From the IMG/VR virus record IMGVR_UViG_2585427736_000018, positions 1 to 6,498 of that record: a stretch of 6,498 nucleotides of DNA. One strand, given 5' to 3'. This document shows positions 1 to 6,498 of the stretch, piece after piece. Made by a program: the position numbers and the translations under genes. The notes beneath the pieces are model-generated. The model was not told where the DNA came from and did no database searches. It was given only the letters and a program-made list of their open reading frames with translations. Positions within the stretch are counted from its first letter, which is position 1, and the number at the start of each line of letters is the position of its first letter. Source of the DNA: a virus. Lineage: Duplodnaviria; Heunggongvirae; Uroviricota; Caudoviricetes.

Positions 1-576
1 TTGCATTTGCCAGAGCTTGACGATGTTGCTTGGATGAAGGGTGTATTGATGCTAAATGTAAGGTTTGATTCAGAAAAGGCTTTAGAGGCCATTCTGTACG
101 TCGCCTCTAAAGCACCGATCCCAGATATCTATCATGTCGGAAAAATTCTTTATTATGCTGACAGGTTTCACCTTGAAAGTTTTGGACGCCTCATAACGGG
201 CGATCACTATAACGCTATGAAGGATGGGCCTGTAGCAAGCAACACATACGATATTATAAAAATTGCTCGTGGAGATGGACGTTACATTCCTAATGGTTGT
301 GATGTCGATTCTGTGCGAAAAGCATTTTCTGTATCAGGTATGACGATTGTGCCGAGCCGTGAAGCTGATGAAGACTTTTTTAGTGACTCAGATTTAGAGT
401 GTATTGATAAGTCTATCGCGATGCTTGGAAACATGTCCTTTGAAGCTATCAGAACCATGAGCCATGACGCGGCATGGGAACAGGCAGATCACAATGGTGA
501 GATGTCTTTGGAATCGATAGTTGCACAGCTAAAAAATAGCAAATTAATACTGGATTATCTGAAGAACGGATATTGA
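1..576 (+). CDS. Panacea/DUF4065-domain protein (PanA/SocA/GepA-like putative antitoxin); 5' end may lie upstream of the window
   Basis: Frame 1 is open from base 1 (first codon TTG, first in-window ATG at 34) to stop TGA 574-576. The segment HVGKILYYADRFHLESFGRLITGDHYNAMKDGPVASNTYDII matches the Panacea core pattern as I recall it (K-h-LYYA...G...Y.A...GPV...Y). The C-terminal LECIDKSIAMLGNMSFEAIRTMSHDAAWEQA resembles the family's conserved C-terminal helix. Recognition is from memory, not a search. Confidence 0.6.
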   Translation: MHLPELDDVAWMKGVLMLNVRFDSEKALEAILYVASKAPIPDIYHVGKILYYADRFHLESFGRLITGDHYNAMKDGPVASNTYDIIKIARGDGRYIPNGCDVDSVRKAFSVSGMTIVPSREADEDFFSDSDLECIDKSIAMLGNMSFEAIRTMSHDAAWEQADHNGEMSLESIVAQLKNSKLILDYLKNGY

Positions 577-581
577 TACTT

Positions 582-1043
582 ATGCTGGGTGATTGTTTCC
601 CTCCTGATTTTAAGGCTAATTTTAGTCGTGAAAGAGGTATATCACCCGGTGATGTATTGTATCTTCATTGTGATTTTACGACCCCACCTAAAGTAAAGTA
701 TATGGTGGTTGTTTGCTGTGAACCTCTTTTAGTTCTTCTAATAAATTCAGATATAAATGAATTTATTAAGAGAAACAATGATCTTATGGCTTGTCAGGTC
801 GAAATTAATAGAGAGGACCATGATTTTCTTAAATGGGACTCATTTGTTAATTGCATTGAGGCTCATGCTGCTTTCGATCTTGAAATTATTAAAGAGAAAA
901 TAGCCATCCAATATGGTGACGTGCTAAAAGGTCGCATTACAGATCATTGTATGAGACAAGTTCGATGTGCAGTTGAGATATCTAAAACTATGGTTAAACG
1001 GCATAAAAAACTGATACTCGCTGCTCTTCAACATTATGAATAA
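582..1043 (+). CDS. hypothetical protein, 153 aa; candidate toxin/effector partner of the upstream Panacea-domain gene
   Basis: ATG at 582 lies 5 nt after the upstream stop (in-frame TTG at 573 is the alternative start); stop TAA 1041-1043 sits inside the terminator hairpin. Only a weak GGA Shine-Dalgarno, so translational coupling is likely. Visibly AT-rich. No transmembrane segment or catalytic motif recognised. The toxin role is inferred only from its position beside a Panacea-domain gene. Confidence 0.5.
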   Translation: MLGDCFPPDFKANFSRERGISPGDVLYLHCDFTTPPKVKYMVVVCCEPLLVLLINSDINEFIKRNNDLMACQVEINREDHDFLKWDSFVNCIEAHAAFDLEIIKEKIAIQYGDVLKGRITDHCMRQVRCAVEISKTMVKRHKKLILAALQHYE

Positions 1044-1072
1044 ACCCATCTTTGGATGGGTTTATTCATATT
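1035..1072. terminator. bidirectional intrinsic terminator between convergent transcription units
   Basis: Perfect 16-bp inverted repeat TATGAATAAACCCATC (1035-1050) / GATGGGTTTATTCATA (1055-1070) with 4-nt loop TTTG. GC core CCCATC/GATGGG, with A-rich and T-rich flanks giving a U-rich tail in both orientations. It overlaps the stop of the 582-1043 CDS and lies 7 nt from the stop of the minus-strand 1077-1349 CDS. Confidence 0.7.
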
Positions 1073-1076
1073 CTAT

Positions 1077-1349
1077 TTAAATGAGCCTTTGTTTATGGGT
1101 TCTGACCCTTTCCCACTCAGCACGCCCTTCTTCTCGCCTTTTGTCTATGTATTCCGCAAGATCCTGAATATTGATGCAACGTTTTGCTTTTTGTGATGTG
1201 CCGATGCGATATGTTGGAACGGGCAACTTACAAGCGTTTGCTTTTGCTTCTGCCGTGGCTGGACTCATACCAAAGTACTTTTGGCTAACTGCTGAGAGTT
1301 CAATGTTTGGGGTATTGAATTCAGCCATCAGTAAAAACAAGGTGTTCAT
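1077..1349 (-). CDS. PrtN-family (pyocin-activator-like) small DNA-binding protein; possible excisionase/recombination directionality factor or regulator
   Basis: ATG at 1349-1347 is preceded by GGAG at 6-nt spacing; the ORF track's upstream start at 1376 is a GTG without a better RBS. The N-terminus MNTLFLLMAEF...YIDKRREE resembles PrtN-family proteins found next to integration modules in prophages (recalled similarity). Stop TAA at 1079-1077. Confidence 0.55.
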   Translation of the reverse strand: MNTLFLLMAEFNTPNIELSAVSQKYFGMSPATAEAKANACKLPVPTYRIGTSQKAKRCINIQDLAEYIDKRREEGRAEWERVRTHKQRLI

Positions 1350-1385
1350 AATTTTCTCCATCAAAACCGGCTGCACCCGGGAAAA

Positions 1386-1958
1386 TCATAATTCTGTGCT
1401 GGTGGCAGGAATTAATTTCTGCCAGATAGCGGAAACATATTTTGCCTGATGACGGGCATCAGCCAGGGCGTTGTGCCGTTCGCCATCGAAAGGCATGTCC
1501 ATTTTGGGGTCGAATCCGATGGAACGCCCAAGCGTAACGATCGTGCGTACATCGTGGTCATTCCAGTATGCCCACGGGCAGATTTGTCCTGCTCGCTCAT
1601 AAGCTCCACGTAAAATTACGTTGTCGAAGGTGGCTCCGTTACCCCAGACTTTTAAATATTTCGTATTGTCTGCGTGCCGGTTAATGAAATGATTTAGTTC
1701 TGAGAGAGCATCGCTGATCGACAAAGTATCATCAATACAGATTGCAGCTCGTGCTTCAGGGCTTTGTTTCAACCACCACAGGATGGTATCGCCGTCAGGT
1801 GTAGCTCCTTGCTCCATAGCACTTTCCAGGCTAACAACCGTATAGAATTCTTGTCCGATGTCTCCGGTTTCTGGAGTGAAGAACACCGCGCCAATGGAAA
1901 CGATCGGTGCATCCTTATTTTTCCCCATCGTCTCAAGGTCGATCATTAAGTTGTTCAT
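1386..1958 (-). CDS. phage DEDDh-type 3'-5' exonuclease (DnaQ-like fold)
   Basis: Exo motifs are visible: IDLETMG (D-x-E), WGNGATFDNVIL (Exo II Asp), HNALADARH (H-x4-D). ATG at 1958-1956 is preceded by GGAGGTGA; a GTG at 1961 is the alternative start. The start overlaps the stop of the upstream DUF551 gene. Confidence 0.75.
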   Translation of the reverse strand: MNNLMIDLETMGKNKDAPIVSIGAVFFTPETGDIGQEFYTVVSLESAMEQGATPDGDTILWWLKQSPEARAAICIDDTLSISDALSELNHFINRHADNTKYLKVWGNGATFDNVILRGAYERAGQICPWAYWNDHDVRTIVTLGRSIGFDPKMDMPFDGERHNALADARHQAKYVSAIWQKLIPATSTEL

Positions 1959-2524
1959 CACTTCACCTCCAGCGGCGGTTCCGGTAGCGGCATCCAGTGA
2001 GTTGCTTGCTCAATACCATTACCCGGCTTAATCGTTGCATCTCCGCGCCGAAATGTGCTTCCGGTATAGCGTGCTGAACATATTAGCGGCTCAACCAGAG
2101 AGCTATCGAAATTCACCGAAATAAGCACATTCTGATGCTTCTCAGGCATTCGCTTACTACAGCTTATCCAGCTATCCGGAGTTACCGGATAGTTGCCATT
2201 TACATCGAAGTTTGGCTCTGCGTCCTGAACTAGGAGGATGTAACCATTTTTGGCTGTATCAAGTTCTAACGCCTCGGTGACGGTACCGAAATAGCGATTA
2301 CCTAAATCAGCATCACAAGTGCTTACATCAATGGAAACTTCCATGCCTTCGATTAATTCTGGCAAGTTGTAAGTTTGGCTTACAGGCTCTGCTTCCAGCG
2401 ATACCAGTGCAATTCGTGCCAGTTCTTCCGCTTCTTCTGCTGGCAGTACAACGTTGCTACCCGGTCCGTATGTTTCGCGCCACTGCTGGATTGTCAGCAG
2501 GCGTTCTTTGGTAATAGTGATCAT
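1958..2524 (-). CDS. DUF551-like phage protein
   Basis: ATG at 2524-2522 overlaps the upstream stop in an ATGA arrangement. The C-terminal WMPLPEPP motif is what I recall as the hallmark of DUF551 proteins common in enterobacterial prophage early regions. Acidic protein. Confidence 0.5.
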   Translation of the reverse strand: MITITKERLLTIQQWRETYGPGSNVVLPAEEAEELARIALVSLEAEPVSQTYNLPELIEGMEVSIDVSTCDADLGNRYFGTVTEALELDTAKNGYILLVQDAEPNFDVNGNYPVTPDSWISCSKRMPEKHQNVLISVNFDSSLVEPLICSARYTGSTFRRGDATIKPGNGIEQATHWMPLPEPPLEVK

Positions 2525-3036
2525 GCTGCGTTTCCTTCTTTCTTATTAACAATTACACCGTCATATATTTCATTAAGGTGCCCTCTCAACTCCATGCGCC
2601 TTAATGCAGATAACATGTAATCGCATTCAACCTGCTTATTTCCAGTAAATGGCTTATCGTCAGGATTACCCCAACAGCAATTACCCTTGGGCCACCCATG
2701 TACTTTCCGTACTCTTCCGTTAACAACGTGAAGTAATCCCCAGCCAGCTGGTAAATCCTCAACTGAAATAATTCCCGGCTCACTAATAAAGAATCGCCAG
2801 TCGCCCATTCCAAGAGACGGATTTTTACGGAAACGCTTTTTTCTATCTGCCAACAAGTCAGCACGAGAACACTTCGCCTCTATCAGGCATGATGCTGAAT
2901 TTCTGAATCCCATAGCATCTGGCTGTTCTCCGGTACTGGTTACAGCTATAAAGCGGTCATGAAAACAAACCTTGAACCCGTTGCGCTTAAGGAACTTATA
3001 CGCAATCTGACAGAGTTCGCGGTGTGTTAACGCCAT
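2521..3036 (-). CDS. PD-(D/E)xK nuclease-like phage protein, 171 aa
   Basis: ATG at 3036-3034 is preceded by AAAGGAGAG at 6-nt spacing; the ORF track's longer form starts at a GTG at 3108 and overlaps the upstream small gene, so it is rejected. The motif GEQPDAMGF...(13 aa)...CLIEAKCS fits PD...(D/E)xK spacing. Family assignment is tentative. Confidence 0.5.
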   Translation of the reverse strand: MALTHRELCQIAYKFLKRNGFKVCFHDRFIAVTSTGEQPDAMGFRNSASCLIEAKCSRADLLADRKKRFRKNPSLGMGDWRFFISEPGIISVEDLPAGWGLLHVVNGRVRKVHGWPKGNCCWGNPDDKPFTGNKQVECDYMLSALRRMELRGHLNEIYDGVIVNKKEGNAA

Positions 3037-3037
3037 A

Positions 3038-3226
3038 TCACTCTCCTTTAGTACGCAAGTGGTTTTTCCAGCGGTTTTGCGCCGCGCTGGGCTTTTTGCA
3101 AAAACCACAATCCATCATCCCGTAATGTTTCATTAACCCCACCCGTCGGTTGCTGAGTCTCACCCACTGCCAGACGCCAGGAGCGTTTCTACGAACTAAC
3201 AGAATCTTTGCTTTACGGTTTTTCAT
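3038..3226 (-). CDS. small hypothetical phage protein, 62 aa, basic
   Basis: ATG at 3226-3224 is preceded by AGGAG at about 9-nt spacing. Stop TGA at 3040-3038 is one base upstream of the next gene's ATG (TGAtATG), placing it inside the coupled operon. No recognised domain; contains a single C-x2-C. Confidence 0.45.
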   Translation of the reverse strand: MKNRKAKILLVRRNAPGVWQWVRLSNRRVGLMKHYGMMDCGFCKKPSAAQNRWKNHLRTKGE

Positions 3227-3398
3227 CGTTTTGCTCTCCTGCGTTTCTTTGCTGCTCGTCGTGCCGATGCAATACCGGTATGGCGGCGCTTTGGTGCCGG
3301 GATGATGTTGTCAGCCATCAGGACATGTGGCTTTGCAATTAGCGCAGAAGCCCAAAAACGAGTCGGGTACGGTAACAAGCCGATACATGCCACACGCA

Positions 3399-4046
3399 CT
3401 ACTCACCTCCGTTGATGCGAATGCCAGCGGCACGGGAATCATTCCATCGCTTTACTTCTTCACGAATTACGTCAATGCATTCTTTCGAATCCATTAGGTA
3501 ATCTTCATCAAAAAGCCTTTCCTGTTCGTTTTCTATCGCAACAATGATTGCTTCAACTAACTTTTGTGCCTGAGAACCACTTTCTAACTCTGCAATGCGC
3601 TTCTCTGCGGCTTCCAGCTTCTCGCGCATATCGTCAACGTACTCGACCAGAGATCCGCCAGCAGGAATTTCGCACTCCTCGACCAGTTGGAAGTAGATAT
3701 CAGCTGCGGCCCGTGTGTTGCTATGCCTAGCGTCGCCCATCTCACCTTCACGAAGAGCATCGCGTTCGGCGGTAAGATTGGCTATTTTGCTGTCTTTGCC
3801 TTCCAGCTCAACGCGCAGCTTCCCTACCGTAAGCGCAATATCCTCGTTCTCCTGGTCACGGCGTTTGATGTATTGCTGGTTTCTTTCCCGTTCATCCAAC
3901 AATGCCAGCGCGATATCTGGCGAAAAGTGCTTCATAAAATCGTTAAGCGCATTAATTCGCTGATCGAAAGGCATTACAGGTGCTTCACCAGCAATTTTTG
4001 TTTTTTCAGCGATTTCACGAAGCTTTTGATAATCAATCTTGCTCAC
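3399..4046 (-). CDS. Ead/Ea22-like coiled-coil phage protein
   Basis: GTG start at 4046-4044 is preceded by a strong AAGGAGG at 6-nt spacing and overlaps the upstream stop (GTGA). The N-terminus MSKIDYQKLREIAEK and the Glu/Arg/Leu-rich heptad-like middle resemble lambda Ea22-family early-left proteins (recalled). Confidence 0.5.
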   Translation of the reverse strand: MSKIDYQKLREIAEKTKIAGEAPVMPFDQRINALNDFMKHFSPDIALALLDERERNQQYIKRRDQENEDIALTVGKLRVELEGKDSKIANLTAERDALREGEMGDARHSNTRAAADIYFQLVEECEIPAGGSLVEYVDDMREKLEAAEKRIAELESGSQAQKLVEAIIVAIENEQERLFDEDYLMDSKECIDVIREEVKRWNDSRAAGIRINGGE

Positions 4047-4591
4047 TGGTTGCCTCCTTTGCGAAGCTCTGCAGCGAAATATACAGCTGCGGAAACAATA
4101 GCTGCATGTCGGTATTCACCATCAGAAAATAAAGAATCTCCCTTAAGTGCATTGACGATACTCTGATGATTTTTTGCCAGCATCTCCACGCCCTGCGCCC
4201 GTACTTCAGCCAGAAAAGCATCGGTGGCTGGCATATTTCCTGTTGCCTTCATGGCCTCCAAAATAACCAGAACGCCATCTCGCCCAACCACCTCAGCGAT
4301 AACCTCGGTGTTGTCGCCAACAACATCGCAGAATGCCTGAACTGCCTTACGAGCCAGTTCATTCTCCGCCGCCAGCGCCGAAAACTTCTCGTGTGCCAAC
4401 TTAACAGCCGCATCAGCCTGCTTAATTGACTCAATCGCTCTCTGCTGGTCTTCGGACAGAGCCGAAATCTTGGCCTCCGCTTCAGCAAATTTACGCACCA
4501 GATATTCAGCGTTTGTTTCGTTAACTTTTAAATCTCGTGGTACACATTTCCCGCGAAGAAACCCTTCCATTTCGAAAACATTCATGCGCAT
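4043..4591 (-). CDS. hypothetical phage protein, 182 aa, Ala-rich with predicted coiled-coil N-terminal half; sits where yfdS sits in CPS-53
   Basis: ATG at 4591-4589 is preceded by GGAG at 8-nt spacing; the coding region overlaps the yfdR-like stop by 10 nt (an alternative ATG at 4585 gives an ATGA overlap). No recognised catalytic motif. Confidence 0.5.
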   Translation of the reverse strand: MRMNVFEMEGFLRGKCVPRDLKVNETNAEYLVRKFAEAEAKISALSEDQQRAIESIKQADAAVKLAHEKFSALAAENELARKAVQAFCDVVGDNTEVIAEVVGRDGVLVILEAMKATGNMPATDAFLAEVRAQGVEMLAKNHQSIVNALKGDSLFSDGEYRHAAIVSAAVYFAAELRKGGNQ

Positions 4592-5118
4592 TTGCGTAAC
4601 TCCGATAACTCGTTAAAACGTTCCATAAACATCCCATAGGCATGGCCTGGCGACAGTGGAATCACGTTGAACATCTCTGTTGCCGGGATGCCTTCCAGTA
4701 CAGGCCAGAAAGAGCCATCATCAAGCCCGAGATCGCGGCGTTCGGTTGCCAGCATGATAAGATCGGCATATTTCACGGGCGTGCTCATAACCGGGGGTAA
4801 CCCGTATTTCTCACGGATTACGGCGTCTATTTTTTCTTCCATCCGTTTATAGTCAGGAAGAAGGCGTTTCAGTGGCGCGGGGATGTCCTGACAATACGCT
4901 TCTGTTGCATCATGCATTAACGCTTCGAAAGCAAACTCCTGCGGTACCAGTTGGCTGCAAAGCACCGCATGTTGGGCGACGCTGTAGAAGTGTGAAAGAT
5001 GTCCTGCAAAGCGACAGATATTTGAAAGGGAAACCGCGATATCGTTAATCACGATGTCGTCTTTATCTATCCTGTCATAATAAAAATGCTTCCCGGAAAA
5101 AGTTTTAATAAATGACAT
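4582..5118 (-). CDS. yfdR: HD-domain phosphohydrolase, YfdR-like 5'-deoxynucleotidase
   Basis: ATG at 5118-5116 is preceded by GGAG at 7-nt spacing (the ORF track's longer form starts at a GTG at 5145). The product is 178 aa, the length I recall for E. coli YfdR. HD motifs are visible: AQHAV (His), LMHDATEAY (His-Asp) and a downstream Asp in CQDIP. Confidence 0.7.
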   Translation of the reverse strand: MSFIKTFSGKHFYYDRIDKDDIVINDIAVSLSNICRFAGHLSHFYSVAQHAVLCSQLVPQEFAFEALMHDATEAYCQDIPAPLKRLLPDYKRMEEKIDAVIREKYGLPPVMSTPVKYADLIMLATERRDLGLDDGSFWPVLEGIPATEMFNVIPLSPGHAYGMFMERFNELSELRKCA

Positions 5119-5211
5119 TTTGTTCTCCACGTATATGCGCTGCACCGCGCTGAATTCTGGTAAAAGGAAGCCCTCACCATCCGGTGATTATTGAGTTAAT
5201 TACGTTTCCAT

Positions 5212-5233
5212 AAATGCCCCCGCAGGGGCATTT
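5212..5233 (-). other. intergenic stem-loop between yfdQ-like and yfdR-like genes (possible attenuator or mRNA-stabilising hairpin)
   Basis: Perfect 9-bp inverted repeat AAATGCCCC (5212-5220) / GGGGCATTT (5225-5233) with loop CGCA, 12 nt downstream of the yfdQ-like stop on the minus strand. No clean U-tract follows in either orientation, so it is not called a terminator. Confidence 0.45.
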
Positions 5234-5245
5234 GCAGTAATGAAA

Positions 5246-6070
5246 TCAGGCGGTGAAAGTACCAATAAAGGTTTCGACTTTGCTGTCTTTGAATTTCTCA
5301 ACAAGCAGATCACGAAATTCGTTAGCCATTTCTTCCTGCACCGCTTCCAGCTGAATAATGCGCAGAACCAGTACAGGACGATCGCCAGTGATAATGCTGA
5401 GGCGTAATTTAAATGGACGTTCTTTCAGACCTTCAAACGGAACGCATTTAAATTCAAATGCCACTGGCATAATATCTTTGGTCTTCGCTTCGACAGACTC
5501 CATCAGGGAGCGTTTGCCGCTGAAGTCATTATCTTCAAAATCAGCGGTCTGGTTTGCTTCAATCGTGATTTTACGGACCGCCGCAGCCGCTTTTGTTGCC
5601 TGAATGGTGTCACCATTAGCATCAAAGCCCACAAGGTAGTCGGCCCAGTCTTCAATCCATTCTGCCAGTGATTTCTGGGAGTTACGCTCGCCATTAACAG
5701 ACAACAGAGCAGAGAACGGTGCTGTCTTTTTCAGTTTGAGAGTGGCGGTGTTATCTGCGTGACCTGGTTCATCAATAGTACCCAGGTTAAGCACACTGAC
5801 GGCACGCATATTATCAGCATCGATAAAGCAGCGGGTGCCTTCATCTGCAAGATCTTTAGAATAACGGGTAAAGTCATCGATGCTGGCAGTGGAAAGCGCA
5901 CCACGGAAACGGAAGCGATTTAAATTAAATTTTTCCAGATCATGAATGCGGAAATTCTCAGGCAATGCCACAGCATCGGCACCAATCTTACTGATAATTT
6001 CATTAACACCCTGAGCAGAAATAAGGGCATGGATTTGATTAATTGCGGTTGCGTCTAAGTTCTGAGACAT
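5246..6070 (-). CDS. yfdQ: DUF2303-family phage protein, YfdQ-like
   Basis: ATG at 6070-6068 is preceded by GAGGA at 6-nt spacing. The product is 274 aa, the length I recall for E. coli CPS-53 YfdQ, and it sits immediately upstream of the yfdR-like gene as in CPS-53. Confidence 0.65.
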
Positions 6071-6135
6071 AATAAGTCCTCACTATATAAAGATATTCAG
6101 TGATGAGATAAATAATCAGTTAATTAAAAACGATA

Positions 6136-6498
6136 TTAACGACCTGCTGCGCGGAGTTTTCCGTCAGGTTCACCGGCAAGAGTCAGTAACTGTCCCTGGT
6201 CTTCCTGCAGAATAGTCAGGCGACCACCGCGATTGACATACATCGGTGTTTCGGTGGTGTCTTCTTCGGAAATATTCCCGCGGTTAGTCGGGCGATCATA
6301 TGAGAGTTTGTGTTTGATTTTCACACGGTTCTCATCAAATGGTTCGATTTCCAGGTTGAGTGAGACCTTACCTTTGGTTTTCGTGTTCATCACACCGGAA
6401 GCGACTTCACTGAGAACTGCGCCGATTTTGGTTTCAAATACGCCGCCGTCCAGCTCCCCGATAAATGCCTGCACATCAGTACTGCGTTCGCTAGCCAT
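6136..6498 (-). CDS. hypothetical phage protein in the yfdP position; start codon coincides with the window edge
   Basis: ATG at 6498-6496 is the last three bases of the window, so the RBS cannot be seen and the ORF could extend further. Stop TAA at 6138-6136. The 120-aa product and its position upstream of yfdQ are consistent with a YfdP-like gene (synteny only). Confidence 0.45.
   Translation of the reverse strand: MASERSTDVQAFIGELDGGVFETKIGAVLSEVASGVMNTKTKGKVSLNLEIEPFDENRVKIKHKLSYDRPTNRGNISEEDTTETPMYVNRGGRLTILQEDQGQLLTLAGEPDGKLRAAGR

Follow-up and report, generated by a model that had tools for sequence, protein, structure and literature searches.

The question raised by this locus is what two AT-rich genes, lying at the end of a prophage and facing its early-left operon, contribute to the phage or to the cell that carries it. 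The DNA analysed (hereafter the window) is a stretch of 6,498 nucleotides from a member of the Caudoviricetes (IMG/VR record IMGVR_UViG_2585427736_000018, positions 1 to 6,498), and the two genes occupy its first 1,076 bases. The initial annotation, made from the letters alone, had taken these bases for a moron of distinct composition. That reading has stood: the segment differs in composition from what follows, ends in a hairpin terminator of its own, and is present in some relatives of the phage and absent from others. We consider it probable, the toxin role being predicted, that bases 1-1076 form a self-contained moron encoding a PanA-PanT type II toxin-antitoxin pair, set in the slot between the attachment site and xis of a dusA-integrating lambdoid prophage. 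As phage cargo the cassette is real but fairly ordinary.

The difference in composition, at first judged by eye, is borne out by calculation over the whole window. GC content is 0.385 in bases 1-1076 and 0.472 in bases 1077-6498, and the segment lies below every window of equal size in the remainder (1076-bp windows: minimum 0.434, mean 0.474, sd 0.014). The drop is uneven, with ORF1 at 0.417 (GC3 0.38) and ORF2 at 0.351 (GC3 0.23); GC3 of the nine minus-strand genes is 0.40-0.52. Codon analysis gave a divided answer: third positions are shifted towards AT, but rare-codon use in the two cassette genes (0.10-0.11, against 0.01-0.14 elsewhere) is only slightly raised; therefore, the compositional signal is one of AT3, not of rare codons. 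Opposed transcription was also read correctly: both long ORFs of the segment (1-576 and 573/582-1043) are on the plus strand, and all long ORFs from 1077 on are on the minus strand, convergent with the two cassette genes.

The first of these minus-strand genes, xis (1077-1349), had been called PrtN-like, and profile searches agree: it matches PF11112 (PrtN family; E=3.9e-23) and PHROG 1300, ‘excisionase’ (E=8.6e-40). Beyond it lie an Rv2179c-like exonuclease, DUF551, Ead/Ea22, a YfdR-like HD hydrolase and DUF2303/YfdQ, which together are a CPS-53/KplE1-like early-left arm. dusA is the integration site of the prophage, in which attL and xis flank the cassette. In three E. coli lysogens (E189, DA33137 and CE0021a) it comes directly after the duplicated 5' dusA fragment (attL); the host genes zur, yjbJ, dinF and lexA are to the left, and there is no integrase on that side. 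In the phages mEp460, Lys8385Vzw and SKA5, the order is dinI, int, dusA-like attP, variable cassette, xis. The integrase expected beyond the left edge is thus there on the circular or virion map only, because attL, with host genes behind it, is what adjoins the cassette on the left once the prophage has integrated. The early-left genes past the exonuclease differ among the three lysogens; therefore, the cassette is linked to different mosaics.

The location had further been described as a hot spot for accessory cargo, and comparison with relatives supports the description. When window bases 1-1400 were used as a megablast query against 5,426 complete E. coli genomes, the xis/exonuclease part was found in 741 and the entire query in just 46. 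The cassette is absent from all 11 phage records that share xis, in which the match starts at 1077, 1088 or 1099; it is thus far from universally conserved among related prophages. Queries built from each alternative cassette gave the counts for four other arrangements, which fill the slot in 677 genomes: the mEp460 type, a 177-aa protein with no Pfam match followed by a 57-aa protein (358 genomes); the Lys8385Vzw type, a 190-aa PanA with a 139-aa partner and the same 57-aa protein (193 genomes); the phiSTEC1575 type, a 157-aa PanA with a 182-aa protein that has a hydrophobic tail (78 genomes); and the PhiR40 type, a 179-aa protein with a YafO-family toxin (48 genomes). Two of the four are thus other PanA pairs, and with the window type included, five arrangements account for 723 of the 741 genomes. 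The dusA slot is a variable site that holds alternative cassettes in related prophages. The three PanA proteins found there share at most ~30% local identity, and it follows that whole cassettes are exchanged, not toxins alone; derivation of neighbouring cassettes by a toxin-only swap was rejected on this ground. No cassette at the slot matches a PADLOC model.

The borders of the variable segment can be drawn from the same comparisons. The right edge, 1076, is accurate: similarity to cassette-free related phages starts within 1077-1099, in the xis gene that forms the conserved right flank of the slot. On the left the window truncates the segment, which begins ~42-85 bp before base 1. The coordinates of ORF2 in the window (582-1040) match those at the end of an IMG/VR provirus contig (L032), a coincidence that probably accounts for the start of the window within the cassette. 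An attP arm is common to all five types up to ...GGGAACCTG; between the window and Lys8385 types, identity runs on to the end of a TTGACC hexamer and is lost beyond it, and the PhiR40 type keeps TTGACC. This hexamer is the -35 element of a promoter-like, sigma-70-like site, TTGACC-18-TAAGAT, found 19-48 nt left of base 1 (L001 7953-7982) and the sole one on the plus strand; it matches the consensus at 9 of 12 positions, and such sites are not commoner here than in shuffled sequence. In at least three of the cassette types, the genes seem to have been inserted downstream of one common region that contains this -35 hexamer. At the other end, a hairpin terminator (1035-1070) lies between the convergent panT and xis genes. 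Its 16-bp stem overlaps the panT stop codon; a terminator scan gave TATGAATAAACCCATCTTTGGATGGGTTTATTCATA followed by TTCTATTT, and the hairpin with its T-rich run spans 1035-1078. Every alternative cassette likewise has an AACCC...GGGTT hairpin of its own at its end, immediately ahead of the xis stop codon.

The first gene of the cassette, panA (49-576, plus strand, in a frame open from base 1), is predicted to encode a stand-alone Panacea (DUF4065) antitoxin. The 191-aa ORF1 matches PF13274 SocA_Panacea over residues 48-159 (E=5e-20; 73 bits against a cut-off of 25.7) as well as PHROG 1281, and the RefSeq product name is ‘Panacea domain-containing protein’; none of the defence models of PADLOC-DB v2 matches it. 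Annotated starts disagree across databases (175, 184, 189, 191 and 193 aa). The true start is likely ATG49, giving 175 aa, since the Photorhabdus and Morganella orthologues start at the equivalent residues (MLNxRF/MVNIKF), the stretch upstream of MLNVRF varies from strain to strain, and a GAAGGG lies 7 nt upstream of the ATG. Bases 1-48 would then be a 5' leader; RefSeq treats them as coding instead, beginning the gene 6 nt before base 1.

The second gene, panT (582-1043, plus strand), encodes a predicted toxin of 153 aa. The protein has no family in Pfam, NCBIfam or PADLOC (PADLOC-DB v2 returned a chance-level match only, E=0.017), and PHROGs also gave nothing useful. It is a real, conserved protein: a word-indexed search recovered 41 clusters at 90% identity, in Enterobacterales and Idiomarina, and an exhaustive phmmer scan (E<=1e-3) recovered 711 clusters at 50% identity, nearly all of ~150 aa. 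An AlphaFold2 model built with 26 relatives as input is confident (pLDDT 90.3, pTM 0.84) and predicts the SH3-like barrel fold of the CcdB/MazF superfamily; Foldseek, as an independent search, places MazF-mt3 top (E=7.6e-4, probability 1.0). The MazF/Kid-like barrel core spans approximately residues 20-120 of the model, with helices 2-17 and 139-148 as additions. The relationship to MazF is not visible from sequence alone: none of 55 diverse family members matches Pfam PemK_toxin at E<=0.1; an hhalign comparison with B. subtilis EndoA is not significant (probability 2.9%, pairing DSFVNCIEAH with DSVILLEQIR); and a profile search of PDB sequences with the ORF2 family gave no matches. K39 and S87 are invariant across the family, and G23, K37, N55, F82, L83 and C91 nearly so. 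In strand register, K39 falls at the place of the MazF catalytic Arg (start of strand 2) and N55-S56 at that of the Thr/Ser (after strand 3); judged by this register only, PanT probably carries Lys where MazF has its catalytic Arg.

The combination of these two genes has a precedent. Kurata et al. (2022, PNAS, PMC8832971) described Panacea-domain antitoxins (PanA) whose partners are dozens of mutually unrelated toxins (PanT); nine such PanAT pairs were validated, and all nine formed complexes; the toxins of two validated pairs were predicted to be MazF-like, and both blocked translation. Stand-alone Panacea domains are reported to neutralise toxins directly, and Panacea has been proposed as a possible sensor (PMC10440598). 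Among the entries listed in Dataset S1 of Kurata et al., a Photorhabdus namnaonensis pair (WP_065390172.1/WP_065390163.1) belongs to the predicted cluster pT5/T5, and exact accession look-up identifies the two as the proteins of the P. namnaonensis locus compared here (L007). Because WP_065390163.1 is a 56%-identical orthologue of ORF2, ORF2 is assigned to T5. Placement in the validated cluster T6 was considered and rejected: P. namnaonensis has two pairs among the listed entries, and the relevant one is in T5. The HHpred note given for T5 in the listed entries (EndoA/MazF/PemK/CcdB, ~99.5%) agrees with the fold search on ORF2. The sole tested T5 member in that listing, from Chryseobacterium bovis, is scored ‘Toxic’, that is, toxic with no rescue by its PanA in E. 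coli; therefore, T5 is not a validated toxin-antitoxin family. By its sequence, the cassette is a member of this catalogued, MazF-fold, unvalidated PanAT cluster. Among the Dataset S1 entries listed, the window's own accessions do not occur, nor does any E. coli or phage-borne T5 entry, and the cassette adds a phage-borne example from E. coli to the predicted cluster.

Comparison of the wider family shows that the two genes form a unit. At all 15 distinct genome loci, and at every IMG/VR viral locus containing upstream DNA (32 loci examined), PanA immediately precedes PanT on the same strand. Identities of the two proteins to those of the window fall together: 62% for PanA and 56% for PanT in Photorhabdus, 56 and 51% in Morganella, 40 and 42% in Idiomarina. 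panA and panT travel and diverge jointly across genera and phage contexts. Distant copies of the pair (45-60% identity) occur in other predicted phages at several positions: convergent with a tyrosine integrase (L049 and L053), immediately before the tape-measure gene (L051), immediately before a holin (L057), near a lysozyme and after a DNA methylase (L056), and next to a protein with an AbiJ N-terminal domain (L048). In Morganella the pair is flanked by dinI and by the integrase of a further dusA element. Its behaviour is therefore that of a mobile unit of two genes that settles in classic moron slots. Decay falls unequally on its two members. The PanT gene is frameshifted or deleted in four of nine Photorhabdus species, PanA being full length in three of those four, and an E. 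coli PanT variant frameshifted after K106 is found on 82 contigs. An upstream gene that outlasts its decaying downstream partner is the pattern expected of an antidote and its toxin.

From the PanAT and MazF literature, a course of action can be proposed. PanT would be a growth inhibitor of the endoribonuclease type, and PanA would bind it directly, keeping the toxin inactive; a promoter of the pair's own would probably drive its transcription in the lysogen. When another phage infects, or when the prophage is lost, the toxin would be freed and the cell arrested. This would exclude other phages by abortive infection, help the prophage to persist, or achieve both ends. The cassette is likely, on this inference, an RNase-type toxin-antitoxin module that serves phage exclusion or prophage retention.

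A more ambitious version of this proposal would make the slot a dedicated exchange site for toxin-antitoxin modules, plugged in behind a shared upstream region; the T5 PanT would be an enzyme of MazF fold whose active site departs from the canonical one (Lys instead of Arg) and which has added helices, PanA would sense phages, and the whole would amount to a new abortive-infection system of prophages. Taken together, these suppositions make a tentative reading, which we regard as possible yet doubtful.

Another way to understand the pair is to suppose that it serves chiefly as an addiction module, killing by post-segregational action those cells that excise or delete the prophage rather than targeting other phages. 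Its place at the extreme end of the prophage, adjoining attL and the excisionase gene, would suit such a role, as would the company it keeps: of the five cassettes at the slot, four resemble toxin-antitoxin systems (three are PanA pairs, the fourth a YafO pair), and none of the known defence-system models matches. The same pair, however, also occupies moron slots in mid-genome, before tail and lysis genes, and the copy adjoining an AbiJ-domain gene fits a role in cargo or defence. Moreover, toxin genes of this family decay readily, and the pressure to retain them is therefore weak. We judge addiction unlikely as the chief role; addiction and defence could nonetheless be compatible functions of one pair.

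The remaining alternatives concern the biochemistry, and the predicted toxin-antitoxin pair with an RNase-type toxin is preferred to each. The same SH3-like barrel that serves MazF as a ribonuclease fold is also that of CcdB, and PanT might not be an RNase at all, poisoning DNA gyrase or some other non-RNA target instead; we think this distinctly improbable. Less probable still is that the genes are not a toxin-antitoxin pair, ORF2 being a harmless accessory protein of MazF fold and the Panacea protein having some other phage-related role. Eight PanTs tested by Kurata et al. showed no toxicity in E. coli (PMC8832971), and in the listed part of Dataset S1 PanA failed to rescue its partner in the T5 pair that was tested, as this reading would allow; what it leaves unaccounted for is the strict adjacency and co-divergence of the two genes at every genome locus and at every viral locus with upstream DNA, the repeated inactivation of the downstream gene while the upstream one survives, and a predicted fold that is that of a classic toxin family. 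Least credible of all is a type VI arrangement like SocAB, with the Panacea protein handing the toxin to ClpXP for degradation without blocking it, for although SocA is the founding Panacea-domain protein and some database records call PanA a ‘SocA family protein’, membership was rejected on the NCBIfam SocA equivalog (NF047745: 17.4 bits against a cut-off of 190), the toxin fold is predicted to be MazF-like, and the complexes formed by all nine validated PanA pairs are consistent with direct neutralisation (PMC8832971).

The most useful by-product of the analysis is the five-way cassette polymorphism with its apparently shared promoter region. In a prophage family as common in E. coli as this one (741 of 5,426 genomes), a single slot can be filled by any of five interchangeable cassettes, of which three are PanA pairs unrelated to one another. 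Such a natural allelic series could reveal what Panacea antitoxins sense, and could tell protection of the lysogen from other phages apart from mere maintenance of the prophage. In addition, ~700 Pfam-less protein clusters at 50% identity become labelable as candidate PanTs of MazF fold.

How the locus stands beside known systems depends on whether the slot or the pair is compared. Literature searches on the dusA-phage slot, and on the PhiR (ECOR) phages with PanA/PanT labels in GenBank, found nothing on this hot spot. The nearest described parallels come from P2-like phages and P4-like satellites, whose variable defence hot spots (Rousset et al. 2022, PMC9122126) share with the dusA slot a fixed position, conserved bounding genes and alternative small cassettes; they differ in phage family and in position, and none of the dusA-slot cassettes matches a PADLOC defence model. 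Within the slot, the closest counterpart is the phiSTEC1575-type pair of phages phiSTEC1575-Stx2k, PhiR47_1 and 1720a-02, a PanA with a 182-aa partner between a dusA-type attP and xis, already labelled PanA and PanT in GenBank PV340566. Like the window's pair, it places the Panacea gene first and ends in its own hairpin terminator. Its PanA, however, gives just a short local match to that of the window (32% over 40 residues), and its partner, with a hydrophobic C-terminus, is unrelated to the window's PanT. This pair is possibly the validated membrane-toxin PanAT of E. coli STEC O31, a suggestion based on a matching 22-nt gap only; an accession search gave no confirmation of the identity.

As a toxin-antitoxin pair, the cassette departs from MazEF, Kis-Kid and PemIK in its antitoxin, which is a Panacea-domain protein in place of MazE or PemI, and in its toxin, which is ~40 residues longer than MazF, Kid or PemK and has extra helices. 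Panacea antitoxins paired with toxins of predicted EndoA/PemK/MazF fold, in the same two-gene layout, make up the two validated MazF-like pairs mentioned above, from Pseudomonas moraviensis (T6) and Bifidobacterium ruminantium (T25); these belong to sequence clusters different from the window's T5 and are set apart from it by cluster assignment only. The closest relative of all is the Photorhabdus pair of cluster T5, in which, as in the window, the antitoxin comes first, the intergenic gap is short, and PanA lacks an N-terminal domain; its toxin and PanA are the 56%- and 62%-identical orthologues of the two proteins described here.

One way to understand the segment at 1-1076 is as one of several exchangeable occupants of a single position. 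In related phages the slot between the dusA-type attP and xis holds four other cassettes in its place: the mEp460 type (4019-4922 of its locus, L002; 358 E. coli genomes), the Lys8385Vzw type (1721-2922 of L021; 193 genomes), the phiSTEC1575 type (308-1352 of L003; 78 genomes) and the YafO type of PhiR40 (222-1212 of L024; 48 genomes). Unrelated PanA pairs make up two of these four alternatives.

When the window-type locus with its left flank (L001, 7916-7982, which corresponds to window positions -85 to -19) is aligned with L021 and L024, the window and Lys8385 types are identical through a TTGACC hexamer and diverge after it. The hexamer, a putative -35 element, is present in PhiR40 as well; the -10-like element differs, each cassette type having its own. 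A common upstream stretch with type-specific -10-like elements suggests that cassettes are swapped behind a shared upstream region. The window itself probably starts at the cut point of a provirus prediction, within the cassette leader: ORF2 lies at 582-1040 from the end of another IMG/VR provirus contig (IMGVR_UViG_2687453530_000006, 1-5040), at coordinates equal to those in the window.

The most frequent occupant is a 177-aa protein, mEp460 gp23 (L002, 4019-4552), which matched nothing in Pfam or PADLOC; one UniRef cluster name terms it an N-acetyltransferase. The 57-aa protein that follows it is 95% identical to the one encoded third in the Lys8385Vzw cassette.

The 195-aa ORF on the minus strand (2521-3108) matches PHROGs 9263 and 631, both of unknown function, with similarity beginning only at about residue 20-25; its true start is therefore probably an internal methionine (MALTHRE...). 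A nuclease is hinted at by an ...IEAKCS... stretch and by weak similarity to a PHROG annotated 'DNA repair protein'. The seeming 290-bp gap between this ORF and the Ea22-like gene holds two small back-to-back minus-strand ORFs (3038-3399), of 58 aa (3223-3399) and 62 aa (3038-3226), whose ends abut the adjacent genes, the close spacing expected of a compact operon. Elsewhere, RefSeq and GenBank name small early-left phage ORFs 'valyl-tRNA synthetase' (L001, 10839-11216; L021, 3860-4426); as these encode only 125-188 aa, the label looks like a propagated annotation error.

Of the nine Photorhabdus species represented, four (P. akhurstii, australis, tasmaniensis and viridis; L014, L017, L018 and L019) have a PanT orthologue that carries a frameshift, is truncated or lacks part of its length; three of these four retain full-length PanA. 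In the viral contig L048, the gene immediately after the PanA-PanT pair (4702-5679) encodes 325 aa and carries an AbiJ N-terminal domain (PF18863, E=1.2e-11); the pair thus adjoins an abortive-infection-type gene.

In the Lys8385Vzw cassette, PanA is paired with a 139-aa protein (L021, 2290-2709) that may be a further MazF-like PanT: in hhalign its profile weakly matches that of the ORF2 family across VLVVN...DHRFIKHPSYV (E=8e-4, probability 24%). Its gene overlaps PanA by 4 nt, as do the Enterobacterales entries of validated cluster T6 of Kurata et al. 2022 (PMC8832971).

Follow-up and report, generated by a model that had tools for sequence, protein, structure and literature searches.

The stretch of DNA analysed here (the window, 6,498 nt) begins with two tandem genes, panA and panT, followed by a hairpin (Table 1). 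RefSeq gives panA one of two starts, at position 7 of the window or 6 nt before its first nucleotide, and a promoter-like site lies just 5′ of the gene, outside the window (locus L001, 5953-5982). The PanA protein, named 'Panacea domain-containing protein' in RefSeq, matches the Pfam family PF13274 SocA_Panacea (DUF4065) over residues 48-159 (E 5e-20). panT is a real gene, corresponding to the RefSeq entry WP_000900143.1, a 'hypothetical protein' annotated with identical coordinates in E. coli ACN002. Its product contains 8 Cys and 6 His and has a pI of 6.3.

Table 1. Features at the panAT locus, in window coordinates
Feature	Position	Strand	Landmarks	Description or basis
panA	1..576	+	stop TGA 574-576	Panacea/SocA-domain antitoxin gene; 5′ end at or just beyond the window start
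Gene junction	573..584	+	TTG/TGA overlap, 5-nt spacer, GGA 568-570	sequence read directly
panT	582..1043	+	ATG 582, TAA 1041-1043	153-aa putative toxin with predicted MazF/PemK/Kid fold
Inverted repeat/hairpin	1035..1070	.	perfect 16 bp, 4-nt loop, overlaps the panT stop, then T-rich tail	terminator scan

At the junction of the two genes, an in-frame TTG 573 overlaps the panA stop codon (as TTGA), and ATG 582 follows that stop after the spacer. The sole SD-like element before ATG 582 is the GGA, 11 nt upstream. An earlier reading of this DNA, hereafter the original prediction, had called the start ambiguous between these two codons and the SD weak, and both descriptions are correct. By sequence comparison, ATG 582 is favoured, because RefSeq uses it and the closest relatives have their N-terminus at this point too ('MLGD/MLSD'); TTG 573 is possible. 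The junction is a likely site of translational coupling. At the other end of panT, the hairpin (L001 7035-7070) folds as RNA at -23 kcal/mol (z = -7.4, with 0 of 200 shuffles folding as well), and is likely an intrinsic terminator common to panAT on the plus strand and to the convergent xis gene on the minus strand.

In E. coli, panAT lies between a 105-bp remnant of the dusA 5′ end, marking the attachment site of a prophage that integrates in dusA, and a gene for a PrtN-like excisionase (xis). Beyond xis runs a leftward early operon encoding an exonuclease, DUF551, yfdR, yfdQ and yfdP. Its genes overlap by 4-10 nt (ATGA-type; 1958-1961, 2521-2524, 4043-4046 and 4582-4591), translational coupling of the kind typical of lambdoid early-left operons. 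At 2521-3108 of the window, on the minus strand, is a gene for a 195-aa protein of no assigned function (phrog_9263/phrog_631, no Pfam match). It carries a '…D-x(n)-E-A-K…' pattern (PDAMGF…LIEAKCSRAD) reminiscent of the PD-(D/E)XK nuclease motif and gives a faint match to a PHROG 'DNA repair protein' (E 0.0016). The slot between the dusA remnant and xis is a variable cargo site: CX15 and 08-3914 carry there an unrelated pair of 177-aa and 57-aa proteins (WP_000956557.1 and WP_000654815.1; L032/L033 2019-2922) with no Pfam match. This alternative cassette was rejected as a second Panacea pair, as it has no Panacea match and no similarity to PanA.

The composition of panT sets it apart from this backbone. 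Its GC content is 35.1% and its third-position GC (GC3) 23.4%, against 44-50% and 40-52% in nine neighbouring phage genes, so that the AT-rich coding sequence reported in the original prediction is real. The corresponding values of panA are 41.7% and 38.0%. The third-position gap between panA and panT (38% against 23%) is sharp, the two genes being much closer to each other in eight other loci; it may stem from different origins of the two genes (partner swapping) or from selection for poor codon usage in the toxin. Loci of PanT homologues follow the composition of their hosts, from 34% to 66% GC. The reading of AT-richness as a trait of the PanT family was therefore dismissed, one locus reaching 66%; low GC in the E. 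coli copy instead points to where that copy came from, and an enterobacterial donor lineage of lower GC would be compatible with it. The 1.1-kb panAT pair is found in 46 of 5,426 complete E. coli genomes (45 at 99% identity or more), always on the chromosome; the plasmid collection has no copy. Parts of the neighbouring xis-exo backbone, in contrast, are present in 1,826 of the same genomes. Given this low-GC, sporadic cargo, the horizontal acquisition proposed earlier is a reasonable view.

PanT had been described as an orphan, which it is not. A word-indexed search returned 41 clusters at 90% identity (E 1e-100 to 1e-25), all of 148-157 aa, from the Enterobacterales Salmonella, Enterobacter, Klebsiella, Cronobacter, Rahnella, Sodalis, Xenorhabdus, Photorhabdus, Providencia, Morganella and Erwinia, and from Idiomarina. 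An exhaustive profile search of 1.84 billion representatives (50% identity) yielded 1,246 relatives with E<=1e-3, including 621 with E<=1e-10, nearly all about 150 aa long and matching end to end; a locus search with the close alignment retrieved 14 near relatives only. At least 1000 E. coli and Salmonella contigs carry exactly the PanT sequence of the window. One relative, P0133 (241 aa; L023 2501-3226), combines a PanT domain (residues 1-145) with a C-terminal extension of about 95 residues, and it too lies downstream of a Panacea gene.

Conservation was followed in 107 diverse members, 27-77% identical to the query. K39 and S87 are invariant, and G23, F32, K37, N55, S56 (Ser/Thr), F82, L83 and C91 are conserved in at least 90% of members. 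Among the cysteines, C30 (93/107), C71 (72/107) and C91 (104/107) are retained; the others are not conserved, and no CxxC occurs across the 107 members. The Cys/His strings singled out in the original prediction (HCDF, CCEP, DHCMRQVRC) are thus mostly unconserved and form no motif, and a Zn-binding or redox role drawn from them was discarded on the same counts.

Searches of sequence libraries leave PanT without a name. No significant match to the window protein was found in Pfam, NCBIfam, PADLOC or PHROGs, the best library matches (PDC-M02B, E 0.016; phrog_29007, E 0.0087) being taken as noise. PDB sequences were searched with PanT alone and with the 107-sequence profile, in both cases with no match at E<=10. 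Pfam PF02452 (PemK_toxin) is matched neither by the query nor by any of the 107 members, whose Pfam scan produced scattered chance matches, none of them to PemK. Comparison of the PanT family by hhalign with a thin profile of five MazF, Kid, EndoA and ChpBK sequences gave a non-significant probability of 1%. One of the five, S. aureus MazF, was checked and is 100% identical to PDB 4of1/4mzm; BLASTP of PanT against it gives a non-significant E of 0.063. The top 120 matches listed in a database search with the MazF profile, all of them NdoA proteins of Bacillaceae and nearly identical, were set aside and brought no richer profile. Remote homology searching thus uncovers a large family, but no sequence-level link to PemK or MazF.

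The fold of PanT is more telling. From an alignment of 26 sequences, AlphaFold2 gives a confident model (mean pLDDT 90.3, pTM 0.84). Foldseek matches it to MazF-mt3 (E 7.6e-4, probability 1.0), and its best matches in a viral fold library are an 'Endoribonuclease' and a 'PemK-like protein'. The model contains the SH3-like barrel of MazF/Kid, with a core at about residues 22-135, to which are added an N-terminal helical extension (residues 1-20, pLDDT 66-70), an inserted helix (100-114) and a C-terminal helix (139-148). The structure prediction and fold search called for earlier therefore give a MazF/PemK/Kid fold. The statement that PanT has no recognisable motif stands for significant matches in Pfam, NCBIfam, PADLOC and PDB sequences, but not for the predicted fold, which is clearly of MazF/PemK type, nor for the conserved signature. 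The absence of a transmembrane segment, also stated there, is upheld: residues 40-54 are hydrophobic (Kyte-Doolittle maximum 1.77 with a window of 19) and form a beta-hairpin in the model, at pLDDT >90, and a membrane toxin was ruled out on this basis.

Residue equivalences were read from a MAFFT L-INS-i alignment of PanT members with the same five MazF-type sequences, not from a superposition, and their register is uncertain by 1-2 residues. In this alignment, G23-D24-V25 of PanT face the GDV/GDI of MazF strand 1, I54-N55-S56 the 'I-T-x' strand with the catalytic Thr, Q72-V-E-I the HVEI, D86-S87 the DS, and helix 121-133 the C-terminal helix of MazF. Position 56 is Ser or Thr in 106/107 members, and the adjacent N55 is found in 106/107. 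The basic residue before strand 2 is Lys and not Arg (K39 in 107/107, K37 in 97/107, or 91%), where MazF has a catalytic Arg; K39 of PanT would take its place. Other differences separate PanT from MazF/PemK(Kid)/EndoA proteins (PF02452; PDB 4MZM, 6KYS, 8ZWS, 1M1F). The 9-residue beta1-beta2 loop of MazF ('G-S-E-Q-G-G') is missing, the N-terminal, inserted and extra C-terminal helices make PanT about 40 residues longer, and its antitoxin is a Panacea protein, in contrast with MazE/PemI. Placement of PanT in the MazF fold superfamily is well supported by the model; membership of the Pfam PemK_toxin sequence family is not supported by sequence.

The partnership with Panacea extends through the family. 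Each of the eight distant PanT homologues whose neighbourhoods were inspected (28-42% identity with the query) is directly preceded by a co-oriented Panacea gene, at a distance of -14 to +42 nt, and the PanA partners align over their full length at 33-51% identity. Because of this adjacency and full-length homology, panA and panT are seen to travel together as a stable pair. The coupling of panT to ORF1 anticipated in the original prediction is supported likewise, the pair being kept in every relative examined. Past the Pfam Panacea model, the C-terminal tail of PanA (residues 160-191, DNA about 478-573) is conserved among these otherwise divergent partners with the pattern …aD.N..iS.E.i……L.eYL…; judged by this conservation, it is a candidate toxin-contact element. 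In one of the eight, on a metagenomic, nanopore-type contig (L024 1980-2959), panA is split by frameshifts with both halves recognisable, while panT is intact; the frameshifts are either long-read assembly errors or the sign of a pseudogene. The same pair adjoins a restriction-modification gene of MmeI type, in surroundings that resemble a defence island.

Among 50,697 phage records, the only match is Serratia phage vB_SspS_OS31 (MT843276.1; L029 2944-3974), with a Panacea gene (E 1.4e-22) and a PanT homologue of 46% identity, both annotated as 'hypothetical protein'. The two genes sit between the Q antiterminator and methylase (methyltransferase)/lysis genes, a classic moron position; the panA-panT pair is therefore packaged in a viable temperate phage. 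A type III system with an RNA antitoxin (ToxN/AbiQ/CptN) was also considered for the E. coli locus and ruled out, as no tandem repeats and no Rfam families were found around panAT.

PanA-PanT pairs were defined by Kurata et al. (2022, PNAS; PMC8832971), who associated Panacea antitoxins with dozens of unrelated toxin families in type II complexes. Their Dataset S1, as far as consulted, describes family pT5 as 'hypothetical proteins' encoded after PanA in Photorhabdus, Pseudomonas, Bacteroidetes and further groups, with gaps of -20 to +11 nt typical of most pairs, and lists WP_054475897.1 of Photorhabdus heterorhabditis as a member. P0033, which is 53% identical to the window PanT (E 9e-51), shares a 90% cluster with this listed protein. 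By this relationship in sequence, and within that portion of the dataset, the window PanT belongs to the catalogued pT5 family; WP_000900143.1 itself does not appear in the portion consulted. As described there, pT5 resembles the window pair in the Panacea gene immediately upstream, the antitoxin-toxin order and the gap of a few nucleotides, and its members are likewise 'hypothetical proteins' of about 150 aa with no CDD/Pfam domain. A pT5 representative carries an HHpred label of EndoA/MazF (99.5%), in agreement with the predicted fold of PanT; a fuller profile comparison with MazF may succeed, because that score was reached by another member of the same family. The dusA-slot prophage location of the window pair is a point of difference, since it is not described in the consulted part of that work.

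Functional evidence comes from relatives. The only pT5 pair listed as tested in the same portion of Dataset S1, from Chryseobacterium bovis, was assayed in a heterologous host: its PanT is toxic in E. coli, and its PanA is toxic as well, so that the pair was not validated (PMC8832971). Two other Panacea-neutralised PanTs, from Pseudomonas moraviensis (pT6) and Bifidobacterium ruminantium (pT27), are similar to EndoA/PemK/MazF by HHpred but form sequence clusters different from pT5. The latter is named a PemK/MazF-family toxin in RefSeq. Both are validated and specifically inhibit protein synthesis (PMC8832971). No later experimental work on pT5 was found in the literature searched.

Collectively, PanT is probably a PanA-neutralised type II toxin of the MazF fold, most likely an endoribonuclease, carried as prophage cargo. 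We infer toxicity because a relative is toxic and because the fold and the gene architecture fit, and RNA cleavage because of the structural matches, the conserved residues on the MazF catalytic strand and groove, and the other MazF-like PanTs. As cargo, the panA-panT module occupies the attachment-site end of a prophage integrated at dusA. PanA would be co-transcribed with PanT, its translation probably coupled, and by analogy with validated PanAT pairs would neutralise the toxin by direct binding. Free PanT, if the model is a guide, would most likely act as a sequence-specific endoribonuclease that shuts down translation, and its release would lead to growth arrest. Loss of the prophage, turnover of the antitoxin or an infecting phage could trigger this release. 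Prophage toxin-antitoxin modules are known for stabilising the prophage and for abortive infection, and either or both outcomes may apply here, a reading for which Ernits et al. (2023) is a further source. The toxin-like, horizontally acquired gene coupled to ORF1 that the original prediction implied is thereby supported, ORF1 being the Panacea antitoxin gene of a conserved pair.

The weak point of a toxin assignment is that some PanTs do not behave as toxins. Seven predicted PanTs from clusters other than pT5, including pT1 of E. coli and Salmonella phage, are non-toxic in E. coli, and the pT5 pairs in the consulted part of Dataset S1 were not validated as toxin-antitoxin systems (PMC8832971). 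PanT might then be a conserved partner of PanA and not a classical toxin, either a non-toxic accessory or regulator or an effector acting only on the nucleic acid of an invading phage, in which case simple expression would show no toxicity. The prophage and phage moron positions of panAT, once beside the MmeI-type gene, and the proposal of Panacea as a sensor (Ernits et al. 2023) would suit such a role. However, the C. bovis PanT, of pT5 according to the same portion of the dataset, is toxic in E. coli, a gene order of antitoxin first and toxin second, the two overlapping or almost touching, is classic for type II, and the fold of PanT is that of a toxin family, which makes a non-toxic partner unlikely. 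A toxin with another target deserves similar attention. With Lys for Arg and a truncated loop, PanT may have an altered specificity or even another target, and the barrel of the MazF/CcdB superfamily could be a scaffold in a Panacea-neutralised toxin that is no RNase, such as a CcdB-like gyrase poison or a binder of some other target. The gyrase poison CcdB (PDB 1VUB) scores below every MazF match to the PanT model, and the C-terminus of PanT differs from that of CcdB. The conserved residues of PanT fit the MazF pattern and presumably not that of CcdB. A non-nucleolytic toxin of this type is accordingly quite unlikely.

Far less credible is a type VI system like SocAB, in which PanA would be an adaptor delivering the toxin to ClpXP for degradation, instead of inhibiting it by binding, and replication would be blocked by the toxin as it is by SocB. 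Panacea is indeed the SocA domain (PF13274), and PanA gives a faint match to NCBIfam SocA_antitoxin (E 0.0027), but this score of 17 bits is far from the equivalog cut-off of 190, and PanT matches no NCBIfam model at E<=1. The stable PanA:PanT complexes found by Kurata et al. (PMC8832971) are typical of type II, and the predicted toxin fold is MazF-like. These elements make degradation through PanA highly improbable, and a Panacea-neutralised type II toxin of the MazF fold is the preferred reading.

A variant of this preferred reading, rather doubtful but of some plausibility, gives more weight to what separates PanT from MazF. An invariant Lys in place of the catalytic Arg, a truncated substrate-gating beta1-beta2 loop and extra helices at the N- and C-terminus would define a distinct, Panacea-dedicated clade of the MazF superfamily, with a chemistry or a target that may differ (a specific tRNA or rRNA, or a non-nucleolytic action), and the prophage copies may serve PanA-sensed abortive infection and not addiction. 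In its general features, the window PanT represents no new type of system, being a host-native member of the catalogued MazF-like pT5 family and part of a fairly ordinary toxin-antitoxin pair.

Current understanding would not be overturned by these results, and their significance is modest; it would be higher if the altered active site gave a new activity, or if the defence role held true. A protein found on at least 1000 contigs of E. coli and Salmonella, and called 'hypothetical' there, can be given a fold and a likely function, and it finds a place in the PanAT toxin-antitoxin network. Neither Pfam nor NCBIfam yet has a model for its family of more than 1,200 sequence clusters. In its native and genetically tractable host, the E. 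coli copy would be a convenient representative of pT5, and would be useful to ask whether a prophage-borne PanAT pair protects its lysogen against other phages.

Follow-up and report, generated by a model that had tools for sequence, protein, structure and literature searches.

The perfect 16-bp inverted repeat described here, found between two convergent genes in a 6,498-nucleotide stretch of Caudoviricetes DNA (IMG/VR record IMGVR_UViG_2585427736_000018; the window, by which the whole of that stretch is meant), appears to be a factor-independent (intrinsic) bidirectional terminator common to two opposed transcription units, and from the sequence and its relatives we put the probability of this reading at somewhat more than three in four. 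A shared bidirectional terminator had been proposed in the initial annotation of this DNA, and the proposal is now supported by stable predicted folds, by the position of the element at convergent stop codons, by the absence of a nearby promoter, and by the hairpins of sister alleles and of a Proteus homologue. From these features we infer actual termination at the palindrome and its efficiency. The palindrome most likely belongs to a well-known class of terminators, as an ordinary member that had not been annotated before, and leaves the current understanding of termination unchanged; its value for annotation is that, among dusA-integrated E. coli prophages of a common family, it would mark the 3' ends of both the early-left operon and a cargo operon that lacked annotation.

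A Perfect Palindrome between Convergent Genes

The two arms of the repeat are complementary at all 16 positions by reading of the sequence, as had been claimed, and with the loop they make up a palindrome of 36 bp in total (Table 1). It starts where it was first placed, at 1035, and stops at 1070, 2 nt before the end originally given (1072). In 200 dinucleotide-preserving shuffles of the window, searched for perfect repeats with a loop of 3-10 nt, the longest perfect inverted repeat measured 6-12 bp (12 bp in 2 of the 200), as against the 16 bp observed. The description of a GC core with AT-rich outer arms is likewise correct, the core (CCCATC/GATGGG) having G-C pairs at four of its six positions; the outer arms (TATGAATAAA/TTTATTCATA) are not pure A/T and contain one G-C pair.

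Table 1. Components of the palindrome, flanking genes and allelic hairpins (coordinates are window positions)
Feature	Position	Strand	Sequence or form	Remarks
Left arm	1035-1050		TATGAATAAACCCATC	5' stem half in + strand RNA; its complement is the U-rich tail of - strand transcripts
Loop	1051-1054		TTTG, 4 nt	UUUG in + strand RNA, CAAA in - strand RNA
Right arm	1055-1070		GATGGGTTTATTCATA	holds the 3' half of the GC core at 1055-1060
U-rich tract for + strand transcripts	1061-1070	+	UUUAUUCAUA	within the right arm
GC core hairpin	1045-1060		CCCAUC-loop-GAUGGG	6 bp, 4 G-C pairs
Panacea/SocA-domain gene (PanA-type antitoxin), cassette gene 1	1..576	+		Pfam SocA_Panacea, E = 5e-20
153-aa gene, second in the Panacea cassette	582..1043	+		putative toxin partner
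PrtN-family, excisionase-like gene, last of the leftward early operon	1077..1349	-		Pfam PyocinActivator/PrtN; PHROGs
Allele A hairpin			AAAAAACCCGCC-TRAA-GGCGGGTTTT	mEp460 type; core -11.1 kcal/mol
Allele B hairpin			AATAACCCGTG-TATA-TACGGGTTATTTTT	phiSTEC1575-Stx2k type
Allele C hairpin				the window's own palindrome

The TAA stop codon of the 153-aa gene does lie inside the stem, at 1041-1043 in the left arm, a single nucleotide ahead of the GC core, and the convergent PrtN-like gene on the other side was confirmed by a match to Pfam PF11112 (E = 3.9e-23). The stop codon of this second gene (1077-1079) is separated from the stem by 6 nt (1071-1076) and from the GC core by 16 nt. The hairpin is situated at the end of two transcription units, coming after the final gene of the cassette and after that of the leftward operon; GC skew reverses sign at this point, and a scan of the window found no promoter-like site near the palindrome. 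The RefSeq start of the Panacea gene falls 6 nt before the window. The PrtN-family gene matched phrog_1300, annotated as 'excisionase' (E = 8.6e-40), and probably encodes an excisionase. For the 153-aa protein no match was found in Pfam, PHROGs, PADLOC, NCBIfam or PDB sequences, and we note it as a candidate uncharacterised PanT-type toxin.

Positions 1-1400 of the window were matched at an identity of at least 99% in 46 of 5,426 complete E. coli genomes, those of strains E189 and CFS3292 among them. In E. coli E189 the region forms one end of a dusA-integrated prophage. A 5' dusA fragment comes first there, followed by the Panacea gene and the hypothetical 153-aa gene; next, in convergent orientation, come the PrtN-family gene, a gene for a 3'-5' exonuclease and other early-left genes, as far as an XRE-type repressor. 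A relative in its circular phage form has int further downstream in the direction of the PrtN-family gene, past the cargo and attP. The host element is a lambdoid E. coli prophage with the cassette at its dusA-proximal end, and the gene order together with the placement of int indicates that the hairpin marks the ends of the leftward operon and of the opposed cargo operon.

Two families of DNA element that might be suspected at such a place were considered and rejected. Integron attC sites are imperfect palindromes, about 57 bp long or longer, whose ends carry an inverse core (RYYYAAC) and a core (GTTRRRY). The present element measures 36 bp, its right arm reads GTTTATT instead of GTTRRRY, and its left arm is without RYYYAAC. 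As for a phage att site, about 1.1 kb separates the palindrome from the ends of the dusA fragment and of the conserved att-proximal sequence.

RNA Folding and Anatomy of the Probable Terminator

A stable hairpin was borne out by folding, the 36-mer RNA having a predicted energy of -22.2 kcal/mol for the + strand and -21.3 kcal/mol for the - strand, with a z-score of about -8 and none of 200 shuffles equally stable. The hairpin was retained within the minimum-energy fold of its 81-nt context on both strands. Taken by itself, the 6-bp GC core folds at -8.5 (+) and -7.6 (-) kcal/mol, and a 9-bp form in which the core is lengthened by AAA/UUU (1042-1063) has energies of -12.7 and -13.3 kcal/mol and leaves the U-rich tail unpaired.

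The initial annotation also had the stem followed by a U-rich run in both transcript orientations, and how much of this stands depends on which stem is meant. With the full 16-bp stem the claim holds for the + strand, where the U-rich UUCUAUUUAA follows, and fails for the - strand, where the following AUGUUGAAGA is not U-rich; with the GC core as the stem, it holds in both orientations, the symmetry of the element supplying the tail UUUAUUCAUA on either strand. The U tract 3' of the core has 5 U in its first 8 positions and is present in weak form since it is interrupted (UUUAUUCAU). A consensus scan of the window ranked the site, in which the full stem is followed by TTCTATTTAA, as the top terminator-like one on the + strand; on the - strand, where AUGUUGAAGA trails the full stem, the same scan did not call this site. 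Direct reading of the - strand finds the core stem (six pairs, four of them G-C) followed by TTTATTCA (5 T in 8), which satisfies the criteria of the scan, and because the repeat is perfect, the core and its proximal U-tract are identical in the two directions.

In bidirectional terminators, the A/T-rich flanks pair with each other and the reverse complement terminates as well (PMC1852404). The palindrome has this form, being perfect, with an A-rich 5' flank complementary to its U-rich 3' flank and with both strands able to fold. It resembles known bidirectional Rho-independent terminators in its GC-containing stem-loop, its complementary A-rich and T-rich flanks and its location between convergent stop codons, and differs from them in the impure A/T arms, the 6-bp core, the interrupted U-tract and the stop codon within the stem. 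The shortness of the GC core counts against strong termination, and since the U-tract is interrupted, the strength of the site may be moderate. An Rfam search of positions 800-1400 at permissive thresholds gave no significant family; the best hit reached 24 bits where the gathering score is 60, and no E-value was below 0.28.

These same features could be taken to suggest that the palindrome is mainly a pause or collision site, at which the hairpin pauses polymerases and head-on collision, together with trailing polymerases, ends transcription. Such a model has been put forward for the ynaJ-uspE terminator of E. coli, where unidirectional termination is poor (bioRxiv 10.1101/2022.10.23.513370), and the window's hairpin is like that class in lying within the overlap of convergent transcripts. 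The location between convergent genes fits the collision model, as does the combination of a short core with an interrupted U-tract, owing to which intrinsic termination may be weak. However, members of the ynaJ-uspE class are described as unlike intrinsic terminators, whereas the present element has the intrinsic form of a hairpin with a U-rich tail, and sister allele A, described below, is a strong canonical terminator. In addition, the leftward operon should be repressed in a lysogen, so that the two units would rarely be active together there. On balance we consider a site acting chiefly through collision unlikely, although collision or pausing could add to intrinsic termination.

Sister Alleles Keep the Hairpin and Not Its Sequence

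Phage records align to the window only from 1077-1099 onward. We compared IMG/VR loci on about 120 contigs carrying the same PrtN-family gene (protein 95-100% identical). Only three types of junction were found after the PrtN-family stop codon, and in each of them a hairpin begins 3-17 nt past the stop (alleles A, B and C; Table 1). Allele A, in the form AAAAAACCCGCC-TAAA-GGCGGGTTTT, is a textbook two-way terminator. Allele B, like the window's own allele C, has a stop codon within the stem, in this case the TAA of a gene for a 182-aa protein. The hairpins of all three alleles share AA(A)CCC...GGGTT(T), and the stem pairing extends over about 10-12 bp in alleles A and B as against 16 bp in allele C.

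When alleles B and C were aligned, 88% of the cells were standard pairs, compared with 28-46% in control registers slid by 1-3 columns, and five pairs had changed on both sides, an example being the fourth core pair (A-U to G-C); this covariation comes from only seven distinct sequences in two allele groups, and a palindromic protein site would also change symmetrically. A search of one genome per species for the 153-aa protein recovered a single distant relative, in Proteus sp. FME41, where the homologue (locus L083, 2495-2959; 56% identity) lies beside its own Panacea gene in another neighbourhood. The Proteus cassette has an unrelated canonical terminator, AGCCTC-TTTCG-AGGCT-TTTTTTATT, 20 nt past the stop codon. 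The shape and position of the hairpin are thus kept and its sequence is not, a pattern that suits an intrinsic terminator acting in both directions better than it does an operator; a terminator-shaped hairpin of unconserved sequence is the strongest argument available for function at the RNA level.

The comparison bears directly on the alternative raised in the initial annotation, that the palindrome is an operator for a dimeric protein, for example the PrtN-family protein or the PanA antitoxin. The perfect two-fold symmetry with 16-nt half-sites is what such an operator might look like, and the neighbouring PrtN-family protein is of a DNA-binding type. Yet this protein is 95-100% identical across the alleles and the palindrome sequence differs among them, the Proteus homologue has an unrelated terminator instead, and the non-Watson-Crick pairs in the shared 12-bp stem are G-U wobbles, fitting RNA pairing. 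There is also nothing for an operator to regulate, as the palindrome is placed between two gene ends with no promoter-like site within reach. A search of the 15.4-kb locus outside the hairpin found no close copy of the half-site, and none upstream of the cassette, where its promoter would lie; the scattered matches in that locus had 2-3 mismatches and fell mostly in host genes. The operator reading is accordingly disfavoured, and we hold it to be extremely improbable.

The alleles also bear on whether the palindrome has a selected function at all, or is a scar of module exchange, or a quasi-palindrome perfected by template switching during replication. Termination would not need so perfect a repeat, and a mosaic boundary (1088-1099) is close by, two points that would suit a scar. 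Against this, a terminator-form hairpin occurs in every allele and in the distant Proteus cassette, which would be unexpected for a scar, and we judge an element without selected function to be very unlikely. Its perfection may still have come from template switching, with the element itself under selection.

Polymorphism within allele C was examined in 33 loci (some contigs represented twice) comprising 11 haplotypes. The hairpin held two variable sites, 1049 T>C and 1067 C>T, where about 2.8 would be expected, an uninformative difference. In the RNA of one strand each of these changes produces a G-U wobble, and in that of the opposite strand an A-C mismatch. Across the 12 pairs common to the B and C stems, four positions have G-U wobbles in the PrtN-sense RNA; a fifth wobble, due to 1067 C>T at one of the outer pairs in the stem of allele C, is in the cassette-sense RNA. 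This tally of 4 to 1, which is not significant, hints that selection may be stronger on termination of the leftward operon.

The Hairpin as Part of a Variable Cargo Module

Pairwise BLAST of the A, B and C loci lost homology about 80 nt before the window (locus L001, 6915-6923) and regained it at window positions 1088-1099, within the last codons of the PrtN-family gene, which form the right boundary of the module. These boundaries define a variable module of roughly 1.17 kb, spanning window positions of about -80 to 1098 (L001 6916-8098) and holding a promoter-like site, both cassette genes, the hairpin and the last 4-7 PrtN-family codons. The promoter-like site (TTGACC-18-TAAGAT, L001 6953-6982) is located 13 nt before the PanA start, with a count of such hits not above that in shuffles. 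GC content is 0.35-0.43 across the cassette and 0.44-0.51 in the rest of the window.

As judged from these alignments, the hairpin is part of a swappable cargo module and not of the conserved phage backbone. Because the boundary falls inside the PrtN-family codons, the module supplants any earlier backbone terminator, and each module supplies its own C-terminal tail to the PrtN-family protein (RLI, KYN and GKEHH across the three types). The idea of the hairpin itself as the exact crossover point of module exchange found no support, given that BLAST homology resumes in the PrtN-family gene and not at the stem. The module resembles phage morons, described as cargo units with their own promoter and terminator (criteria in PMC2920897), in being variable and replaced among otherwise collinear prophages, in its lower GC content, and in having a predicted terminator of its own, with a weakly indicated promoter-like site upstream; it is unlike them in that the window's hairpin must serve the backbone operon too. 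The hairpin helps to delimit a hotspot that exchanges toxin-antitoxin modules.

The interval from the dusA attachment region to the PrtN-family gene is observed as a cargo hotspot with three alternative modules (alleles seen in loci L002, L024, L027, L043 and L047). Module A carries a 178-aa protein of unknown function (phrog_4350), and module C the Panacea gene and the 153-aa protein. Module B, found in relatives of Stx phages (L002 308-1352; L024 2807-3851), carries a different Panacea gene and the 182-aa protein, which has a hydrophobic C-terminal region. Kurata et al. validated a PanA-PanT membrane-toxin pair from E. coli STEC O31 (PMC8832971, Table 1), to which the allele B pair might correspond.

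Proposed Mechanism and Alternative Roles of the Stem

Under the terminator reading, the GC core CCCAUC/GAUGGG would fold once it has been transcribed by RNA polymerase, the core stem would be extended as the upstream A-rich arm pairs with the downstream U-rich arm, and the weak rU:dA hybrid over UUUAUUCAU would free the transcript. In + strand RNA, the hairpin would end the mRNA of the two-gene cassette (the PanA-type antitoxin and its 153-aa partner), and in - strand RNA it would end the early-left operon past the PrtN-family excisionase-like gene. Cassette transcription in a lysogen would be kept from antisense entry into the excisionase and exonuclease genes, and leftward phage transcription would be kept from antisense passage through the cassette and across attP towards int. 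At each mRNA 3' end the full 16-bp stem should also give some protection from 3' exonucleases. Antitermination of the leftward operon in lytic growth, if it occurs, would let polymerase pass the site.

Translation may modulate this termination. At lambda tR2 in vivo, with a stop codon 5 bp from the hairpin, termination dropped from about 0.9 to <0.1, the ribosome having blocked folding, and it recovered once translation was uncoupled (PMC4824070). With one stop codon inside the stem and the other 6 nt away, termination of closely translated transcripts may drop here as well, and by analogy, untranslated read-through RNA may be stopped more efficiently than translated transcripts. The palindrome could serve as a natural test case for the effect of an in-stem stop codon on termination, and possibly as a compact natural two-way terminator part.

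The length of the stem raises the further question of whether its chief role is to set the half-lives of the excisionase-like and cassette mRNAs, as a target of RNase III or a barrier to 3' exonucleases, with termination secondary. A perfect 16-bp stem exceeds both what termination needs and the stems of alleles A and B, it lies directly 3' of the excisionase-like gene, and the 81-nt fold of the - strand reaches past the stem (-28.7 kcal/mol), all of which would suit such a role. Sixteen base pairs is, however, short for RNase III, and at this position alleles A and B have stems of the size usual for terminators. In a related form of the idea, the stem would be a dsRNA processing site beyond its action as a terminator, a sib-like retroregulator setting the stability of both convergent mRNAs, and its activity could be gated by ribosomes halting at the in-stem stop codon. 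The hairpin is like lambda tI/sib in ending the recombination-gene part of a leftward operon. Unlike sib, which lies beyond attP and is split from int on integration, it adjoins the PrtN-family gene in the prophage and is not parted from it by integration, which sets it apart from a retroregulator of the lambda sib type. Both the primarily stability-setting role and the sib-like processing site seem to us distinctly unlikely.

Other Repeats in the Window

Three further repeats were noted in the window. A second terminator-like hairpin is present on the - strand at 5212-5233 (AAAUGCCCC-UGCG-GGGGCAUUU, followed by AUGG), in the gap between the same-direction yfdQ-like (5246-6070) and yfdR-like (4582-5145) genes; its 66-nt fold has an energy of -18.2 kcal/mol (z = -2.8), and it could act within the leftward operon as a terminator or attenuator. 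At 1403-1424, at the 3' end of the exonuclease gene and just upstream of the PrtN-family start, there is a near-perfect 22-bp palindrome (TGGCAGGAATTAATTTCTGCCA, 93% complementary). Finally, an AT-rich inverted repeat (TTCTTCTAATAAATTCA / TGAATTTATTAAGAGAA; 17 nt, 88% complementary, with an 8-nt gap) lies at 733-774 within the 153-aa gene, and is possibly a product of chance in AT-rich sequence.

Follow-up and report, generated by a model that had tools for sequence, protein, structure and literature searches.

The nuclease EcD (HREX), an E. coli homologue of T4 DexA, has been reported to cut T4 DNA, to spare unmodified DNA and to protect cells (PMC12153337). For DexA of phage T4, Ser87 and Asp90 are said to permit a tetramer with activity on unmodified DNA, and Asp169 is proposed to read 5hmC (PMC12153337). 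The prophage protein YfdR has been reported to bind DnaA and, together with YfdQ and either YfdS or YfdT, to inhibit the initiation of host replication (PMC4776307). DUF551 has been described as a portable C-terminal domain of the Ea22 variants of Stx phages (PMC10834534), and the role of MmcB is known from genetics only (PMC9578287). The literature that we retrieved on MmcB-like proteins and on Rv2179c in connection with prophages contained no work on the phage family described below.

The DNA analysed here is a stretch of 6,498 nucleotides (referred to as the window), which E. coli prophages and Stx/lambdoid phages match piecewise at 93–98% identity. Phage Lys8385Vzw has the same gene order as the window: int, a Panacea pair, xis, exo, a DUF551 gene, the gene of a 171-residue protein and, further on, an HD hydrolase gene, a YfdQ homologue and the repressor gene. 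Its homologue of the YfdQ gene of the window is annotated with CPS-53 (KpLE1). The CPS-53 cluster of E. coli K-12, which we compared by description only, is an operon of the same type with YfdQ (DUF2303), YfdR (HD) and a YfdS-like DUF551 protein. It is described as yfdQ-yfdR-yfdS-yfdT, with neither a PD-(D/E)xK protein nor an exonuclease mentioned (PMC4776307), and the DUF551 protein of the window differs from its K-12 counterpart in the N-terminal modules. The exo-xis region of lambda with Ea22 occupies the same genomic niche between recombination or replication-control genes and xis, and its genes are likewise mosaic and modular; its gene content, however, is unlike that of the window, and the pro-lysogenic phenotype is that of lambda Ea22.

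The region at positions 1386–3036 is an ordinary mosaic accessory region. In our preferred reading, to which we give a probability of roughly 0.7, it lies where the early-left operon of an E. coli lambdoid prophage of the CPS-53/Lys8385Vzw type ends, far from the promoter and close to xis, and its three overlapping genes are accessory genes that were independently acquired or shuffled and make up neither a conserved module nor a complex.

The three open reading frames were found on the minus strand exactly where the original prediction had placed them: the gene of the 171-aa PD-(D/E)xK protein (2521–3036), the DUF551 gene (1958–2524, 188 aa) and the exonuclease gene (1386–1958, 190 aa). The exact sequences of all three products are already present in public databases, annotated as 'hypothetical protein', 'DUF551 domain-containing protein' and '3'-5' exonuclease', respectively. 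Further upstream on the same strand lie the gene of the HD-domain protein YfdR (4582–5118), the gene of a PHROG 614 protein (4043–4591) and an Ead/Ea22-like gene (3399–4046), all three assigned by family matches (Pfam/PHROG). The last is followed by orf58 (3223–3399, 58 aa) and orf62 (3038–3226, 62 aa), which ends 1 nt before the start of the PD-(D/E)xK gene. On the other side, an excisionase-like gene of the PrtN/AlpA type (1077–1376, minus strand; PF11112, E = 3.9e-23; PHROG 1300, 'excisionase') comes after exo. The PD-(D/E)xK gene starts with the ATG at 3036 and is preceded by AAGGAG 6–11 nt upstream. A longer frame from the GTG at 3108 was rejected: it is disfavoured by this Shine-Dalgarno sequence and by the N-termini of homologues, which correspond to ATG 3036, and we regard it as not used because the 90% identity cluster of the protein (1,363 member sequences) has a 171-aa representative.

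Both predicted overlaps are present. The ATG of the DUF551 gene (2524–2522) overlaps the TGA of the PD-(D/E)xK gene (2523–2521) as ATGA, and the ATG of exo (1958–1956) has one base in common with the TGA of the DUF551 gene (1960–1958) in the sequence TGATG. The seven successive junctions from yfdR to exo, however, have gaps of -10, -4, -1, -4, +1, -4 and -1 nt, and the tight packing is thus operon-wide and not peculiar to the three genes. Since the whole operon is packed in this way, the three genes would be co-transcribed and probably also translationally coupled, as far as the geometry of the junctions suggests. A promoter and terminator scan gave no promoter-like or minus-strand terminator-like site within 1386–3036, and no Rfam matches or repeats were detected in or near the three-gene block.

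The original prediction had regarded the three genes as a unit with tight stoichiometric co-expression. Spelled out for phage recombination, the endonuclease would cut, the exonuclease would resect and the DUF551 protein would link the two as an adaptor. Two nucleases of different folds with overlapping stop and start codons are compatible with such a unit, as is the lack of any visible recombination gene of the Red or RecET type across the 6.5-kb window (Pfam, PHROG). The overlaps are unspecific, however, and the co-occurrence of the genes does not rise above background. Among 80 loci with an exonuclease at least 97% identical to that of the window, exo is followed by xis in all 80 and a DUF551 gene lies directly upstream of exo in 48, but the PD-(D/E)xK gene is present in only four, and in at least 25 both partners of exo are missing. 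Any exo was found in only 6 of 80 loci with a near-identical PD-(D/E)xK gene. PD-(D/E)xK loci from different species contain exo in 0 of 80 cases and DUF551 in three, and no Rv2179c-type exonuclease was encountered among 139 proteins encoded next to PD-(D/E)xK homologues. At least 80% of the block is present in only 8 of 5,426 E. coli genomes, some part of it in 1,845. Conserved co-occurrence of all three genes was thus seen neither in related nor in distant genomes. Even between near-identical prophages, the three genes are combined independently of one another; because the co-occurrence counts are so low, the recombination unit is already largely refuted, and we judge it highly improbable.

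A looser association may exist between two of the genes. We considered 69 loci whose PD-(D/E)xK gene has an identity of at least 98% to that of the window and is followed by 2.5 kb of sequence or more. A DUF551 domain is encoded downstream in 48 of them (approximately 70% of these E. coli phage loci), with the ATGA overlap in 45; a downstream exo was found in only two. However, these DUF551 domains are only 37–88% identical to that of the window, the region is very rich in DUF551 genes in general, and the association is lost across species. The commonest upstream neighbour is an orf62-like frame, which abuts the PD-(D/E)xK gene in 39 of the 80 near-identical loci.

The middle gene encodes a modular protein with a C-terminal DUF551 domain. 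The predicted family assignment proved correct: residues 118–184 match PF04448 with 72.4 bits (cutoff 22) over 67 of 68 profile positions. This domain is preceded by an N-terminal helical module (residues ~1–46) and a middle segment (residues ~47–111). The alignment of homologues is modular and mosaic as well, with breakpoints in the gene at window positions ~2386 and ~2145. An AF2 model, for which 20 closely related and mutually too similar homologues had been aligned, reached a pLDDT of 35.8 and was of no use, and a single-sequence search of the PDB returned chance matches only.

The 171-aa protein is a predicted PD-(D/E)xK nuclease. Its family is unannotated; the closest characterised relatives are the MmcB-like DNA repair nucleases and Hjc, an archaeal Holliday junction resolvase. 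Profile searches, which had been proposed for all three proteins, identified the DUF551 protein and the exonuclease, but gave no match for the 171-aa protein in Pfam (E ≤ 0.01), NCBIfam or PADLOC; matches in a single-sequence PDB search were at chance level. The protein nevertheless has the α-β-β-β-α-β core of the superfamily, with an acidic residue where strand 2 begins and a (D/E)-x-K motif on strand 3. The putative active site consists of Glu7 (helix 1), Glu37 and Asp40 (strand 2) and Glu53-x-Lys55 (strand 3). In 42 homologues with 34–57% identity, Asp40 is invariant and Glu37, Glu53 and Lys55 are at least 90% conserved; among closer homologues all four are invariant. The assignment, originally called tentative and said to fail if the acidic catalytic residues varied among homologues, is borne out by this conservation. 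Further conserved residues are Arg58, Asp60, Asp64, Lys67, Arg81, Glu137, Arg146 and Arg147.

A remote homology to MmcB-like proteins (PF06319; PDB-entry 3DNX, SPO1766) is supported by HHalign (95.8%) and by a profile match to 3DNX (E = 3.5e-5). The 171-aa protein itself stays below the Pfam threshold of PF06319, and weak matches were obtained for only 10 of 42 distant family members (best E = 2.9e-4). It is 26% identical to 3DNX, and two conserved segments of its own, GMGDWRF and KPF..NKQ.E...SALRR, set the family apart. With Hjc (PF01870; PDB-entries 1HH1 and 1OB8) it shares the minimal PD-(D/E)xK core with the pattern E...D...E-x-K. Weak matches occur in 25 of the 42 family members, and the profile alignment includes the D/ExK region of Hjc; membership in that family, understood as a significant match together with junction-resolving activity, is not indicated for the 171-aa protein. 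By analogy with these remote relatives, of which 3DNX is itself uncharacterised, the protein would be a Mg2+-dependent DNA endonuclease of an unannotated clade that may cut branched or damaged DNA and not a specific sequence.

Two other identities were considered and rejected. A Cas4/RecB-like nuclease is disfavoured, as the conserved cysteine cluster is absent beyond close homologues. A restriction enzyme of type II would be expected beside a cognate methyltransferase. There is no methyltransferase gene in the window (Pfam, PHROG), and DNA methyltransferases, of differing classes, adjoin PD-(D/E)xK homologues in only 8 of 37 loci from other species. The family is moreover unusually conserved: its E. 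coli and Bacteroidota sequences share ~45% identity, and restriction enzymes are usually far less conserved.

The family comprises 3,282 clusters at 50% identity. Its members are carried by prophages in Proteobacteria, Bacteroidota and Bacillota, while in Acidobacteria the gene is chromosomal and syntenic, with dnaX and recR in its neighbourhood. This neighbourhood points to a possible role in the processing of replication or repair intermediates, while the recurrent methyltransferase neighbours suggest a possible link to DNA modification. There is some chance, although a limited one, that the family has a dedicated, conserved role in DNA transactions distinct from those of MmcB and Hjc.

The third protein, as predicted, belongs to the DEDDh exonucleases. 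It matches PF16473 (Rv2179c-like) with E = 9e-76 and 253.9 bits (cutoff 27) over profile positions 1–177 of 177, PHROG 255 ('exonuclease') and PDB-entry 8KEL (227 aa, 'Exodeoxyribonuclease'; E = 1e-10). T4 DexA (dexA product, NC_000866) is 31% identical to it. The residues Asp7, Glu9, Asp112, His162 and Asp167 align with Asp7, Glu9, Asp119, His186 and Asp191 of DexA, so that all five catalytic residues are present in what we assign as a 3'-5' exonuclease of the DexA/Rv2179c family. With 190 residues, compared to 227 in DexA, it lacks the DexA insertions, and its context in a temperate-phage early operon beside xis is unlike that of DexA or EcD. The sequence of EcD was reconstructed from the primers given in PMC12153337 (189 aa, starting with MIDTET and containing Ala78); it occurs in viral contigs of IMG/VR and is 37% identical to the exonuclease of the window over 183 residues.

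This relationship raises the possibility that the genes serve defence, namely superinfection exclusion by the prophage, with the exonuclease degrading hydroxymethylcytosine-modified DNA of T-even phages as EcD does and the PD-(D/E)xK protein acting in a restriction-like manner. The activity reported for EcD, the retained catalytic residues and Trp132, the equivalent of DexA Trp152, fit this proposal, and so do the methyltransferases beside PD-(D/E)xK homologues. An EcD-like HREX would be recognized by loss of the Asp90 equivalent together with retention of the Trp and Asp that are proposed to recognize 5hmC, and of these features only the tryptophan is found. Ser80 and Asp83 occupy the positions of DexA Ser87 and Asp90, where EcD has Ala, and Ser146 takes the place of Asp169. 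With PADLOC, no defence system was recognized, the only match being a generic DEDDh one (E = 1.6e-5). Because the genes lie deep in the early-left operon without an internal promoter-like site, it is doubtful whether a repressed lysogen would express them. The missing methyltransferase and the high conservation of the PD-(D/E)xK family also speak against restriction. Overall, we consider a defence function unlikely.

Alternatively, the genes could act in host takeover or against host defences: the exonuclease would scavenge host DNA or RNA or trim 3' ends that defences use, and the PD-(D/E)xK protein would attack host DNA structures. A role of T4 DexA in the scavenging of host DNA is documented (PMC12153337), the placement of the genes would suit early expression, and the neighbouring YfdR binds DnaA according to PMC4776307. 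RNA substrates are possible, since Pfam names the family of the exonuclease after the exoribonuclease Rv2179c. We found no similarity to known anti-defence proteins, however, and in 30-odd of the ~43 acidobacterial-clade loci that were fetched the PD-(D/E)xK homologue is a chromosomal gene in conserved synteny, which favours a housekeeping-type DNA transaction over an attack on the host. Takeover therefore appears very unlikely.

Returning to the preferred reading of independently acquired accessory genes, the exonuclease would remove nucleotides from 3' ends; its gene is a backbone gene of this prophage type, always located beside xis. As the same three genes occur in many other combinations, gene overlap and adjacency in the early regions of phages should be regarded as poor evidence of a functional module. 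As a by-product, the analysis assigns a large, unannotated family of nucleases to a fold and a clade. What has been a very common 'hypothetical protein' in Stx-converting and other lambdoid prophages can be annotated as a predicted PD-(D/E)xK nuclease in the neighbourhood of MmcB and Hjc, and its putative active site residues Asp40, Glu53 and Lys55 are defined for mutagenesis. The exonuclease, as a distant relative of a reported anti-T4 nuclease, offers a hypothesis that is cheap to test, namely that prophages of pathogenic E. coli may exclude phages with modified DNA.

The three genes considered here are part of a long series on the minus strand of the window. The first one starts with an ATG, spans positions 2521–3036 and encodes a protein of 171 residues. 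It is followed by the DUF551 gene (1958–2524, minus strand, 188 residues), whose start codon overlaps the previous stop in an ATGA, and by the gene of a DEDDh exonuclease (1386–1958, minus strand, 190 residues counted from the ATG at 1958), which has one base in common with the DUF551 stop in a TGATG. For the 171-residue protein we preferred the ATG at 3036 over a GTG at 3108, because an AAGGAG lies 6–11 nt 5' of this ATG and the representative of the 90% cluster (1,363 member sequences) is also 171 residues long. The exact sequences of all three proteins are already public, under the names "3'-5' exonuclease", "DUF551 domain-containing protein" and "hypothetical protein", and two of the three genes are correctly annotated in these records. 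The open reading frames, the ATGA and TGATG junctions and the identical public proteins confirm the originally predicted genes with their start/stop overlaps.

The 171-residue protein had no match in Pfam, NCBIfam and PADLOC, and the PHROGs it matched belong to the unknown-function class. A word-indexed search yielded 338 relatives, and an exhaustive profile search gave a family of 3,282 clusters at 50% identity (2,420 at E ≤ 1e-10). In close homologues E37, D40, E53, K55, R58, D60, D64, K67, R70, R81, E137, R146 and R147 are invariant. Among 42 sequences at 34–57% identity, D40, D60, G78, R81 and E137 are invariant, and E37, P39, E53 and K55 are kept in at least 90%. An AlphaFold2 model based on a 30-sequence alignment (pLDDT 80.6, pTM 0.74) displays the canonical order of helix, three strands, helix and strand, in which D40 opens strand 2 and E53-x-K55 closes strand 3. 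The PD-(D/E)xK fold, tentatively assigned before, is thus supported by structure prediction, and its acidic catalytic residues are conserved across homologues.

By sequence, the family profile matched 3DNX, presumably the structural representative of the Pfam MmcB-like family (formerly DUF1052), with E = 3.5e-5 and with the D and ExK motifs aligned; HHalign returned a probability of 95.8%. A Foldseek search against viral models returned matches annotated as MmcB-like repair proteins. Searched singly, 25 of the 42 family members gave weak Hjc matches and 10 gave weak MmcB-like matches. Membership in PF06319 itself was ruled out, since the protein does not reach the Pfam threshold. It fits best into an unnamed family that is sister to the MmcB-like nucleases. 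MmcB has been described as an SOS-induced PD-(D/E)XK endonuclease that guards Caulobacter against mitomycin C and cisplatin, and its role in crosslink repair is a hypothesis (PMC9578287).

Homologues with 35–38% identity occur in Acidobacteria (loci L113–L161, e.g. L132, L137 and L155). In 30-odd of about 43 fetched loci of this clade the gene is chromosomal and syntenic: it follows the gene of a CHAD/HD (Ppx-GppA-like) protein, and dnaX and recR are nearby on the other strand. Phages are therefore not the only carriers of this family. In the loci of 37 non-acidobacterial species, a gene for a DNA methyltransferase lies no more than two genes away from the homologue in 8 (raw count; L084, L089, L091, L095, L096, L105, L112 and L135). 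Representatives of the N6/N4, Dam-type and C5 classes were seen, and L095 has a head-to-tail overlap of its Dam-like, C5 and PD-(D/E)xK genes. Most likely, the protein acts as a metal-dependent endonuclease directed at DNA structure or damage rather than at sequence. This is suggested by the MmcB/Hjc neighborhood, by an unusually high conservation across phyla and by the syntenic chromosomal gene near dnaX and recR in Acidobacteria.

The exonuclease matches PF16473 (Rv2179c-like) over its full length (E = 9e-76). Its sole solved relative by sequence is a 227-residue "Exodeoxyribonuclease" (8KEL and 8KEN, E = 1e-10), which agrees in sequence and in its mutant pair with the T4 DexA and DexA S87A/D90A of PMC12153337. 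An alignment with the T4 dexA product (NC_000866) resulted in 31% identity, and like DexA the window exonuclease keeps all five DEDDh residues (D7, E9, D112, H162 and D167). With this site intact and a homologue whose activity is known, it would trim nucleotides off 3' ends, either of DNA or of RNA, modified or not.

EcD (HREX), an E. coli homologue of DexA, is reported to cut 5hmC-containing T4 DNA, to spare DNA without the modification and to protect cells against T4 (PMC12153337). We rebuilt its sequence from the cloning primers of that study. The resulting candidate, a protein of 189 residues starting with MIDTETLGNG, is found in several IMG/VR viral contigs and has an alanine at position 78, in agreement with PMC12153337. 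Read by eye, its 3' end is one base off the reverse primer, so that the sequence match makes the identification with EcD probable rather than proven. Since the rebuilt gene lies on viral (prophage) contigs (L244, L249, L259, L260, L262 and L265), the reported defense gene appears to be phage-borne; the word "prophage" does not occur in the main text of PMC12153337. A defense role in the prophage might also be proposed for the nucleases of the window, and we consider it unlikely. The window exonuclease is 37% identical to the EcD candidate. It has Ser80 and Asp83 at the positions of the DexA "tetramer" residues S87 and D90, which are absent from EcD. The proposed 5hmC reader of DexA, D169, is replaced by Ser146, whereas the tryptophan equivalent to W152 is kept. 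In the residue alignment the enzyme lacks the proposed HREX signature; an HREX-type specificity is possible. Some phages (L039, L057, L080; L043) have another exonuclease allele of this family, at about 60% identity, in a different place. It lies upstream of Ead/Ea22 and not beside the excisionase gene xis, in L039, L057 and L080 upstream of the PD-(D/E)xK gene, and by eye it aligns a threonine with D90 of DexA.

In the 188-residue DUF551 protein the domain match is confined to residues 118–184. An alignment of homologues revealed three modules: a short helical N-terminal module with the end ELARIALASLEA, a middle module and the DUF551 domain. Other alleles have insertions, swaps and Ead/Ea22 fusions, and in megablast comparisons with other phages the matches break at about 2386 and 2145, where one module meets the next. 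The N-terminal module may provide the homologous stretch through which shuffling occurs. DUF551 has been described as a portable domain in Ea22 variants of Stx phages (PMC10834534). Structure prediction gave no usable model (pLDDT 35.8). YfdS, the DUF551 protein of K-12, aids the inhibition of replication initiation by YfdQ and YfdR on overexpression, redundantly with YfdT, and its loss causes H2O2 sensitivity (PMC4776307).

The window matches E. coli prophages as well as Stx-converting and other lambdoid phages piecewise at 93–98% identity. A single phage record, that of Lys8385Vzw (MT225100), has all three genes in one uninterrupted match. There the order is int, a plus-strand gene pair, an xis-like gene, exonuclease, DUF551 gene, 171-residue gene, further genes, HD hydrolase, a YfdQ homologue noted as a CPS-53 (KpLE1) prophage protein, and a LexA-like repressor. 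The DUF551 gene of this record (Lys8385Vzw_33, 5573–6139) is labeled "valyl-tRNA synthetase" in GenBank, an evident mis-annotation. In the window, Pfam and PHROG matches identify a PrtN/AlpA-type excisionase (1077–1376), Ead/Ea22 (3399–4046), a PHROG 614 protein (4043–4591), the HD-domain protein YfdR (4582–5118, minus strand) and YfdQ (DUF2303; 5246–6070, minus strand). Together with the Lys8385Vzw order, these neighbors place the three genes far from the promoter and close to xis, at the end of the early-left operon of a lambdoid prophage of the CPS-53 type. YfdR is reported to bind DnaA, and replication initiation is reportedly inhibited on overexpression of YfdQ and YfdR together with YfdS or YfdT (PMC4776307). 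The operon may therefore target host replication with its upstream part (4582–6070). A host takeover role of the three genes themselves seems very doubtful.

Two small minus-strand ORFs, orf62 (3038–3226, 62 residues) and orf58 (3223–3399, 58 residues), are packed by 1-nt and ATGA junctions. Of 80 near-identical loci, 39 have an orf62-like ORF directly beside the PD-(D/E)xK gene, and two or three orf62 paralogues occur in some; the orf62 protein is strongly basic and contains DCGFC. A perfect 16-bp inverted repeat with a 4-nt loop (1035–1070), probably a bidirectional terminator, lies just past xis between the operon and a converging gene pair. This plus-strand pair consists of a Panacea/SocA-antitoxin-domain gene (1–576; PF13274, E = 5e-20) and an overlapping gene for a 156-residue protein without family match (573–1043). 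Its GC content is 0.35–0.39 compared to about 0.47 elsewhere in the window, and it lies between int and xis in Lys8385Vzw, too. It looks like a toxin-antitoxin or defense-type moron placed in the int-xis junction.

The three genes had been regarded as one nuclease-rich unit. This view is not supported, since tight packing is operon-wide and the genes assort independently. From yfdR to the exonuclease the successive gaps are −10, −4, −1, −4, +1, −4 and −1 nt. A signal scan found no promoter-like or coding-strand terminator-like sites within 1386–3036. Judging from the gene geometry, the three genes would share an early transcript after induction or infection and, like their neighbors, would probably be translationally coupled.

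Among 80 IMG/VR loci with an exonuclease at least 97% identical to that of the window, xis follows in all 80 and a DUF551 gene is directly upstream in 48, but no more than four contain the PD-(D/E)xK gene. The commonest order is yfdQ, yfdR, PHROG 614, exonuclease and xis, without DUF551 or PD-(D/E)xK gene. Conversely, 80 loci with a PD-(D/E)xK gene at least 98% identical have an exonuclease-family gene anywhere within 5 kb in six cases. Where at least 2.5 kb of downstream sequence was available (69 loci), a DUF551 domain is found downstream in 48 and a gene starting with the conserved N-terminal module (45–50 residues) at the same ATGA in 45, the exonuclease in only two and the DUF551 allele of the window in only one. 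In 80 loci from different species the counts were 0 for the exonuclease and 3 for DUF551, and the 139 neighbors in 37 non-acidobacterial PD-(D/E)xK loci include no Rv2179c-like protein. Some part of the 1.65-kb region occurs in 1,845 of 5,426 complete E. coli genomes, at least 80% of it in only 8. These co-occurrence counts contradict the idea that the three genes form a three-part nuclease machine, which we regard as highly improbable.

The exonuclease belongs to the backbone of the CPS-53-type prophage. In other lambdoid and Stx phages the PD-(D/E)xK gene mostly accompanies orf58 and orf62. The window records one recombinant join of these two contexts, probably made via common DUF551 modules, and the nuclease-rich block as a higher-order feature is a product of phage mosaicism. 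The 171-residue gene gains a fold and a clade assignment that Pfam, NCBIfam, PHROGs and PADLOC lack.

Follow-up and report, generated by a model that had tools for sequence, protein, structure and literature searches.

The question raised by this locus is whether yfdQ and yfdR, two adjacent genes carried by a phage, act together as a pair that manipulates the nucleotide pool of the host. This had been proposed in the initial annotation of the window, by which we mean the whole stretch of DNA that was analysed (6,498 nucleotides, IMG/VR record IMGVR_UViG_2585427736_000018). An ORF check of the window found both reading frames on the minus strand, together with the genes on either side of them:

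6136..6498, minus strand, yfdP (120 aa), directly upstream of yfdQ, with its start codon at the window's final base
5246..6070, minus strand, yfdQ (274 aa, DUF2303), from Pfam, PHROG and the K-12 alignment
4582..5118, minus strand, yfdR (178 aa), HD-domain phosphohydrolase of the YfbR-like dNMPase type, from the K-12 alignment and phrog_318
4457..4591, minus strand, yfdS-like gene downstream of yfdR (whole gene 4043..4591), its first 45 codons, which share homology with the N-terminal part of K-12 YfdS

Alignment to E. coli K-12 upheld the names given to the two genes. YfdR was identical to K-12 YfdR (b2361) at 174 of 178 positions (98%) and YfdQ to K-12 YfdQ (b2360) at 271 of 274, both without gaps, and YfdP matched its K-12 counterpart at 116 of 120. 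The ATG of yfdR at 5118 is the K-12 start; a longer frame opening at GTG 5145 was set aside as an artefact of the ORF listing. YfdR, YfdQ and YfdP matched phrog_318 (E 1e-109), phrog_210 (E 2e-120) and phrog_204 (E 2e-49) respectively, and homologues of YfdP bear the newer Pfam family PF27127. YfdQ matched DUF2303 (PF10065) over its full length, residues 7-272 aligning with positions 2-269 of the 269-position profile at 309.5 bits (E 2.3e-92; the cut-off is 26.6). Its exact sequence is the representative of a cluster with 10,812 members.

The phage setting was also borne out. The neighbouring genes (yfdP, Ead/Ea22, DUF551, a Rv2179c-like exonuclease and a PrtN/TorI-like excisionase) place yfdQ and yfdR in the early-left (pL) operon of a lambdoid prophage of the CPS-53/SfV/mEp460 type. 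Of 5426 complete E. coli genomes, 3012 contained the 1489-bp yfdQ-yfdR interval at 90-99% identity, with the RefSeq names 'YfdQ family protein' and 'yfdR: 5'-deoxynucleotidase', and it was found in the lambdoid phages mEp460, SfV and cdtI and in Stx2 phages. As the pair is present in so many genomes and is named in RefSeq, these are two intact, previously annotated prophage genes, already known and ordinary. Less usual are the constant partner of yfdQ, which is yfdP and not yfdR, and the conserved, folded RNA-like element that sits between yfdQ and yfdR.

When the window was compared with K-12 by blastn, a mosaic block, yfdP-yfdQ-yfdR, extended from 4488 to 6498 with 97% identity over 2011 bp. 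The boundary of the block shared with CPS-53 lies at 4488, and the identical break point was seen in SfV and in Stx2c phages. It falls within the yfdS-like gene, whose first 10 nt overlap the end of yfdR; this gene is identical to YfdS at 40 of residues 1-45 and is unrelated beyond them. The block is a pL-operon module that prophages of this type exchange horizontally. Its survival in the defective prophage CPS-53 might suggest that the genes are kept for the benefit of the lysogen (stress tolerance) and not of the phage. We regard this as very improbable, since the same block is carried by propagating phages, both temperate and virulent, and since it lies within a repressed early operon and travels as a phage mosaic module.

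YfdR, host DNA metabolism and DnaA

The HD motif, said in the initial annotation to be visible in the protein, was intact. The metal-binding signature consists of H50 (codon 4969-71), H69-D70 (4909-14) and D119 (4762-64), and is accompanied by E73 (4900-02), D78 (4885-87) and R36-F37 (5008-13). The substitutions relative to K-12 (R16K, D18N, S155A and E169D) fall at none of these residues. Homologues of YfdR were present in 335 phage records, many of them without YfdQ, and in the alignment all eight residues were invariant out to Caulobacter and Bacillus phages. In phiCbK, phiKT and the Bacillus phage Nate, relatives sharing 36-39% identity kept the catalytic residues and adjoin a helicase and a replication initiator, or a thymidine kinase. 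Because the catalytic residues are invariant even in phages that lack YfdQ, an enzymatic role for YfdR in nucleotide or DNA metabolism appears plausible.

The nature of the substrate is less certain. K-12 YfdR is indeed annotated as a 5'-deoxynucleotidase, and the label of phrog_318 is 'deoxyribonucleoside 5' monophosphate phosphatase'. However, YfdR scored below the thresholds of the YfbR 5'-deoxynucleotidase models, reaching 24.3 bits against 25.9 for Pfam PF12917 (over residues 41-104 only) and 19.9 bits against a cut-off of 122 for NCBIfam NF003009. Judged from its sequence, YfdR would work like YfbR and yet not be its orthologue, and since it scores under the curated YfbR cut-offs, its true substrate may be something other than a canonical dNMP. 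In the passages of Noguchi and Katayama that cite Zimmerman 2008, K-12 YfdR is described as a weak dNMP phosphatase in vitro, with nucleotide affinities far below those of YfbR and a function that 'remains elusive' (PMC4776307). Deletion of yfdR in an engineered strain did not raise the yield of CMP (PMC10870394).

Published work has otherwise linked YfdR to the initiation of replication. K-12 YfdR binds DnaA domain I in a Phe46-dependent manner and competes with DiaA and DnaB, and its inhibitory effect was seen both in vitro and in vivo (PMC4776307). Multicopy yfdQ-yfdR together with yfdS or yfdT inhibited initiation at oriC, an effect that required both yfdQ and yfdR (PMC4776307; the DnaA binding and the inhibition are restated in PMC12122000). 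No phenotype of YfdR other than these two, DnaA binding and oriC inhibition, has been published from in vivo and biochemical work. The binding was reported for the K-12 protein, from which the YfdR predicted from the window differs at 4 of 178 positions.

These observations, along with the precedent of lambda P (cited in PMC4776307), raise the possibility that inhibition of host initiation is itself the selected function. YfdR would then be mainly a binder of DnaA domain I and a competitor of DiaA and DnaB, YfdQ and either YfdS or YfdT would help it, and catalysis would be vestigial. We consider this conceivable but rather unlikely. The invariance of every catalytic residue in Caulobacter and Bacillus phages argues for selection on catalysis, and the window has no YfdT and, of YfdS, only the first 45 residues. 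Moreover, the effect was obtained on overexpression only; deletion of yfdQRST in K-12 left initiation unaffected, and the effect may, as the authors themselves allow, be artefactual (PMC4776307).

The coupling of yfdQ to yfdP

We examined the neighbours of yfdQ in a species-level genome scan, which yielded 78 loci. It replaced a scan of viral contigs with a YfdQ alignment, in which every locus returned was from E. coli and 100% identical, so that it was uninformative on diversity. yfdP directly preceded yfdQ in 76 of the 78 loci, while yfdR followed it in 57. In the 21 loci without yfdR, the slot was filled by unrelated genes (an exonuclease, an SSB or unknowns). The virulent Xanthomonas phage CP2 has yfdP and yfdQ and no yfdR: its yfdP homologue (38% identity, E 3e-17) lies directly upstream of yfdQ, and genes for Erf, a YqaJ exonuclease and SSB adjoin the two. 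The coupling seen across species is that of yfdQ with yfdP, not with yfdR.

The structure of a YfdQ homologue has been solved (PDB 9o7m, 'YfdQ Protein', 36 chains of one sequence, E 1.5e-44). From the chain count of this entry, YfdQ is probably a large homo-oligomer; a literature search on the entry found no paper. A fold search with the AF2 model of YfdQ (pLDDT 77) gave no informative match.

These neighbours bear on whether yfdP-yfdQ, with or without yfdR, could be an unrecognised function in recombination or the handling of DNA ends, replacing the Rec module in lambdoid phages where that is missing. The genes occupy the gam/bet/exo slot of the pL operon and are common in phages with no Rec module, such as LLS and ST64B (PMC12315714). 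An exonuclease or SSB often adjoins them, those of CP2 abut Erf, YqaJ and SSB, and annealing proteins typically form assemblies of many chains. Against this, the cluster also occurs in phages with a complete Rec module, and the authors of the LLS study judge a recombinase role unlikely (PMC12315714); CP2, too, has its own Erf. Fold searches with YfdQ and YfdP showed no match to a DNA-binding fold, whether of Rad52, RecT, Erf or another kind, and neither fold nor profile comparison brought out a similarity of the two proteins to single-strand annealing proteins (Rad52/Redbeta/Erf/RecT). We give this reading a low probability.

The proposal with which we began, that YfdQ and YfdR are a functional pair remodelling the host nucleotide pool, perhaps against nucleotide-depleting defence, can now be weighed. 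The adjacency of the genes in 57 of 78 loci, the intact HD motif, the RefSeq name and the need for both yfdQ and yfdR in the K-12 multicopy experiments are in its favour. The pairing itself is weakened, since yfdQ is coupled to yfdP, unrelated genes replace yfdR in 21 loci, CP2 does without it, and the YfdR family is widespread without YfdQ. Pull-downs also suggest that YfdQ does not bind YfdR with high affinity (PMC4776307). The nucleotide-pool part is weakened further by the sub-threshold YfbR scores and by the published phenotype being limited to DnaA, and a dNMP phosphatase would decrease, and not increase, the precursors of dNTPs. What stands are the gene identities, the visible HD motif and the phage context, and an enzymatic role of YfdR is plausible. 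As regards a link to defence or counter-defence, which the initial annotation offered as speculation, we found no supporting literature, and PADLOC (at E <= 0.01) returned no defence-protein match for YfdP, YfdQ, YfdR or their neighbours. As a whole, we think this proposal unlikely.

The explanation that we favour, with moderate confidence, treats yfdP-yfdQ-yfdR as a module of the pL operon. After induction or infection, YfdR would be made early and would act on host DNA metabolism. Its conserved, selected activity would be the dephosphorylation of deoxynucleoside monophosphates or of a related 5'-phosphorylated substrate, and in E. coli phages it may additionally restrain initiation of the host chromosome via DnaA. 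YfdQ would not be the dedicated partner of YfdR; it would be the second gene of an older and more widely conserved yfdP-yfdQ unit, to which yfdR or other genes of DNA metabolism may have become attached across a conserved structured intergenic element.

If YfdR truly restrains DnaA, or drains dNMPs on induction, it would be part of the prophage's takeover of host replication. That yfdP and yfdQ form the evolutionary unit, while yfdR encodes an HD enzyme with a distribution of its own, argues against viewing YfdQ and YfdR as a single machine and guides the choice of genes to co-delete. The block is carried by over half of the complete E. coli genomes and by many phages of the Shiga-toxin and serotype-converting kinds, yet of its three proteins YfdR alone has been characterised biochemically in any way.

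The structured element between yfdQ and yfdR

Following the yfdQ stop codon we observed a three-hairpin element, and a second copy of its small hairpin was present elsewhere in the window:

5122..5248, minus strand, three-hairpin element of 127 nt, after the yfdQ stop codon (covariance model R1)
5233..5212, minus strand, H1, terminator-like, AAATGCCCC-TGCG-GGGGCATTT
5187..5174, minus strand, H2, TCACC-GGAT-GGTGA
after H2, minus strand, conserved GGG(A/C)TTC...ACCA tract of the intergenic element
5150..5137, minus strand, H3, GCGC-GGTGCA-GCGC, about 10 nt upstream of the Shine-Dalgarno of yfdR
1367..1380, minus strand, second copy of the small hairpin, CCGG-GTGCAG-CCGG, before the PrtN/TorI-like excisionase gene

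The covariance model R1 scored 102 bits at the intergenic element (E 5e-33). Across 83 distinct aligned sequences, pairing held in 93.8% of cells, as against 41-55% when the partner was slid, and 13 of 20 pairs had compensatory changes; the covariation is strong. Rfam gave no match to the element or the hairpins at gathering thresholds, and at E <= 10 only trivial hairpin matches. The 9-bp stem of H1 covaries and is followed by the tail AUUUAUGG or AUUUAGUG; a consensus terminator scan made no call. No convincing sigma-70 hexamers were seen by eye in the element, and none were returned by a scan.

The hairpin at 1367..1380 precedes the GGAG and ATG (1349) of the excisionase gene by 8 nt, and mEp460 has the same hairpin ahead of its own excisionase gene. 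Early genes are repeatedly preceded, close to their Shine-Dalgarno sequences, by hairpins whose loop is a constant (G/U)(U/G)GCAG; a literature search on GUGCAG/GTGCAG hairpins in phage returned nothing relevant. The full element is usually found about 2 kb into the operon, and in some contigs in the pL leader.

Several candidates for the working of these hairpins were discarded. The GTG or TTG of the hairpin loop was considered as the start of a leader peptide, and was dropped as the frames and stops were inconsistent between loci. The small Arg-rich ORFs 3223..3399 and 3038..3226 (minus strand), considered as N-like hairpin binders, had no homologues in other hairpin-bearing loci. YfdQ as the binder was unsupported, as contigs such as L258 have the element and hairpins and no yfdQ within 9.5 kb.

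Taken together, we tentatively suggest that the element and hairpins might constitute an undescribed cis-acting RNA system of N-less lambdoid phages of the CPS-53/SfV/LLS type. The hairpins could be sites of factor binding (the factor being of phage or host origin) or of processing, for termination or antitermination in the early operon, mRNA processing or translation, and the element would mark the junctions at which yfdP-yfdQ and yfdR modules are exchanged. LLS-type phages lack N, and a put-like RNA has been suggested for them (PMC12315714); the element and loop-conserved hairpins could bear on early-operon regulation in such phages, the question raised for LLS. Like lambda nut and HK022 put, the element contains hairpins and lies on the sense strand in a lambdoid early operon. 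However, put and nut occur as a pair, at pL and pR, whereas the element occurs as one full copy per phage region, R1 having found a single one in a 25-kb prophage segment that included the pR operon. Identity with HK022 put was rejected, as the putL and putR sequences are dissimilar and R1 finds nothing in the HK022 immunity region.

Comparison with known systems

YfbR shares with YfdR the H...HD...D ligands and the HDA(S/T)E and (G/Q)D(L/I)P motifs, and both are reported as dNMP phosphatases in the passages noted above (PMC4776307). The two differ in that they are only about 22% identical and that YfbR is a chromosomal housekeeping enzyme while YfdR is phage-borne. The closest solved structure to YfdR by sequence is Atu1052 of Agrobacterium (PDB 2gz4; E 9e-14 over residues 20-175), in which every motif residue (H, HD, D) aligned; this is, however, an uncharacterised HD protein from outside phages.

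The pre-early protein Dmp of phage T5 is a 5'-deoxyribonucleotidase of the HD type that dephosphorylates dNMPs during host takeover, and the label of phrog_318 presumably derives from it. T5 couples Dmp to massive degradation of host DNA, whereas no comparable host-DNA-degrading nuclease system was evident in the window.

For YfdQ, the nearest comparison is the DUF2303 protein of PDB 9o7m, from a CP2-like phage of Xanthomonas/Xylella, to which it matched over its full length. A yfdP homologue precedes yfdQ in this phage group, as it does in the window, although the phage is a virulent podophage without yfdR, where the gene is followed instead by Erf, YqaJ and SSB.

The closest relative of the whole block is that of K-12 CPS-53 (KpLE1). 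CPS-53 differs in lacking the Ea22, the Rv2179c-like exonuclease and other genes of the window's prophage, and its downstream genes, among them the YfdT that is missing from the window, diverge past codon 45 of the yfdS-like gene. Nevertheless, its YfdP, YfdQ and YfdR (b2359-b2361) are 97%, 99% and 98% identical to those of the window, and the two blocks agree in gene order, in spacing and in overlapping the gene that follows by 10 nt.

The yfdP-yfdQ-yfdR block and its operon

We observed that, between 1077 and 6498, every gene of the window is carried on the minus strand. The same gene string runs leftward from a cI-like repressor gene both in an E. coli prophage nearly identical to this one and in mEp460. 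The string constitutes a lambdoid early-left (pL) operon. The genes are as follows.

6136..6498, minus strand: yfdP, directly upstream of yfdQ; 116/120 residues identical to E. coli K-12
5246..6070, minus strand: yfdQ, 274 aa; full-length Pfam DUF2303 match (E 2.3e-92); 271/274 residues identical to K-12 YfdQ
4582..5118, minus strand: yfdR, 178 aa; 174/178 residues identical to K-12 YfdR
4043..4591, minus strand: gene after yfdR, with a 10-nt overlap at the yfdR stop; in common with YfdS are residues 1-45 only (4457..4591, MRMNVFEMEGF...)
Minus strand, remaining genes of the string: an Ead/Ea22 protein gene, a phrog_9263 gene and a DUF551 protein gene
1386..1961, minus strand: Rv2179c-like 3'-5' exonuclease of the same operon (PF16473, E 9e-76)
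1077..1376 as listed, minus strand: PrtN/TorI-like excisionase, listed start GTG 1376
573..1043, plus strand: 156-aa ORF, no family assigned; 4-nt overlap with the next entry
1..576, plus strand: SocA/Panacea-domain protein (PF13274, E 5e-20)

The alignments to K-12 bear out the names YfdQ and YfdR proposed in the initial annotation. The 187-aa ORF listed with a GTG start is a mere upstream extension of the real yfdR gene, which starts at ATG-5118. The block of 2011 bp at 4488..6498 (yfdP, yfdQ, yfdR, the spacers and codons 1-34 of the gene that follows) is 97% identical to CPS-53, the cryptic K-12 prophage that carries these three genes, and SfV and Stx2c phages show the same block limits. 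The yfdQ-yfdR interval is present in 3012 of 5426 complete E. coli genomes, where the PGAP names are 'YfdQ family protein' and 'yfdR: 5'-deoxynucleotidase', the latter agreeing with the activity first ascribed to YfdR. Given these identities and the frequency of the named genes, the original observation is confirmed, and the genes are already known and annotated. What is added here is the coupling of yfdP to yfdQ, the independence of YfdR, the mosaic limits of the block and two unexplained RNA-like features.

The mosaic junction at 4488 is sharp: homology to CPS-53, SfV and Stx2c phages stops 34 codons into the gene after yfdR. Of YfdS, the window carries no more than the 45 N-terminal residues, and yfdT is absent. 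The MRMN... N-terminal module also begins different proteins in other contigs. Between the Ea22 and phrog_9263 genes we noted two small basic minus-strand ORFs (3223..3399 and 3038..3226), each with a good Shine-Dalgarno sequence and the first with an arginine-rich tail, APKRRHTGIASARRAAKKRRRAKR; no homologue of either was seen among the 78 related loci. For the phrog_9263 gene, the probable start is ATG 3036 (MALTHREL) and not 3108. Past the excisionase gene, at the prophage end, the SocA/Panacea gene and the 156-aa ORF resemble a cargo antitoxin-toxin pair of the PanA type. In a related prophage (L002), the matching position is occupied by a YafO-family toxin pair.

Coupling of yfdQ to yfdP

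When one genome per species was scanned, 78 loci were found to encode a relative of YfdQ. The yfdP gene lay directly upstream in 76 of the 78 (the exceptions being one contig start and one partial match), whereas yfdR lay downstream in only 57; elsewhere its slot held an Rv2179c-like exonuclease, an SSB or an unassigned gene. A homologue of this exonuclease occurs within 6 kb of yfdQ in 26/78 loci, and in three it directly replaces yfdR.

In Xanthomonas phage CP2 (L162 2639..8241), a YfdP homologue precedes YfdQ, and YfdR is missing. There, YfdQ is followed by a large unassigned protein of 511 aa, an Erf annealing protein, a YqaJ exonuclease, an endonuclease and an SSB. From these counts and the CP2 arrangement, we conclude that the conserved unit is yfdP-yfdQ, and that yfdR is a frequent yet separable neighbour.

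The structure of a YfdQ homologue has been solved (PDB 9o7m, 'YfdQ Protein', 36 chains of one sequence), the sequence being from CP2-like virulent Xanthomonas/Xylella phages; no publication on this entry was found in the literature. No functional lead came from structure prediction, either for YfdQ (pLDDT 77) or for YfdP (pLDDT 70). The authors of the phage LLS study described this cluster of three genes in lambdoid phages both possessing and lacking a Rec module, and judged a recombinase role unlikely (PMC12315714). A link to defence or counter-defence, raised earlier as speculation, found no support, as PADLOC returned no match at E <= 0.01 for YfdP, YfdQ, YfdR or their neighbours.

A structured element and a recurrent hairpin

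The spacer between yfdQ and yfdR is conserved across Enterobacterales despite flanking proteins of only 55-70% identity, and folds into three hairpins.

5122..5248, minus strand: 127-nt element, directly after the yfdQ stop
5212..5233, minus strand: H1, terminator-like, immediately past the stop codon
5174..5187, minus strand: H2, consensus ATCGCC-N3-5-GGCGA, then a conserved GGGATTCG..CAACCAAAA tract
5137..5150, minus strand: H3, loop (G/T)TGCAG, some 10 nt ahead of the following Shine-Dalgarno sequence

The three hairpins have support from covariation. Among 39 sequences of at most 90% mutual identity, 89.6% of cells pair, against 40-50% when the partner column is slid, with double changes in 12/20 pairs. 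In 83 distinct sequences the values were 93.8% against 41-55%, with 13/20 pairs compensatory, although this alignment leans towards structure, since it was fitted to the model. As G-U pairs are frequent, a sense-strand RNA is favoured over a DNA palindrome.

Its occurrence is independent of yfdR: we saw the element between yfdQ and yfdR, between yfdQ and another gene, between another gene and yfdR, and with neither. In one locus (L258, 5380..5512) it lies in a leader of about 380 nt between a pL-like promoter, by a cI-like gene, and the first early gene. Each phage region has one full copy. The element matched no Rfam family and does not resemble HK022 putL or putR. By blastn, it is present unannotated in LLS, ST64B, phiNP, mEp390 and 118970_sal3; LLS lacks N, and its authors speculated on put-like antitermination (PMC12315714).

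In 74 species-level loci (863 kb) we also counted, on the sense strand of the operon, all perfect hairpins that combine a 5-bp stem with a 6-nt loop. The commonest loops among 1281 hairpins were GTGCAG (34), TTGCAG (17) and TGGCAG (12), the next reaching 9; the first two together occurred 45 times in sense and 6 in antisense orientation. Their G+C-rich stems vary (GCGCG, GGCGG, CCCGG, ACCGG, CGCAG and others), and they lie 2-10 nt ahead of the GGAG Shine-Dalgarno of yfdP, yfdR or its replacement, the excisionase and other early genes, in sense orientation in both early operons. Intergenic copies with the constant (G/T)(T/G)GCAG loop are:

5137..5150 (H3) and 1367..1380, minus strand: the window
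30803..30818 and 25990..26003, minus strand, and 37119..37134, plus strand: mEp460 (L285)

In the complete mEp460 genome such hairpins are restricted to the early region, where the pR operon on the opposite strand has them too. Within one genome the excess is modest (3 observed vs 0.7 after shuffling), and between loci many copies are homologous, so the evidence is the varying stems and several non-homologous positions rather than raw counts. The listed excisionase start, GTG 1376, falls within a GTGCAG loop; given the hairpin at 1367..1380, the true start is likely ATG 1349 (MNTLFLL...), which is preceded by GGAG and conserved in other loci. Both RNA-like features merit separate study.

YfdR and its relation to YfbR

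The HD signature of YfdR is complete (H50, H69-D70 and D119), in line with the HD motifs reported initially. The protein has homologues in 335 phage records, among them virulent and jumbo phages infecting Caulobacter, Bacillus, Rhizobium and Pseudomonas. When YfdR is aligned with its counterparts from phiCbK, phiKT and Bacillus phage Nate (36-39% identity), the positions that never vary coincide exactly with the predicted catalytic and substrate residues, and the gene in these phages adjoins a helicase and replication initiator, or a thymidine kinase. Residues and neighbours together argue that YfdR is selected for catalysis, independently of YfdQ. The earlier proposal that YfdQ and YfdR act as a pair on the host nucleotide pool is upheld in part for YfdR and finds no support as regards the pair.

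YfdR binds DnaA domain I via Phe46, competing with DiaA and DnaB, and multicopy yfdQ-yfdR with yfdS or yfdT inhibits oriC initiation, while deletion gives no phenotype (PMC4776307). For the roles of the three proteins in the phage life cycle we infer an account that we hold to be somewhat more probable than not. YfdR would be an early-expressed HD phosphohydrolase acting on deoxynucleoside 5'-monophosphates or a related substrate while the phage takes over its host; a further effect in E. coli phages would be to slow host initiation through the experimentally shown DnaA binding. YfdQ would belong with YfdP in a module apart from YfdR. The present analysis supplies the gene identities, the intact motifs and the statistics of distribution and coupling, and the literature supplies enzyme activity and DnaA binding.

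Among solved structures, YfdR is nearest to that of Atu1052, an uncharacterised HD protein (E 9e-14, motifs aligned). As a YfbR orthologue YfdR was rejected, its score lying under the curated cut-offs of both YfbR models. A passage of Noguchi & Katayama, citing Zimmerman 2008, puts its nucleotide affinities much below those of YfbR, and describes its function as one that 'remains elusive' (PMC4776307). YfdR and YfbR differ widely in sequence (about 22% identity), and YfdR also keeps E73, D78 and R36-F37, the counterparts of the YfbR motifs HDASE, GDLP and R-W.
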